DNA from: Minisyncoccota bacterium
Lineage (GTDB): Bacteria; Patescibacteriota; Minisyncoccia; Phycocordibacterales; JABAAK01
Direction of reading: 5' to 3'
Length of the DNA stretch: 64,000 nucleotides
Assembly (NCBI GenBank): GCA_965222235.1
Contig: OZ244939.1
Span: forward strand, 7,924 to 71,923
The position numbers and the translations under genes are program-made. The notes under the pieces are model-generated. The model saw only the letters and a program-made list of their open reading frames with translations, did no database searches and was not told the DNA's origin. Below, piece after piece: positions 1-64,000 of this stretch. The number at the start of each line of letters is the position of its first letter. The stretch's first letter is position 1.

Positions 1-775
1 GTTCGCCGTTTACGGTTACATAATTATATGATCCGTTGGCACGCAGGGCGCAAGAAAATGGATGTATGCCGATGTTTCCACCTTTATTCTCATGCAGAAT
101 AACCGGGCGAGAAATAATTTTTTTCTTTTGCTCCTTAAGCTTCCGTTTAATTTTTGAGCGAAAGTAATCACTCAAAAAATGTTTCTGCTCAACACTTTCT
201 TCCGTTTCCAAAATATCGGAAAGTGTCTTTATTTTTAACCCTTTCATAGGAAAAGTAAATGGATAGTTTTCCTTAAAACCAACTATAATAATCCGTTCTC
301 TTTTCTGCGGAACACCAAAATTAAGACCATTGAGTATTTTATAATGGACAAAATATCCTAAATCTTCCAAATGTTCTAAAATAATCTGAAATGTTCTTCC
401 TTTATCGTGAGTTGTCAACTGTTTTACATTCTCTAATAAAAATGCTTTTGGCTGCTTCTCTTTTAATATCCGTTCCAAATCAAAAAACAATGTTCCCCGT
501 GTATCAGCAAAACCCATTTTACTCCCAATGATGCTGAACGCTTGACAGGGGAACCCGCCAGTCAAAATATCGTGGTCCGGCACATCCTTGGCAGATAACT
601 TTGTTATATCACCGAACGGTTTTTCGCCGAAGTTTGCCTCATACATTTCCTGACATCGTTCATCCCACTCAGACGAAAAAATACACCTGCCGCCCGCCCG
701 TTCAAAGGCAATTCGTACACCACCAATGCCGGCGAATAAATCTATAAATTTAAAATTTCTTTCTTTTTTTTCTGT
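1..775 (-). CDS. DNA (cytosine-5)-methyltransferase, partial. The N-terminal part lies in the window and the C-terminus runs off the 5' edge.
   Basis: Reverse-complement translation from the ATG at 775 gives MTEKKERNFKFIDLFAGIGGVRIAFERAGG, which is C5-MTase motif I (FxGxGG). Further in are GGFPCQAFSIIGSKMGFADTRGTLFF (motifs IV-V, the PCQ catalytic Cys) and FLLENVK (motif VI, ENV). The gene is absent from the ORF track because it runs off the window edge. Confidence 0.85.
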
Positions 776-849
776 CATAAATTTAACCTCTATATATTGC
801 AATTATAACAGAGGAAAAGTGCATTTAGAACATGCACGCCCATATGGTA

Positions 850-1254
850 TTATTTTTGAAACCAGCGGGAAAAGATAGACCATAGACGGTGGGAAACAGG
901 TCGCACATTTATTTGTTTTTTCTCAGAATAGGGTTTCGCTTTTCGCAGCGCATCTTTTTCTCTGTTTTCCTCAATCTGTTCCTTTGTCCACCTTGGCACA
1001 AACCTAATTGTGTTATTCTCTATCCAATAATGTGATTGGCAAGGAAAGCTCCAATTTCCTATTGAAGGAAATAATGATATTGTTTCTCCATTAAATACTA
1101 ACTGCCAATCTGTTGGTGAAAACGGTGTAATCACTTTATTTCCGCATCCACAACAACATTTATGAATCGCAGTTCTGTAGTCACAGGATATATACAATGT
1201 ATTGTCATCAACGGCAATCGGAATGTTTTTTATAAACTTATATTTCAGTTTCAT
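850..1254 (-). CDS. Small Cys-rich, probably Zn-binding protein of unknown function. It is the third gene of the Ubl/E1-like operon.
   Basis: 134-aa ORF with a cysteine cluster (CDY...HKCCCGCGNK) and FPCQSHYW. Its start overlaps the stop of the E1-like gene by 17 nt, with the same strand and the same low GC. I faintly recall a DUF (DUF6527-like) with a CxCGCG motif linked to E1/E2 operons, but I cannot verify this. Confidence 0.5.
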   Translation of the reverse strand: MKLKYKFIKNIPIAVDDNTLYISCDYRTAIHKCCCGCGNKVITPFSPTDWQLVFNGETISLFPSIGNWSFPCQSHYWIENNTIRFVPRWTKEQIEENREKDALRKAKPYSEKKQINVRPVSHRLWSIFSRWFQK

Positions 1255-2422
1255 TTTTTATCTTGTTTACTATCTTATTCATACTTATATCATATAACGA
1301 TTCGTATTCGTCTATTTGATTACAATAAAATCCGCACATCTTCTTCCACTTTACGACGGCAAGTGCTGCATTAAGTGCATTTATCTCGGCAATCTGAATC
1401 CCTCCATTATACTCATCATCCCTCGCTTCCTCAAAAGAGATATTTTCAAAATAGTGATTGCTCTTGTCCGCTATTGCTGTAGTCCTTACAATTCCTTTGA
1501 GTGACATATCAATTTTATCTATGCCCATCCCCACATCAATACATGGAATTGAAATTTCTTTTAATTTTTGAATGACTTGCTTTTTTGTGCTACCAATGTC
1601 AATACAGAGAAATATAAAATCCATTTTTAACACATCCTCCATCGTTTCACCCGTTACACTTCTCTGATGCGGAACAACACCTCTTCTCATTTTTGAGTAT
1701 TCTTTGTGAAGATGTTCAACCTTTGTTATTTTTTCACCATCAAGTACCCCAAATGCGCTACTACCTGGCATACGAAAAGCGTTATGTTGTAACAATTCGT
1801 CATCATCAAAAAGATGAATCTCTTTCACATGTGTTTTAGATACAAAATCCAATACATACGATCCCGTTCCGCCCAGTCCAACAATACCAATTTTCATATC
1901 CTTTAATTTTTCAGATATCAATACTATTTCTGACCGACTGGAATTTGTATCGGTATAGAAAAAAACAGGATCATCTTCACCCCCTTTGATTGATCTATAA
2001 GTTTTTGCAGTAACAGACGAATCCATCGCTTGTGCTTGATGCTCAATAATTTGCACATATGCCGTTATTTTTTCATAGTAATCTGAATATCCATTTGGTG
2101 GTTTGCTTGAGAAGATGTGATTGACTGTTAGCTCACTTGTCAGCATATTTTCTCCACTTGAATGTCTTATGCTTTCAATGGGGGAACCATTGGCATTGCA
2201 GGGATATTCGCCACAAAAATGAACCGTATGATCTTCAGGTTTCGTCGTTATATCTCCCGACAATTCAAGAGAAGATATCAACATACCTTGTGCAATTTCT
2301 TTCCTCTCATTTACATATGGAATATCAGATACACACAGAAACCCTTCTCTTATCTCAATGTTGTACCCATTATCTCGCAGCTTTTTTAAATCAGGGCTAT
2401 GACTTATCAGTTTTTGTGACAT
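1238..2422 (-). CDS. E1-like ThiF/MoeB-family adenylyltransferase with an N-terminal extension of about 165 aa (candidate fused E2-like domain).
   Basis: Rossmann nucleotide-binding motif KIGIVGLGGTGSYVLDF, followed by an acidic patch (FDDDELLQHNAFR) typical of ThiF/E1 adenylation domains. The N-terminal domain contains HTVHFCGEYPC with candidate catalytic Cys residues. It overlaps the upstream Ubl gene by 26 nt and the downstream Cys-rich gene by 17 nt. Confidence 0.75.
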   Translation of the reverse strand: MSQKLISHSPDLKKLRDNGYNIEIREGFLCVSDIPYVNERKEIAQGMLISSLELSGDITTKPEDHTVHFCGEYPCNANGSPIESIRHSSGENMLTSELTVNHIFSSKPPNGYSDYYEKITAYVQIIEHQAQAMDSSVTAKTYRSIKGGEDDPVFFYTDTNSSRSEIVLISEKLKDMKIGIVGLGGTGSYVLDFVSKTHVKEIHLFDDDELLQHNAFRMPGSSAFGVLDGEKITKVEHLHKEYSKMRRGVVPHQRSVTGETMEDVLKMDFIFLCIDIGSTKKQVIQKLKEISIPCIDVGMGIDKIDMSLKGIVRTTAIADKSNHYFENISFEEARDDEYNGGIQIAEINALNAALAVVKWKKMCGFYCNQIDEYESLYDISMNKIVNKIKNETEI

Positions 2423-2894
2423 TAAAAATCATTCTATTTTGAACCTTCACAGTTTTTCCTTTTATGAGCGACATTCCTTCCGATGATGAATCGTTATAAT
2501 AGACGATAGTGTAAGAAATATCAGGGTTATCATCAATATAAAGAGCACTAACAGATAGATTGATGACCTCTTCATAAGAAATCATTTCTTTGTTCCAATC
2601 TTTTTCCTGTGTATCTACGATTATCGTATAACTATGCTTACCATCATCGGGTTCTATGACAAATGTATCACCCTCTTTAACATCCACCAAATCACCCAAC
2701 GAACCGATACCAGCATTTTTGCTGTATATCACTTTCTTATCGCCACTGTCTGTAATTCTCAAAAGTTTAAAATTTTCAAGGTGTCCCTCTGGTTTTTCAC
2801 CTGCTATGAGAATGTGTTGTACAGAAACAACACTCTTGCCATCTTGCCTAACTTCACGCGGAACTCCGTCAATAATTATCTTTATTGTATCCAT
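2397..2894 (-). CDS. Tandem beta-grasp (ubiquitin-like) 'multi-ubiquitin'-type protein. It is the first gene of the Ubl/E1 operon.
   Basis: 165 aa with two repeats of about 80 aa, each showing a beta-grasp-like pattern (KIIIDGVPREV...GDTFVIEPDDG and YTIIVDTQEKDW...YTIVYYNDSS). It is tightly coupled to the E1-like gene. No C-terminal Gly-Gly is present (the protein ends ...VTKTDKS), which argues against classical conjugation without processing. Confidence 0.55.
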   Translation of the reverse strand: MDTIKIIIDGVPREVRQDGKSVVSVQHILIAGEKPEGHLENFKLLRITDSGDKKVIYSKNAGIGSLGDLVDVKEGDTFVIEPDDGKHSYTIIVDTQEKDWNKEMISYEEVINLSVSALYIDDNPDISYTIVYYNDSSSEGMSLIKGKTVKVQNRMIFNVTKTDKS

Positions 2895-2960
2895 ATCTTT
2901 ATTTTAACACGCACAACAAAAATGTGCAAATGTATTGAACCTAAGTTCAAACAAATAATA

Positions 2961-4079
2961 GAACACCTGTCATATACCAAGTAATACTGGAGACATATGA
3001 CAAAAGCAAAGAAAAAGAGACGGGAACCGTTCACCCGTCTGAATATTCATGAACGGAGTAGTATTGAAGTGAGATACTGTGCTGACAAGAGATCCCTGCG
3101 GGAGATAGCGAAAGAGTTGGGCAGGTCACCGGGAACCATACATCGGGAAATAGGGGGAAAACCGAGAAAAGGAGTCGGACGGTACTGCGCGCTGAGGGCA
3201 CAGCGGGAAGCAGAGAAAAGGATACACACCCGGGGGAGGAAAGGAGTGCTGACCGACAGAGCACTCCTTGGGTATGTGCGGGAGAAGATGGAGGAAGGAT
3301 GGTCTCCCGAGCAGGTGAGTATTCGTCTTCCCCGGGAGTTTCCGGAGGACACAACCATGCGGGTATCTCATGAGACGATATATACCTTCATATATGCGCA
3401 GATTCACCAAAGCGGACACGGTATCGTGAAACCGGGGTATCTAGACTTACGGTCTCTTCTGCCGAGAAGAAGGAAGAGACGCATACGGCAAGGAGTGAGA
3501 AACACACAGAAAACAGAACGAAGAGCGGCCTTGCCCTCCATAGAGGAGAGACCGGGGATAGAGGGGGTAATCGGTCATTGGGAAGGTGACACCATGCTCT
3601 CAAGGAAAAGCAGCGTTAGGGTAAAGAGTATGAATGAAAAGATGACCGGTCTGGCATTCTTTGAGAAAACAAAAGACGGTACCGCTGAGTCCTGTGACGC
3701 GGCAATCATCAGACGAATGCGCGCTGTCCCTCCGAGATACCGCAAGACCCTCACCCAGGACAGAGGGGCGGAGAATAGGGGGTACCGCACCGTTGAAAAA
3801 GAACTCAGTCTCTCCTGCTACTTCGCCCATCCGTACTGCTCTCATGAAAGAGGATCAAACGAGAACACCAACGGATTGTTCCGTCGGTGTTTCCCGAAGG
3901 GGACTGACTTTGACAAAAGCAATGACCGTGACATTGCCAAGGTTGAGTACCTATTGAATACCCGTCCCAGGAAACGCCTTACTGGTCTGACCCCTTACGA
4001 GGTATTCTACCGCATGACCGGTGTCAATCTCCAGAGGATGGCATATTACAAACTGACAGGTGTTCAATTAGAAGTTTGA
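2961..4079 (+). mobile_element. IS30-family insertion sequence. The terminal inverted repeats begin at 2961 and end at 4065, and the transposase ORF runs 14 nt beyond the right repeat.
   Basis: The 12-bp perfect inverted repeat gaacacctgtca at 2961-2972 matches tgacaggtgttc at 4054-4065, with imperfect extension to about 25 bp. A single 360-aa DDE transposase lies inside. The element's GC content is much higher than the flanking AT-rich island. Confidence 0.8.
2997..4079 (+). CDS. IS30-family DDE transposase.
   Basis: N-terminal HTH region, then the catalytic core with GHWEGDTM, DRGAEN and HPYCSHERGSNENTNGLFRR motifs characteristic of IS30 transposases. The stop codon is TGA. Confidence 0.9.
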   Translation: MTKAKKKRREPFTRLNIHERSSIEVRYCADKRSLREIAKELGRSPGTIHREIGGKPRKGVGRYCALRAQREAEKRIHTRGRKGVLTDRALLGYVREKMEEGWSPEQVSIRLPREFPEDTTMRVSHETIYTFIYAQIHQSGHGIVKPGYLDLRSLLPRRRKRRIRQGVRNTQKTERRAALPSIEERPGIEGVIGHWEGDTMLSRKSSVRVKSMNEKMTGLAFFEKTKDGTAESCDAAIIRRMRAVPPRYRKTLTQDRGAENRGYRTVEKELSLSCYFAHPYCSHERGSNENTNGLFRRCFPKGTDFDKSNDRDIAKVEYLLNTRPRKRLTGLTPYEVFYRMTGVNLQRMAYYKLTGVQLEV

Positions 4080-4098
4080 ATGTAGGCTCTCGCCGGAG

Positions 4099-4431
4099 GT
4101 GTATAGCAAAGGAGGTGGAGTAAGATTCTATACTAGTGAACCACGCCCGGGAAATTGCGCCTCGGGCTGGACAAGTGGGAGACTGTATAAAAATGTCCGA
4201 ATTGAAAACGCAGCCATGATTGATGAAGTTGTCATTCTTGTTGACGGAAAAGAAAATCGCTATCACCTCGAGAAAGAAGAGAGAAGAAACCGGTATGAGA
4301 ATGATGATGATAGTGGATATGTTTATGGAGAACCTTATCTTTTCTATCCTGCTCTCCGGGAGATAGAAGTGGTGAATATAGAACTGCATCATGATGGTCG
4401 TTTCCCCTTTAACCCACACGGTTTACGATGA
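4099..4431 (+). CDS. Hypothetical protein of 110 aa.
   Basis: ORF only, with no recognisable motif. It lies between the IS30 element and the methyltransferase. Confidence 0.3.
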   Translation: MYSKGGGVRFYTSEPRPGNCASGWTSGRLYKNVRIENAAMIDEVVILVDGKENRYHLEKEERRNRYENDDDSGYVYGEPYLFYPALREIEVVNIELHHDGRFPFNPHGLR

Positions 4432-4519
4432 GGATGTGGGGATATCCGCTCTTTCAAGTTATACACATCTTTTTTGATTTTAGTTGTTGAAAAAAATAAT
4501 ATGATATTATTTTACTTGT

Positions 4520-5185
4520 ATGCACAATAAAATAACACCGTTAACAAATAAGTTTCAGATTGTGGTGGCACTCGTTATTATTTCTTCACTATTTATTACT
4601 TCTTTCCACATCCCTACCTACGCGCAAGGATCAGGAAATGACGATTTGCTTGATCCGGGTCAATCCGGCTCCACAACCGACGATGACTCAGCTGATACCA
4701 ATGAAACCCCGAGCGGTCTATGGATGGATGATGACGGGATACTGTGGATTGGCACAGAGCAGGCGCCGTGGATTGATGACGAGGGTGTCAGAGAACAATA
4801 CATTCCCATCACCGCTGATGATGCCGATCAAATTGCTGAAGAAAAAGCACAGCAGGAAGAAGAAGATCAGGAAAGGAGAGAGGCAGAAAAGGCAGAAAGG
4901 AAAAAGCGGGATCAACGGGAAATTGATCAAGAAAATGACGGTGGAAACAAGAAACCTCCCTACGCCTTGGGTCAAATCCTTATCCAATATGACGATTCGT
5001 TGTTCCAAGCGCGGACCAACGAGCTCGCAAGCAGTACTGTTGTGGTTCCCGGAGGATTGCTTGATAATACTGAGTCCGCACCCGCACCGGTCGGTGTTGC
5101 CAATGAATTTCTGACAGCAAACGGCGTGGAAGCTCCAATAGTGGAGGAGCGCATAGAATCATTGAGTGTGGAATTGGTGGACTGA
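4520..5185 (+). CDS. Hypothetical secreted or membrane-anchored acidic protein.
   Basis: N-terminal hydrophobic segment (IVVALVIISSLFITSF), a highly acidic Asp/Glu-rich middle, and a charged EEKAQQEEEDQERREAEKAERKKRDQRE stretch. No catalytic motif was recognised. Confidence 0.45.
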   Translation: MHNKITPLTNKFQIVVALVIISSLFITSFHIPTYAQGSGNDDLLDPGQSGSTTDDDSADTNETPSGLWMDDDGILWIGTEQAPWIDDEGVREQYIPITADDADQIAEEKAQQEEEDQERREAEKAERKKRDQREIDQENDGGNKKPPYALGQILIQYDDSLFQARTNELASSTVVVPGGLLDNTESAPAPVGVANEFLTANGVEAPIVEERIESLSVELVD

Positions 5186-5192
5186 GTAAAAT

Positions 5193-5936
5193 TTGCACAA
5201 AAAAGAGTTTTTAAATGCTATTATTTGTGGTGATGTGCTGGAGATTATGAAGCAAATGCCAGACGAATCAATTGATTTGGTGGTTACGTCACCACCATAT
5301 AATATTAAAAATTCTACAGGTAACGGATTGAAAAACGGGAATGGTGGAAAATGGGCGAATGCTGAATTGCAAAATGGCTATTCACATTATGACGATTGTA
5401 TGCCACATGATGCATATGTGGCGTGGCAGCGAGATTGTTTGAAAGAGATGATGCGCCTTATCCCTGAACACGGTGCAATTTTTTACAACCACAAATGGAG
5501 AGTGCAGAAAGGATTGTTGCAGGATCGACAAGATATTGTTGAAGGATTTCCGGTGCGTCAGGTAATTATTTGGAAGAGAAAGGGCGGTTTTAATTTTAAC
5601 CCTGGATATTTTTTACCCACGTATGAAGTTATTTATTTAATTGCTAGGCCAGCATTTAAATTGCGACCAAAAGCAAATGCTTGTGGTGATGTGTGGGAAT
5701 TCACACAGGAGATGAGTAATCCTCATCCTGCTGCATTTCCGATTGATTTGATAGACCGCATCATTTCTTCAACTGATGCAGGAATTGTTTTGGATCCATT
5801 CATGGGTTCGGGTACTGTCGCGGTGTCAGCTGCTAATTTGAAACGAAAATATGTTGGCATTGATATTTCTCCTGAATATTGTATGTTGGCTGAACAAAGA
5901 GTGCAGCAGTGTCAATCTCAACCAAAACTAATGTAA
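5193..5936 (+). CDS. DNA methyltransferase, beta-class amino-MTase, probably N4-cytosine (N4/N6 methylase family).
   Basis: Motif IV DLVVTSPPY (SPPY) lies N-terminal to motif I (LDPFMGSGTVAV). This is the beta-class order, as in M.PvuII-like enzymes. Confidence 0.85.
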   Translation: MHKKEFLNAIICGDVLEIMKQMPDESIDLVVTSPPYNIKNSTGNGLKNGNGGKWANAELQNGYSHYDDCMPHDAYVAWQRDCLKEMMRLIPEHGAIFYNHKWRVQKGLLQDRQDIVEGFPVRQVIIWKRKGGFNFNPGYFLPTYEVIYLIARPAFKLRPKANACGDVWEFTQEMSNPHPAAFPIDLIDRIISSTDAGIVLDPFMGSGTVAVSAANLKRKYVGIDISPEYCMLAEQRVQQCQSQPKLM

Positions 5937-6087
5937 TATAATGGCTGCAAAGAAATCAAAAATATACACCAAGGAAGAGTTAGTGCAAAAATTAAAAGAA
6001 ATTTCGGCCATGGGATGGGTTCCTAATACACGACATGGTAATGACGGTGGTATCGGTAACACCCTTGAAGACTTGCTCGGTTAGGTA

Positions 6088-6654
6088 CTATGCCCGCTTG
6101 GTGCGACGTCGCCATAGTATGACCACACCGCAACACACCAGTATCAGTGTCATAAGCTTGACTACGCTGTACCTGTACAACGGTTGTTCAGTAGCAGTTG
6201 GTGTAGTGGTCGGTAGAGTTGGGGTGGCATAATTGTTAAGATGTGCCGCTATATCACCTTCCCAACCGGTGGATGGGTGCATGCATATACCGGTCCTTAA
6301 TGTACCGTTATCCTCACGGGCAAACACGACATACTCCTGATTTTCTTCAAAGTGTGCTCCGCATGCGGTACCTTCTGATGGTGTCTCCACAGTAAGCTGA
6401 TTTTTTACCGATCCCTTCCATACCTGAGAAACATCAAACAAAACAGTGATATCACCATACAGTATCTGTTTCTTCGTACCTACGACCCGTCCCATAAAAA
6501 TGGTATCAGTCGTTTCAAAGCTCTCCTGTAAAGATTGCGAACTGCATGAGCAGGCATGTGCAGTCGGCGTTGTATACATAAAAAGAATGAGTGGTATACA
6601 GATACATAGAAAAATAAAAAGTGCTGCCGGCATGTTGATGATTTGTGTAATCAT
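6088..6654 (-). CDS. Secreted TIMP-like (NTR/OB-fold) protein with a Pro/Thr linker and a C-terminal transmembrane anchor.
   Basis: Signal peptide ending ...TPTAHA, then the mature N-terminus CSCSSQSL, which matches the TIMP N-terminal CSC signature. Further resemblance to the TIMP-2 N-domain: SFETTDTIFMGRVVG versus AFCNADVVIRAKAVS, and EGTACGAHFEENQEYVVFAREDNGTLRTGICMHPSTGW versus [40 protein letters not shown]. The C-terminus has LPTTTPTATEQP followed by a hydrophobic helix and an RRRTKRA tail. Confidence 0.6.
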   Translation of the reverse strand: MITQIINMPAALFIFLCICIPLILFMYTTPTAHACSCSSQSLQESFETTDTIFMGRVVGTKKQILYGDITVLFDVSQVWKGSVKNQLTVETPSEGTACGAHFEENQEYVVFAREDNGTLRTGICMHPSTGWEGDIAAHLNNYATPTLPTTTPTATEQPLYRYSVVKLMTLILVCCGVVILWRRRTKRA

Positions 6655-6716
6655 ATTTTTAGTAATGTATCAGATTTCATTATCATTAGTATATATCAAG
6701 GAAAATATAGCCTTTG

Positions 6717-6989
6717 CTACCTGAAAAGCCCCAGCAGCCTCGTCTTGTACAGGGATTCCAACAAATCGGATCCCGCGTAGCCGGCGAGTAACGACATTCT
6801 CCAATCTCCTTCGGCAAAAACGGAGGCAATGGCCCCGGAAACGGCGGCGACCAGCAGTGACAGAAGCAGTTTTCCGGGGTGCAGGGGTTCTCCCGCCGCC
6901 CGCTTGGAGATACCCACCAACCCCCGCACCATACCCCCGGCAATACCGGGCAGCAGCATCAATGCTACGGACATGAAATCAACGGGCAT
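6717..6989 (-). CDS. Small two-transmembrane membrane protein, possibly holin-like. Function unknown.
   Basis: 90 aa with two hydrophobic helices (LLPGIAGGMVRGLVGI and LLLSLLVAAVSGAIASVF). An alternative overlapping ORF at 6686..6943 in another frame is less membrane-like. Confidence 0.3.
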   Translation of the reverse strand: MPVDFMSVALMLLPGIAGGMVRGLVGISKRAAGEPLHPGKLLLSLLVAAVSGAIASVFAEGDWRMSLLAGYAGSDLLESLYKTRLLGLFR

Positions 6990-7052
6990 ATGTAAACAGT
7001 GTAGTGTATATTTTCGGCATGAACCCGTTCTTGATATATACTAATCATATAT

Positions 7053-8249
7053 ATGAAACAGGCAGGTTCTTTGTGGTGGATATCGGCGGGGGTGCTTCTG
7101 CTGTGCGTGCTGCCCGTCTCAGCCCAGATACGCATCACAGAAATCATGTACAACGCCGAAGGATCAGATGACGGCAGGGAATATGTGGAGATTATCAACA
7201 CCGGTCCCGCTGATGTGGCGGTGGATGACCTGTCTTTTGCCGAGCGGGGACGAAGACACGGCATCCTCTCGTCATCGGTCTCCGTTCTCGCCCCGGGAGA
7301 CATCGCCGTCATTGTCGCGGATCCTCCCGCCTTTGCCAGGGCATATCCCCCGGACGTGATTGTTCTCCACGGCGGTCTCTTCGTCCTCAACAACCGTGCC
7401 TCAACGGTCACCGTCGGCACCGACGGTACCGTACACACCGTTTCATACCGCTCAGGAAACGGCGGAGACGGAGACGGCTCTTCACTGCACATTGAGGACA
7501 ATGATGAGATATATGCCGCTGCACCGTCTCCCGGAGAGGTGCGGGATATATCAGTTGTTGCGGCCTCAGTTGAGACACCGTCGGAAGTTGAGACGCCGTC
7601 GGAATCGGCACCGGAGACAGCAGCCGTGCTTACCATCAATCCGGATCCGGTGTTTCGTGCTTCGGAGACAACCTTCTCCGTACGCATGGACGGTGTACCG
7701 ATCAACGGCTCCTGGAACTTCGGCGACGGCACCGCCATAACCGGGACCGAGGTCTCCCACACCTATCGCTATCCCGGCACCTATATCCTCACCGTTACCG
7801 ACAACAAAGCTGTCAGCATACAGATTGAGGTGCCGGTGCTCACACCGCAGCTGCAGGCGGTGCGAAAGGACACCGCGGCGGTGCAGGTCACCAACAACCA
7901 TGACTTCACCCTCAATGTCTCCGGCTGGCAATTGCTTGCCGGCACCAGAATCTACACCTTTCCTCCCCGTTCCTTCATCCTGCCCGGGAAAACCGTTACC
8001 GTGCCGTTCTCGGTGCCTCCTGATGCCTCCCTCATCGGTGTGACGGCGGGCGGGGGTGTGTTTTCAGGCTCCGAGGATCTGCCGTCTCCTGCCGCTTCGC
8101 GCGGGAACAGCACAACGGTAATCTTCCTCTGGCTCGGGGTCATTGCGGCGCTCCTCCTCCTCACGCTCCTATATGTATTTGTCGGTGCAACGAAGAAAGA
8201 GCGGGGGACAGAGAAAAAGAGGCGCTCCGCGAAGAAAAAGCGGGCGTAA
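7053..8249 (+). CDS. Surface protein with lamin-tail domain (LTD), PKD domain and a second LTD, plus a C-terminal tail anchor.
   Basis: Signal peptide. The LTD signature is ITEIMYNAEGSDDGREYVEIINTG. The PKD-like segment is SWNFGDGTAITGTEVSHTYRYPGTYILTVTD. A second LTD-like segment is VQVTNNHDFTLNVSGWQLL. The C-terminus has a hydrophobic helix followed by a KKERGTEKKRRSAKKKRA tail. Confidence 0.8.
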   Translation: MKQAGSLWWISAGVLLLCVLPVSAQIRITEIMYNAEGSDDGREYVEIINTGPADVAVDDLSFAERGRRHGILSSSVSVLAPGDIAVIVADPPAFARAYPPDVIVLHGGLFVLNNRASTVTVGTDGTVHTVSYRSGNGGDGDGSSLHIEDNDEIYAAAPSPGEVRDISVVAASVETPSEVETPSESAPETAAVLTINPDPVFRASETTFSVRMDGVPINGSWNFGDGTAITGTEVSHTYRYPGTYILTVTDNKAVSIQIEVPVLTPQLQAVRKDTAAVQVTNNHDFTLNVSGWQLLAGTRIYTFPPRSFILPGKTVTVPFSVPPDASLIGVTAGGGVFSGSEDLPSPAASRGNSTTVIFLWLGVIAALLLLTLLYVFVGATKKERGTEKKRRSAKKKRA

Positions 8250-8358
8250 TGGGGTCCGTCTCATTGTGGATAATCGGGGGTAGCGTTGTTGTGAGTGGTA
8301 TATACTGCATGGTAATGATGGTAATGGGAGGTATGTGTTATTTAGTTTAGTATTTTAA

Positions 8359-11300
8359 ATGATATATTATAGTATGAATATGTTTATGGGCTTTGTTGCT
8401 GGTGGTGTTCTCGGGTGGCGGCGTATCGCGGTTCTTGCTGCGTGTGTGCTGCTGTTCGGCTCGGCGACGATGCCCCAGCAGGCGCATGCGACGTTTTCCG
8501 TTTCAACGACGGACAACTCGTTTACACTTACTATAGACGGAACGGTGACCACCTGTACAAACAGCAGAGATTTTTTGGTCCATACATCCCTCAACCTTAA
8601 AGATTTGATGGTGGTGGAGGGTGATGAACTTACCTGTACCTACACCCATATTGACGATGATGCCGCTACTGCCGATGTTGATGAGAGTGCCGATGCCACG
8701 ACGATCTTTCTGGTTGGTGACGAATTTAACGATGTTGTTGTTGCACTTAGAACCAGTGCTTTTTCAGACGGGTCAGTCATTGCCAATGATGCAGATGCGA
8801 CCGCCCCCACCAATTCCCAGCATGACCTGGATATGTATGTTGTTAGTCGGGCACTTTCAAACACTATCGGTTTCGGTATGTCAGGCAGTGGCTATCTGGT
8901 GTTCGCTGAAAACATAAAAGGCACCACCACTCTCTATAATAATGATGGTATACCGACATCCGGGACAACAAATGTTGGCGGTGTAGGTACTGATACCGCT
9001 TTTCCAGCCCAGCATATTAAGGAAGATATTACCGCTGATACAACGTTTACTATAAAGGTTACTAAAGATACCGAAACAAATGAGCACGCAGACGAGCATT
9101 CTGTTAAGTTTGGTGTATATAATGCGTCTAACACGAGTGTGACTAATAATGATGGCAACGCCAGGGCAATACAACTCTATGTTAAGGAGGCGAGCGGCGT
9201 GCCGTCGCTCAGTGCGGTGGAGGATCAAATCCTTCAACCGAATGCATATCAGACTCTCCTCCCGCTTCCGGCGGCTTCCGGCGGTGAGGGCACGATTACG
9301 TACGCGGTCACCGGTCTGCCGACGGCTTTGTCGTTTAGCCCGACAACCAGAGAGATTAAAGGTACGCCGGCAGCGGAGGGAACTTCCACGGTGACCTACA
9401 CCGCAACAGACGAGTATGGTGCCGATACGGCTACAGAGAAGTTTGATATCATCGTCAGGGCCTTTACCCTGACAGTGGCCGATGCCGGCTATGCCACTGC
9501 CAGTCGGGATAAAACACTGACGGTGTCGGCATCCCACGGAACCCCACTCACCAATACGGTGTGGGGCCTCGTGAGCGCAGCCACCGACTGTGCCGCGGCG
9601 AATAACCCGACGCTCAGCAGCAGCTGGACATACACCGCCGCGCTGGGCGTCAGCACCGCGGTGGTAGTTGACACCGAAGACGCCAACACCAAGTACGCCT
9701 GTTTCAAAGCAACCTACTCAAGTGCGGACTACTATGCAGTGTCCGGTCAGATCGGAGGCATAGATCGCACGGATCCCGTCATCGGCACCATATCGCTGGT
9801 GGATACTGACGGGGGTGTAAACATTGATGATGTTGCTGCCGATACCGCGCTCATCACCGCACCCACCATTACCGAAACGAACCCTGACACCACGCTGTAT
9901 AAGGTGATCAGTGACTCTACCGATTGTTCAACCCTCGCCGCCGCATCATTTGTCGGAGGCGGGACCGTACCGACTACGGGTGATCTCTCCGGTGAAAATG
10001 ACGGTACGTATAAGATATGTGTACAGGCAACTGATGAGGCCGGCAACACCGCTGTTGCCGCGTCACCCTCATTCATCAAAGACACCACTCTGCCGACATT
10101 TGATACACAACCTGCGCTGACATCCGTGGTAAGCGACGGGTACCTGAACATAACGGAAGCACAAACATCCGCTGACCTCATCACCGCGCCGACCGCCAGT
10201 GATGCAGGAGGCACCGTCACACTCGCCTATGTGGCTTTGAGCGAAGGGGAGAGCTGTCCGTCAGATGCACAGACCGCATTTGCCGCCAATCCCACCGCCA
10301 TTCCGCAGGCAGATGACCTCACCGGTTTCACTGACGGCGGCTTTTATGTCTGCGTACGGGCGACGGACGGAGTGAACAACCATGCCTACACCCAATCACC
10401 AACGTTCATCAAAGACACCACGGCACCGACTTTGCCGGACGACGGCAGGCATTTCACCTTCTCCGACGCAGCAACGCCGAACTGGGTGACCGACACCATA
10501 GACAACGCCGAATGGTTGGGAGCGGGGGACACCGTGACCGCTTCCTTTACCTTCAGCGAGGCCATCAAGGATGATTCGTTCACCGCGTCGATAACGGTGC
10601 CGGGCACGAACACCGCTTCCCGCACCCTGTCATTCAGTAGGGTGAGCGGCTCTAATGCCGAGTTCACCGCCACCCATACCATCCTTGCCGGAGATACCGT
10701 TAACAGTGGCGACAGTATTGAATTTGCTGTTCCCAGCACGATCACGGATAGCGCGGGCAACCCAATTGTCGGAACGGAGGAGCGTACGGTATATACCGGA
10801 ACGGTGACGAGTGCGGCACTCATCGCGGGTGAAACAGCCTGGGGAGTTGTTTTAACAGTAACCCCCGGCTATTATCCGGTAGGGGGGTCCGTCACCCCCG
10901 CCACCTTCACGGTAGACGGCACAACATATACCCTGAGCGAACTGCACTATCAGAGTACTAATAACTCCCTTTCCCTTCGTATCACGGATGAAAACGGCAA
11001 TGTGGATGAGAAGACAGTCTTTGCTGGGTATGACGTTACCCTGCGCAAGGGGGCGGATACCTTCACCGCCGCTGTTAATGACGCGACCAGACCCGGTGAG
11101 TACCTGGGTCTTTCTGTAGACTATCAGGATGCTGCTGAAACGGCACTGTTGACGCGCATCTTCACCGTCGGCGAAGAGTTCACCGTCTCTCTCATCGGCA
11201 ATCTACCGGGAGATGCGCTTATTATCTCAGCAGACGCGGATACCGAACGGTACCGCGTGGACACGACGACGCCCGATGCACCGGGTCTGCCGGATCTGGA

Positions 11301-14300
11301 CGAGAACGATGACTCCTGCTACACCCGCGGAGGCAGCTTCTGCATCCACGGCACCAGGGATGATAACATCACCAACACCACCCCTGCCTCCATTACCGCC
11401 GGCAAAGAGAACTATGCCCGGGTATATTTCAAAAAAGACGGCACAAACATCAGTAGATCGGGAGAAGGTGTCTATGAAACACTCAACGATGATGCGACCG
11501 CCGGAGGAAGAGTAACATTCTCCCAGGGAGGCACCTTTGCTGTTACCGCCTACCAGCTGGACCGGGCGGGGAACCGGTCAGTTGATTCAGAGGCCCTGTC
11601 CCTAACGATTGACAACACCTCTCCGGCGAAGCCCTCCGCGCCCGATCTCGTCGGTGCAACCGACAGTGGGGTCAGTCCCAATGATGATTTAACGAACCAT
11701 ACAGCACCCAGGTTCACCGTCACGCACGGCGGTGCTGCCGGTGGCGACCTGTACGGGGATATATTCATCTCCGGGTCATCAGGCAGCTGCAGCAATGACC
11801 ATGCCGACGGCAGCACGCTCTCCGGCGATGAGCACACCTACACGTGGACCCGCAGCGAAACGGCCGACTGCTCCGGAGACGGACAGAAACAGATCAAGGC
11901 GCGCAGTGCCGATAAGGCGGGCAACACCGAAGACTCAGACAGTCACACTATACACATAGACACCACCACGCCCGAGACCACCTTCACTCTGAGGAGCGAT
12001 GACGACTCGGGATACAAAAACGACGACCGCATCACCAATGTTAATGAGCCCCGCCTCAACCTTGCGGGACTGGAGCACTCAGCAGACCCCGTCGCCGGCA
12101 CCGGCAGGGCAAAAGTTATCATCTACAACTGGAATGATCTCAATGCTGACGGCATCTTTTTACTCGCCGACGGTACACCCGATATCGGTGAGATTACCGA
12201 GGTGTACACTGTTTCGGATGTCACCGGCAGCACCATGGCGGACCAGCGGCTCAGCACCCTCACCGACGGTATTCGCGCACTCGTCACCAAACAGGAGGAC
12301 GACGCAGGGAATGTGACCTGGACGACACATTCACGCCTTGCGTACGACGATCAGACAGGTGTCAAGGGAGAGAATGTCATCATCATTGACACGAAAAACC
12401 CGAGAATACCGCACATACCGGATCTGAGCCCCAGGACCGACACCTACGGTGTCCACGCCAACTACGCCAGAACCGGTACCGACGACGATGACCTCACCAA
12501 AGTGCAGGACCTGCTGTTCTTTGCCAAGGCATCGCGGAGACATGTGGCAGAAAGTCTTGCCTCAGGAGGCACGGCGCCCTACCTGACAGGCGCGGCGCTC
12601 ATCAGGGAGCAACACTACGTTTATTTCGTTGAACGGTACGAGACAACCAGCGGCACCATAAATACTGAAACGAACGGGCGGCATATTATAATCAACGGCA
12701 GGGATGTCTCATATGCCAATCCGATGAGGCACGCCAACAGTCGGGTGGGCAGCAATGTCGTGCGCGGCGATGCCGTCACAAAATACGGCTTCGCCGATGC
12801 CGTCGGTGCGCTCGGCACGCACCGCTTCTCCGTGGCGGAGGGAGAGAAGCGGGAAGTCGGCATGGCGGCGCAGCAGGTTGATGCGGCGGGTAATATCTCC
12901 ACACCTACTTTCTCAAAGAGGGTCACCATTGACCGCCAACCGCCCGACAGAAACTCATTCGCGACCGACCTCATCCTCCACACCGCCTCAGACACCGGGG
13001 TCATAAAAGACCGCAGAACCGCCAATGTTACCCCCGTCTTCACCATGAAGTGGCCAACCGGCATCACACCTCCCGACGACATTGACTATTACGAAATCTC
13101 AAGAGCGCTGCTGGACGACACCTTTGAGACCAGCGAACCCTTCTCCTACCCCTCCTCAGCAACCACCTCCGATCAGGCATCCTTTAACTGGGTAGACCCG
13201 GAAGTGAGAGATTCCATCACCCCACTCAACATTGAAGCTCCCCTCCACACCTCCCTTGACACCTACACCGACGGCGTCGCCGTCAAGATTTTCAGACAAT
13301 TACAACCGCAGGTCAACAGACGCTATGCCTTCCGGCTCACCGCCGTTGACCTGGCAGGTAATGCGGTAACGGGTGTAGACCAGTCAAACCCGTACTTCAC
13401 CGTACCGCCTCCGACACCAACCGCCCCCGATCTCTCCGTTGCCGCTGACGCAGGCTCATCATCCTCAGACAACCTCACCAAGGCGACCTCCTGGGAGTTC
13501 TCCACCACCTACAAAAACATCTCCACAGAAGAACAGGAAGGACAGGCGGCACAGAACCTCAGAACCCTCAGGTTCAGAGTCACACCTCCGACCGACAGCT
13601 CTCTTACCCCCCGCGTCGCCTCCTTCACCCGACCGGAGGACAACACCGACGGCAACGGTTTCACCATCCCCGCAGACGAGGCGGACAACCGTGACGAAGA
13701 CGACATCACCTACACCGCCGCCTACTCTTTTAAAAACACTATCAACCTCATTGAACTCTTCGGCACCGAAGATCTCCCGCAGGGTGTCTACACCATCACC
13801 ATCAAGGGAGTCAACGCGTTCAACGAGGAGGGCAATGCCTCCCGGGAACTGCAGGTGACCCTGGACACGCTGCCGCCCCTCTTCACGGAGGACTTCACCC
13901 TCACCGCCGACCGATACTATACCGACACGACGGTCACGCACCGCTTCACACTCACGGGTGCCGGTGAGAACGGCACGGTCGTCACAGTACATCATGCAGG
14001 TGGTGACAAGACACTGACGGTCGCCGCCGGCACCGCTTCAGCCACCAGAGTCATTGTTGATGACGACGAGGACTTCAGCACCTACGAGGTGTCGTCGGTT
14101 GATCTGGCGGGCAACACGGTGGAGCGCACCGCCTACCCCGATGCGTCCAAGCCGCCGCGCGTCCTTCCGTACCGGGTTGAGGGACATAGGGGGGAGGCAG
14201 TATATACCGGAGTGGTGACGAGTGGACCTGGGGATGACGGAGACAGCGACAGATACCATGGTGTGATAACTGATCCGTCTTTCGTTTCTTTTGCAGGCGG

Positions 14301-17300
14301 AAGCGGTGCTGTCGGATCCGTTACACCTCAGACCTTTACGGTGGGCGGCACCGAGTATACACTTGATACGCTGGTATTGACACAATTTGACAAATTTATC
14401 ATGATCAGGATTAAGAGCAGCGGTACTGACATAGACGAGAAAACGGTCTTTGCCGGACACACGCTCGTGTTGACCAAGGGGGACGACACCGTCACACTGA
14501 ATGTTGATAATGGTTCTGTCCTGGGATCCTCTTTGAGCCCATTGCTACGACTTACCGCCACCGCTGCCGAAAAGACACGGCTACAGCGCATCACCGCCGC
14601 CGGCGGACAGTTCACCGCCTCTCTCATACCCTCCTCCCTATCAGATGCTCACCTCGTCACCGCCGTTTCACGCAACGACACCCCTGTTACCGAACCGTAT
14701 GCGGAATATGATGCCACCGGCAGCCTCTGTGAACCGGAGACAGGCACTGCCTACGTGCCCCGCAAGGTCATCTCGCACACCGGCAATCCGGATGCCTGTG
14801 TCATGGCGACTGACGGCTACGGCAACCGCTCCGCCGTGCATGTGAAGAATGAGGCAACCGATCTCATCACCGACAGCGGTGTGCTCACCGAAGACGATGC
14901 CGGCAGAAGCGAAACAGACAGTATCACCAACAATCCAAACCCCCGTTATGCGGGTATGACGCTGCCGGACTCAACCGTGCGGGTGCAGGGTAAACAGGCC
15001 GGTGAATCGTGGGATAACGCATATGAAGAGACCGTCACCACCGACGGGAACGGACAGTTCACCACTTCAAAAATATTGAGTTCACCGGTGGCTGCTTCTG
15101 AGACGTCAACGATATATACCGGGACGGTGACGAGTGAGCGGATGAGCGACGGCAACGACGCTTTTTTAGGCGTGGTAATAACCCCGTTTCCTGACGGAAA
15201 CAACCCATCCGGCGGATCCATTACCCCGTCAACCTTCACGGTGGACGGTACCACCTATGAAATTGACCGGTTGAGGACACGAAATACTCCCGGTGAAAAA
15301 GGAACAAGAATATACTTGCGCATAACAAGCGGCGGCACTCATGTTAATAACCCGGGAGTACTCTTTTCCGGATACGAAGTGCGGGTGAGTAAGGGGGCGG
15401 ACACCGTTACCTTGGCTGTTGATGACAGATTAAGTCTCACCACATCAGTGATAATATGGGACCTCAGTGGTACCGTCCCTGAACAGATTCAGCGCATTTT
15501 TGCTGAAGGGGGGACATTCACCGCCTCCATCATAGCCCCGCCGCAGGAACCAACCGCTGTTGATCTCCGCGGATACATCACCAACACTGCACTGGGCGAC
15601 AGTGAATTGAGTACACCGGTCAGCATGACACAGGTGACGGTTGATGTGAGCAATCCGACGACAGCATTTGTGCTGAAGACACCGACCGGCACCCCCGGCA
15701 ATGTTGAAGAGCCAGTCTTCACGATGAGTACGGAAACAAACGCTCTCATCGGTCTTTACACCGACAATACCTGCTCCGTTGAGGCAGGCACCGAGGTGAC
15801 ACTGGGGTCATCTGACACAGCAACGGACATCACCGCACACACCCTTGACACCGACGGGGCATATACATTCTACGGCAGTGCGGAAGACACCGCAGGCAAC
15901 AGAGTCTGCTCCGAGGCGGTACCCTACACGCTGGACACCGAAGCACCGACCATCATCATCATTAAGTCAGGATCTGACTACCGTGCAGTCGCTGATGAGG
16001 CCGCCACCGCTCTGTGGGCGGACAACACCGCACAGGCATCCTGCTCAACCGGCACAACCGGCACCGCCTACACCCCGGGCACGGGTGCTACACCAGCCGA
16101 TACCGCAATCGGCATCTGTTTCATCTTCACTGACGAGGCGGGGAACAGGGCGGCGAAACACACCGAAGACGCCATTGAAACGGCGGGAGGCCTCCGATTC
16201 ACCGACGGCACCTCAGACGGTATGAACCACATTGTCCGTTCAGGCTCCCGCGCACTCACCGCTCAGTCAGCACCGGAAGCCGAGATCGCCTTCTACCTCG
16301 TTGAAAGCACGGTTGACGCAGACAGCGACGGTCAGTTAAGTGACACGGAACGTGAAGGAATCACCCCCCTGACAACAATAGCCGACGGGACCGGTACACT
16401 CAGCACCACACTCTCCGTCCCCGAAACAACCGACGATCTCCACCTCTACGCATCCATAGACATTGACCGCTCCGGCACACACGGCTCAGTAGTCAAGATC
16501 GGCACGGTGACGGTTGACGACACCGCCCCGGCACTCATCGGCACCCTCATGCTCACCTCAGGCAACACCAACCCGGCATATGCCACAGAAGGAGACACAC
16601 TCACCCTCGGTGCTCTCACCGCAAGCGAAACACTCACAGACATCACCCTCACCTTCGCCGGTGAATCATTTACAAACTGCATGACCGATACAGACAACGC
16701 ACTGAGCTGTGATATTCTGACCCTGACTGACACCGCTGAGGAGGGAACCGGCACCCTGTCCTTTTCCGCGACCGACAGAGCAGGCAACCCCATCACCATT
16801 GAGACCACCCTGGTAGTGCAGGGAAGGGAGACAATATATACCGGGACGGTGACGAGTGCGGCACTCATCGCGGGTGAAGTAGCCTGGGGAGTTGTTTTAA
16901 CAGCAAACCCCGTCGTCGGTTATCCGGTAGGGGGGTCCGTCATCCCCACCACCTTCACGGTAAAAGACACAACGTATACCCTGAACAAACTGCACTATCA
17001 AGGTACTAATGACTCCCTGGACTTTGCGATCACGGATGAAAACGGCAACAACGTGGAGGAGACGGCAGTCCTTGCGGGGTATGACGTTACCCTGCGCAAG
17101 GGGGCGGATACCTTCACCACCGCTATTGATGACGGGTATCAATATTCTTCCCCTCATGAGACTGCGAGTCTTTCTGTAGACTATCTGGATGCTGTTGAAA
17201 AGGCACTGTTGTTGCGCATCTTCACCGTCGGCGAAGAGTTCACCGTCTCTCTCAGCGGTCCTGTGACGAACACACCCATCACCGTAGACCGTACAGCTCC

Positions 17301-18447
17301 GATATATACCGTCACACCGAAACAGAATGCGGCGAGACCCGGCGGCACGGTACAGGTCAATCTTGCCCTGACAGACGCTAACCCGGTATGGGTGAACGGG
17401 AAAGCGGTGAGTGAGGCAAACCCGCTGCGAGCAACCATCGGCACCACCAATCATGATCTCAGCACCTTCCCCGCAACTATCAATCATGCGGTACCTGACG
17501 GTGCTTCCTCCGGTATCCGCAACATCACCCTGCCGACGGTTGCAGATCCCGCAGGCAACAGCACCGCAGGCAGCACCTCCTACCTCTTCTTTGTGGACAG
17601 TGCGGCGCCGGCGGTCAGGAGCTTTATCTTTTCAACCACCGGCACGACGATGAAGATCTCCGCGCTTGTCGACCGCAACAACCACCCGACCATGAAGGGC
17701 AATGAGGCGATATACCTGTCCTTCACAGGAGCCTGTGCCGCATTCCCCCGTTCGCCGGCATTCACAGACAGTGCACAGAAGGACGATGTACGGTATACAT
17801 ATGACATCACCATTCCTCAGGAAACCTACGACGCATCAACATGTGATCTCATCGCCGTTGATGCCGTGGGCAACGCTCAGAAGGAGGATGAGAACACCTC
17901 CGTCCACGTACCCATCACCGGTGTCAGAAGCGGCGGCGGAGGAGGCGGAGGTGGCGGCGGAGGAGGAGGCGGAGGTATCGGACTCTTCAGATTCAACACT
18001 GACACCGCCGACCCTCAGAGCGAAACCGGCATCCTCGTCCCCGTCATTGAACCAGTGGGAGAATCCGTGGACATCGTTGCCGACACCGTGCGCCGAAAAC
18101 TCATCGCCGCCATCAAACAGCAGATAGCAGTCATCAGTGCCCGTATTCAGGAACTCCTCGCCAAACGGCAGGCACCCCCGGAGGAAGAAACACCGCCGAC
18201 CGTTGTACAGCAGGAGATCCGTTTCCCCGTCCCCGCCGTAACCAGACGCACCGCCCCGGTCTTCATCCTCACCCCTCCTGAAACACCGAGGGTCATCATC
18301 CCGACCGTAGAGGTCATAGAAGAGTACACACCGCCTGCTGAACCCCGCGGCTACACCTTCCCCACTTCAGACACCGGCTCCGTCCTGCTCACCCCTCCGG
18401 CAGTCCTTCCGTCCGTCCGTCCCAGCTTCATACAGGATGCGTTTTGA
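8359..18447 (+). CDS. Giant secreted surface protein of 3362 aa with Ig-like/cadherin-like domains, fourfold internal module repeats, a poly-Gly run and a Pro-rich C-terminus.
   Basis: N-terminal signal/anchor (GFVAGGVLGWRRIAVLAACVLLFGSA). A dystroglycan-type cadherin-like Ig domain is present (TITYAVTGLPTALSFSPTTREIKGTPAAEGTSTVTYTATDEYGAD). A module of about 150 aa beginning ETIYTGTVTS... recurs at about 10786, 14190, 15110 and 16838. There is a (Gly)15 run at 17931-17975 and a Pro-rich tail. Codon usage matches the rest of the locus. Confidence 0.85.
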   Translation: MIYYSMNMFMGFVAGGVLGWRRIAVLAACVLLFGSATMPQQAHATFSVSTTDNSFTLTIDGTVTTCTNSRDFLVHTSLNLKDLMVVEGDELTCTYTHIDDDAATADVDESADATTIFLVGDEFNDVVVALRTSAFSDGSVIANDADATAPTNSQHDLDMYVVSRALSNTIGFGMSGSGYLVFAENIKGTTTLYNNDGIPTSGTTNVGGVGTDTAFPAQHIKEDITADTTFTIKVTKDTETNEHADEHSVKFGVYNASNTSVTNNDGNARAIQLYVKEASGVPSLSAVEDQILQPNAYQTLLPLPAASGGEGTITYAVTGLPTALSFSPTTREIKGTPAAEGTSTVTYTATDEYGADTATEKFDIIVRAFTLTVADAGYATASRDKTLTVSASHGTPLTNTVWGLVSAATDCAAANNPTLSSSWTYTAALGVSTAVVVDTEDANTKYACFKATYSSADYYAVSGQIGGIDRTDPVIGTISLVDTDGGVNIDDVAADTALITAPTITETNPDTTLYKVISDSTDCSTLAAASFVGGGTVPTTGDLSGENDGTYKICVQATDEAGNTAVAASPSFIKDTTLPTFDTQPALTSVVSDGYLNITEAQTSADLITAPTASDAGGTVTLAYVALSEGESCPSDAQTAFAANPTAIPQADDLTGFTDGGFYVCVRATDGVNNHAYTQSPTFIKDTTAPTLPDDGRHFTFSDAATPNWVTDTIDNAEWLGAGDTVTASFTFSEAIKDDSFTASITVPGTNTASRTLSFSRVSGSNAEFTATHTILAGDTVNSGDSIEFAVPSTITDSAGNPIVGTEERTVYTGTVTSAALIAGETAWGVVLTVTPGYYPVGGSVTPATFTVDGTTYTLSELHYQSTNNSLSLRITDENGNVDEKTVFAGYDVTLRKGADTFTAAVNDATRPGEYLGLSVDYQDAAETALLTRIFTVGEEFTVSLIGNLPGDALIISADADTERYRVDTTTPDAPGLPDLDENDDSCYTRGGSFCIHGTRDDNITNTTPASITAGKENYARVYFKKDGTNISRSGEGVYETLNDDATAGGRVTFSQGGTFAVTAYQLDRAGNRSVDSEALSLTIDNTSPAKPSAPDLVGATDSGVSPNDDLTNHTAPRFTVTHGGAAGGDLYGDIFISGSSGSCSNDHADGSTLSGDEHTYTWTRSETADCSGDGQKQIKARSADKAGNTEDSDSHTIHIDTTTPETTFTLRSDDDSGYKNDDRITNVNEPRLNLAGLEHSADPVAGTGRAKVIIYNWNDLNADGIFLLADGTPDIGEITEVYTVSDVTGSTMADQRLSTLTDGIRALVTKQEDDAGNVTWTTHSRLAYDDQTGVKGENVIIIDTKNPRIPHIPDLSPRTDTYGVHANYARTGTDDDDLTKVQDLLFFAKASRRHVAESLASGGTAPYLTGAALIREQHYVYFVERYETTSGTINTETNGRHIIINGRDVSYANPMRHANSRVGSNVVRGDAVTKYGFADAVGALGTHRFSVAEGEKREVGMAAQQVDAAGNISTPTFSKRVTIDRQPPDRNSFATDLILHTASDTGVIKDRRTANVTPVFTMKWPTGITPPDDIDYYEISRALLDDTFETSEPFSYPSSATTSDQASFNWVDPEVRDSITPLNIEAPLHTSLDTYTDGVAVKIFRQLQPQVNRRYAFRLTAVDLAGNAVTGVDQSNPYFTVPPPTPTAPDLSVAADAGSSSSDNLTKATSWEFSTTYKNISTEEQEGQAAQNLRTLRFRVTPPTDSSLTPRVASFTRPEDNTDGNGFTIPADEADNRDEDDITYTAAYSFKNTINLIELFGTEDLPQGVYTITIKGVNAFNEEGNASRELQVTLDTLPPLFTEDFTLTADRYYTDTTVTHRFTLTGAGENGTVVTVHHAGGDKTLTVAAGTASATRVIVDDDEDFSTYEVSSVDLAGNTVERTAYPDASKPPRVLPYRVEGHRGEAVYTGVVTSGPGDDGDSDRYHGVITDPSFVSFAGGSGAVGSVTPQTFTVGGTEYTLDTLVLTQFDKFIMIRIKSSGTDIDEKTVFAGHTLVLTKGDDTVTLNVDNGSVLGSSLSPLLRLTATAAEKTRLQRITAAGGQFTASLIPSSLSDAHLVTAVSRNDTPVTEPYAEYDATGSLCEPETGTAYVPRKVISHTGNPDACVMATDGYGNRSAVHVKNEATDLITDSGVLTEDDAGRSETDSITNNPNPRYAGMTLPDSTVRVQGKQAGESWDNAYEETVTTDGNGQFTTSKILSSPVAASETSTIYTGTVTSERMSDGNDAFLGVVITPFPDGNNPSGGSITPSTFTVDGTTYEIDRLRTRNTPGEKGTRIYLRITSGGTHVNNPGVLFSGYEVRVSKGADTVTLAVDDRLSLTTSVIIWDLSGTVPEQIQRIFAEGGTFTASIIAPPQEPTAVDLRGYITNTALGDSELSTPVSMTQVTVDVSNPTTAFVLKTPTGTPGNVEEPVFTMSTETNALIGLYTDNTCSVEAGTEVTLGSSDTATDITAHTLDTDGAYTFYGSAEDTAGNRVCSEAVPYTLDTEAPTIIIIKSGSDYRAVADEAATALWADNTAQASCSTGTTGTAYTPGTGATPADTAIGICFIFTDEAGNRAAKHTEDAIETAGGLRFTDGTSDGMNHIVRSGSRALTAQSAPEAEIAFYLVESTVDADSDGQLSDTEREGITPLTTIADGTGTLSTTLSVPETTDDLHLYASIDIDRSGTHGSVVKIGTVTVDDTAPALIGTLMLTSGNTNPAYATEGDTLTLGALTASETLTDITLTFAGESFTNCMTDTDNALSCDILTLTDTAEEGTGTLSFSATDRAGNPITIETTLVVQGRETIYTGTVTSAALIAGEVAWGVVLTANPVVGYPVGGSVIPTTFTVKDTTYTLNKLHYQGTNDSLDFAITDENGNNVEETAVLAGYDVTLRKGADTFTTAIDDGYQYSSPHETASLSVDYLDAVEKALLLRIFTVGEEFTVSLSGPVTNTPITVDRTAPIYTVTPKQNAARPGGTVQVNLALTDANPVWVNGKAVSEANPLRATIGTTNHDLSTFPATINHAVPDGASSGIRNITLPTVADPAGNSTAGSTSYLFFVDSAAPAVRSFIFSTTGTTMKISALVDRNNHPTMKGNEAIYLSFTGACAAFPRSPAFTDSAQKDDVRYTYDITIPQETYDASTCDLIAVDAVGNAQKEDENTSVHVPITGVRSGGGGGGGGGGGGGGGIGLFRFNTDTADPQSETGILVPVIEPVGESVDIVADTVRRKLIAAIKQQIAVISARIQELLAKRQAPPEEETPPTVVQQEIRFPVPAVTRRTAPVFILTPPETPRVIIPTVEVIEEYTPPAEPRGYTFPTSDTGSVLLTPPAVLPSVRPSFIQDAF
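10786..11215 (+). repeat. Long intragenic direct repeat, copy 1, inside giant gene 1. It is about 85-90% identical to 16838..17270, and diverged copies lie at about 14190-14650 and 15110-15540.
   Basis: Identical strings such as acggtgacgagtgcggcactcatcgcgggtgaa and cttcaccgtcggcgaagagttcaccgtctctctca occur at both loci. Confidence 0.7.
16838..17270 (+). repeat. Long intragenic direct repeat, copy 2. It pairs with 10786..11215.
   Basis: The same conserved strings as copy 1. The protein-level module is ETIYTGTVTSAALIAGE[T/V]AWGVVLT...RIFTVGEEFTVSL. Confidence 0.7.
17931..17975 (+). repeat. (GGN)15 trinucleotide tract encoding Gly15 inside giant gene 1.
   Basis: ggcggcggaggaggcggaggtggcggcggaggaggaggcggaggt, read directly from the sequence. 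Confidence 0.9.
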
Positions 18448-18581
18448 AAAAATAAAAGATCCGGAACCGGAAAATAGCCTTTTGCAGAAAAACCGGAGAG
18501 GGTGGAAAAACGGAACATCCACCCCCATTCCGCCTGTGTATATTGCCGAATATATGATATATACTGGATGTATACTATACA

Positions 18582-21500
18582 ATGATGTGCAATTTTTCTA
18601 TAGCGCAGAAATATGTCATACAGTGGGTGCCGCTGTGGATAATCGCGGTGCTGACGGTGTTGTTGCTGACTCCCGCCGTTGTCGCCGCACCGACGCTCAC
18701 CTGGAACGCGGGGACGAACACGGTTACGATTACCGGAAATAACGGTCTTTCGCTGGTCTGCTCCTCGGACGATTTTCGTGTCGGTCCGCACAAGGAATCA
18801 ACCGGTGATGTGCTGTTCATCAGCGAAGGACGGGAGATTGACTGCACCTATACCCATCCGACCACCGCCACAACCACACACCTCTTCACTGCCTCGGAGA
18901 ACCATCCCGGCGCACACACCTCCGACATCGGCTCGCTGACTCTGGTTTCAAATGATACCACCGCGCTGCAGAACAACATTGACGCATATATCAAGAACAG
19001 AACCGTTGCAAACGGCATCGGTTTCGGCACGAAGTCCGGCGTTGAACACCTCATGTATTCATCTGTCGTCGGCGCGCAGATTGACGGTATTACCCTGAGC
19101 AACCTTGAGGGACACCGGATTGACAGCGTGTCCGGTAACACGACCTTCACCGTCCGGATCACCGACAACGGGGTGAAGGGGGAGGATGACAGTGTGCTCC
19201 TCATCGGCTTCTACAACTCCGGCGAGACTTCGCTTGACGATGACGATGACCAGCTGCGGTCTTTTGAGGTGTTTCTGGAGGATGACGATATCGTGCCGTA
19301 TTTTGAACATGTGTATGTAACAGACCATATCTACAAACTGAACCGGCGAATTGATCCGCTGGAGCTTCCTGAAGCATCCGGATTGGTGGACAGTCTGCTG
19401 AGTTACCGTGTTACCAATCTGCCGCCCGGGTTTTCATTCAACGCCGGCACGCGGATGCTCACAGGCGCACCGACGGAGACGGGCAGCACGGAGGTGACCT
19501 ACACCGCAACCACCGTCTACGGCGCGCAGAGCACCTCGCTCACCTTCACAATCACCATCGTTCCCGGCGCGGTGTTTGAGGATTCGATCTGGTGGCTCCG
19601 CGCCGACAGTATCACCAATCGGAATAATAACGATTCGGTGACGGCATGGGCGAGTCAGGCAGTGAACCTGAATCTCAACCGGGAAATTTTTGACGGCACG
19701 ATACTTGATGTGACGATCACGCCGTCAACGGCGGTGCATGACACTATTTTCTCCGGTGTCTCCGGTAGTCTGGTGGGGTCGGTTGACACCATCGTTACGG
19801 GTTCCCGAGGCAGCGGCAACACACTTCAGCCCACGGATTCCTCCTCTGACTTCACGCTGAATACCCTTAACTTTTCAACCGGCGGTTCTGAGGATGGGGT
19901 TCTTTTCGGCAACGCGCAGAGCGGCACGCGGGCGTTTATTGACGCTAACCGCGGCAAGTCGGCATATATTATTAACAATGTCGGCACCTACCAGCTCCCG
20001 TTTTATGAATCAGGGAATCAAAACGGCCGGTTCGGCGGCAGCGTGTCCGTTGACGGCAACACGGCCGTCGTCGGGGCATATACCGAGAGTCCTGACGGTA
20101 TCCCGCGCGCCGGCGCAGCATATGTCTTCATCCATGACGGTTCAACCTGGAGTCAGCAGGCGAAGTTGACGGCGGGTGATAAGAATATCGGGGACAACTT
20201 CGGTATCAGTGTCGACCTGGACGGTGACACGGTCATCATCGGCTCGGATCTGAACGATGTTGGCGGTGTTTCCAATGCCGGTGCCGCGTATGTCTTTACC
20301 CGCGACGGTTCCTCATGGAGCCAGCAGGCGAGGCTGAAGGCGGGCGACGGGGAGCCCAACGACTTTTTCGGACACGCTGTTTCTCTTGACGGTGATACAG
20401 CACTCATCGGCGCGTACGGCAGAAACTACGACGGGGTCACCGATACCGGCACGGCGTATATCTTCACCCGTAACGGTTCAACCTGGAGACGGCAGGCGGA
20501 GGTTGCCGCCGCCGACCGGGCTGCGAACGACTACTTCGGCCGCAGCGTGTCCGTTGACGGCAGCCGGGCGCTCATCGGTGCGTACCATGAGGATCCGGAC
20601 GATGTGATCAATGCCGGCTCTGCGTATGTCTTCAGCCGCAGCGGCGGCAGGATATTCAAGAATGCGGGTATTCCGCTGACGGGTCCGCTGTCACTTGATA
20701 TCGGGGATGCATTCGGCCATGCACTTGCCGCGGATGAAGGTCGTATCGTCATCGGCTCGCGACAGGATAATGACGGCAACCTGAACGCCGGTGCGGTGTA
20801 TGTGTTTGAGGATACAAATACCGACGGCGACTATGCCGATATCGGTGAGATTTTCAAAATCAGTGAAATATCCAACACCGGCTCCAATCTGCCGCTTGAC
20901 GCCAGCGACGGCTTCGGTTCATCCGTTGCCGTTGCCGGCGACCGGATACTGGTCGGTGCGTGGAGTGACGACGACGGCAGCCAGGGCGCCGGTGCGGTAT
21001 ATATTCTGGAGGACACAAATACCGACGGTGACTATGCCGATACCAATGAGGTTATTAAAATCAGCGAAACATCCAACACCGGTACAAACCTGCCGCTTGA
21101 CGCTAACGACAATTTCGGTTCATCCGTTGCCTTTGCCGGCAACCGGATACTGGTCGGCGCTCCGTCTGACGACGACGGCGACCCGGGCGCCGGTGCGGTG
21201 TATGTGTTTAAGGACACAAATACCGACGGTGACTGGGCTGATGCCGGGGAGGTTATCAAAATCAGCCAAACGTTCAGCGCCGGTACAAACCTGACGCTTG
21301 ACGAAAACGACGGCTTCGGTTCATCCGTTGCCGTTGTCGGCAACCGGATACTGGTCGGTGCTCCATATGACGACGACGGAACGGGCAACGCCGGCGCGGT
21401 ATATATTCTGGAGGATACAAATACCGACGGCGACTGGGCTGATGCCGGGGAGATTATCAAAATCAGCGAAATATCCAACACCGGTACAAACCTGCCGCTT

Positions 21501-24500
21501 GACGCCAGCGACGGCTTCGGTTCATCTGTTACTGTTGACGGCAACCGGATACTGGTCGGTGCATGGAATGATGACGATGGCGGAGCGGACAATGGGGCAG
21601 TATATATCCTGGAGGACACAAATACCGACGGCGACTGGGCTGATGCCGGGGAGATTATCAAAACCAGTGAAACATCCAACACCGGTACAAACCTGCAGCT
21701 TGACGCCAACGACGGTTTCGGTTCATCCGTTGCCGTTGACGGCGGCCTAATATTCGTCGGCGCGCATACAGGGGACAATTTCACGGGATCTGTGTACATA
21801 CTGGATGACATCAACAACAACGGCGACTATGCCGATACCGGGGAGATAGTGAAAATTGGGGATACTTCCGTCATTGAATCTAATCTTCAGTCACTTGATG
21901 TTGTTGATCTGTTCGGCTCATCCGTTGCCGTTGCCGGCAACCGGATACTGGTCGGTGCTCCACATGACGACGACGGCGGAGTGGACAGCGGGGCAGTATA
22001 TATCCTGGAGGACACAAATACTGACGGCGACTATGCCGATACCAATGAGGTTATTAAAATCAGCGAAACATCCAACACCGGTACAAACCTGCCGCTTGAC
22101 ACAGCCGGCAAATTCGGCTCATCCGTTGCCGTTGCCGGCAACCGGATACTGGTCGGTGCTACGGATGACGACGACGGCGGAGTGGACAGCGGGGCAGTAT
22201 ATATTCTGGAGGACACAAATACTGACGGCGACTATGCCGATACCAATGAGATTATCAAAATCAGCGAAACATCCAACACCGGTACAAACCTGCCGCTTGA
22301 CGACTACGACAACTTCGGTTCATCCGTTGCCGTTGACGGCAACCGGATACTGGTCGGTGCTCCACATGACAACGACGGATCGGTCAACGCCGGTGCGGTA
22401 TATATCCTGGAGGACACAAATACTGACGGCGACTGGGCTGATGCCGGGGAGATTATCAAAACCAGTGAAACATCCAACACCGGTACAAACCTGCAGCTTG
22501 ACGCCAACGACGGTTTCGGTTCATCCGTTGCCGTTGACGGCAACCGGATACTGGTCGGTGCTCCATATGACGACGACGGCAGCCCGACCGCCGGTGCGGT
22601 ATATATCCTGGAGGACACAAATACTGACGGTGACTGGGCCGATACCAATGAGATTATCAAAATCAGCGAAATATCCAACACCGGTACAAACCTGCAGCTT
22701 GACGAAAACGACGTCTTCGGCACATCCGTTGCCGTTGCCGGCAACCGGATACTGGTCGGTGCGTGGAGTGACGACGACGGCAGCCCGGGCGCCGGTGCGG
22801 TATATATCCTGGAGGACACAAATACTGACGGCGACCGGGCTGATGCCGGGGAGATTATCAAAATCAGCGAAATATCCAACACCGGTACAAACCTGCAGCT
22901 TGACGCCAACGACTATTTCGGCTCATCCGTTGCCGTTGCCGGCAACCGGATACTGGTCGGTGCTCCATATGACGACGACGGCTCGTTACACGCCGGCGCG
23001 GTATATATTCTGGAGGACACAAATACTGACGGCGACTGGGCTGATGTCGGGGAGATTATTAAAATCAGTGACCACTCGGGCGGCGATTATGTTCCAAACA
23101 CCATTCAGAGCATAGATACACCGGCTTCATGGAGCCAGATAACCAAACTTTGGGCCGGCGACAAAGCGACCAGCGACCATTTCGGCGGCAGCGTTTCTCT
23201 GGACGGCGACACCGCACTCATCGGTGCGTATCACGACAATTCCGGCACTGATGTTGATACCGGCGCGGCATATGTCTTCACCGGTAGCGGTTCCTCGTGG
23301 AGCCAGCAGGCGAAGCTGACCGCGAGCGATGCCGACGCGCATCACTATTTCGGCGACAGTGTTTCTCTGGACGGAGACACCGCCCTCATCGGTGCAGACT
23401 TTGAATATACGGGCGATCTGGCGGGTGCCGGTGCCGCATATGTCTTCACCCGCAGTAATTCCTCATGGAGCCAGCAGGCGAAGCTGACCGCGGATGATCG
23501 ATCATCGGGCGACCGGTTCGGCCGCAGCGTCTCGCTGGACGGGGATGTGGCGTTCTCCGGCGCGTATCTTGAGGACCCCGGCAACGCGGTAAACGCCGGA
23601 TCCGTGTATGTGTTCGGCAGGAGCAACTCCTCATGGAGCCAGCAGCAGAAACTGACCGCGGCCAACCAGTCCTTGAAGCTGTACTCGGGAAGCATCAGCG
23701 GCTGCGGCTGCGGCTCGGGCACTTCATTTTCCGTTGCCGACACGCCGGTACTCAACGACATCAGGCAGAACCGGACGCAGTTCCGCCTCATCATCGCCGA
23801 CAGCGGGCAGGTGCACGCCGGATCGAAGGAGCATACGGTCACCGTACCGTCAACCGTAAGCCAGCGACCCCGCTATCTTTCTGACGGCATCAACGGCTCT
23901 CCCGCCGTGCTGTTTGACGGCATTGACGACCATCTGCTCTTTGACATTGATGAGATAAAGAGGGGCGATCAGTACACCTTTTTCGGTCTCGTTCGTGTTG
24001 AGACGGACACGGACGAATTCTTCCCGATCATCGGTTCGGATGACTCGGATGAGAACAACGAACTATTCTTCGGCTTTGAGGATATATTCACCGCGGGAGA
24101 GACGCCGAAGCTGCTCTTCTCCCAGAATCTCGGCGCCTCAGTCGGCTCGCTGCCTCTCACCGTCAATGCGTTTGAGGATAATGACAGCGATATTAATCCG
24201 TCGATCGTGTTGTTTGAGCACGATATGGCGGGGATTATGTCGCGGTTGCAGGAGATCCGCGACGGGGAAACATCCGAGGAAACGGACACAACGACAATTC
24301 TGGAGGATCTTGACGGCTCCTTTCAGGATTATATCGGCCGGCACGGCAACTACTACGCCAAGATGCGGCTGGGAGACCTCTTCGTCTACGACACCGACCT
24401 GCTCGGCGCGCAGGAGGAGCAGCTGGAAACCTACATCGCCATGAAGTACGGTCTGACGCTGTCTGACATATCGCGGTATATCAATTCGGACGGCGCCATC

Positions 24501-27500
24501 CTGTATGACGGCTCCGAGGAGAGCTCCGCGTATAAATACAACATCACCGGTATCGGCGAAGACGAAGTGTCCGGTATTGAGATTGAATCAGCAATCTCCC
24601 GGGAGGACGGTGCGCGACTCACGATATCCAATCCCGACTCGCTGGACCACGGCGACTTTCTGCTGTGGGGGAATAACAATGCATTGCCGACGGCATTCGG
24701 CGTTGATATTGTCATTCAGAACATCAGCACGCACCTGAGGCGTGTGTGGAAAACGAGGGAGACCGGGGATGTCGGGACGGTCACCGTATCCTATGACGCG
24801 TCGGGTGTCATCACCCCCGCGAGACTCACCCTGGACGATGTAGTGCTCCTCATTGGTGAGGATGCGACATTCCTTGAGTCATCGTACCACCATCCCGACT
24901 CCGTTTCGGGCGGGGTCATCACCTACACCGACATTAATTTTTCCGGTATTAAATATATCACCTTCGCGCTGGAGCGTTCCTCAAATGTGGGTTTGGGCGG
25001 CGTGTTCGCCGGTCTGCGGCTCTGGCTTGACGCCGACGACGAATCAACACTCCACACCGATACGGCTTGTACTTCCGGCGTGCCTGCCGATGACGGGACG
25101 GTGCAGTGCTGGGAGGACAAGTCCGGCTTCGGCAGCCATGTCACCCTGCCGTTGAGTTGCCACAACGGAGCAAGCTGCGGCGCGCCGCAGCTGCTCCAGA
25201 ACGATTTCATGGGCGACACCAACACGCTGTGGTTCAAGCGGGACGAGCGCGACACATTGCAACATGTACTGTCGGATTGGTGGCTTGCCGAGAGCATGAC
25301 ATTCTTCATCGTCATGCGGCAGGTGACCAGCCCGGGCTCCTACTGGGCGTTTTTCTCTAACGGCGATGTGAATAACTCGGATTTCTTTCAGATGGATGTC
25401 CTGAGTTCTTCAGATGGCGACCATTACCAGCTGCGGGGTCTCGCGCCGTTCCCGATACCGTACGATGTCATAGACTACGAGGAAAATGTGTACGCGTTCG
25501 TGGCTGTCGGGAACGAATACGTGACGCTCTACTCGGACGGTATGTCCGCTGACCGCTATATTTTTGATCCTCCGAGGTTCTACGGGCGGCATTTTGAGGC
25601 ATACCGCGTCAACCTGAACCGGTTCGGAAACCAGCATAATAACTCGGAGATTTCCGAGATCATCATCTACGACGAGGACATTGGTATCTGCAACCTCAAA
25701 GAGGTATTCGGGTATCTCAGCAGCAAGTACGCCTCGTCACTCAGAAGCGGTATTCCCGGGAATGTTGACTGTCGGCATGTGGTGCTCTGGCATGAGGTTG
25801 AGGGTTCCTCGGAGGTGGAAAGCGACACTGTGGCGGCCTTAATTGATCAGGGTCCGCTTGAATACCATATAGGGCAGGCGACCGCGGCGAACCGTCCCGC
25901 TTTTCTGAACAACGAGATTAACAGGTTTGACGCCATGAGTTTTGACGGCACCGATGACGTGCTGGCCGCGGCGCAGAGCGACTTCACCTTCGGCACCAAC
26001 GAGCGGCACTACTTCTTCTCTCTTGACTACGACGACGACGATGACGGCACCTTCATGCACCACGGCTCGGTGGGAACGGGGACCGAGGTGAACCTCGGGT
26101 TTAATGACAACCATATATTCGTTGATCTGGGCGGGCAGACGGTTGCCGTGTCAAACACACTCACGACGGGCGTGCATTTCCTACGGTACTCGTACTATGA
26201 CAACGACGAGAAGTCGGGGTGGTACATTTCCGTTGACGGGGAGGCGGAGGTGAAGGCGGATACAACGAGCGGCTCTGAAGTGACCGTTAACACATCAACC
26301 AGCTCGCTGACCCTCGGGAGAAATATTGACAGCTCGGACTACTTTGACGGTGTTATCGCCGAGATGATGCTGTTGGCGACGAACCCACCGAGGCAGGTGC
26401 TGCACACGATCAATACCTACTTCGCGATGAAAAACGGGGTAACGATTAATTCCGGGCAGGACTATGTTGACAGTAACAATACTGTGCTGTACCAGACGGG
26501 CGGCGGCTACGCCGGATTCCTGCACGACATCGCCGGTTTCGGGTCGGACAACGAACAGAATATCATCATGTTTTCCTCCGGCAGTTCGTCCGATGACGCC
26601 ATTGTGCGTGTTGAGGCATCCGATGTGAACGAGGTCAACAACCATGAGTTCCTGTTCTGGGGCAATGACAACGGGCTGCTCCAGGAGACGACGGCTAACC
26701 TGCCGCCCACCGTCACCTCGCGGATTGAGCGTACCTGGCGGTTCAAGAAGACGGGCGATGTCGGCAATGTGTCGCTCATGTTTGACCTTTCCGACTTTAA
26801 TTCGCAGGTGGTTACGCCGAACGATATCACACTCATCATTGACAGTAATGACGACTTCACCTCCGGTGCGACGTTTGTCACGGCATCCGGTTTCGTAAAC
26901 GGTGTCGCCCGGTTTGACAATGTGTCCCTGGATGACGGCAACTATGTCAGTATTTCCATTGATCTCAGCGAGCTGCTTGTTGATATTGTTGACAGCACCG
27001 GCAATTCGCTTAACGCGCCATCGGTTGTTTTTGACAGTGTACCGTTTAACGGGGTGCCCTCTACGGTATTAACCACCTTCGGTTCCGAGAATTTGAACGT
27101 CTATGTTGAGAATGACACCGCTGACACCGCGTGGACGCTGTCCATCGCTGCGGAGGTGCCATCCGCGGTCTGGCAGGGAGTGACGCACTCCTTTGACTTC
27201 AATGACTCGCTCGGTGTCGTTGACGGGAGTGATACCGATACGGTCGGCGGGCAGATGACGATCAATCCGTCCAGAGGGCTCATCACCGCGTCCGATGGTT
27301 GCACGACGGATGCAATTACCCTCGGCACCTCGGCAAATTTTTCCGAGGGAGTGACCGACTCCATCGTGATCGCTGCCGCAGCCGCGACGGCCGCGACGAA
27401 CTGTAAATGGAGTATTACGGGCATGTCCGTTGAGCAGATAATTCCCGCCGGACAACCGGCCGATGAATATACGCTCAATCTGGTGCTCTCGGTGACAGCG

Positions 27501-27506
27501 AGCTGA
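18582..27506 (+). CDS. Giant secreted surface protein of 2974 aa: an N-terminal domain paralogous to giant gene 1, an Ig-like domain, a tandem array of FG-GAP/integrin-alpha-like repeats, and multiple LamG/ConA-like lectin domains.
   Basis: Signal/anchor (VPLWIIAVLTVLLLTPAVVAA). The N-domain shares ...CTYTH... with gene 1. The Ig-like segment is SYRVTNLPPGFSFNAGTRMLTGAPTETGSTEVTYTATTVYG. FG-GAP-like blades are FGGSVSVDGNTAVVGAY...AGAAYVF and FGSSVAVAGNRILVGAP.DDDG..AGAVYI. LamG-like motifs are LLFDGIDDHLLFD and repeated WGN.N.L segments. Confidence 0.85.
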   Translation: MMCNFSIAQKYVIQWVPLWIIAVLTVLLLTPAVVAAPTLTWNAGTNTVTITGNNGLSLVCSSDDFRVGPHKESTGDVLFISEGREIDCTYTHPTTATTTHLFTASENHPGAHTSDIGSLTLVSNDTTALQNNIDAYIKNRTVANGIGFGTKSGVEHLMYSSVVGAQIDGITLSNLEGHRIDSVSGNTTFTVRITDNGVKGEDDSVLLIGFYNSGETSLDDDDDQLRSFEVFLEDDDIVPYFEHVYVTDHIYKLNRRIDPLELPEASGLVDSLLSYRVTNLPPGFSFNAGTRMLTGAPTETGSTEVTYTATTVYGAQSTSLTFTITIVPGAVFEDSIWWLRADSITNRNNNDSVTAWASQAVNLNLNREIFDGTILDVTITPSTAVHDTIFSGVSGSLVGSVDTIVTGSRGSGNTLQPTDSSSDFTLNTLNFSTGGSEDGVLFGNAQSGTRAFIDANRGKSAYIINNVGTYQLPFYESGNQNGRFGGSVSVDGNTAVVGAYTESPDGIPRAGAAYVFIHDGSTWSQQAKLTAGDKNIGDNFGISVDLDGDTVIIGSDLNDVGGVSNAGAAYVFTRDGSSWSQQARLKAGDGEPNDFFGHAVSLDGDTALIGAYGRNYDGVTDTGTAYIFTRNGSTWRRQAEVAAADRAANDYFGRSVSVDGSRALIGAYHEDPDDVINAGSAYVFSRSGGRIFKNAGIPLTGPLSLDIGDAFGHALAADEGRIVIGSRQDNDGNLNAGAVYVFEDTNTDGDYADIGEIFKISEISNTGSNLPLDASDGFGSSVAVAGDRILVGAWSDDDGSQGAGAVYILEDTNTDGDYADTNEVIKISETSNTGTNLPLDANDNFGSSVAFAGNRILVGAPSDDDGDPGAGAVYVFKDTNTDGDWADAGEVIKISQTFSAGTNLTLDENDGFGSSVAVVGNRILVGAPYDDDGTGNAGAVYILEDTNTDGDWADAGEIIKISEISNTGTNLPLDASDGFGSSVTVDGNRILVGAWNDDDGGADNGAVYILEDTNTDGDWADAGEIIKTSETSNTGTNLQLDANDGFGSSVAVDGGLIFVGAHTGDNFTGSVYILDDINNNGDYADTGEIVKIGDTSVIESNLQSLDVVDLFGSSVAVAGNRILVGAPHDDDGGVDSGAVYILEDTNTDGDYADTNEVIKISETSNTGTNLPLDTAGKFGSSVAVAGNRILVGATDDDDGGVDSGAVYILEDTNTDGDYADTNEIIKISETSNTGTNLPLDDYDNFGSSVAVDGNRILVGAPHDNDGSVNAGAVYILEDTNTDGDWADAGEIIKTSETSNTGTNLQLDANDGFGSSVAVDGNRILVGAPYDDDGSPTAGAVYILEDTNTDGDWADTNEIIKISEISNTGTNLQLDENDVFGTSVAVAGNRILVGAWSDDDGSPGAGAVYILEDTNTDGDRADAGEIIKISEISNTGTNLQLDANDYFGSSVAVAGNRILVGAPYDDDGSLHAGAVYILEDTNTDGDWADVGEIIKISDHSGGDYVPNTIQSIDTPASWSQITKLWAGDKATSDHFGGSVSLDGDTALIGAYHDNSGTDVDTGAAYVFTGSGSSWSQQAKLTASDADAHHYFGDSVSLDGDTALIGADFEYTGDLAGAGAAYVFTRSNSSWSQQAKLTADDRSSGDRFGRSVSLDGDVAFSGAYLEDPGNAVNAGSVYVFGRSNSSWSQQQKLTAANQSLKLYSGSISGCGCGSGTSFSVADTPVLNDIRQNRTQFRLIIADSGQVHAGSKEHTVTVPSTVSQRPRYLSDGINGSPAVLFDGIDDHLLFDIDEIKRGDQYTFFGLVRVETDTDEFFPIIGSDDSDENNELFFGFEDIFTAGETPKLLFSQNLGASVGSLPLTVNAFEDNDSDINPSIVLFEHDMAGIMSRLQEIRDGETSEETDTTTILEDLDGSFQDYIGRHGNYYAKMRLGDLFVYDTDLLGAQEEQLETYIAMKYGLTLSDISRYINSDGAILYDGSEESSAYKYNITGIGEDEVSGIEIESAISREDGARLTISNPDSLDHGDFLLWGNNNALPTAFGVDIVIQNISTHLRRVWKTRETGDVGTVTVSYDASGVITPARLTLDDVVLLIGEDATFLESSYHHPDSVSGGVITYTDINFSGIKYITFALERSSNVGLGGVFAGLRLWLDADDESTLHTDTACTSGVPADDGTVQCWEDKSGFGSHVTLPLSCHNGASCGAPQLLQNDFMGDTNTLWFKRDERDTLQHVLSDWWLAESMTFFIVMRQVTSPGSYWAFFSNGDVNNSDFFQMDVLSSSDGDHYQLRGLAPFPIPYDVIDYEENVYAFVAVGNEYVTLYSDGMSADRYIFDPPRFYGRHFEAYRVNLNRFGNQHNNSEISEIIIYDEDIGICNLKEVFGYLSSKYASSLRSGIPGNVDCRHVVLWHEVEGSSEVESDTVAALIDQGPLEYHIGQATAANRPAFLNNEINRFDAMSFDGTDDVLAAAQSDFTFGTNERHYFFSLDYDDDDDGTFMHHGSVGTGTEVNLGFNDNHIFVDLGGQTVAVSNTLTTGVHFLRYSYYDNDEKSGWYISVDGEAEVKADTTSGSEVTVNTSTSSLTLGRNIDSSDYFDGVIAEMMLLATNPPRQVLHTINTYFAMKNGVTINSGQDYVDSNNTVLYQTGGGYAGFLHDIAGFGSDNEQNIIMFSSGSSSDDAIVRVEASDVNEVNNHEFLFWGNDNGLLQETTANLPPTVTSRIERTWRFKKTGDVGNVSLMFDLSDFNSQVVTPNDITLIIDSNDDFTSGATFVTASGFVNGVARFDNVSLDDGNYVSISIDLSELLVDIVDSTGNSLNAPSVVFDSVPFNGVPSTVLTTFGSENLNVYVENDTADTAWTLSIAAEVPSAVWQGVTHSFDFNDSLGVVDGSDTDTVGGQMTINPSRGLITASDGCTTDAITLGTSANFSEGVTDSIVIAAAAATAATNCKWSITGMSVEQIIPAGQPADEYTLNLVLSVTAS
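20788..23070 (+). repeat. Array of about 11 near-identical 201-nt (67-aa) tandem repeats encoding FG-GAP-like units inside giant gene 2.
   Basis: The recurring unit is ggtgcggtatatatcctggaggacacaaataccgacggcgactgggctgatgccggggagattatcaaaatcag...ggcaaccggatactggtcggtgc. The protein unit is AGAVYILEDTNTDGDWADAGEIIKISETSNTGTNLPLDANDGFGSSVAVAGNRILVGAPYDDDGS. Confidence 0.9.
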
Positions 27507-27560
27507 CGAAAACGATATATCCTGTTGTTCTTTGGTGATATGTGCGGGGTATGATATATT

Positions 27561-30263
27561 ATGTATATGGCATCGTTTCAACGATTCACCGCGCGGGCGC
27601 AGGAAGCCTTTCAGATGGCCCACGGATATGCGGTTGAGTACGGTCATCAGAATATCAGCCCCGCCCATCTCTTTGCCGCGCTGCTCGGACAGGAGGACGG
27701 ACTGGTACAGCCGATCCTGCAGAAAATCGGACTTGATCCGTATGCGCTGCATAACCAGACCATAGCGCTGCTGGAATCCCGCGCCTCCATGTTTGATGTG
27801 GAGGGCATGCCCGCCGCGGATGTATACCCGACGCCCGAGCTGGAGGTCGTACTCACGCATTCCGGAAAAATTGCGAAAGCGATGGAGGAGAAGCATATCT
27901 CAACCGAACATCTGTTTCTCGCCATACTGGAAAAGCCGGGCGGTCTCCGTTCCCTCATCATGACTCACGGGCTGAGCTCCAAGGAGGTGTACAACACACT
28001 CATTGAGCTCCGCAAGACCGAACAAAAAGAAGGTATTTCCAGGAAAGCAAAGAGCCTGGAGAAGTACGGGCGGAACCTCACGCAGCTTGCCCGGGAAAAT
28101 GCGCTTGATCCCGTTATCGGACGGGACGAGGAAACAAATCGGGTCATACAGATTCTTTCCCGCCGCACCAAGAACAACCCGATTCTCATCGGCGAAGCCG
28201 GAACAGGGAAAACGGCGATTGGCGAGGGACTCGCGCAGCGCATTGTTTCCGGCGATGTGCCCGAATCTATGCGCGGCAAAGAGCTCTACAGTATGGATAT
28301 CGTTTCCATGCTCGCCGGCACCAAATTCCGCGGCGAGTTTGAGGACCGTCTGAAACGGGTTATGAAAGAAGTTGAAGACGCGAACAGCATGTATATTCTG
28401 TTTGTTGACGAGATTCACTCATTGGTCGGCACCGGCAATGCCGAGGGAACGATGGATGCCGCGAATATCCTGAAGCCGTCGCTTGCCCGGGGAAAAATGC
28501 GGATGATAGGGGCGACAACGTTGAAGGAATATCAGCAGCATATTGAAAAGGACGGTGCGCTTACCAGGCGGTTTCAGCCGGTGTATGTTTCAGAACCGTC
28601 CATTGAGGACACGGTCTCCATACTTCGCGGTCTGCGTGAGCGGTATGAACTCTACCACGGCGTTCGCATCACCGATGCGGCTCTGGTTGCCGCCGCCCAT
28701 TTAAGCAGCCGGTATATTACCGAACGGTTTCTGCCCGACAAGGCCATTGATCTGATTGACGAAGCCGCTTCGCTGGTGAGAGTTTCACTGGAGAATAAGC
28801 CGGCCGAACTTGACACAGCACACCGGAAAATTATGCAGCGGGAGATTGAGCTTGAAGCGGTGCGGAAAGATTATGAAAACAGTCCTGACAGCGCAATAAA
28901 GGAGCGCATATTGTCGCTTGAGAAGGAGATTTCGGATATGAAAGAGGGGAGCAGGGAGCTGGAAGTGCGGTGGAAAAATGAAAAGGAGACGATTGAGAAC
29001 ATTAAAAATCTGCAGAAAGATCTTGAGCGAAAACGGTATCAGGGCGAAGAAGCGGAAAGCAGGGCCGACTTCACGAAAGCCGCTGAAATCCGGTACAAAG
29101 AAATACCGGTCATTGAGGAGAAATTTCAAAAAGAACAGAGGCGCCTGAAACGTCTGCAGAAGACAAGGAAAATACTTCGCGAGGAAATTATTGAAGAAGA
29201 CATTGCCAAGGTCATCGCTAAATGGACCGGCATTCCCGCGATGCGTATGCTTGAGAGCGAGGTGCAGAAGCTCGGCAGAATGGATCAGGAACTGAAAAAG
29301 CAGATTGTCGGACAGGATGAGTCCATTCAGAAGATCGTCACGGCAATTAAGCGGTCGCGGGCGGGTATCGCCAATCCGGAGCGGCCTATAGGATCATTCC
29401 TGTTTCTCGGTCCGACCGGTGTCGGCAAAACCGAGCTGGCAAAACAGCTGGCGCAGTATATGTTTGACGATGAACAGGCCCTGATACGTTTTGACATGTC
29501 CGAATACATGGAGCGGCATACCGTTTCAAAACTCATCGGCGCGCCTCCCGGCTATGTTGGGTATGAAGAGGCGGGAAAGCTGACCGAGGCAATCCGGCAC
29601 CGTCCGTACTCCATTGTTCTGTTTGACGAGGTTGAAAAAGCACACCCCGATGTCTTTAATGTGCTGCTGCAGGTGCTTGACGACGGTCGGCTTACGGACA
29701 GCAAAGGACGGCTGGTGAATTTTAAGAACACGATTGTCATTCTGACTTCAAATATCGGGTCCGACCAGTTGATGCATATGCGGCAGATAGGGTTCGGTGA
29801 AACACTCAAGAAATCGGAAGAAAGGGAAAAATACTACGGCGAAGTACGGGACAAGGTTACCAATGAACTGCAGAAAACATTCAGACCCGAATTTCTTAAC
29901 CGTCTTGATGAGATTATTGTGTTCAAGCCGCTTGATCAGCAGAGTATTCGGCGCATCACCTCCCTTCTCATCAATGAATCGGTCGAACAGCTTGCGGACC
30001 GGGGGATATCGGTGACGGTTGACAGAAAGGTGCTGGAGAAAATCGGCAGAGACGGATATGACGCTACATACGGCGCAAGACCGCTCCGGAGAAAGATTCA
30101 GACTGAGATACTTAACCCGCTTGCCAATGCGATCATTGAAGGAAGCATACGGGAAGGTTCCACGGTTACTATATCCGTTAAAGACGGCGTGTATACGTTT
30201 AATACCGCAAAAAAACGGGCGCGGAAGAGCGGTATCAAAAAGAAAGAACAGGTGGCGGTATAG
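27561..30263 (+). CDS. clpB: ATP-dependent chaperone ClpB (Hsp100/Clp ATPase with M-domain).
   Basis: Clp N-domain; the first Walker A is [18 protein letters not shown]; a long coiled-coil M-domain of about 120 aa lies between the AAA modules; the second Walker A is [12 protein letters not shown]; the sensor/arginine region is SNIGS. The protein is 900 aa. Confidence 0.95.
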
Positions 30264-30348
30264 ACGAAATATTTTTTTTATTGTATAATTATAACCGGAA
30301 GCGGGGGAGATTCATAATCTCCCGCATGTTCAGCTCGGCTCACTGCGT

Positions 30349-30960
30349 GTGCCGAATACCACGAAAAGGAGCAGGGAAATGAAATGTTTTTTATTCTTTC
30401 GTGGAGAAATTCACGAAGGGCTACCCGTTCATCCGGACAAGGGTCTCGGTCTGGTGCTGCTGCTCGGTGAAGCCGGGCACGGGAATAGCCTTGAGAAAAT
30501 TCCGTTACTGAAAAAAGATCCTCCGCGGATTGAGGGCGGTAGGGTGTGCCACGCCCGTCCCGTTGTGTGCACATATCGCGGGGCCAACAGCGGACTGTCC
30601 TTCATTGCGCTTGCGAAGCCGAACAGGCCGAAAGACAGGAGAATACTGATTCGTGTCAATGCGGACTGGGTGTTTCCTCCGGGATCGGTCGGTGTATGCG
30701 GCGGTGAGCGCGGTCTCCCGAAAAAAATCATAGCGGGTTACGGATCTCGCCATTCCGCGGACTGCCTGAGCAGGTGGTACGATGAGTTGATAATTATGTC
30801 CCCGGGTGATGTGCTTTGGATTGGGGCGAGCGGTTATATGGACGGCATGCTTGCTCTTGTCTATTCCGCCGAGGACGGTTCTGTCTCGTGTCTCCCGTAC
30901 AAGGAATACATGATTCAGAATGTTGCCGCACCTGATGACATGGATATCAGAGATCTCTGA
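30349..30960 (+). CDS. Hypothetical protein (alternative start at 30379).
   Basis: ORF with host-like GC and no recognisable motifs. It is preceded by a strong hairpin at 30301-30325 (gcgggggagatt-cat-aatctcccgc). Confidence 0.4.
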   Translation: MPNTTKRSREMKCFLFFRGEIHEGLPVHPDKGLGLVLLLGEAGHGNSLEKIPLLKKDPPRIEGGRVCHARPVVCTYRGANSGLSFIALAKPNRPKDRRILIRVNADWVFPPGSVGVCGGERGLPKKIIAGYGSRHSADCLSRWYDELIIMSPGDVLWIGASGYMDGMLALVYSAEDGSVSCLPYKEYMIQNVAAPDDMDIRDL

Positions 30961-31179
30961 TACATTTACACCAGTTATGGAGGCACTGGTTTATCAAAAA
31001 CTCCTCTCTCGCACCTTATGGCCGGGTTGCCTGATGAGTCCATGGCAGGACGAAAGAGATATATGTTGACACACTTCCGCAACATAGCATCTGAACCCAA
31101 AATTTTGTAAAAATTCACGAAAGGGACCGAATATTGCATATTAAAACTAAGTGATATTGATGGTATACTATGCGTAGTT

Positions 31180-32118
31180 ATGAAAACGCTAACTAAGTCC
31201 AGAAATAAAACATTGCACTTAGATGAGAGCGACATGAATTTTCTGGAGAAATATGTCACTTCTATTAGTAAAAAATCTTTATTAACGGACATAGAGAACA
31301 AAATAGTATATCAGGATACTTTTGCCGCACTTGGTTTTTTACCCGATGATTTTGTCAATCTTGTATTTGCTGATCCACCGTATAATATAGATAAAAAGTT
31401 TAATGATGTGGCGTTTAGGAAGATGGATATACGGTCGTATGAAGAATACACGGAACAATGGGTCTCTAAACTAAAAAGAAAACTAACTAAAAATGCTTCG
31501 CTGTATGTTTGTGGTGATTGGCGCTCAAGTACCGCTTTATATAATGTTTTGAGTAAATATTTCATCGTTAGAAACAGGATAACTTTTGAAAGGGAAAAAG
31601 GAAGAGGCGCAAAAACAAATTACAAAAATTGTTCCGAAGATATATTTTTTTGTACAAACTCCAATCACTATGCTTTTAATGTGGACACTATAAAGTTGAG
31701 AAAAAAGGTGGTTGCACCGTATAAAGAAAACGGAAAACCGAAAGATTGGGAATTCGGCTTTGGCGGTATCGGTTACAGAGACACCCATCCTTCCAATATT
31801 TGGACTGACATAACAATTCCGTTTTGGTCTATGAAAGAAAACACGGAGCATCCGACTCAAAAACCGGAAAAATTATTAGCAAAGATAATTTTAGCAAGCT
31901 CAAACAAGAATGATATGGTTCTTGATCCTTTCCTCGGATCAGGAACAACTTCCGTTGTCGCATCAAAGTTGGGAAGACGGTACATTGGTATTGAGGTTGA
32001 TAAAAGATATTGTTTGATTGCACAAAAAAGGTTGCAAGAGGCGGAGAAAGATAAAAATATACAGGGGTATGTTGACGGTGTTTTTTGGGAACGAAATGCA
32101 TTTAATAAGAGTGTATGA
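31180..32118 (+). CDS. DNA methyltransferase, beta-class, probably N6-adenine (N4/N6 methylase family).
   Basis: Motif IV LVFADPPYN (DPPY) lies N-terminal to motif I VLDPFLGSGTTSVVA. The gene is AT-rich, about 33% GC by eye, unlike its neighbours. Confidence 0.85.
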   Translation: MKTLTKSRNKTLHLDESDMNFLEKYVTSISKKSLLTDIENKIVYQDTFAALGFLPDDFVNLVFADPPYNIDKKFNDVAFRKMDIRSYEEYTEQWVSKLKRKLTKNASLYVCGDWRSSTALYNVLSKYFIVRNRITFEREKGRGAKTNYKNCSEDIFFCTNSNHYAFNVDTIKLRKKVVAPYKENGKPKDWEFGFGGIGYRDTHPSNIWTDITIPFWSMKENTEHPTQKPEKLLAKIILASSNKNDMVLDPFLGSGTTSVVASKLGRRYIGIEVDKRYCLIAQKRLQEAEKDKNIQGYVDGVFWERNAFNKSV

Positions 32119-32308
32119 CGAAGAATATTTTTACGAAAAAATAGCAAATTCAAATATAATTGAGATTATAGAAAATCAATCAAGAAAAAGGTGGATGTTA
32201 GAGATGTGTGATAATCTCATTGAATTTTATCCGAAAGAAATAGAAAAAATTGGGGCACGGATTGAATATTTTAAGAAGGTGAGAAAATCATGGGAAAAAA
32301 GAAAATAG
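32096..32308 (+). CDS. Small hypothetical protein of 70 aa, translationally coupled to the methyltransferase.
   Basis: The ATG at 32096 overlaps the MTase 3' end by 23 nt. The protein is MHLIRVYDEEYFYEKIANSNIIEIIENQSRKRWMLEMCDNLIEFYPKEIEKIGARIEYFKKVRKSWEKRK, with the same low GC as the MTase. Confidence 0.35.
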   Translation: MHLIRVYDEEYFYEKIANSNIIEIIENQSRKRWMLEMCDNLIEFYPKEIEKIGARIEYFKKVRKSWEKRK

Positions 32309-32605
32309 AAAGAAATATTTTCAATAAAGGCAGGACTTGAATTTTTTGAGGAAATCCGCCGTTTCCGCAAAAATAATATAAGTGGAAAAGCGGAGCGCAC
32401 GGAGGAACGACGACGAGCCTGCTGAACGGGCGGATTTTTTCAGAGAAGTTGATTTGAACCGCACTTTACACCACACCAATATTCATTTTAGGCTGAAAGA
32501 TGCGCGGAAAGTCCTTTATGACGAACTGGCAGGCAGCCCGCACACAAAAACGTGCTCGTACATATAATACGAACACATTCACCAATACTTTTATTTCCTG
32601 TTCAG

Positions 32606-32688
32606 TGCGCCGGGCAGGATTCGAACCTGCGTAGCCTTTCGGCGACGGATTTACAGTCCGTTGCAATTGACCACTCTGCCACCGACGC
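32606..32688 (-). tRNA. tRNA-Tyr (anticodon GTA) with a long variable arm.
   Basis: The reverse complement folds as a cloverleaf. The acceptor is GCGTCGG/CCGGCGC. The D-arm is GCAG-AGTGGTCAA-TTGC. The anticodon stem is ACGGA/TCCGT with loop CTGTAAA (GTA). The long variable arm is CGCCGAAAGGCTAC. The T-arm is GCAGG-TTCGAAT-CCTGC. The discriminator is A and no CCA is encoded. Confidence 0.85.
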
Positions 32689-32747
32689 AGCAGGGAGAGT
32701 ATACCATATATTGTTTGTATTCAGGAAATGTATTGTAGAATGTCGGT

Positions 32748-33749
32748 ATGGGTATACAGATACGAAAATCGGTTTATGCGTTGGCAGTGGTGGTTATTCT
32801 TTTTTTCGCCGTCGCCATTTCTGATGTGTCGGTAGCACAGACGACCGTTCCGGGACCGGGCAGCCTTATCGTTGACTGTAGTTTCGGAGAAGGAGAGGAT
32901 TGCGGTATCAAACATCTGTTTACGCTGACTGAGCGTATTCTGGATGTATTAATTTGGCTTGCCGGCATTCTTTTTGCATTGGTGATGCTCCGGATTGGCG
33001 TTGTTTTTGCGCTGAATGCGTTTCTTCCCGGAGAGTATCAGTCGGCGATAAATAAATCCAAAGCAGCGTTTCAAGGCATTCTTCTCGGATTATTTCTGGT
33101 GTTGGGCGCCTGGTTGATTGTCAAGGCGGTATTCACCCTGTTCGGCTACAAAGGGGACCCGTTCAATGCGCCGGTACAGCCTACTACCCCACCACCACCA
33201 TCTACCACCACCCCACCACCATCTACCACCACCCCACCACCTCCGCCATCTCCGGACGGGTGCAGTAGTTGTGTGTCGCTGGCAGACAGCGGCCTGCGGC
33301 ATAAGCCGAGCGGCGATTCGGGAGATGTTGCCAGCGGCTGCAGCAGCGGCACGGACGGCCAGTGCTATATCAATCAGGAACTGTACGAACGGCTCGTTAA
33401 ACTTAACGAAGACAGCGAAGATGGGACGCCGCATCCGTGGAGAATCACCGAATCATGGCCGCCGACAACGGGACATGCAAACACCTGTCACCAGGACGGT
33501 ACCTGTGTTGATGTCGGGTTTTTTTATGCAACCGAGCATAGGCCTCCTGCTACCGGAAAACAGGTTTACGACTTCATTGTCGCTGCGCGTTCTGAGGGAC
33601 TTACGGCGGAATATGAGGTTCCGAACGAACAGGAACGGAGCAGATTAATTCGAGAGAATCCGTCACTGCAGGGCCTACACAGAGGCATCATAATTGTTCG
33701 GGAGGTCACTCCTCATTTTTCCGTGTACAGGACTGAGGATCGGGAGTGA
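32748..33749 (+). CDS. Membrane protein with N-terminal transmembrane helices, a Pro/Thr-rich linker and a Cys-containing C-terminal domain (possible LAS/M15-like metallopeptidase motif).
   Basis: Signal-like N-terminus plus two hydrophobic helices (LIWLAGILFALVMLRIGVVFAL and ILLGLFLVLGAWLIVKAVF). A PTTPPPPSTTTPPPSTTTPPPPPSP linker follows. The C-terminal domain carries TGHANTCHQDGTCVDV, resembling the SxHxxGxAxD motif of VanY/M15 D,D-peptidases, though the match is weak. Confidence 0.5.
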   Translation: MGIQIRKSVYALAVVVILFFAVAISDVSVAQTTVPGPGSLIVDCSFGEGEDCGIKHLFTLTERILDVLIWLAGILFALVMLRIGVVFALNAFLPGEYQSAINKSKAAFQGILLGLFLVLGAWLIVKAVFTLFGYKGDPFNAPVQPTTPPPPSTTTPPPSTTTPPPPPSPDGCSSCVSLADSGLRHKPSGDSGDVASGCSSGTDGQCYINQELYERLVKLNEDSEDGTPHPWRITESWPPTTGHANTCHQDGTCVDVGFFYATEHRPPATGKQVYDFIVAARSEGLTAEYEVPNEQERSRLIRENPSLQGLHRGIIIVREVTPHFSVYRTEDRE

Positions 33750-33812
33750 AGATTGTATGAGATAGGTATATCGGTCTGGTGCGCCTCCATGTTTCGTGCT
33801 ACACTGGCACAT

Positions 33813-33971
33813 ATGTCACAAGATCATGTAATACGAATGAAGTGTGCAGAGACAGGGGATATGCACTATGTAACGCGGAAAAACAGGAAAAAAAACCCTG
33901 ACGCACTGGTGTTGAAGAAATATAACCCGAGGCTCAAAAAGCACACAGAATATAAAGAATCAAAGAAATAG
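33813..33971 (+). CDS. rpmG: 50S ribosomal protein L33 (bL33).
   Basis: MSQDHVIRMKCAETGDMHYVTRKNRKKNPDALVLKKYNPRLKKHTEYKE matches the L33 consensus (KLVSSAGTGHFYTTTKNKR...LELKKFDPVVRQHVIYKE). The start was chosen at the internal ATG at 33813 of the longer track ORF. Confidence 0.85.
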   Translation: MSQDHVIRMKCAETGDMHYVTRKNRKKNPDALVLKKYNPRLKKHTEYKESKK

Positions 33972-33972
33972 T

Positions 33973-34617
33973 ATGGATCTTACGTTTACAAAGAGAAATG
34001 TATTCGGTCGGAAAGTTTTCCTGCTGCGCAGCGAGGGTCAGACGCCCGTTGTCTGTTACAGTGACGGCAGTGAGGCGGAGTCATACAGTGTTAGTACAAA
34101 ATCACTAAAAAAAATCCTTTCCACCGAACAGGTGGTAATCACAGCTGACGGCGATCTGTCGGGAAAACAGGTCATGCTGCAGGATATTGCTGTTGACCCC
34201 CTTTCAGGCACGCCGATTCATGCGGATTTTCTTTTTGTGGACACGAAGCACGAAGTTGAGCACGAAGTTCCGGTTTATATAATCGGTGAAGCTCCCAGTG
34301 TAAAAAAGCAGGACGGACAGATGATTGTTACCCTTGATAAAGTGACTATTCGTGCGCTGCCGCAGGATATACCCGGGCATGTGGATGCCGATGTCAGCTC
34401 TTTGGAACATATCGGTGCGCATCTCACCGCCGCTGATTTGCCGCTCCCCGCCAGTGTTATACTGGTGACAAATCCTCAGGAGATCGTAGTATCAATTGTT
34501 GAGCAATCTCAGGAGGAGGAAAAAGAAACGACCGATGAAACATATATGGACACTATTGAAGTTGCCGGCAAAAAGGAGAAGAAACAGGAAGTTTCCGAGG
34601 ACAGCGACAGTTCATAG
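33973..34617 (+). CDS. rplY: 50S ribosomal protein L25 / general stress protein Ctc (bL25).
   Basis: The C-terminal region IPGHVDADVSSLEHIGAHLTAADLPLPASVIL is typical of the L25/Ctc beta-barrel domain, and an acidic C-terminal tail follows. Confidence 0.75.
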   Translation: MDLTFTKRNVFGRKVFLLRSEGQTPVVCYSDGSEAESYSVSTKSLKKILSTEQVVITADGDLSGKQVMLQDIAVDPLSGTPIHADFLFVDTKHEVEHEVPVYIIGEAPSVKKQDGQMIVTLDKVTIRALPQDIPGHVDADVSSLEHIGAHLTAADLPLPASVILVTNPQEIVVSIVEQSQEEEKETTDETYMDTIEVAGKKEKKQEVSEDSDSS

Positions 34618-34630
34618 CGCCATATATCGT

Positions 34631-36283
34631 ATGTGTTCTTTTTCTTTTTGCGGGAAAGCGGCTGTCGGAGTTCTCGTTGTCGCTCTGGCGGCATCATTTC
34701 TTTCTCCGGTATCCGCTGTGGAGTGTTTCACTGATTTGGGTGAGAGCAAAAACACGCTCAAAAAGGCATTGGAAACATGTCAGGAACAGATTGATAAAAC
34801 TGAAAAAGTCCTGCAGGAGCAGCAGGCGGTCAGAACGAACACCGAATACGATATTCTTCTCATTGAGCAGGAAATTAACAAGGCCCTACTTCGCATCCGT
34901 TCCAGCGACACAATCATCAGGGATTTAGACGAGGATATTACCGTGAAAGGAGCGACAGTTTCTGATCTGAATGAAAAATTAAAAAGCCGGCGCAAATTCC
35001 TTTCCGAGGTGCATCAGAGGATAAACGAAGCTGAGCAGAGAGGATTTCTTAATCTGCTGATTTCAGATGTGACGGTTTCAGCATTCGTTTCCGGCATAAA
35101 TGAATATATGACCCTGCATAAGACATTAGGAAATTCTATACGCAATATAAACAGCATCAGGCAGCGCCTTATCTCAACGGTTGATGATCTTGAAGACAAA
35201 AAAGTTGAACAGGGAAGAATACGACAGGAGCGTCGGGCTACCGCAAATCAGATTAAGTCCCGGAGAGGACAGAAAAAAGAAATTCTTAATCATCAGTTAA
35301 GCTTGGAAGAAAAGACACAGGAAAAAATTGATGAGTATGAGACGCGCGCCGCGCAGATCAGAAACCGGCTGTTTGAGTTCCGTGGCGGTGCCATACCGTT
35401 TGAACAGGCATTGACTATTGCCGAAGAGGTTTCAAGAAGAACAGGATTGCGGCCCGCATTCCTGCTCGGCCTCATCAAGCACGAATCTGATTTAGGAAAA
35501 AATGTCGGTACGGGGACATACAGGAATGATATGCATCCCACGCGTGATCAGCCCATCTTTCCGTTCATAGCAAAGATGCTTGGTTTTGATCCGGATAAGC
35601 TTCGGGTTTCCGCGAATCCCGGTTTTGGGTGGGGCGGTGCTATGGGACCGGCTCAGTTTATTCCTTCAACATGGGTGTGTTACGGCGGCCTTATTAACAC
35701 AAAAACAAACACTTGTTCAATTACCAACAGCTATATTAAAACAACAAAACTTCTGGAGATCGGTAGTCGTGGCGGTGATGTGAAACGATTGCAGCAGTTT
35801 CTCAACCGGCAGGGCTTCACTGTTGCAGCAAGCGGACCGGGAAGTCCCGGGAAAGAAACAACATACTACGGTGATAATGTTGCACAGGCAGTGAGCAGGT
35901 TTCAGGAGCACTATGCGAAACGCATACTGCATCCGTACGGACGAACGAAAGGAGCAGGTGTCGTCGGACCGTTGACCAGGACATCAATCAATCAACTTTA
36001 TTTTTATTCCGGACCGTGGAAGTACCGTGCGAATAAAGATGTTATAAGGCAGTACACCAAGAATGACAGACCTTCAAACCCATGGAATCCCCGCGACGCA
36101 TTTTTTGCATCAGGAATATATTTAAAACGGCTCGGTGCGGAAAATGACGAATGCACCGCCGCACGCCGGTATTATGCCGGTGCCAATTGGCGCAAGCAGA
36201 TTGCTCTCAATTACTGCCGCGCGGTTATCTCAAACGCCCGCATTTACCAGAGAGACATTGATTATCTGAAAAAATCCGGATAG
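34631..36283 (+). CDS. Secreted coiled-coil protein with a lytic transglycosylase (SLT-like) domain and a peptidoglycan-binding domain.
   Basis: Start chosen at the ATG at 34631 (MCSFSFCGKAAVGVLVV, a signal peptide). A long coiled coil follows. The SLT motif is LLGLIKHESDLGK...GAMGPAQFIPSTW. A PG_binding_1-like segment is GSRGGDVKRLQQFLNRQGF...AQAVSRFQ. Confidence 0.75.
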   Translation: MCSFSFCGKAAVGVLVVALAASFLSPVSAVECFTDLGESKNTLKKALETCQEQIDKTEKVLQEQQAVRTNTEYDILLIEQEINKALLRIRSSDTIIRDLDEDITVKGATVSDLNEKLKSRRKFLSEVHQRINEAEQRGFLNLLISDVTVSAFVSGINEYMTLHKTLGNSIRNINSIRQRLISTVDDLEDKKVEQGRIRQERRATANQIKSRRGQKKEILNHQLSLEEKTQEKIDEYETRAAQIRNRLFEFRGGAIPFEQALTIAEEVSRRTGLRPAFLLGLIKHESDLGKNVGTGTYRNDMHPTRDQPIFPFIAKMLGFDPDKLRVSANPGFGWGGAMGPAQFIPSTWVCYGGLINTKTNTCSITNSYIKTTKLLEIGSRGGDVKRLQQFLNRQGFTVAASGPGSPGKETTYYGDNVAQAVSRFQEHYAKRILHPYGRTKGAGVVGPLTRTSINQLYFYSGPWKYRANKDVIRQYTKNDRPSNPWNPRDAFFASGIYLKRLGAENDECTAARRYYAGANWRKQIALNYCRAVISNARIYQRDIDYLKKSG

Positions 36284-36787
36284 AGGTCAGCGGCAAAACC
36301 TTTATTTTATAAATATTTTTCTTCTTTTCCACACACAGTGATCACATGCTATATTTATATCGTACTCTATATGTAGACGGGGAATGTAATACCCGGATTA
36401 AAATTAAAACGGGAAACGGGCGCATGTTCTCATACAGAGAGCCCTGCCTACCTCGCCATTTGTTCTTTCACAATTCGCATCACACAAGTTGTGCACTGTT
36501 CCTTATGTTGAGTGCGAGCACACATTCTGCACTCAATCAGTTCCACGCATATTCTGACATTGCGGTATTGCCGAAAGCACCCGCATATTCAAGTTTGTGT
36601 GGCAGTATTTTCTTCGGCGGACAACCGGCGGAGAAAACCTAAACCGGAAAAAGACATTCGGTATAAAAAATTTCTTTGGTGTACTCGTGTTATTCAACGC
36701 GACCATCTCACACAAGCCCCTCGGCTGTCCCATATAAAACCTCGGACTGCCGGGGGTTTTCTTTTTCATATTTGATATACTGACATC

Positions 36788-37621
36788 ATGAATATACCGA
36801 TCACGAAAATACGGAATGCGCTTGACAATGCAGTCGGACATTATCAAAATAACAGACGGCAGTTTCCGTGGCGTGAAACAGATGACTCATACAGGATTCT
36901 TGTTTCTGAATACATGCTGCAGCAAACACAAACAGAGCGTGTCATTGAAAAATATATATGTTTCATAAAAAGATTTCCGACCGTACAGGCACTTGCCCGT
37001 GCGGAGAGGAAGGATGTCCTTTCGGCCTGGATCGGTCTTGGATATAACAGGAGGGCGGTTGCGCTTCACAATGCGGCGAAGATGATATCGGATCGTTATG
37101 ACAACATTGTTCCGGACACGGCGGAAGATCTTCTGTGTCTGCCGGGAGTCGGCACATATACCGCAGGAGCAGTCATGGCGTTTGCGTATAACAGGGAAGT
37201 GGTTATCATTGAGACAAATATACGGACGGTCATTCTGCATCATTGTATGTCAAATGAGGACAATGTTTCTGACGGTGATATTCTGCGGCATGTTGAAAAA
37301 ATATGCATGCTTGCGAAAAGAAGGAACATTTCTCCGCGGATGTTGTATTCAATGCTTATGGATTACGGTGCACATTTGAAAAAGAACGGTATTCGTCTGA
37401 ACACGCGAAGCCGGCACTATACAAGACAGACATCCTTTTGCGGATCAGTTCGGCAGGCCCGCGGTGAACTGGTCCGACACCTTATCAACCAACGGAGCGG
37501 TATTTCAAAAAAACATGTTGAAACGATGAATATCACACACGGTAAAAAAGCACTGTCCGGATTAATTGCGGACGGTATTGTTGAGGAGAGAAAAGGGCGG
37601 TACTGTTTAACTGACCGGTAG
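36788..37621 (+). CDS. HhH-GPD superfamily DNA glycosylase, MutY/Nth-like N-terminal half, without an Fe-S cysteine cluster.
   Basis: QFPWRETDDSYRILVSEYMLQQTQTERV...WIGLGYNRRAVALHNAA matches the MutY N-terminus. The HhH motif is LPGVGTYTAGAVMAFAY. There is only one Cys in the C-terminal region, so the 4Cys [4Fe-4S] loop is absent. Confidence 0.7.
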   Translation: MNIPITKIRNALDNAVGHYQNNRRQFPWRETDDSYRILVSEYMLQQTQTERVIEKYICFIKRFPTVQALARAERKDVLSAWIGLGYNRRAVALHNAAKMISDRYDNIVPDTAEDLLCLPGVGTYTAGAVMAFAYNREVVIIETNIRTVILHHCMSNEDNVSDGDILRHVEKICMLAKRRNISPRMLYSMLMDYGAHLKKNGIRLNTRSRHYTRQTSFCGSVRQARGELVRHLINQRSGISKKHVETMNITHGKKALSGLIADGIVEERKGRYCLTDR

Positions 37622-37623
37622 GT

Positions 37624-39489
37624 TTAATTGATATACAGGACAGACATGACAATCGGCTTCTTTTTTGTCTCGGTGTACAGATAATTCTGTATCTCTCTGT
37701 TTATATTCCTTTTCAGTGTTTCAATGTTGATTGTTTTGTTCTGTTGCATTCCTCTGTCAGCCGCGCGTCTTGCGATAAATCGTACTCTGCCCAAAAGATG
37801 GTGGGATTCTTTGAGATATATAAAGCCGCGTGATATGACATCGGGAGATTTTTTCACCTTTTTTGTTTTCCGGTTAACAAGGAATATAACGACCAGAATG
37901 CCGTTTAACTGCAGTGTTTTTCGATCATTCAGCACAACACTCTGAACCGTGCCGATTGCGTTGCCGTCAACGACGGTGAGTTCGGTCGGCATCGTGTATT
38001 CCTGTTTGGTGATGATTTCCTTTTTTGGATCAATATCTATGATAGAACCGTTGTCCGGCAGGATGGTGTTTTCCTCCGGCATGCCGATACTGTGCAGTAT
38101 TTGCGTATGTGCGGACAGCATGTAGTGGTATCCGTGAATGGGTATAAAGAATGTTGCCCCGATATGCTCATGAATCCATTTGAGCTCGTCACGGTTGGCG
38201 TGTCCGCTGGAGTGGACATCGCTGGTCTGATAGGTAATCAGATTAACGCCGAGACGGGACAGCCGGTCTTTCAGATTCTGCACCGGTTCTTCATTGCCGG
38301 GAATGACCGATGAAGAAAAAACCACGGTGTCATCTTTCCCCAATTTAACATAGCGGTGCTGTTCATGGGACATGCGGTCAAGCGCGCTGAAATTATCTCC
38401 CTGGGCCCCCGTAGCGAGAATCAGCAGCTTTTCTTTCGGGTAATCTCCCATTTTTTCCGCGGGGATAATAGTGTTCATCGGTATTTTCAGCAGACCAAGC
38501 TCCGAAGCGATGGTGAGATTTGTAATCATTGACCGTCCCTGCACGATAACTTTCCTGCCGTTGTTGATGGCGTGTTCAATAACCCGTATCGTTCTCTCTA
38601 TCTGTGAAGAAAATGATGAAAGAATGATGCGGCTTCTGGTCTGATGAATAATTTTTTCGATGGTGTCAATCACTTTATGCTCCGGCAATGAAAAACCGGG
38701 CCGATCAGCGTTGGTTGAATCGGCGAGTGTCAGGAGTATATTCTTTTTTTTGAATACGGAAAATTCCTTTTCTTCTGTTTTATCCACGACACCGTCTGAA
38801 TGTGTCAGTTTCAGATCTCCCGTGTACACGATGGAGCCGGCCGGAGTGTCAATAATGATTCCCATTGAGTCGGGAATGGTATGCGTGACCGCAAAAAATG
38901 TCAGGGTAAAATTCTCCGTCAGCTTGATGACCGAAGCTCCTTCAACCTCGTGATACATAATCGGCTCCTTGCTCTCAAACTCGCCCTGTCTATTTTTAAT
39001 GAGTTCAATACTTAATTTTCGTGAGAAAACAGGCGGGTTTCCTATTTTATCCATCAGTATTGAAATGCCGCCTATGTGATCAAGGTGGGCGTGGGAGATA
39101 ACCAAGCCTCTGATTTTTTCCTTGCGTTCTTCAAGATACTGTACATTCGGCACCAGGAAATCTATGCCGGGCGTGTTGCCTTCCTCGGAAAACTTCAGGC
39201 CGCAATCAAGAAGAAGGATATCATCCTTATATTCAATGCCGTACATATTTTTTCCTATCTCTCCGACACCGCCGAATACCAATATGCGGATTGTACCCGG
39301 TTCCTGTTTCGGGATGGTAAGCGTTGATTTTGCGTCAAACCCGGTGGTTAGTTCCCGCGATCCGATAAGGCCTCCCTGCCGTCGGATTGGTTTTTGGTGG
39401 AGCCCCCGCGGGACCCTCTTCCTTTTCTCCGCGGCATCCTGTCCCGCTTCCTGTTTCTCGGCTGCGCTGTTTTTGTTCTGCTGTGTCAT
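37624..39489 (-). CDS. rnj: Ribonuclease J (metallo-beta-lactamase / beta-CASP RNase), catalytically intact copy.
   Basis: Motif II is intact (LVISHAHLDHIGG, the HxHxDH zinc ligands) and motif I Asp is present (LLDCG). The protein is 621 aa with beta-CASP and C-terminal domains. Confidence 0.9.
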   Translation of the reverse strand: MTQQNKNSAAEKQEAGQDAAEKRKRVPRGLHQKPIRRQGGLIGSRELTTGFDAKSTLTIPKQEPGTIRILVFGGVGEIGKNMYGIEYKDDILLLDCGLKFSEEGNTPGIDFLVPNVQYLEERKEKIRGLVISHAHLDHIGGISILMDKIGNPPVFSRKLSIELIKNRQGEFESKEPIMYHEVEGASVIKLTENFTLTFFAVTHTIPDSMGIIIDTPAGSIVYTGDLKLTHSDGVVDKTEEKEFSVFKKKNILLTLADSTNADRPGFSLPEHKVIDTIEKIIHQTRSRIILSSFSSQIERTIRVIEHAINNGRKVIVQGRSMITNLTIASELGLLKIPMNTIIPAEKMGDYPKEKLLILATGAQGDNFSALDRMSHEQHRYVKLGKDDTVVFSSSVIPGNEEPVQNLKDRLSRLGVNLITYQTSDVHSSGHANRDELKWIHEHIGATFFIPIHGYHYMLSAHTQILHSIGMPEENTILPDNGSIIDIDPKKEIITKQEYTMPTELTVVDGNAIGTVQSVVLNDRKTLQLNGILVVIFLVNRKTKKVKKSPDVISRGFIYLKESHHLLGRVRFIARRAADRGMQQNKTINIETLKRNINREIQNYLYTETKKKPIVMSVLYIN

Positions 39490-39492
39490 ATG

Positions 39493-41295
39493 CTATGTGA
39501 ATAGTACGGGGATAATAATCGGACGCTTATTCGTTTCGTTCATAAGAAAACTCTGTGTATCCTTCTGCACCGCTTTCTTAACGGTATCAATATCAAGCTT
39601 TCCCTGATCCTGGAGAGTCTTTTCAACTGTTTTCTTGATAACAATCCGCGTGCGGTTGATAAGGATGCGTGATTCTTTCAGATAGATGAAACCCCGGGAA
39701 AGAACATCCGGAGATTTTTTTAGGATCAGTTTTTTCTGGTCAATAAATATGACGAGAATTAGAATGCCTTCCTGGCCGAGTGTTTTTCTGTCCTGAATGA
39801 CGACATTTTGGATAAGGGTCGGCGTGTGTCCGTCCACGGATATGCCGGTTGTCGTCAGTTTCTGCTTCTGTCTTTTTATTACCTTTCCGTCGGGACTGAT
39901 GTCAATAATTGATCCGTTGTTCGGTATGACGCATGAATCCGGCGACATACCGATATCACGGAGAATATGTGTGTGAGCGGTGAGCATATAGTGATATCCC
40001 TGCACAGGGATGAAATATTTCGGATTACTGTTTTGATGAACCCAGCGAAGCTCATCCTTATAGGGGTGCTTGCTTGATTTCACATCACTAGTGTCATATG
40101 ATCGTATGATTGCACCGAGACGGGACAGACGATCTTTCAGATTTTGTACGGATCGGGCGTTGGTTTGAATAAACGGAGCGGGGAATATCACCGTATCCTC
40201 CTTCTTGATCGCGGTGTACCGATAGTCATTTTGTGAAATTTTTTCCAACACTTCGTACTCTTCATTTTCCGCTCCGGCGGTGAAGATAACGCTGTTGTCG
40301 GTATCATCGTGTCCAATCTCCTCTATCGGAATTAATGCCTCTTTCGGTACATTCAGCATGCCGCTTTCACAGGCAATCTGCAGAACGGCAAACAGGTGCG
40401 CTCCCTGTATGTATATCTTCCTTCCCATTTTCAGCACGCCCTCAAGAACGGCACTGTTTCTTTTTATTTGAGAAGGGAAGAGGGGGAGAATGGCGCGGTG
40501 CGGGGATTCCTGAATCATTTGTATGACCACCTTGGCGACCTGCTGATCATGGAGTGAGAAACCGTGCCGTTCCGCATTTACCGATCCGGCCAGGGAAAGA
40601 ATGATATCTTTTTCCCGGAGCGGCGCGAATCGCTCCTGCTCCCGGGCACTGACGACTCCTTTTTTGTTTTCAATCTGCATATTGCCGGTGTAGGCGATAC
40701 AACCGGCATCCGTTTCTATAACAACGCCGAGCACACTCGGAGCATTGTCCGTCATGCCGAAAAAGTGCAGAGTCATGTCGTCGGCAATACGCACCGATTC
40801 CGGCTGTTCAACCTCCTGTACCGTGCATGTTTTGGCGTTCCGCATCATGTTCTGGCGGCTCTCAATAATTTTTTTCGTTGCCGAACGGGCATAGACCGGA
40901 GGGTTGCCGATGTCGTGGATAATGTAGGGTATCGCCCCGGTGTGCGTCATTGAGGAGTCAGTCACCACAACGCCCCGGATGTGATTTTTTCTCTCTTTCA
41001 GGTAATCCGTGTTCGGCATGATCGTGTCAATCCCCGGAGTTGCGCTCTCGCCGAACGCCGTGCCGCACTCAAGAAGGATGATTGTGTTGTTATACTCAAC
41101 GGCGTACATATTCTTGCCGATTTCTGAGACACCGCCGAATACCATAACGCGGATTTCACCACGTCTCGCTCTGGTGATGTCAACGGGTTTCTGCTGCTGC
41201 TTATTCTCTCGCTGATGCGGTGCTGATTTCCTCTTTCCTCTGGTGTATGTTTGTGTTGTCGGCATGATGTTGATACGGCTATTGAGCGGCTGCAA
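39493..41295 (-). CDS. Ribonuclease J paralog with degenerate metal-binding motifs (probable pseudo-enzyme, RNase J2-like).
   Basis: Collinear with RNase J (same fold, IGNPPV and GYHYM conserved). Motif II reads VVVTDSSMTHTGA instead of HxHxDH, and motif I reads LLECG instead of LLDCG. A 3-nt gap separates it from the downstream intact copy. Confidence 0.8.
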   Translation of the reverse strand: MQPLNSRINIMPTTQTYTRGKRKSAPHQRENKQQQKPVDITRARRGEIRVMVFGGVSEIGKNMYAVEYNNTIILLECGTAFGESATPGIDTIMPNTDYLKERKNHIRGVVVTDSSMTHTGAIPYIIHDIGNPPVYARSATKKIIESRQNMMRNAKTCTVQEVEQPESVRIADDMTLHFFGMTDNAPSVLGVVIETDAGCIAYTGNMQIENKKGVVSAREQERFAPLREKDIILSLAGSVNAERHGFSLHDQQVAKVVIQMIQESPHRAILPLFPSQIKRNSAVLEGVLKMGRKIYIQGAHLFAVLQIACESGMLNVPKEALIPIEEIGHDDTDNSVIFTAGAENEEYEVLEKISQNDYRYTAIKKEDTVIFPAPFIQTNARSVQNLKDRLSRLGAIIRSYDTSDVKSSKHPYKDELRWVHQNSNPKYFIPVQGYHYMLTAHTHILRDIGMSPDSCVIPNNGSIIDISPDGKVIKRQKQKLTTTGISVDGHTPTLIQNVVIQDRKTLGQEGILILVIFIDQKKLILKKSPDVLSRGFIYLKESRILINRTRIVIKKTVEKTLQDQGKLDIDTVKKAVQKDTQSFLMNETNKRPIIIPVLFT

Positions 41296-43003
41296 GAAAC
41301 TTCCAGACTTTTTCTTTCTGCATATACCATGTGTGAATATTCATAAATCTGTCACTCGGCTGATGGACGCGACCCAGATGTTTCTTTTCAGCACTCACAC
41401 CGAATATATTTTCCGGCAATATATACAGAAAATACGGTGAATAAAGAAAGACAGCAGGAACACGCTTCATCATCTCTTGTTTAATATCAGTATATACTAT
41501 CTCGCGCCAATTGTCATCCCCCGTCAGGCGTTCGGGCGGCGTACCATGTTCCATCTCGGTTAACAGGGTATTGAGAATCGGACTGCCGAAACCGGTGACA
41601 GATGCGATGTTTTTCCGGTCTCCTGATTTCCACAGAGCGACCAGATCCTTCGGACGGTCCGCTTCGTATCCGTAGAGAAGCATATCAAATTGTTTTTCTT
41701 CAATGACCTGTTCCATCACCTCAGGAGGAAGCGCCCGCGCTTCAATGTCAAAACCGAGCTCCTGCCATCCTTCAATCAGGATATCGGCGGTCTGCCTCTT
41801 TTCCGGCGTATCAAGGAATACCAATGACATGCGCAGCGGAATGCCGTCCCTTTTCCGGCTGTTATGCACGTCTTCAAATATCCAGCCGATATCTTCAAGC
41901 GTCTGTTGTATTTCCTCCGGACTCACCGTTCGCTCCGCCGTTTCCGTATCGGTAGCAATTGGTGCCGCAAGCGGCGTTCCCAGTCCGCGGAAAACATCCC
42001 GAATGATGCTGTCCCGGTCAACTGATCGGGACAGAACGCTTCTGAGAAACGGGTCCTGCAGAATCCTCCCGTCCTCGGTATTGAAAAATATACCGAACAC
42101 CCGGTCAGTGTTCGCTGTGTACAGCACATCGTTGTTCTCGCTATGGGAAAGAATGGCCGCTGTTTCCGCCGCTGCGATGCTGTGCACCGCGTCAATGCGC
42201 CCCCTGCTGAATGCCTCAAGCAGCATGTCCGCGTCTGTGAAAAAATGGAATGATATTTTTTTGATATATGGTTTCCCCGGCGCATAGTCATTGAAGGCCG
42301 CAAATGTCAGCCGCAGCAGCCGCCCGTCAATGGTCAGTATCTCGTTTTCATGTCTGAACGGACCCGCCCCGACATATACGCCGGAGCCGGCGTATCGCCG
42401 CCATGTATCCTCCGGGATTTTCTGCCAAATATGTTTCGGCAGTATCGGTACGGTAAATTCTTCGGGGAATGCCAGGTTTCCCTCGGGAACTGTTATCAGC
42501 ACCGTATGCGTGTTAAGTGCTGAGATGGTGACACCCTCCCACGCATTGCGGTGCGGATTATCCTGTCCGAGACGGCGTATCATATCCGCGGTGTATAGTA
42601 CATCATCCACGTCCAATGTTGTTCCGTCATGGAAACGGGCGTTCTTGCGTATGCGGAATGTATAGGCGGCACCTTTCCGTTCCCAATGTTCGGCAAGGTT
42701 CGGAACAAGGCCTCCCGCCCTGTTATGTCGCAGCAGCCCCGCATGCAACAGCACTGCAACATCATGTTCCACCACGCTCGCAGCGAACAGCGGGTTTTTG
42801 TGTACCGGCACGCCGACAATTCCTTCGTTAATTTCTCCGGCACGCACGGAAACCTCGGCGGTCAGCCTGCCGTTTATTATATGAAGAGAGATGCCGATAT
42901 GCACGATGAGTATGATGAGCATCAGAACGACCAGGCATACATCTGAAAACGGCAGTTGTTTCAATATACCCGGATGCAGGCGGAATGAAGAAAAAGAATT
43001 CAT
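41279..43003 (-). CDS. ABC transporter substrate-binding protein, family 5 (OppA/DppA-like), membrane-anchored.
   Basis: N-terminal transmembrane anchor (VCLVVLMLIILIVHIGISL), then the SBP_bac_5-like fold (NPLFAASVVEHDVAVLLHAGLL...LVPNLAEHWE...YTFRIRKNARFHDGTTLDVDDVLYT). Its 3' end overlaps the start of the RNase J paralog by 17 nt. Confidence 0.75.
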   Translation of the reverse strand: MNSFSSFRLHPGILKQLPFSDVCLVVLMLIILIVHIGISLHIINGRLTAEVSVRAGEINEGIVGVPVHKNPLFAASVVEHDVAVLLHAGLLRHNRAGGLVPNLAEHWERKGAAYTFRIRKNARFHDGTTLDVDDVLYTADMIRRLGQDNPHRNAWEGVTISALNTHTVLITVPEGNLAFPEEFTVPILPKHIWQKIPEDTWRRYAGSGVYVGAGPFRHENEILTIDGRLLRLTFAAFNDYAPGKPYIKKISFHFFTDADMLLEAFSRGRIDAVHSIAAAETAAILSHSENNDVLYTANTDRVFGIFFNTEDGRILQDPFLRSVLSRSVDRDSIIRDVFRGLGTPLAAPIATDTETAERTVSPEEIQQTLEDIGWIFEDVHNSRKRDGIPLRMSLVFLDTPEKRQTADILIEGWQELGFDIEARALPPEVMEQVIEEKQFDMLLYGYEADRPKDLVALWKSGDRKNIASVTGFGSPILNTLLTEMEHGTPPERLTGDDNWREIVYTDIKQEMMKRVPAVFLYSPYFLYILPENIFGVSAEKKHLGRVHQPSDRFMNIHTWYMQKEKVWKFLAAAQ

Positions 43004-43069
43004 TACGTATATGTCATATGTATTGTACTGTGATATTTTTTGTCCGCCGGAGCGGTGTGAATAACAAGG

Positions 43070-43300
43070 CTATATCACCAGGGGGAGAATGATGCTTCCG
43101 ACGAATATGCAGGCGAGGACAATAGTGCCGATGAACATGATTTTTTCCGATCCACGTCGCGTCGGCGCGTCAGATTCAGAAACATCGCCGCCACCGAACG
43201 ATCCGCCGACACTTGCTTCACTTCGCACCAGTAGAATGGCGATAACAAGCAATATTGCACTCACCGCCTGCACCGATTGTATAATCATTGTAATATCCAT
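43070..43300 (-). CDS. secG: Preprotein translocase subunit SecG.
   Basis: MDITMIIQSVQAVSAILLVIAILLVRSEASVGGSFGGGD... has two transmembrane helices and the SecG glycine-rich loop (GGSFGGG). The start was chosen at the internal Met of the longer track ORF. Confidence 0.7.
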   Translation of the reverse strand: MDITMIIQSVQAVSAILLVIAILLVRSEASVGGSFGGGDVSESDAPTRRGSEKIMFIGTIVLACIFVGSIILPLVI

Positions 43301-43448
43301 TCCGTATAGTATATCACACACACAGCATACTGACGACACGGGTATTGACATTATTAATTTTATATTATTGTTTACATACAATAAATTAATAGGTCAAGAT
43401 TTTATATATAGTTTTAAGTCAAGTAATTTAATTATGTATCTTTTAGTA

Positions 43449-43477
43449 TTGCATTTCTGTCAGAATTTTTATATACT
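43449..43477 (+). promoter_or_regulatory. Candidate sigma70-type promoter upstream of groES: TTGCAT, 17-nt spacer, TATACT.
   Basis: ttgcat (43449-43454), a 17-nt spacer, then tatact (43472-43477), about 140 nt upstream of the groES ATG in an extremely AT-rich divergent intergenic region. No CIRCE (TTAGCACTC-N9-GAGTGCTAA) was seen. Confidence 0.3.
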
Positions 43478-43614
43478 ATAAACTGTTCTTTAAGGAAAAG
43501 GGATTAAGTAAAATAAAAAGATAAGTAGGGTACATAAAAGAGAAAATAAGTAATAACTAATATAAGTATAAATATAAGTCAATAACTAAATATTTATTAA
43601 AAATAATAACTAAT

Positions 43615-43908
43615 ATGAGCACACCAATCACACCGCTGGGAGACCGGGTACTTGTGGAGGAATCCGAAGCAGGAGAAGAGACCAGATCCGGCATCATTCT
43701 CCCGAAAAACCAGGAGGGCGGCGAAAGCGGCACCATCGGTACCGTCATTGCCGTCGGCGAAGGCAGGGAAACCGACAACGGCACGGTTATCAGGCCGAAG
43801 GTGGCTGTCGGTCAGAAAATTATATTCTCCTGGGGCGAGAAGGTGGAAGTGAGCGGCAAGGAATACCGCATCGTCAGTGAGGGGAGTGTGCTCGGTATTT
43901 TGAATTAA
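43615..43908 (+). CDS. groES: Co-chaperonin GroES (Cpn10).
   Basis: PLGDRVLVEESEAGEETRSGIILP...GTVIAVGEGR...G..V.VGQKIIFS.Y.G.EV. Length and motifs are typical of Cpn10. Confidence 0.95.
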   Translation: MSTPITPLGDRVLVEESEAGEETRSGIILPKNQEGGESGTIGTVIAVGEGRETDNGTVIRPKVAVGQKIIFSWGEKVEVSGKEYRIVSEGSVLGILN

Positions 43909-43934
43909 TTATTATTACATCTTCTATTTTTCAT

Positions 43935-45605
43935 ATGGCAAAACAACTTATATTCAATGAAGAAGCGCGTGCGAAGATAAAGAAGGGGGTTGATACGGTT
44001 ACGCAGGCGGTGGGCATAACCATCGGTCCGTTCGGCAGGAATGTCGCGCTGCAGAAGCCGTTCGGCGGTCCGACCATCACCAATGACGGCGTTTCCATCG
44101 CCCGGGATATAACACTGGAGGATCCGTTTGAAAATATCGGTGCGGAAATAATCAAGGAAGTGGCGAACAAGACCAATGAGCTGGCCGGCGACGGCACCAG
44201 CACATCAGTGGTGCTTGCCCAGTCAATGATAGAGGAGGGACTGAAGCAGATAGACAAAGGGGTGAATGCTCTTTCGGTACGGCGCGGTATGGAAAAGGCG
44301 CACAAAGAGGCGGAAAACCATCTCGCGAACATGAAGCGGAGCATCGCCGGCGATGAGGAAGTTGCGCATATCGCCTCCGTCGCCGCGGAGTCAGTTGAGT
44401 TCGGCAAGATTATCGCCGAGACCGTTCAGAAAGTCGGCGACAAGGGAGTAGTGACGGTTGAAGAGTCACAGTCATTCGGCATTGAATCGGAAGTTGTGGA
44501 AGGGCTGGAGATAGACAAGGGATACATCTCTCCGTATATGATGACGAATCCGGAACGGCTTGAGGCGGAATATAAGGATGTCGCGGTGCTGATCACTGAC
44601 AAAAAAATATCACAAGTCAAAGAAATTCTTCCGTTCCTTGAAAAGGTTACCCAGACGGGCAACAAGGACCTGGTGATCATTGCGGATGATATTGAAGGCG
44701 AGGCACTGACCACATTCGTGCTCAACAAGTTGCGCGGCACCTTTAATGTTCTGGCAATCAAGGCGCCGGGATTCGGCGACAAGAAGAACGCACTGCTCGG
44801 CGACATTGCCACCACTATCGGCGCAACGGTCGTGACGCAGGACACCGGCATGTCGTTTGACACGATTGGGGTTGAAGTTCTCGGTCGGGCGTCCCGCATC
44901 GTCGCAAAAAAAGACACCACAGTCATTGTCGGTTCAGCCGATGCGAAACCGGCCGTGGACGAGCGGATTCGTTCGTTGGAAGCCATGCTGGCAGAAACGG
45001 ATCAGCAGTTTGAAAAGGAAAAAATGCAGGAGCGGATTGCGAAACTCTCCGGCGGCGTTGCGGTCATTCGGGTCGGCGCGGCGACCGAGGCGGAGATGAA
45101 GTATCTCAAACTGAAAATAGAGGACGCGGTCAACGCAACCCGTGCGGCGCTGGAAGAGGGTATCATTGCCGGCGGCGGCGCGGCATTTGCACACATTGCC
45201 AAGCGTCTGCGCGAACACCAGAAACAGATGACCTGGAATGATGAATATGAGGAGAAAGGATATACCATCGTCGTCAATGCGCTTGAGGCGCCTCTGATGA
45301 AGATAGCGGAGAATGCACTCGGCAACGGAGAAGGGCGCGCTGTCGTGAGAAAGGTTCAGGGCGACGATGATTTTGAGGACGACGGAGCATGGCGGTCTGC
45401 GGGATACGATGCGCTCAGGAGAGAATACGTCATTGATATGTTTCAGCGCGGCATCATTGACCCCGTGAAAGTTGCCCGCGGCGGACTGCAGCACGCGATT
45501 TCAACCGTCGGCATATTCCTTACCACCGAAGTCGCGATTGCGGACATCCCGGAGCCGGAGAAGCCGGATATGCCGTCCGGTGGTATGGGCGGTGGAATGT
45601 ACTAG
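43935..45605 (+). CDS. groEL: Chaperonin GroEL (Cpn60).
   Basis: AKQLIFNEEARAKIKKGVDTV...TLGPKGRNV-like; the ATP-binding segment is AGDGTSTSVVLAQ; the C-terminal tail is GGMGGGM. Confidence 0.97.
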   Translation: MAKQLIFNEEARAKIKKGVDTVTQAVGITIGPFGRNVALQKPFGGPTITNDGVSIARDITLEDPFENIGAEIIKEVANKTNELAGDGTSTSVVLAQSMIEEGLKQIDKGVNALSVRRGMEKAHKEAENHLANMKRSIAGDEEVAHIASVAAESVEFGKIIAETVQKVGDKGVVTVEESQSFGIESEVVEGLEIDKGYISPYMMTNPERLEAEYKDVAVLITDKKISQVKEILPFLEKVTQTGNKDLVIIADDIEGEALTTFVLNKLRGTFNVLAIKAPGFGDKKNALLGDIATTIGATVVTQDTGMSFDTIGVEVLGRASRIVAKKDTTVIVGSADAKPAVDERIRSLEAMLAETDQQFEKEKMQERIAKLSGGVAVIRVGAATEAEMKYLKLKIEDAVNATRAALEEGIIAGGGAAFAHIAKRLREHQKQMTWNDEYEEKGYTIVVNALEAPLMKIAENALGNGEGRAVVRKVQGDDDFEDDGAWRSAGYDALRREYVIDMFQRGIIDPVKVARGGLQHAISTVGIFLTTEVAIADIPEPEKPDMPSGGMGGGMY

Positions 45606-45680
45606 ACCCCCGTTTTCACCGATGTGGTATACTTTTAATATCTGTTGTGATATACCATTATTCAGTACACGTTTTATAAT

Positions 45681-46244
45681 ATGAATATTTTTATCATTAT
45701 TGCGGGAGTATTCGCAGCCGCCGTTCTTGTTGCCATATTTTTCTACAATAATCTGATCAACAAGCGTAATAGGAAAGATGAAGCATGGTCCGACATTGAT
45801 GTGCAGCTGAAACGGCGCTACGATCTCATCCCCAATCTCATCAGTACGGTTAAAGGATACGCGAAGCATGAACGGGAAACCTTTGAGCGGGTTACGGAGA
45901 TGCGCACGAAAGCCCTTGAAACAAACGGAGTGCAGGATAAGGCGATGGCGGAAAATATGCTTACCGATGCGTTGAAATCCATCTTTGCCGTCGCAGAAAA
46001 TTATCCGCAGCTGCAGGCGAGCCAGAATTTTGTGGAGCTGCAACGTGAACTCAGCGACACGGAGAACAAGATACAGGCAGCACGCCGATTTTATAACACG
46101 ACGGTGCAGGATTTTAACACGGCACTGCAGGTATTCCCGCAGAACCTCATCGCCGGCATGTTCACTTTCAAGGAGGAGGAATTTTTTGAGCTGGATGAAG
46201 GAGAGAAGGAGGCCGCGAAAAAACCAGTTGAAGTCGCATTTTAA
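45681..46244 (+). CDS. lemA: LemA family protein.
   Basis: N-terminal transmembrane helix, then WSDIDVQLKRRYDLIPNLISTVKGYAKHERETFERVTEMR...YPQL.AS.NF..LQ.EL..TENKI..AR..YN, which is LemA-typical. Confidence 0.85.
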   Translation: MNIFIIIAGVFAAAVLVAIFFYNNLINKRNRKDEAWSDIDVQLKRRYDLIPNLISTVKGYAKHERETFERVTEMRTKALETNGVQDKAMAENMLTDALKSIFAVAENYPQLQASQNFVELQRELSDTENKIQAARRFYNTTVQDFNTALQVFPQNLIAGMFTFKEEEFFELDEGEKEAAKKPVEVAF

Positions 46245-46263
46245 TTAAGTCGCGATTTGACCT

Positions 46264-47190
46264 ATGGCATCACTCTACACACAGCAGGCACGCAATGTCC
46301 GCAGGACGTTCTTCCTCATGTCCGTCTTCCTCATCGTCGTCATCGGGATTGCCTGGCTTGTCTCCGCAGCTCTCGGCTCTCCCGGCATCCTCTGGGTCGT
46401 TGCCGCATTCGCTATCATCATAAATGTTGCCGCATACTGGAAATCTGATGCGATAGCGATTCGCATGACCCGTGCGCAGCCAATCTCCCGCGACACCCAT
46501 TTTTATTACTGGAATAGCGTTGAAAATCTCTGCATCAGTATCGGCGCGCCGATGCCCAAGCTGTATATCATTGATGACCCGTCTCCGAACGCATTTGCGA
46601 CCGGAAGAAACCCGAAACACTCGGCTATTGTCGTTACGCAGGGACTGCTGGATATGATGGACAAATCTGAACTGGAGGGAGTACTAGCCCATGAGCTTGC
46701 CCACATACAGAACCGGGATACGCTGCTCATGACATCGGTTGTCGTTCTGTTCGGTATGACCGCCATCCTTTTGGATATTATTCTTCATGCGGGCATTGCA
46801 GGTGATCGGAGAGACATGCACCCCGCCATGATTGCCGTCGCCCTGGCGGCATACATCATTGTCCCTTTGATTCTCACAATTATCCGCCTCGCGATTTCCC
46901 GAAAAAGGGAATTTCTCGCCGATGCAACCTCCGGTATCTACACCCGCTATCCGGAAGGGCTCGCGTCCGCACTGGAGAAAATCGGGAAAAGCACCACATC
47001 CATGAAACACGCCAGTTCCGCAACGGCTCATCTGTTCATATCTGATCCGTTCGGTATTTCAGATCATGCGGTGCAGAAAAAAAAGAAGGGATTCGGTCTC
47101 GGTATTCACCGTTTGTTTGACACTCATCCGCCGATAGAGAACAGAATACGGGTCCTTCTCGGCGGAACGTCGCATGTGGAAAACAAGTGA
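46264..47190 (+). CDS. htpX: Zinc metalloprotease HtpX-like (peptidase M48).
   Basis: Multi-transmembrane N-terminus; the HEXXH motif is HELAHIQNRD; the downstream Glu ligand region is present. The LemA-HtpX pairing is a common arrangement. Confidence 0.85.
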   Translation: MASLYTQQARNVRRTFFLMSVFLIVVIGIAWLVSAALGSPGILWVVAAFAIIINVAAYWKSDAIAIRMTRAQPISRDTHFYYWNSVENLCISIGAPMPKLYIIDDPSPNAFATGRNPKHSAIVVTQGLLDMMDKSELEGVLAHELAHIQNRDTLLMTSVVVLFGMTAILLDIILHAGIAGDRRDMHPAMIAVALAAYIIVPLILTIIRLAISRKREFLADATSGIYTRYPEGLASALEKIGKSTTSMKHASSATAHLFISDPFGISDHAVQKKKKGFGLGIHRLFDTHPPIENRIRVLLGGTSHVENK

Positions 47191-47275
47191 TGCGGATATC
47201 GTCTCCACTATACACTATCGGTATATATGGTGATATTCCGTATATTGTATTATTAACATACATAGAGCACATACT

Positions 47276-47491
47276 ATGCAAAGCATGACATGCAAATTCG
47301 CAATGACTGTATCACTCATCGGTGCCCTTAACTGGGGTGTTGTGGGCGCAACAAGCCTGTGGTGGGAAAGCAGGTTTGATCTCGTTGATTGGATCGGACT
47401 AACGGCCGGTTCGCAGACTGTCGCCGATATCATTTATATCGTGATCGGTCTCAGCGCGGTTATTGTTCTGATGACGATGCGCGGGCGGTAG
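47276..47491 (+). CDS. DUF378-like small membrane protein.
   Basis: 71 aa with two transmembrane helices and the LIGALNWGVVG motif characteristic of DUF378 (YuzA-like). Confidence 0.55.
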   Translation: MQSMTCKFAMTVSLIGALNWGVVGATSLWWESRFDLVDWIGLTAGSQTVADIIYIVIGLSAVIVLMTMRGR

Positions 47492-47543
47492 TATAATTCG
47501 CTGCGGTACAAAACACACAGTCCTTTCGGAGGATTGTGTATTT

Positions 47544-48224
47544 TTGTATACTGTTCGTATGGATACAAGAAAACAGAAAGAACGCATCGCGCGCGTAAAA
47601 CAGATTATTAAAACGCTGAAAAAACATTACCCGGATGCCAAGCTTGCCCTGAAATATACCACGCACTGGCAGTTGATGGTGGCGGTACAGCTCTCCGCCC
47701 AGTCAACTGATAAAAAGGTGAATGAAATACTGCCGGGGCTGTTTAAGCGGTATAAAAATGTCCGGGAGTTTGCCGATGCGGATCTGGGCGAGCTGCAGGA
47801 GGCAATCAGCTCCGTGCTGTATTACAAAAATAAGGGAAAAAATATACAGCACGCGGCGCAGAAAATTGTCGCCGATTACAACGGCAGACTGCCGAAGACA
47901 ATGGAGGAAATGCTCACCATACCCGGAGTGGCGAGAAAAACCGCCAATGTGCTACTCGGCACCCTGTTTCATATCATTGAAGGGATCACCGTTGATACGC
48001 ACATGATTCGTTTTGCGCGACGGTTTGATCTGACTGACTATACCGACGCAGTGCGCATAGAAAGGGATTTGATGCAGGTTGTTCCCAAAAAGGACTGGTA
48101 TCGTTTCTCCTATCTCGTCATTGACTACGGCAGAACCTGCGGGAATCCGCGCGGTAAAAGGGAACTGCACGGGCAGGATCCGCTCATTGCGATATACCCG
48201 AAGGCAAAAAACTACTGGCCGTAA
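47544..48224 (+). CDS. nth: Endonuclease III-like HhH-GPD DNA glycosylase lacking the Fe-S cluster cysteines.
   Basis: HWQLMVAVQLSAQSTDKKVN; the HhH-GPD segment is LTIPGVARKTANVLLG...VDTHMIRF. The C-terminus has a single Cys (YGRTCGNPRG) rather than the Cx6Cx2Cx5C loop. Confidence 0.8.
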   Translation: MYTVRMDTRKQKERIARVKQIIKTLKKHYPDAKLALKYTTHWQLMVAVQLSAQSTDKKVNEILPGLFKRYKNVREFADADLGELQEAISSVLYYKNKGKNIQHAAQKIVADYNGRLPKTMEEMLTIPGVARKTANVLLGTLFHIIEGITVDTHMIRFARRFDLTDYTDAVRIERDLMQVVPKKDWYRFSYLVIDYGRTCGNPRGKRELHGQDPLIAIYPKAKNYWP

Positions 48225-48994
48225 ATATCACGCTCCGTCCAGTCGCCGATCCTGATTCTTTTAATTGCGGTCGTTACGGTCGGATAGCCGATGCGTCTGC
48301 CGATTTCATTGACAACAGCACGTACATAAACGCCCCCGGAGCCCTCCAATACAGCTGAAAAGCAGGGTATATCAGCATTCCGCACACCCCGCCAGTCGTC
48401 TGTCACCGCCTCCTGCCTGAAATCTCCCCTCACAAGAGCGACATGCCCTGCGGCTGTATCCGCCAATGTGCGGGTGTTGCAGCGTTCTTCTGCGGTGAGG
48501 GTGTGCCGCGGGATGTATACGGTCCGCTCCGGCACCGCCAGGCACTCCGCTGTGCCGCGGCGGGCATGGATGAACAGCGGTATGCCGTTAACCGTTTTTG
48601 AGGAATACGGCGGATAGGGGAGTGTAATCTCACCGGTCAAATCTGAAACGGCATCGCGCACGCGTGAAACAACATCCCCCCGTATCCGATCAGCGGAGGC
48701 GGTAATGCGCCCGAGACAGTCATACGTATCTGTCGCTATACCCACGGCAAAGGAGTATTCATACACTTTGGTAAGATGAAAATATTTCTTTGCATGTCTG
48801 CATTCCTCGTCGGTGAGTACCAGGAGCAGTCCCTCAGCCATCGGATCAAGCCGGCCGGCATAGGTATATTTATCGTGAGCGTCTCCTAATATTCTGCGCG
48901 CGCATGCAAGAGGAGTCTCTCCGATCTTTTTATACACGATATACATACAATACTGACAGTATATCAAGCGTGTATTGTTTTTCTTATGCAGCAT
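48212..48994 (-). CDS. truB: tRNA pseudouridine(55) synthase TruB (alternative start at 48946).
   Basis: The catalytic Asp motif is YAGRLDPMAEGLLLVLTDEE (compare GTLDPLATGVL) and the second motif is KVYEYSFAVGIATDTYD. It overlaps nth by 13 nt, convergently. Confidence 0.85.
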   Translation of the reverse strand: MLHKKNNTRLIYCQYCMYIVYKKIGETPLACARRILGDAHDKYTYAGRLDPMAEGLLLVLTDEECRHAKKYFHLTKVYEYSFAVGIATDTYDCLGRITASADRIRGDVVSRVRDAVSDLTGEITLPYPPYSSKTVNGIPLFIHARRGTAECLAVPERTVYIPRHTLTAEERCNTRTLADTAAGHVALVRGDFRQEAVTDDWRGVRNADIPCFSAVLEGSGGVYVRAVVNEIGRRIGYPTVTTAIKRIRIGDWTERDIYGQ

Positions 48995-49110
48995 TCACGC
49001 TTTGTAAATAATGAATTTATTTACAATATACACATGTGTCGTTTATTTTTTTTTCTATGCTATTATATGGGTAATAGGGTAACAGAGAAGGACGTCAACC
49101 CTAGGAGCGA

Positions 49111-49148
49111 CAACCACCGTTTAACGGTGGTTGTTGTGTTTTTATTTT
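49111..49148 (+). terminator. Rho-independent terminator-like hairpin (orphan; no annotated plus-strand gene lies upstream).
   Basis: caaccaccg-tttaa-cggtggttg is a perfect 9-bp stem, followed by ttgtgtttttatttt. Confidence 0.45.
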
Positions 49149-49235
49149 CCCCCGCAATACGCTATTATGTAACCATCCGTTCTTGACACATGAAATATAA
49201 CACCTTGTGTATAGCTGTGTTCTAAGAGCGGATAC

Positions 49236-49306
49236 TGCCGGGTCGTCTAGCGGTAGGACGCTTGGTTCTGACCCAAGTAACCGGGGTTCGAATCCCTGCC
49301 CGGCAG
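49236..49306 (+). tRNA. tRNA-Gln (anticodon CTG).
   Basis: Acceptor TGCCGGG/CCCGGCA with U1-A72 and discriminator G73, the bacterial tRNA-Gln identity elements. D-arm GTCT-AGCGGTA-GGAC. Anticodon stem CTTGG/CCAAG with loop TTCTGAC. T-arm CGGGG-TTCGAAT-CCCTG. No CCA is encoded. Confidence 0.85.
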
Positions 49307-49341
49307 CCGGTATAGGAAGTACAGTCCGTTGTATCAGCGGG

Positions 49342-49414
49342 TCGGGGAGCCGGGATTCGAACCCGGAATCACCCGCACCCAAAGCGGGTATGTTAGCCGT
49401 TACACCACTCCCCG
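49342..49414 (-). tRNA. tRNA-Pro (anticodon TGG).
   Basis: Reverse complement: acceptor CGGGGAG/CTCCCCG (C1-G72), D-arm GTGT-AACGGCTA-ACAT, anticodon stem CCCGC/GCGGG with loop TTTGGGT, T-arm CCGGG-TTCGAAT-CCCGG, discriminator A. No CCA is encoded. Confidence 0.85.
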
Positions 49415-49700
49415 TCAGCGTCCAATTCGTATCACCACCATACCACATGTGGTGTAAAAATGATATGTTGCGCGCGTCTGAATACGGCGGAATGTATATT
49501 CCTTTTTATCGCGCGGTTGTCATAAACATGTGCGTGCAAGAAATATTTTCTGCGCTGTTCTGTGACAAGGAAGCGTTTTTTGCGAAACAATGAAGAAAAA
49601 AGTTTTCCACATACTTTAACAATAACCTGTAAATGTGTGCAATTTGTTATCATAATACAAGTAGACCTACCTAGGTCAATTAAAAATTTACACGAAAAAA

Positions 49701-49967
49701 ATGAAAAAGCGCCGAACAACTAAAAAGTCTTCAGCGAAGAGGACGACGACCAAGCGCCGAACAACTAAGAGGTCTTCAGCGAAAAAGAGGTCAACGACCA
49801 AGCGCCGAACAATGAAAAGGTCTTCAGCGAAGAGGACGACGACCAAGCGCCGAACAACTAAGAGGTCTTCAGCGAAAAAGAGGTCAACGACCAAGCGCCG
49901 AACAACGAAGAGGTCTTCAGCGAAGAGGTCAACGGCCAAGCGCCGAACAACGAAGCGACGCAGGTAG
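49701..49967 (+). CDS. Highly basic low-complexity repeat protein (histone H1 / protamine-like, candidate nucleoid-associated protein).
   Basis: 88 aa composed almost entirely of K/R/T/S in 30-aa repeats (TTKRRTTKRSSAKKRSTTKRRTMKRSSAKR...). The DNA shows about 90-nt direct repeats. A clean terminator hairpin lies downstream. Confidence 0.6.
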   Translation: MKKRRTTKKSSAKRTTTKRRTTKRSSAKKRSTTKRRTMKRSSAKRTTTKRRTTKRSSAKKRSTTKRRTTKRSSAKRSTAKRRTTKRRR

Positions 49968-49996
49968 TCTGTAAAGAACCCTACCATGGTTGGAGT

Positions 49997-50029
49997 AAAA
50001 GCACCCGCTTTGGGTGTTTTTACTTTTAC
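49997..50029 (+). terminator. Rho-independent terminator downstream of the basic repeat protein gene.
   Basis: Stem aaaagcaccc / gggtgtttt with loop gcttt, then a ttttt-ac-tttt run. It is nested inside a longer inverted repeat (gtctgtaaag ... ttttacagac). Confidence 0.45.
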
Positions 50030-50062
50030 AGACCGGCTCAAATGTGATATGATGTGCCGTAT

Positions 50063-52351
50063 ATGCCGTTATTGGATATATTTTTTGGTACAGAGTCAAG
50101 CCGATATATAAAGGGGGTGAAGAAGACGGTAGAGAATATTAATACATATAAGGAGCGTTTCTCGGCGTGCAGTGACGGGGAGCTGAAACAGAAAACCGAA
50201 GAGTTCCGCAAACAGCTGAAATCGGGAAAAACACCGAACGACATACTGCCTGAAGTGTTCGCCGTCGTTAGCATTGCCACGAAGCGGACAACCGGCATGA
50301 ATCCCTTTGATGTTCAGTTCATGGGATCCATGGTGCTTCATAAAGGTGCTATTGCCGAGATGCGCACCGGTGAGGGAAAAACGCTGGTGGCCGTGTCCGC
50401 CGCGTACCTGAACGCGCTGACCGGCAATCCGGTTCATATTGTCACGGTGAATGACTATCTTGCCCGTCGCGATGCCGTCTGGATGGGGCAGATATTTGCC
50501 TCTCTCGGCATGTCCGTCGGCACTATCAACGGTCAGAACATGTCATATCAGTATGATCCGGGACACCGGGAAAAAGACGCGGAGCGGGATACAGTCGGCG
50601 GATATAAGATTGTCTATGATTTTTTACGCGAGGTGACCCGGCAGGATGCCTACCGTTGCGATGTCGTCTACGGCACGAACAATGAGTATGTGTTTGACTA
50701 TCTGCGGGATAATATTGAATATGACCGTGCGAATATCAGGCAGCGCGGGTTTCACTTCGCCATTGTTGACGAAGTGGATTCCATTCTCATTGACGAAGCC
50801 CGCAGTCCTCTCATCATCTCAACTCCGGCACAGATACCGGCATCCCAGTATACGCAGTTTGCGGCATTTGCGGGGCAGCTTGCCGAGGGCGATGACTATA
50901 CCATCGATGAAAAACAGCGCGCCGTGTCGCTCACCGCGGCAGGGATAGAAAAGTTTGAAAAGGCCATGAAGGTTCAGAATGTGTATGTTGAGGGCGGACA
51001 GCGGAGCATCCACTATCTGCAGAACGCCCTGAAGGCGAAATCACTGTTCAAGAAGGATAAGCACTATGTTGTTCAGGACGGCACCATCGTCATTGTGGAT
51101 GAATTTACCGGTCGGCTGCAGCCCGGACGGCAGTGGAGCGACGGCATGCACCAGGCGATAGAGGCCAAGGAAAAAGTTGCCATTCAGCAGGAAAACCGCA
51201 CCTATGCATCCATCACCTATCAGAACTATTTCAGAATGTATGCCAAGCTCTCCGGCATGACCGGCACAGCACTTTCTTCCGAGGAGGAATTTTATAAAGT
51301 ATACAGTGTTCCGGTTATCAGCATACCGACGCACAATCCGTCGCAGCGGACGGATCACCCCGATATTATTTATCAGACACACACCGCGAAACTTCGGGCG
51401 GTGGTGAAAAAAATACGGGAATTGCATGAAAAAAGACAGCCCATTCTCGTCGGCACCGCCTCCATAGAGCATAATGAAGAACTCTCAAAGCGGCTCAAGC
51501 GGGCAAAAATACCGCACGAGGTGCTGAATGCGAAAAACCATGAGCGGGAAGGTGAAATCATCGCGCAGGCGGGGAAACGGGGGATGGTTACCATCGCAAC
51601 CAATCTTGCCGGAAGAGGGGTTGATATTAAGCTCGGCGGCGGTGAAGGGGATGATGTACGGGAGCGGAACAGGGAAATACAGGAATTAGGCGGATTGTTC
51701 GTGCTCGGCACCGAACGCCATGAGTCCCGCCGGGTTGACGATCAGCTGCGCGGCCGCTGTGGCCGGCAGGGCGACCGGGGCGAAACACAATTTTATATCT
51801 CCCTTGAGGATGATTTAACCCGGGTGTTCGGATCGGAAAAAATACTGCAGATGGCTCAGCGGCTCGGGCTGCCGGAGGATCAGGCGATCCAGAACAGAAT
51901 GATATCCCGATCAATTGAGGGCGCGCAGAAGAGGATAGAGGGACATCATTTTGATGCCCGCCGATTCAGTCTGCAGTATGATACGGTGCTCAACAGGCAG
52001 CGGGCGGAAGTGTATAAGGAGCGGCAGAGTATTGTGTTGGATACGGACGGTACCGCCGTTTCTGCATATATACATGACGATGACAGAGAGGCGCTTAACG
52101 AGCGTCATGGAGAAAAGAGTGCGGAGGCGCTCCGCACATTGATTCTGAGAAGTATTGATATGACCTGGATGGAGCATCTTGAACTGATGGATTATGCAAA
52201 AAGCAGTGTCGGACTGCGCTCATACGGGCAGCGTGAGCCTCTGATGGAGTACCGCAAGGAAAGCAATCGGTTGTTTGACGGCTTTTGGGATCAGGTGCGC
52301 CGGCATGTCGCGGAGCAGGTTTCGGCTGCGCAGGAGCAGACCGCCGAATGA
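50063..52351 (+). CDS. secA: Preprotein translocase ATPase SecA (short form, about 763 aa).
   Basis: MPLLDIFFGTESSRYIKGVKKTVENINTYKERFSACSDGELKQKTEEFR matches the SecA N-terminus. DEAD motor motifs are present (MRTGEGKTLVAVSAAYLNALTG, HIVTVNDYLARRDA, FAIVDEVDSILIDEARSPLIIS). The track ORF begins 9 nt upstream at a GTG (50054). Confidence 0.95.
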   Translation: MPLLDIFFGTESSRYIKGVKKTVENINTYKERFSACSDGELKQKTEEFRKQLKSGKTPNDILPEVFAVVSIATKRTTGMNPFDVQFMGSMVLHKGAIAEMRTGEGKTLVAVSAAYLNALTGNPVHIVTVNDYLARRDAVWMGQIFASLGMSVGTINGQNMSYQYDPGHREKDAERDTVGGYKIVYDFLREVTRQDAYRCDVVYGTNNEYVFDYLRDNIEYDRANIRQRGFHFAIVDEVDSILIDEARSPLIISTPAQIPASQYTQFAAFAGQLAEGDDYTIDEKQRAVSLTAAGIEKFEKAMKVQNVYVEGGQRSIHYLQNALKAKSLFKKDKHYVVQDGTIVIVDEFTGRLQPGRQWSDGMHQAIEAKEKVAIQQENRTYASITYQNYFRMYAKLSGMTGTALSSEEEFYKVYSVPVISIPTHNPSQRTDHPDIIYQTHTAKLRAVVKKIRELHEKRQPILVGTASIEHNEELSKRLKRAKIPHEVLNAKNHEREGEIIAQAGKRGMVTIATNLAGRGVDIKLGGGEGDDVRERNREIQELGGLFVLGTERHESRRVDDQLRGRCGRQGDRGETQFYISLEDDLTRVFGSEKILQMAQRLGLPEDQAIQNRMISRSIEGAQKRIEGHHFDARRFSLQYDTVLNRQRAEVYKERQSIVLDTDGTAVSAYIHDDDREALNERHGEKSAEALRTLILRSIDMTWMEHLELMDYAKSSVGLRSYGQREPLMEYRKESNRLFDGFWDQVRRHVAEQVSAAQEQTAE

Positions 52352-52395
52352 GACCGTGTTTTGCCGAACTGCTTTATCATCGTATACTGTAGGTA

Positions 52396-52728
52396 ATGGT
52401 AAAGAGTGTGCTGCATATCCTGACAATCGCCGCGGTGCTCCATGTCGCCCGGGAAGTTGGGATTATTATACTGGAGACGGAGTTGAATCCGTACCTGTCT
52501 TTCGCCGCACTGCTCGCAATATTCGCAATAAATGAACTTGTTGTTCATCCGATACTGCGGTTGGTGCTGCTGCCGATTCGACTTATCACCTTCGGCATCG
52601 CCTCCACCCTGATATCCGTCGCCCTTGTCTATGCGGTCGTCCAGCTTTACCCGCCGCTCACCGTGTCGCTGATATATATATTTCTGCTCGGATTCATATT
52701 CGCGCTGCTGCAGAAAGCATTCAAATGA
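52396..52728 (+). CDS. Small multi-transmembrane membrane protein, possibly phage-holin-4 / DUF360-like.
   Basis: 110 aa with three or four hydrophobic helices and no soluble domain. Confidence 0.45.
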   Translation: MVKSVLHILTIAAVLHVAREVGIIILETELNPYLSFAALLAIFAINELVVHPILRLVLLPIRLITFGIASTLISVALVYAVVQLYPPLTVSLIYIFLLGFIFALLQKAFK

Positions 52729-52739
52729 TACCATGATGT

Positions 52740-53708
52740 ATGTTTATTGATGAAAGAACAATCACTATCGCAGGGGGTAAGGGCGGCAACGGCGTGGTGC
52801 ACTGGCATCGTGAAAAGTTTCTCGCCCGGGGCGGCCCTGACGGCGGCAACGGCGGTGACGGCGGTGACGCGTATCTCGTGACCGTTCGCGATATCCGCGC
52901 GCTTGAGCGCTATCGCGAAGGAGAGATTGTGTCGGCGCAGGACGGTATGCCCGGTGAGGCAGCGCTGCGCAGCGGAAAAAACGGCGATGATTCCATGATA
53001 CGTGTTCCTGTCGGATCAATTGTCACCAACATGAACACCAAAGAGCGGTTTGAGCTCATGGAAGAGGGGCAGCGGGTCATGGTTGCGGCAGGAGGAAGGG
53101 GCGGTCTCGGCAATGCGCATTTCAAAAGTTCGGTCAACACGACGCCGAAGACGGCGACCCCGGGAGAACCTCCGCAGGCATACCGTTTCCATATTGAGCT
53201 GAACATTATCGCCGATGTCGGTATCATCGGCCTTCCGAATGCGGGGAAATCAACATTGCTCAATACGCTGACGAATGCAAAGGCACGCGTTGCGTCGTAT
53301 CCGTTTACCACACTTGAGCCGAACCTCGGCATATTTCACGGCTATGTGCTCGCCGACATTCCCGGCCTCATTGCCCACGCTTCGGAAGGGAAGGGACTGG
53401 GACACACTTTTTTGCGGCATATTGCACGTACCCGGGCGTTGCTGCACCTTGTCGCGGCTGATGAGCCGGATGTTGCCGAAGCGTACCGCACCATCCGCAA
53501 TGAGCTGGCATCATATGATCCGGCACTTTTAAAAAAGAGGGAGGTCGTGGTTCTTTCAAAGGCGGATACAATTGAACAGGAACGCATTCCGGATCTTCTG
53601 AAACAGCTGCCGGAAGGCACGGTGCCGCTGACCGTACTGGATGACGAATCCGTTACATCGCTCAGCGGGGATATATCCCGCATGATCACAAAAAATACGC
53701 CGCAATGA
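52740..53708 (+). CDS. obg: GTPase Obg (ObgE/CgtA).
   Basis: The glycine-rich Obg fold is FIDERTITIAGGKGGNGVVHWHREKF...GGPDGGNGGDGGDAYL. The G domain has GLPNAGKSTLLN (G1), DIPGLI (G3) and SKAD (G4). Confidence 0.95.
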   Translation: MFIDERTITIAGGKGGNGVVHWHREKFLARGGPDGGNGGDGGDAYLVTVRDIRALERYREGEIVSAQDGMPGEAALRSGKNGDDSMIRVPVGSIVTNMNTKERFELMEEGQRVMVAAGGRGGLGNAHFKSSVNTTPKTATPGEPPQAYRFHIELNIIADVGIIGLPNAGKSTLLNTLTNAKARVASYPFTTLEPNLGIFHGYVLADIPGLIAHASEGKGLGHTFLRHIARTRALLHLVAADEPDVAEAYRTIRNELASYDPALLKKREVVVLSKADTIEQERIPDLLKQLPEGTVPLTVLDDESVTSLSGDISRMITKNTPQ

Positions 53709-53803
53709 TGAAGAGAGTAATAACGGTACATACTCACACCGTCCCGACCGGAGGGGTGTGATGTGCACCACGATATGTATACACCTATGCTACACTGACC
53801 GGT

Positions 53804-55969
53804 ATGTACCTCAGGGAGATTACCATTGAAGGGTTCAAATCATTCGGCAAAGCCGCCACCCTGTCATTTCCGACCCGAACCACCTGCATCGTCGGCCCGA
53901 ACGGGTCGGGTAAATCCAATGTCACCGAGGCCTTTCGATTCGTGCTTGGCGAACAGTCAATGAAATCCATGCGGGGAAGGCGGGGGGAGGATCTCATCTT
54001 CAACGGCGGGGAAGGGGCAACGCGGGCACAGCGGGCATCGGTGAGTATTGTGTTTGATAACAGCAGTCGTGTGCTGAACGACACCTTTGACACCGTTACC
54101 GTATCCCGCACCGTCTATCGCGACGGGACAAATGAATACGGCATTAACGGCACCCAGGTGCGCCATCGGGATGTGATTGAAATGCTCGCCCGGGCAAATA
54201 TCGGTACAACAGGCCACCATATTATCTCTCAGGGCGAAGCCGACCGTATGTTGAACAGTTCGCCCGAGGAGCGGAAGGAAATCCTTGAGGACGGTCTCGG
54301 GCTCAAACTGCTGCAGTACCGCCGCACGGAAGCGGAAAAGAAACTGAACCGCGCGCAGAAGAATATCGCCGAAACCGACCTCATACTCCGTGAGATACTG
54401 CCGCACATGCGACACCTAAAACGGCAGGTTGACCGGTATGAAAAGTCGCGTGTGATACGGAAGGATCTTGAAGATATGTACGCGGAGTATTTTGTCCGCG
54501 AGCTGCACTATCTTACACGGCAGAAGAAAGAGCTGGAGGAACAGCGCGGTATTCTCAGGAAACGCGTAGATGATTTGGAGAAAGCCGTATCTCAGGAGAA
54601 GAAGCGGACATCAAGCGCGGTCGCTGATGATCTGAACATGCGCATGCGGGATTTGCAGGAGCATATTCAGGAAATCAGGAACAAGAAAGATACCGCCGTT
54701 CGTGAACTCGGACGCCTGGAAGGGGAGCGGAACGCCCTCACTGCGTTCACCGAAACCGCCGCTGAAGCCGCCATTGAGCGGAAAAAGATTTCCGATGTGT
54801 ATGAAGATATACAGAAACGCGCCGATGTCGCCGAACAATCCGACTATCCTGCCGTCATCGCCTACATTATCCGGCAGATCGGCGCACTGCTTGAGACGGG
54901 CGGTATTTCCGATGACAGCGCGACCGCAAAACGGCGTGAAAAGCTGGAAAAGGAGTGCGTTGCGGCAAAGGGGCGTATTGAACTCCTGGAGAAGGATGAA
55001 AAGGATTATCTGCAGCGGCAGAATGCCGTACGCTCTGAACAGGAAGAAACCATCAGCAATCTTAAACAGTCGGAACAGACGCTTGTTGCGCGCATGACCG
55101 AGAAAAACACCGCGGAACAGGAGATGGCTGATATTAACCGCGGCATATCCGCACTGCATGAGGATGAAAAGGAAGTGCAGTTGGAGTTGCGGGAAGGCGC
55201 GGTTCTTATCGGATCCGCCGTTAATCGGTACAAAGAGATATCGGTGCCGAACGATGCCGCGGCAGAGGAGCGGCAGCAGCAGAAAAAGCGGAAGCGCCTC
55301 CTGGAGCGGAAGAAGATAGAGTTGGAAACGGTCGGGACCGGCAGTGGGGAAGAGGTGTACCGGGAATACGGGGAGGTGTCGGAACGGATGACCTTCCTGA
55401 ACAGGGAAAAGGAAGATCTTGCAAACAGCATTCGGGACTGCGAGAAGTGCATTGACCGTATACAAAAAGAAATAGATGTCCGCTTTCAGAAGGGCGTGAA
55501 GAAGATAAGCGGGGAATTCGAATCATTTTTCAGGATACTTTTCGGCGGCGGCAGGGCGAGCATCAGTATCCAGAAAAGGAACATTCAGCATGAAGACGGA
55601 GAGCCGGAGGAGCGCGTCGGCGTTGCGGTGCAGGTATCACTACCGAGAAAGAAGATACATTCGCTGGAGCAGCTCTCGGGCGGGGAACGGGCGCTGGTCT
55701 CTATCGCGCTGCTCTTTGCGATTTCACAGGTCACACCCCCGCCGTTTCTCGTTCTTGATGAAACCGACGCGGCGTTGGATGAGGCGAATTCCCGGCGGTA
55801 CTCCGATATCATTGAAACGCTCGCGAAGCGATCCCAGCTCATTCTGGTTACGCACAACAGGGAAACGATGCACTGCGCCGGTGCGCTGTACGGAGTGACC
55901 ATGAATTCAGGCGGCGTTTCCACATTGCTCTCCATACATTTTGAAGAAGCTGTTCAGGCGGCGAAATAG
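53804..55969 (+). CDS. SMC-like ATPase (SMC head domains with shortened coiled coil; no hinge domain recognised).
   Basis: The N-terminal SMC head is LREITIEGFKSFGKAATLSFPTRTTCIVGPNGSGKSNVTEAFRFVLGEQSMKSMRG. The C-terminal signature is LSGGERALVSIALLFAISQVTPPPFLVLDETDAALD. The protein is only 721 aa versus about 1180 for canonical SMC, and the middle is all coiled coil with no hinge-like G-rich motifs. Confidence 0.8.
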   Translation: MYLREITIEGFKSFGKAATLSFPTRTTCIVGPNGSGKSNVTEAFRFVLGEQSMKSMRGRRGEDLIFNGGEGATRAQRASVSIVFDNSSRVLNDTFDTVTVSRTVYRDGTNEYGINGTQVRHRDVIEMLARANIGTTGHHIISQGEADRMLNSSPEERKEILEDGLGLKLLQYRRTEAEKKLNRAQKNIAETDLILREILPHMRHLKRQVDRYEKSRVIRKDLEDMYAEYFVRELHYLTRQKKELEEQRGILRKRVDDLEKAVSQEKKRTSSAVADDLNMRMRDLQEHIQEIRNKKDTAVRELGRLEGERNALTAFTETAAEAAIERKKISDVYEDIQKRADVAEQSDYPAVIAYIIRQIGALLETGGISDDSATAKRREKLEKECVAAKGRIELLEKDEKDYLQRQNAVRSEQEETISNLKQSEQTLVARMTEKNTAEQEMADINRGISALHEDEKEVQLELREGAVLIGSAVNRYKEISVPNDAAAEERQQQKKRKRLLERKKIELETVGTGSGEEVYREYGEVSERMTFLNREKEDLANSIRDCEKCIDRIQKEIDVRFQKGVKKISGEFESFFRILFGGGRASISIQKRNIQHEDGEPEERVGVAVQVSLPRKKIHSLEQLSGGERALVSIALLFAISQVTPPPFLVLDETDAALDEANSRRYSDIIETLAKRSQLILVTHNRETMHCAGALYGVTMNSGGVSTLLSIHFEEAVQAAK

Positions 55970-56415
55970 TGTGTATACTGTTTCCTTATATGCAAAAGAA
56001 AAAGACACAGGAATCACACAGTCCGCGTATCGGAAAGTATGCCTGCGCCGTTAAGCGGTCATCCACCGGTCTCGGTCTCTTCGCTCAGGAGGATATACCG
56101 AAAGGGAAATTCATTGTTGAGTATTACGGACCGGTACTTACACCGAAGGAGGCTGATGATAAACAGGGGAAGTATCTGTTTGAAGTCAGTAGCCGGAGGG
56201 TGGTGGACGGCACGTTGCGCTGCAATACAGCACGGTACATCAACCATTCCTGCGCGCCGAACTGTAAGGTTGATATCGTGAAAGGGAAGATATATGTGTA
56301 CGCGAAGCGGCGTATTCGGTCGGGTGAGGAGTTTGCGTATAATTACGGCAAGGAGTATTTTGATGATTTTATCAGACCGCACGGGTGCCAGTGTATAAAG
56401 TGTATGAGGAAATAA
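55969..56415 (+). CDS. SET-domain protein-lysine methyltransferase.
   Basis: SET signatures are GKFIVEYYGPVLT, ARYINHSCAPNC and EEFAYNYG, followed by the post-SET Cys cluster GCQCIKC. The start overlaps the SMC-like stop. Confidence 0.8.
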   Translation: MCILFPYMQKKKTQESHSPRIGKYACAVKRSSTGLGLFAQEDIPKGKFIVEYYGPVLTPKEADDKQGKYLFEVSSRRVVDGTLRCNTARYINHSCAPNCKVDIVKGKIYVYAKRRIRSGEEFAYNYGKEYFDDFIRPHGCQCIKCMRK

Positions 56416-56440
56416 TACATGTGGTAAGGTAACTGTATAT

Positions 56441-56881
56441 ATGGAAGGAATATCATTTAGTCTGTTATTGAGGGAGGCATTCGCCCTGCTGCCGATTCTG
56501 CCCTGGATTTTTATCATCATAAGCGCCGTCATCGCATATTTTTTTGGTTGGCTGTGGTTTGGCGTATGGTTCAAGAAGAAATATATGCAACTTATACAAA
56601 ACAAGAGTAAGAAGACAAACTGGACGGCAATGGTTATTCAGTTTCTCGGTCTGTTCACGCTTGCGTATTTGATTGGCATCCTTTCACTGTTTCCGGGAAT
56701 GTTGCTGCTCGGCACTGATGCGCTGCTGGGAGTGATACTGCTTTTATCATTAGCGGGAATACTGTTCGAGCGCGGTAATACCCGCGATGCCGTTCGTTTC
56801 TGGCTCATCACCGCGGGATATGAGTGCGCAGCCGTCCTGATTATGCTGCTCATCATCGGCTCCTCCTATTATGTTATATAG
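56441..56881 (+). CDS. Hypothetical polytopic membrane protein.
   Basis: 146 aa with about four hydrophobic helices and no known motif. Confidence 0.45.
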   Translation: MEGISFSLLLREAFALLPILPWIFIIISAVIAYFFGWLWFGVWFKKKYMQLIQNKSKKTNWTAMVIQFLGLFTLAYLIGILSLFPGMLLLGTDALLGVILLLSLAGILFERGNTRDAVRFWLITAGYECAAVLIMLLIIGSSYYVI

Positions 56882-56887
56882 TTGCGC

Positions 56888-58045
56888 CTACACTCTCGGT
56901 ATGTGTTTCGGTATCATCGTGACAATTTCTGATTGAGTGGTTCGCGCCTGTTCCGCGATGTCTCGGGGGGTTATGGTCTCTTTTCCGCTTGTTCCGATGA
57001 TGACGGTCTCGTCTCCGGTCCGTATGTCCCGCCCGGCGGAAACATCGACCATGATATTATTCATGCAGACTCTGCCGCGAACGGGGCAGCGTTTGCCCTT
57101 GATGAGAACCTCACCCCGGTTTGACAGTATGCGCGGATATCCGTCGGCGAAGCCGACAGGCAGTGTCGCTATCATACTCTTTTTTCTTGTCCTGTATGTT
57201 CTGCCATACCCGATGCTCGTATGTTGGTCGGTGGTATGCACCTGTATCACCCGTGTTTTCCAGGAAAGGGCGGGCGCAAAAGAATATTGCTTTTCGAATG
57301 CCTTTTGTATTTTTTCGATCGATCCTTTTGTTTGCAGACCGTAGAGGCCGCGGCCGATTCGCGCCATGTTGCCGATGCTGATGCCGAGTGCGGATCCGGG
57401 CGTGTTAAGTATATGTTTATACCGCATGATACAATGCGCCGCTTCCGCCTGAGCGACCGCCTCTTCAAATATTCTGCATTGCTTTTCCGTATATTTGACG
57501 TCTGAATCAGCGGATGAAAGATGGCTGTAGATCCCCTGTATTGTCAGATGCTTGTTTGCGCATACGCCGGCTATTGTTTTTTCATAGTCATCATGGTTGT
57601 TGAATCCCAGCCGGGTCATGCCGGTGTCTATATTCACATGCACCAGTGCTTTTTTCCTGATATTTCGGGCGATGCGGTTCAGTTGCATATATGAGCCCTT
57701 GTCGTATACCGTGAAGGAAATGTTTTCACGGATTGCTTCTATGACCGTCGCGGTGTCAAAGAGGGTGGCGGAAAAGGCGAGGATGGGAGTCCGGATGCCG
57801 TGTTTCCGCAGCTCAAGCGCTTCTTCAAGGAATACAACACCAAAATGGTTGACCTTATGTTCCAGGAGTTTTGCAACGCGGACGGCATCGTGACCGTACG
57901 CATTGCTCTTTACGACCGGCATAATGTCTATAGATTCTCCCAATATGCGTTTGTACACATTAAAATTATGCAGAATCGCCTTGTCTGATATTTCCAGCCA
58001 GGTTCTGAGTTTTCGTTTGTTCAGCATCCTTTTTGCAGTATACAC
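56888..58045 (-). CDS. alr: Alanine racemase.
   Basis: The PLP-lysine motif is PVVKSNAYGHDAV (compare AVVKANAYGHG); the C-terminal beta-domain has the GRVCMN/MD motif. Confidence 0.9.
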   Translation of the reverse strand: MYTAKRMLNKRKLRTWLEISDKAILHNFNVYKRILGESIDIMPVVKSNAYGHDAVRVAKLLEHKVNHFGVVFLEEALELRKHGIRTPILAFSATLFDTATVIEAIRENISFTVYDKGSYMQLNRIARNIRKKALVHVNIDTGMTRLGFNNHDDYEKTIAGVCANKHLTIQGIYSHLSSADSDVKYTEKQCRIFEEAVAQAEAAHCIMRYKHILNTPGSALGISIGNMARIGRGLYGLQTKGSIEKIQKAFEKQYSFAPALSWKTRVIQVHTTDQHTSIGYGRTYRTRKKSMIATLPVGFADGYPRILSNRGEVLIKGKRCPVRGRVCMNNIMVDVSAGRDIRTGDETVIIGTSGKETITPRDIAEQARTTQSEIVTMIPKHIPRV

Positions 58046-58950
58046 TACCGTATATGGAGTATACCGTTGATATACATGAAACTATTGAGGATATCATTCT
58101 TAAACACGATCGCCGCGGTATCAGCGTTTTGCGGCCGTACCTGCCGCCGCATTTTTGTTCGCATGCGGCGGAGTATATACTGCAGCAGCATCCCGGGACG
58201 GTGCTCATTACCACCGGTTTTTATATCCCGAAGAGGGGAGCGCCGGAGACGGACGGACCGCCGGGCGCGCTCGCTGTCGGCTCGGCGTTGCGGGCGTTCG
58301 GCCGCGATGTTGTATATCTTGCCGGCGCGCCGCTTTCACATATTATCAGTCATTACCTTACGGAGTGCGGCGATCCGTCCCGGGTGATTGATTATCCGGT
58401 GACGAAAGACGACTTTGAGAACAGTATACTCGTTGAGGAGATTATGCAGGCATGTCGTCCTTCCGTCATCATCTCCGTTGAGCGGTGTTCACCGACCGCA
58501 TCCGACCGTTATCTGACGATGCACGGGGAGGATATATCTGAGTACACACCGGGTATTGATTATTTTTTCATGATTGATTTGCCGAGCGTTGCCGTCGGTG
58601 ACGGCGGAAATGAAATCGGTATGGGTAATCTCGCGGAGGTGATCCGTAGTGCCGCACGCCTTCCGAACGATCCGGCGGCTGTCGGTTGCAATTGTCTCGT
58701 GCTCGCCAGTGTTTCAAACTGGGGCGGTTACGGTGTCGCAGCGGCATTATCGTTAGCAGCCGGACGCAATCTTCTTCCTACGGTTGCGGAGGGGTCCCGG
58801 TGCATATGCCGTATTATTGATGCCGGTGGGGTAGACGGTGTATCCGGCGAACGGAAGTATTTTGTAGACGGTTTTAGTTTGGCGGAAAATGCGCGGGTAC
58901 TCGTCGCATTGCATCAGTATGTGGATAGACATCTATGGGAAGACAGATAG
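58033..58950 (+). CDS. Conserved hypothetical protein, possibly DUF4392 / D-glutamate cyclase-like.
   Basis: TGFYIPKRGAPETDGPPGALAV resembles the ETDGP motif I associate with the DUF4392/D-glutamate cyclase family. Uncertain. It is divergent from and overlaps the start of alr. Confidence 0.3.
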   Translation: MQYTLPYMEYTVDIHETIEDIILKHDRRGISVLRPYLPPHFCSHAAEYILQQHPGTVLITTGFYIPKRGAPETDGPPGALAVGSALRAFGRDVVYLAGAPLSHIISHYLTECGDPSRVIDYPVTKDDFENSILVEEIMQACRPSVIISVERCSPTASDRYLTMHGEDISEYTPGIDYFFMIDLPSVAVGDGGNEIGMGNLAEVIRSAARLPNDPAAVGCNCLVLASVSNWGGYGVAAALSLAAGRNLLPTVAEGSRCICRIIDAGGVDGVSGERKYFVDGFSLAENARVLVALHQYVDRHLWEDR

Positions 58951-59017
58951 CGATGCAATGGTATATATGGTATGGTAATGTCGCAAAAGGTATATTGTGC
59001 GACATATAAATAACTCA

Positions 59018-59740
59018 CTACTTCGGTTTCATTGCCCCAATTTTACAGGCGCGGGATTGTGTAATATGCAGTCGTTCAATGTATCGTTCCGCTTCGTTGA
59101 CCGAATCAACAATAACAAACAGGCTTTCATCCTCCTTGTTGATAGTGAGAAACTTTTGACACATTGTTGTCTGTATAAAAGAAGCTAACGGCTGCCAAAA
59201 ATCTTTTCCGTACAACAGTATCGGCAGCGGCTCGCTGTGCCCTGTCTGCACCATCGTGAGCATTTCAAATAATTCATCTAATGTTCCGTAGCCTCCCGGG
59301 AAAAATATATATACTTCTGACGCGCATGACAATATCGTCTTTCGTGAGAAGAAATAACGGAATCGTTTTGAATGTTTGAGAAACATATTATTCGCCTGCT
59401 CTTTCGGTATATCTATGGTAATGCCAACCGATTCTCCTTCACTGCGGTGCGCCCCTCTGTTGGCCGCCCGCATGATTCCCCCGCTGCCGCCGGTAATGAC
59501 CGCAAAGCCCTTCCGGGAGAGCCGTATGGCAAGCTCCTCACACTCTTCATAGTATCCGCTCGGCAGTGATTCCCGTGCGGAACCGAAGAAAGATACCGCC
59601 TTCGCAAAATTTGCAATAAACATGAAGCCGGTGAAGAATTCCCAAAAGATACGAAAAGAGGTCAGGAATGATAGTATCGGTCCCGGTTTTGTAAAAATAA
59701 ACTGCCGGGCAGGATTTTTCAGAAAATTTTTTCTGGTCAT
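59018..59740 (-). CDS. LOG-family protein (cytokinin riboside 5'-monophosphate phosphoribohydrolase / TIGR00730 Rossmann protein).
   Basis: AVITGGSGGIMRAANRGA ... PGGYGTLDELFEMLTMVQTG (PGGxGTxxE signature). Confidence 0.85.
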   Translation of the reverse strand: MTRKNFLKNPARQFIFTKPGPILSFLTSFRIFWEFFTGFMFIANFAKAVSFFGSARESLPSGYYEECEELAIRLSRKGFAVITGGSGGIMRAANRGAHRSEGESVGITIDIPKEQANNMFLKHSKRFRYFFSRKTILSCASEVYIFFPGGYGTLDELFEMLTMVQTGHSEPLPILLYGKDFWQPLASFIQTTMCQKFLTINKEDESLFVIVDSVNEAERYIERLHITQSRACKIGAMKPK

Positions 59741-59829
59741 AATATGATGGTTATATATTGACTATTTTTCAATAATATCACCCTTTTTAGTATACCCCAC
59801 ATGAAATCTGCGCTTTGGACATATACACA

Positions 59830-60216
59830 CTACTGACAGGCTTTCGCTATGGTGTACCCCGCATGTTCAGCCGCTCTCGGTGTGGCATACCATATGATAT
59901 TCTTTTTGACGATCCTTGATCCGGCACCACACCACCACGGATAGTACCGTTTACCGTTTTTTGAAGCATACACCCGTTCAGTGTTCCCCGCGTCATAGTC
60001 CAGCGGTTTCAGAGTGATACCGCCTGAAGATTTGTCACTCCAGAAAAGATGGTTCGCCAGCCCTACCAAAAAAAATATCCCCAGTCCGGCCAGAATACCG
60101 GCACTGATTATATACTTCCCCGCTCCGCTGTTGAATATGTCGTTCATGTCTTGTATACTATCAGCATATGGCACATAGGAAAGCGGGAGGATCCGCAAAA
60201 AGTCTTCGGGACTCAA
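59830..60216 (-). CDS. Small membrane-anchored protein with an Ada-like Cys-containing C-terminal domain.
   Basis: A transmembrane helix ([18 protein letters not shown]), then [46 protein letters not shown], resembling the YH..C...N..F.S...A...GY..C pattern of the Ada metal-binding-like domain. Confidence 0.35.
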
Positions 60217-60449
60217 ATCCCAAGTATCTGGGGGTAAAGCGGACGGACGGTCAGGCGGTCCGGACCGGTTCCATTATTGTCCGTCAGCGCGGACTCCGCA
60301 TCTGTGCCGGTGACGGTGTAGGTGTCGGCAAGGATCATACCCTCTTTGCTCTCAGAGACGGCATTGTTCAATTTATCAAAAAACGAAAAACCACCTTCAC
60401 CGGAGCAACGAAAGAACGATCGTTTGTCTGTATTAAACCCGGGAAATAG
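60168..60449 (+). CDS. rpmA: 50S ribosomal protein L27 (bL27).
   Basis: [69 protein letters not shown] matches the L27 consensus ([25 protein letters not shown]...[10 protein letters not shown]...G.DHTLFA). Confidence 0.9.
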
Positions 60450-60456
60450 CCGCACA

Positions 60457-60924
60457 ATGCATCAGGTTGTTTTAGCCATCCGTTCTCTTCTTGATACACA
60501 CGGTATTCCGTATACCTTCATGGAGCATGAGCCGGGCATTACCAGCGAGGATATGGTTGCCATACGCAAGGATTTCACTCTTTCGGAGGGTGCCAAGGCG
60601 CTCATACTGATGACCGATCACGGGTTCATACAGGTGGTAGTGCCGGGGGATAAAAAGTTCTCAAATAGTAAGGTGCGCAACATTGCCGATACGAAAGATA
60701 TTCGGTTTGCAACACCCGAAGAATTATCAGAGATAACCGGCGGTGTGCTTCCCGGAGCGGTGCCGCCGTTCGGCACTCTTTTTGATGTGCCGGTATATGC
60801 CGACAGTGGTATTTTTGATAATGAGCGGATTGTCTTCAACTGCGGCGAACGTACAAAGAGTATCGCCATGTCACCTGAAAATTATAGAAACATTGTCCGG
60901 CCGACGGTTGCCGATATAGTGTAA
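60457..60924 (+). CDS. YbaK/ProX-family aminoacyl-tRNA deacylase domain protein.
   Basis: The internal start at 60457 was chosen because the longer track ORF overlaps rpmA out of frame. ITGGVLPGAVPPFG matches the YbaK tGy..GG.sP.G motif. Confidence 0.55.
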   Translation: MHQVVLAIRSLLDTHGIPYTFMEHEPGITSEDMVAIRKDFTLSEGAKALILMTDHGFIQVVVPGDKKFSNSKVRNIADTKDIRFATPEELSEITGGVLPGAVPPFGTLFDVPVYADSGIFDNERIVFNCGERTKSIAMSPENYRNIVRPTVADIV

Positions 60925-60930
60925 CGACCG

Positions 60931-61965
60931 TTACTCTTCCCCGCCGGCTCCCGCTTCCGGTACTATTTCAATTCCTTTATATTTCTTTATCGCATGCTGT
61001 AATGTCTGTGTGAAAGATATCTGAGCCGCGTAAATGCAGTCATCCCTCCCCTTCCATTCCGCAAGTGCCGGTTCCTGCAGCGCTCTGCCGTATGAAAATG
61101 TCAACGGCGGCCTGAATGTATGCGGCGTATTCGGTTCCTCGGCAATTGCCCGTATCCGCTGTATGTATTCAATGGCGGTATGCGACGGCAGGCCGCCCGA
61201 AAGGAACACAATGCCGTAGAAACTTTTTTCATTGTCAAGCCCGATTTTTTTAAATGCCTCCAGTGTTCGCGCTGCGACGATATCGGCGGGTTTCGCCTCA
61301 CATGCAAGACCGGGGACGGCGAATGATGTTTTTAAAATACAGCGGTGAGGGTTGCAGTCATTGCGCTTCAGTGCGGCAAGAACGGCGGTCACCGTTCGCT
61401 CGAGCATTGATGCCGCTTCATCAATATCGTGATTCCCTTCAAGCAGCACCTCCGGCTCAATAATGGGTATCAGATCATGCTTGAGGGCAGTGTTTGCATA
61501 TGCCGCCATTGTCTCGGCCATTGTTGTCAAAAAGGCCTCCGGGACATCGCGAACCGGAATAACGGAGCGCCATTTAACGAATTCCGCCCCCTGTTTCGCG
61601 TAGGATTTGCATTTCTGGTTCAGGTGTTCCAGTCCTTTTGTGATATACAGGTCTTCAGCGCCGTCATATGCTTCAAGGCCGTCGTCAACCTTAACGCCGA
61701 CGAGTATACCCATTCTCCGTAAATATTCCCGGGTAAGGTGACCGGCTGTTGTATGTTCGGAAAAGGTGTCTTCCGAGAGAATAGCGGCGCTGATAGTTCT
61801 CTCCAGGTTCGGTGTTGAAAACAGCAGTTCCCGATACCGGTTTCGTGCGTCAATGCCGTCTTCAATATTGTATGCCCGCAGTCGCTTATCCATTGATGAC
61901 GGGCGCTCATCCGCGGCCAAAATGCCCTTGTATTCCTGAAAAATTTTTTGCAGCGTTGTCTGCAT
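60931..61965 (-). CDS. fba: Fructose-bisphosphate aldolase, class I.
   Basis: KGILAADERPSSMDKRLRAYNIEDGIDARNRYRELLFSTP matches the class I FBA N-terminus (GILAADESTGT..KRL..IGVENTEENRR.YRQLLF). Confidence 0.85.
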   Translation of the reverse strand: MQTTLQKIFQEYKGILAADERPSSMDKRLRAYNIEDGIDARNRYRELLFSTPNLERTISAAILSEDTFSEHTTAGHLTREYLRRMGILVGVKVDDGLEAYDGAEDLYITKGLEHLNQKCKSYAKQGAEFVKWRSVIPVRDVPEAFLTTMAETMAAYANTALKHDLIPIIEPEVLLEGNHDIDEAASMLERTVTAVLAALKRNDCNPHRCILKTSFAVPGLACEAKPADIVAARTLEAFKKIGLDNEKSFYGIVFLSGGLPSHTAIEYIQRIRAIAEEPNTPHTFRPPLTFSYGRALQEPALAEWKGRDDCIYAAQISFTQTLQHAIKKYKGIEIVPEAGAGGEE

Positions 61966-61970
61966 ACCGC

Positions 61971-62420
61971 TTATTGTTTCTTTTCCGTGACAATAACAGT
62001 TATATCTTTTTTCATATCACGGCAGGATACCGCAACCGCATGCTCGCCGGTCTGCTTTAGTGCCGCCGATGAGAACCATGCAGCGGGAGCGGCTATTCCC
62101 TGTTCCGCAAGCTGCGCGGCAATTACCGCCCCGTGTATCGCACTAAAAGGTGTTCCCTGTTCATTTACTGGAACTGCTATGGTGAGTGTTTCAGGAAGGG
62201 TGTCAAATATTTGTTTCTCACGATCTTTTTGTTCCGCGCTCCTCTCCATTTTTTCCTGTCGTTGGCGTATGACCTGATTGCCCTGTTCCTCGGTGCTTCC
62301 GACCGCTTTTTTGCGGGGTATGAGGAAATTCATGGCATATCCGTCGCTGACGGTGCATACATCACCGCGAACCCCCAATCCTTTTATATCTTCAAGCAAC
62401 ACGATCTTCATGCATGGCAT
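61971..62420 (-). CDS. rplI: 50S ribosomal protein L9 (bL9).
   Basis: MKIVLLEDIKGLGVRGDVCTVSDGYAMNFLIPRKKAV matches the L9 N-domain (MQVILL.KV..LG..GD.V.VK.GYARNFL.P.G.A). Confidence 0.85.
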   Translation of the reverse strand: MPCMKIVLLEDIKGLGVRGDVCTVSDGYAMNFLIPRKKAVGSTEEQGNQVIRQRQEKMERSAEQKDREKQIFDTLPETLTIAVPVNEQGTPFSAIHGAVIAAQLAEQGIAAPAAWFSSAALKQTGEHAVAVSCRDMKKDITVIVTEKKQ

Positions 62421-62526
62421 TGTAGCATAGACATGATACCTGTTTCAATTTTCAGGGGTATATACAACAATACACCCCGAATTGGATATTCGGGGTGTAT
62501 TGCCGTGGCGATATACAGCGTATGCG

Positions 62527-63372
62527 CTATATTTTCCACTGATCACTTTGCTCATCTTTCTTCCTCTTCCTCCAAAGCAGCGATGTGAAGATGCCGAGCA
62601 GCGTGAGAATGACGATGATAATCACCGCGGTTGAATCCTTAACCATGCCGGATCTCTCATGTTTTTCTCTTGGTGTCAGATACACTTTCTCCGTTGCCTT
62701 TGGCACATCCATACGGCGGCTGTATGCCGCTATATTTCTGTCCTGCTGCACTTCAAGTTCAGTCTGCCGTTTCTTCAGGAGGGCAATCTCAACCTCCAGA
62801 TGCTTCACCTTCCGTCGGATTTCAAAAAGAATCTTCCTCCGCTCTTCACCTTTCTCCTCAGTGATTTTTTCGTGTCGTGCGGAAATATCTTCGGGGCGCT
62901 TTTCATCCATTTTCTGGATTGAAGGGGGATTTTCGCTCACCGGTTCCGCAATTTCATTCAATTGCGGTGCCATGAGACGGTTCTTTTTCACCTTCTGAAC
63001 GCGCTCAGAAGAAGGCGTGCGCTTCTTTGCTTTGAGATACGCTATTTTTTCCTTGACAATCTCTATCTCATTGCGAAGATGCTCAATCCTTTCTTCCCGT
63101 GACACTTCCTGAGGAACGGCAGTCGTTCTTTCGGCGATTTTTCTTTCCAGGTGCTTGATTTCTCTTCGCAGCTGCACTTTCTTTTCTTCTATCCGCTCCC
63201 GTACCGTCGCCATTCGGGCGATTTCATACTGCCTCATTTTTTCAGCAGGATGAACATATCGTGCCGAAGTTATGACCAGATCCGCTGAAGCCGTGGCGGT
63301 GGTGAGAACCATCGCGGCACAGATGACAAACAGAACGGTACACGACTTCATAATGGTATAACCATTGTTCAT
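62527..63372 (-). CDS. Secreted coiled-coil protein with a C-terminal transmembrane anchor and basic tail.
   Basis: Signal peptide, a long charged coiled coil, and a C-terminal STAVIIIVILTLLGIFTSLLWRKRKKDEQ. Confidence 0.5.
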   Translation of the reverse strand: MNNGYTIMKSCTVLFVICAAMVLTTATASADLVITSARYVHPAEKMRQYEIARMATVRERIEEKKVQLRREIKHLERKIAERTTAVPQEVSREERIEHLRNEIEIVKEKIAYLKAKKRTPSSERVQKVKKNRLMAPQLNEIAEPVSENPPSIQKMDEKRPEDISARHEKITEEKGEERRKILFEIRRKVKHLEVEIALLKKRQTELEVQQDRNIAAYSRRMDVPKATEKVYLTPREKHERSGMVKDSTAVIIIVILTLLGIFTSLLWRKRKKDEQSDQWKI

Positions 63373-63636
63373 AGTGTTTTTCTTAGATGGATAATTACAG
63401 TTAAAAATAACAAGTCGACTGTAAAGATCGCATATTTATAGAAAGCTCAAAAATACACAACAGACTCTGTTGCCGTTTCTGAGATATATTATATCACACC
63501 GGGTCGCATCTTCATAATCCCAGTCTTGTCTCACGCAAAATGATACTGAACAGGGATCGTGATTCTCCTGAGGATGACCCTGAAAACGGAAAAGAAGGGC
63601 GTGAGCCCTTCTCTCCGGTCGGTAGTATGGAAATGT

Positions 63637-64000
63637 ATGACCATAACCATGCAAACCAACACTATCAATATACAGGACATTACTAACCTTTTGAACGCAT
63701 CAGAGAACAGAGAGATTCGGAGAAAAGACACAAAAGAGGAGATATACCGGTGGATACAGGATACCGTGGTGTCCGTGCGGTACCTGAGACTCGGGAAAAA
63801 GGAGAAAGGAAAGGTGCTCAGGTATCTCACTGTCTACAGTGGGTACAGCACTTCACACATCAAACGACTGGTGCGGCAGTATGCGGAAACAGGGTATGTG
63901 CGAATGAAAGGGAGAACCCAACCGATGTTTCCGGTGATCTACACCGCAGGAGATATCAGGACACTGGCAGAGACTATGGATGCCTACGGGCATCAGAACG
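63637..64000 (+). CDS. Partial ORF, transposase-like N-terminal HTH region (3' end outside the window).
   Basis: MTITMQTNTINIQDITNLLNASENREIRRKDTKEEIYRWIQDT...RYLRLGKKEKGKVLRYLTVYSGYSTSHIKRLVRQYAETGYVRMKGRTQP... has a helix-turn-helix-like character reminiscent of transposase N-termini. The call is weak. Confidence 0.3.
   Translation, partial: MTITMQTNTINIQDITNLLNASENREIRRKDTKEEIYRWIQDTVVSVRYLRLGKKEKGKVLRYLTVYSGYSTSHIKRLVRQYAETGYVRMKGRTQPMFPVIYTAGDIRTLAETMDAYGHQN

Follow-up and report, generated by a model that had tools for sequence, protein, structure and literature searches.

A predicted membrane-tethered homologue of the TIMP N-terminal domain in a Patescibacteria bacterium and its prokaryotic family

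The literature regards tissue inhibitors of metalloproteinases (TIMPs) as an invention of animals; a 2023 study, which sampled metazoans only, traced the family back to the eumetazoan ancestor. A minus-strand open reading frame (ORF) from a small-genome Patescibacteria (CPR) bacterium raises the question of whether a bacterium may encode a true relative of these inhibitors and, if so, whether the protein could act as they do, through a free N-terminal cysteine. The question is taken up here within the window—the whole stretch of 64,000 nucleotides of DNA that was analysed—and across the prokaryotic relatives of the encoded protein.

Protein layout and homology to the TIMP N-terminal domain

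The ORF encodes 188 amino acids and starts with ATG, no other start codon intervening between it and the upstream stop (Table 1). Its putative signal peptide has an n-region without Lys or Arg and is modelled as a helix at residues 10–26 by AlphaFold2 (AF2). AHA/C is the only good (−3,−1) signal peptidase I site, and the junction AHA/CSCS fits the −3/−1 rule; Cys35 is thereby predicted to be residue 1 of the mature protein, at the head of a C-[S/T]-C motif. In TIMPs, the corresponding Cys1-Ser/Thr2-Cys3 segment is the zinc-chelating reactive edge. The domain that begins here holds the cysteines C35, C37, C98 (in TACG), and C124 (in GICMH), together with the motifs VWKG (78–81), ACG..F (97–102), and EYVVFA (107–112). 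The hydropathy maximum within the last 45 residues reaches 2.77, and the succession of Pro/Thr linker, single transmembrane (TM) helix, and basic tail predicts a type-I topology with the domain outside, the outward orientation following from the positive-inside rule as applied to the basic tail. The linker contains LPTTT (residues 147–151), which is without the Gly of a canonical LPXTG and lies about 11–15 residues ahead of the hydrophobic stretch; no sortase gene was found among the scanned ORFs of the window.

Table 1. Coordinates of the TIMP-like ORF and of its predicted features within the window
Feature	Sequence	Residues	Position (strand)	Basis or remark
TIMP-like ORF		1–188	6088..6654 (-)
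Putative signal peptide	MITQIINMPAALFIFLCICIPLILFMYTTPTAHA	1–34	6553..6654 (-)	Hydrophobic core; Pro at −5; Ala at −3 and −1
Predicted mature N-terminus	Cys35-Ser36-Cys37-Ser38	35–38	6541..6552 (-)	Corresponds to TIMP Cys1-Ser/Thr2-Cys3
N-TIMP-like OB-fold domain (predicted)	CSCSSQSLQESFETTDTIFMGRVVGTKKQILYGDITVLFDVSQVWKGSVKNQLTVETPSEGTACGAHFEENQEYVVFAREDNGTLRTGICMHPSTGWEGDIAAHLNNY	35–142	6229..6552 (-)	PF00965; AF2; Foldseek; invariant columns
Pro/Thr-rich linker	TPTLPTTTPTATEQPL	143–158	6181..6228 (-)	Sequence; lowest pLDDT (10-residue block mean 57)
Predicted C-terminal TM helix	YSVVKLMTLILVCCGVVILW	~162–181	6112..6171 (-)	AF2 helix 161–187; hydropathy
Predicted basic cytoplasmic tail	RRRTKRA	182–188	6091..6111 (-)	Sequence; stop codon 6088–6090

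Homology of this protein to the N-terminal domain of TIMPs is near certain. The Pfam profile PF00965 (TIMP) matches residues 34–125, on profile positions 2–108 of 183, with 26.7 bits against a curated cutoff of 23.1 (E 5.5e-6); the same profile search returned no other credible Pfam family, and the NTR profile PF01759 went unreported for the protein even at E ≤ 10. NCBIfam gave no real match, its weak signal-peptidase and Loki-CTERM scores sitting on the hydrophobic segments. Against all PDB sequences, phmmer recovers N-TIMP-3 (3cki_B, E 7.3e-5) in an alignment that pairs Cys35 with chain residue 1, TACG with SLCG, and GIC with GLC, and the BLASTP alignment with the N-domain of TIMP-2 covers 101 residues, from Cys1 to Cys101 of TIMP-2, at 23% identity (E 2e-7). 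C35, C37, C98, and C124 align with TIMP C1, C3, C68/72, and C95/101, respectively. The third disulfide of N-TIMPs (C13–C124) is absent, with Glu at the position of C13 of TIMP-3, and no fifth or sixth conserved Cys is present in family alignments of 40 and 85 sequences. The C-terminal domain of TIMPs, with its three further disulfides, is likewise absent, and the linker, TM helix, and basic tail stand in its place. In TIMPs, the disulfides C1–C70 and C3–C99 pin the N-terminal segment on the barrel; judged from the alignments, the four cysteines retained here should be those that form these two bonds, and both disulfides are predicted in the bacterial protein.

Structure prediction is consistent with this assignment. 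With 85 family sequences as input, AF2 gave a model (mean pLDDT 82.7, pTM 0.67) that places domain strands at residues 51–62, 68–80, 86–92, 107–115, and 118–120, with helices at 42–48 and 132–139, and so depicts an OB-type five-stranded beta-barrel with flanking helices. The top Foldseek match of the model in the PDB is N-TIMP-3 (3cki_B; E 8e-6, target-normalised TM 0.71, rmsd 3.0 over 116 columns), and the 15 best matches are all TIMPs, with entries for TIMP-1 and TIMP-2 following N-TIMP-3. NTR modules—PCOLCE, agrin NtA, meteorin, and complement C3/C5—rank below them.

Most of what a first-pass annotation had proposed for this ORF was borne out. The signal peptide ending in AHA and the Cys-Ser-Cys-Ser that follows are present in the ORF translation where that annotation had put them; its reading of the CSC start as the TIMP N-terminal signature agrees with the placement of Cys35 by phmmer; and its alignment by hand of TACG and GICMH with AVCG and TLCDF of the animal protein agrees with the alignments by phmmer and BLASTP. 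The Pro/Thr linker and hydrophobic anchor that it described are real. Its expectations of an OB-type fold, of cleavage directly before Cys35, and of membership in the TIMP family accord with the AF2 model and its structural matches, with the single good cleavage site, and with profile searches that assign TIMP and nothing else. The resemblance to TIMPs, moreover, is beyond chance by PF00965, phmmer, and BLASTP, but the word 'closely' overstated an identity of about 22–23%.

A large prokaryotic family and its conserved N-terminus

An exhaustive HMMER search with residues 32–145 as query, against 1.84 billion cluster representatives (50% identity), recovered 3809 clusters at E ≤ 1e-3, 119 of them at E ≤ 1e-10. 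A word-index search of 5.8 billion proteins matched the TIMP-like protein to itself alone, and a comparison with GTDB species genomes turned up no relative. Most of the proteins recovered by HMMER are 130–250 aa long, with a match that begins at about residue 20–30, and the gene studied here is one ordinary member of a very large prokaryotic family that shares its design. Named bacteria in the family include Halobacillus, Peribacillus, Metabacillus, Paenibacillus, Paenisporosarcina, Lysinibacillus, Herpetosiphonaceae, and Ardenticatenaceae; named archaea include Woesearchaeota, Nitrosopumilaceae, and Nitrososphaera. The first-pass annotation had thought a role in host interaction or self-protection plausible for a putative episymbiont or host-associated bacterium; a specific link to an episymbiotic lifestyle is unsupported, the family being widespread in free-living Bacillaceae, Chloroflexota, and archaea. 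Several members are already named 'Tissue inhibitor of metalloproteinase' in UniRef, yet the literature search recovered no experimental paper on bacterial or archaeal members of the TIMP family; the family therefore appears to be known to databases and unstudied.

Conservation at the two ends of these proteins was counted over the best 150 of the 3809 cluster representatives. A CxC motif lies near the N-terminus in 149 of the 150, a number that includes the query itself, where the regular expression caught a CIC within the signal sequence. Ala immediately precedes the first Cys in 138 of these 149 and position −3 is Ala, Val, or Ser in 132, while position −2 typically carries His, Tyr, Phe, Gln, or Trp; between the two cysteines stands Ser (129/149) or Thr (8/149), together 137 of the 149. 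At the other end, a hydrophobic stretch followed by Lys or Arg is found in 101 of the 150, so that the anchored architecture recurs in roughly two thirds of the relatives. A few relatives carry LPSTG or LPNTS, and one was named an LPXTG protein by JGI.

The form of the N-terminal junction bears on how these proteins are processed. An A-x-A/C junction is a signal peptidase I site, and a free Cys is accordingly expected at the start of the mature protein, as in TIMPs; the bulky residues at −2 across the family mean, in addition, that there is no lipobox. A lipoprotein reading of Cys35 was considered and rejected, the junction being A-H-A-C in this protein and A-[H/Y/F/Q/W]-A-C in the family, as against a lipobox of the form [LVI][ASTVI][GAS]C.

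Within the domain, the residues that are invariant across both 40 trimmed domains and 85 full-length proteins are the four Cys, a Phe in strand A, the K-G of the WKG motif, the Gly that follows the third Cys, and a further Phe three positions on. A family profile of the 40 domains, searched against the PDB, recovered 15 distinct sequences, each a TIMP-1, -2, or -3, with N-TIMP-2 scoring best (E 7.6e-11), and every alignment begins at chain residue 1. In these alignments the [W/Y/F]-K-G and S-A-x-C-G motifs of the family fall on MFKG and SAVCG of TIMPs, the latter being the C–D connector that lines the protease cleft. Individually, 56 of the 85 family members match PF00965, and 2 of the 85 match the NTR profile PF01759 (E about 0.006). 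The features of the reactive site are conserved well beyond what the fold would need, and the conservation of the N-terminus points to a TIMP-type mechanism, rather than to a generic NTR binding module. The strongest argument that a free N-terminus matters functionally is the near-invariance of the cleavage site, of Cys1, and of Ser/Thr2.

Genomic setting and probable acquisition

The SecA protein of the organism is 55–57% identical to that of Paceibacteria/Parcubacteria MAGs, which places it in this class of the Patescibacteria, and the TIMP-like protein is recorded on a contig of 641,294 bp. On one flank, the TIMP-like gene borders on a low-GC stretch of mobile or defence-like character, which includes genes for a DUF6791-ThiF E1-like protein, a multiubiquitin protein, an IS30 transposase, and an N4/N6 methylase. 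The methylase gene is followed by a 47-aa MvaI/BcnI fragment, a truncated restriction gene, whose end is 3 bp away from the stop codon of the TIMP-like gene. The other flank is a high-GC cluster of surface-protein genes, including those for a 3362-aa Big_13 protein, a 2974-aa FG-GAP protein, and an LTD+PKD protein whose C-terminal anchor is of the same kind as that of the TIMP-like protein; the gene, in other words, adjoins genes for giant adhesin-like proteins. Its own GC content is 45.3% and its GC3 42.9%, against a GC3 of 54–65% in most housekeeping genes further along the window, such as those for GroEL, SecA, Obg, and ClpB. Low GC and GC3, combined with the lack of close relatives, suggest horizontal acquisition, and the gene was probably acquired in this way. 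PADLOC defence models matched neither the TIMP-like gene nor the 90-aa ORF upstream of it, a scan for promoters and terminators found nothing convincing on the strand of the gene, and upstream of the gene neither a promoter consensus nor a Shine-Dalgarno sequence could be made out, the promoter scan covering the sigma-70 consensus only.

Characterised bacterial inhibitors are usually encoded beside their own protease. The genes of such characterised inhibitor–protease pairs lie together, whereas the TIMP-like gene stands alone: no metalloprotease gene adjoins it, and the only metallopeptidase among the scanned ORFs of the window is an HtpX-like M48 protein, encoded beside LemA about 40 kb away. 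Nor does a recurrent peptidase accompany the relatives, either in 10 annotated loci or among 127 ORFs from 28 metagenomic loci, where the recurrent neighbours belong to generic families only (adh_short, 5; NUDIX, 4; GNAT, 3). With no protease partner, the gene therefore behaves as a stand-alone unit. A link to thioredoxin or Redoxin neighbours, which occur within a few kb of family members in a few loci, was also entertained and was dropped, such neighbours not being general among the 127 ORFs. One Metabacillus locus has genes for an M3 oligoendopeptidase and two Redoxins adjacent to a family member.

Candidate mechanism, rival readings, and known inhibitors

The best-supported reading, which we judge somewhat likelier than not, is that of a surface-tethered TIMP-type inhibitor of zinc metalloproteases, in which Cys1 would chelate the zinc of the protease. 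On this model, the Sec signal peptide would be cut after Ala34 by signal peptidase I, so that the mature chain would start at Cys35 and carry a free alpha-amino group there. Residues 35–142 would fold as a TIMP/NTR-type OB barrel on which the disulfides Cys35–Cys98 and Cys37–Cys124 pin the CSCS segment, and the Pro/Thr linker, the one TM helix, and the basic tail would keep the domain attached to the outside of the membrane. If homology to TIMPs is the guide, the amine and carbonyl of Cys1 would then chelate the catalytic zinc of a metalloprotease, Ser2 would lie at the S1′ pocket, and the unprimed side would be taken up by the conserved S-x-A-x-C-G connector. Signal removal, fold, and anchoring are here predicted from sequence and family conservation, and zinc chelation and the protective role are inferred by homology. 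The most likely role would be protection of the cell surface against secreted metalloproteases, whether the organism's own or foreign; this is likelier than regulation of a dedicated partner because no protease is encoded nearby.

The chief rival is that the domain is a non-inhibitory NTR-type module, serving in surface ligand binding or adhesion as do agrin NtA, netrin, PCOLCE, and complement C345C. Many NTR-fold modules are indeed non-inhibitors, the fold matches to PCOLCE (1uap), agrin NtA (1pxu/1jc7), meteorin (7tlw), and C3/C5 are significant, and a binding or adhesive function would suit both the lack of a conserved protease partner nearby and the closeness of the gene to a cluster that encodes giant surface proteins of the Ig-like and FG-GAP types. 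We nevertheless judge it unlikely: profiles choose TIMP, PF01759 is all but silent across the family, and the profile search of the PDB returned TIMPs only. Further, the first Cys of non-inhibitory NTR modules is internal to a larger protein, and the near-invariance, in this family, of the signal-peptidase site directly before Cys1 and of Ser/Thr at position 2 would be difficult to account for if the free N-terminus played no part. More improbable is an extracytoplasmic metal- or redox-handling protein, in which the CxC and the two remaining cysteines, all near one another in the fold, would bind a metal ion or switch between thiol and disulfide states. No residues of the family are better conserved than these four Cys, many of the hosts may be without a dedicated disulfide-forming system, and Redoxin-type genes do occur near relatives—two directly downstream of the one in Metabacillus, one about 2.5 kb away in each of the loci L003 and L090, and a Thioredoxin_9 gene in locus L088. 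But the homologous cysteines of TIMPs are established to form two disulfides, thioredoxin-fold families are not recurrent among the 127 ORFs of the 28 further loci, and neither Pfam nor NCBIfam assigns the protein to a metal-binding family.

Two other readings are less probable still. Were Cys35 not a free N-terminus—because it is lipidated by Lgt and Lsp, or because the signal sequence is retained as an uncleaved anchor—the TIMP mechanism would be inoperable, and the position of a Cys directly after the signal sequence, the n-region without Lys or Arg, and the lipobox-like VSGC or VSAC found in a minority of relatives could all be read in this way. The chance of this is slim, slimmer than that of a metal or redox function: the junction T-A-H-A-C, with His at −2 and Ala at −3, is no lipobox, the family pattern A-[H/Y/F/Q/W]-A/C is typical of signal peptidase I, and the protein already owns an anchor at its C-terminus. 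The least probable account is that of a decaying or unexpressed gene, acquired horizontally at the edge of a mobile island and of no current function. Its composition is atypical (GC 45%, GC3 43%), and it adjoins both IS30 and the truncated restriction gene, whose end lies so near its stop codon; nor was a promoter consensus or a Shine-Dalgarno sequence picked out ahead of it, although the promoter scan covered the sigma-70 consensus only. Against decay, the ORF is intact, every family-invariant residue has been kept, and an identical protein occurs on contigs from two further sequencing runs.

A broader form of the tethered-inhibitor hypothesis can be offered more tentatively, as one that we find somewhat harder to credit than to doubt: that membrane-tethered N-TIMPs form a vast and ancient prokaryotic group which inhibits zinc metalloproteases through a free Cys1, that the mechanism predates animals, and that in this bacterium it may shield the cell surface, including the adjoining giant adhesins, from metalloproteases of a host or of the environment. 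The prokaryotic sequence homologues, which number in the thousands, keep exactly the features that the inhibitory mechanism needs. If inhibition is indeed what they do, they would constitute a new and widespread class of prokaryotic metalloprotease inhibitors, with a simple membrane-tethered design for self-protection at the cell surface, and they would imply a different evolutionary origin for TIMPs, contrary to the published eumetazoan view.

Comparison with known systems sets the protein apart in several respects. With the N-domain of vertebrate TIMP-1 to -4 (PF00965, MEROPS I35) it shares predicted signal cleavage before Cys1, the C-[S/T]-C start, the equivalents of the C1–C70 and C3–C99 cysteines, the [F/Y/W]-[K/R]-G and S-A-x-C-G motifs, and an OB barrel with helices; it differs in an identity of only 22–23%, in having neither C13–C124 nor the C-terminal six-cysteine domain, and in its prokaryotic host. 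Because linker, TM helix, and tail replace that C-terminal domain, it would be membrane-tethered, rather than soluble or matrix-bound. The netrin-domain or TIMP-like secreted proteins of nematodes and hookworms also have a stand-alone N-TIMP-like domain and no TIMP C-terminal domain; such invertebrate single-domain N-TIMP/NTR proteins are soluble, secreted, and animal, in contrast to the prokaryotic and membrane-anchored protein described here. The family to which the latter belongs is a separate and much larger sequence cluster. In the serralysin inhibitors (Pseudomonas APRin, Erwinia/Serratia Inh; MEROPS I38), it is the N-terminal amine that reaches the catalytic zinc, in a manner analogous to that of TIMPs. 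These inhibitors have no sequence relationship to the TIMP-like protein and differ from it as eight-stranded barrels, soluble in the periplasm, that are encoded in the operon of the protease. The similarity of their mode of interaction has also been pointed out in work on Listeria (PMC8235301).

The only bacterial protein described as 'TIMP-like' that was found in the literature is Tim of Listeria monocytogenes, which is likewise anchored in a bacterial envelope and predicted to adopt a TIMP-like fold; those who described it had come across no previous report of TIMP-like proteins in bacteria (PMC8235301). Tim is reported to resemble TIMPs in predicted structure and 'not in sequence', to carry an N-terminal lipid anchor through the lipobox LTAC, and to be encoded directly after the gene of the metzincin Mtz, which cleaves it (PMC8235301). 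The TIMP-like protein, in contrast, is a sequence homologue of TIMPs, with an anchor at the C-terminus, a predicted free Cys1, and no adjacent protease. The potempins of Tannerella forsythia, which form an unrelated family, are outer-membrane lipoproteins whose genes lie immediately upstream of those of their target peptidases (PMC9890683). They too are small, surface-anchored inhibitors of secreted peptidases, metallopeptidases included, and what is set out there follows the same logic of a tethered inhibitor as is proposed here for the TIMP-like protein.

Genes bordering the TIMP-like gene

The low-GC block of three genes (about 35%) at window positions 850-2894 on the reverse strand resembles, here within a CPR genome, a defence-type bacterial ubiquitin-like conjugation operon. 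Between this block and a methylase gene sits an ORF whose sequence resembles that of an IS30-family transposase, with a GC content (51.5%) unlike that of either neighbor. The methylase itself has a Type II MTase as its top PADLOC match (E 1e-116), and it is followed downstream by a fragment of an MvaI/BcnI-type restriction enzyme comprising only 47 aa, the end of which lies 3 bp from the stop codon of the convergent TIMP-like gene. The restriction gene appears truncated, leaving the methylase an orphan. A second N4/N6 methylase gene, with a very low GC content (35.5%) among higher-GC surroundings, is probably a further acquired gene.

On the other side, the TIMP-like gene is preceded on its own strand, at a distance of 62 bp, by a small hydrophobic ORF with no match in Pfam or PADLOC; the composition of this ORF (GC 59%, GC3 70%) differs strongly from that of the TIMP-like gene.

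Features of the window other than the TIMP-like gene
Feature	Position	Strand	Basis
Cys-rich protein, 134 aa	850-1254	-	
DUF6791 + ThiF/E1-like protein	1238-2422	-	PADLOC 'E1-E2' matches, weak
Multiubiquitin-domain protein	2397-2894	-	
IS30-family transposase-like ORF, 360 aa	2997-4079	+	Sequence appearance
N4/N6 DNA methylase + MvaI/BcnI-type restriction enzyme fragment	5193-6084	+	PADLOC (methylase)
Hydrophobic ORF, 90 aa	6717-6989	-	Called as gene on Logan contigs
LTD+PKD protein, 398 aa	within 7053-27506	+	
Big_13 Ig-like domain protein, 3362 aa	within 7053-27506	+	
FG-GAP protein, 2974 aa, 19 FG-GAP repeats	within 7053-27506	+	
Second N4/N6 DNA methylase	31180-32118	+	
Tandem RNase J paralogues (n=2), 621 aa and 600 aa	37624-41295	-	

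Surface proteins and RNase J paralogues

Surface proteins are clustered on the forward strand at 7053-27506, with a combined span of about 20 kb in a genome of 641 kb. Among them, the LTD+PKD protein shares with the TIMP-like protein the design of a C-terminal TM helix and a K/R tail, and the Big_13 protein contains long internal repeats as well as a stretch of about 15 consecutive Gly. Farther along the window, the second of the two RNase J paralogues had no metallo-beta-lactamase domain match at E<=1e-4.

Variation among relatives of the TIMP-like protein

The n-region of the TIMP-like protein's signal peptide (6553-6654, reverse strand) contains no Lys or Arg at all, unlike most of its relatives, which start MKK or MRR.

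At the locus of the relative from Metabacillus iocasae (L091, 4035-7730), an M3 oligoendopeptidase F gene adjoins the TIMP-like gene in divergent orientation, and two Redoxin/AhpC-TSA genes directly follow the TIMP-like gene. Among the loci examined, this is the only one in which a metallopeptidase gene adjoins the TIMP-like gene.

Variant architectures were also seen in seven family members whose sequences were inspected by eye only (P0003, P0048, P0002, P0074, P0049, P0016 and P0080). Some carry two or three TIMP-like domains in tandem, the internal copies having CxxC, or no Cys, rather than CSC; in others, regions that look peptidoglycan-binding-, SLH- or TonB-plug-like take the place of the TM anchor.
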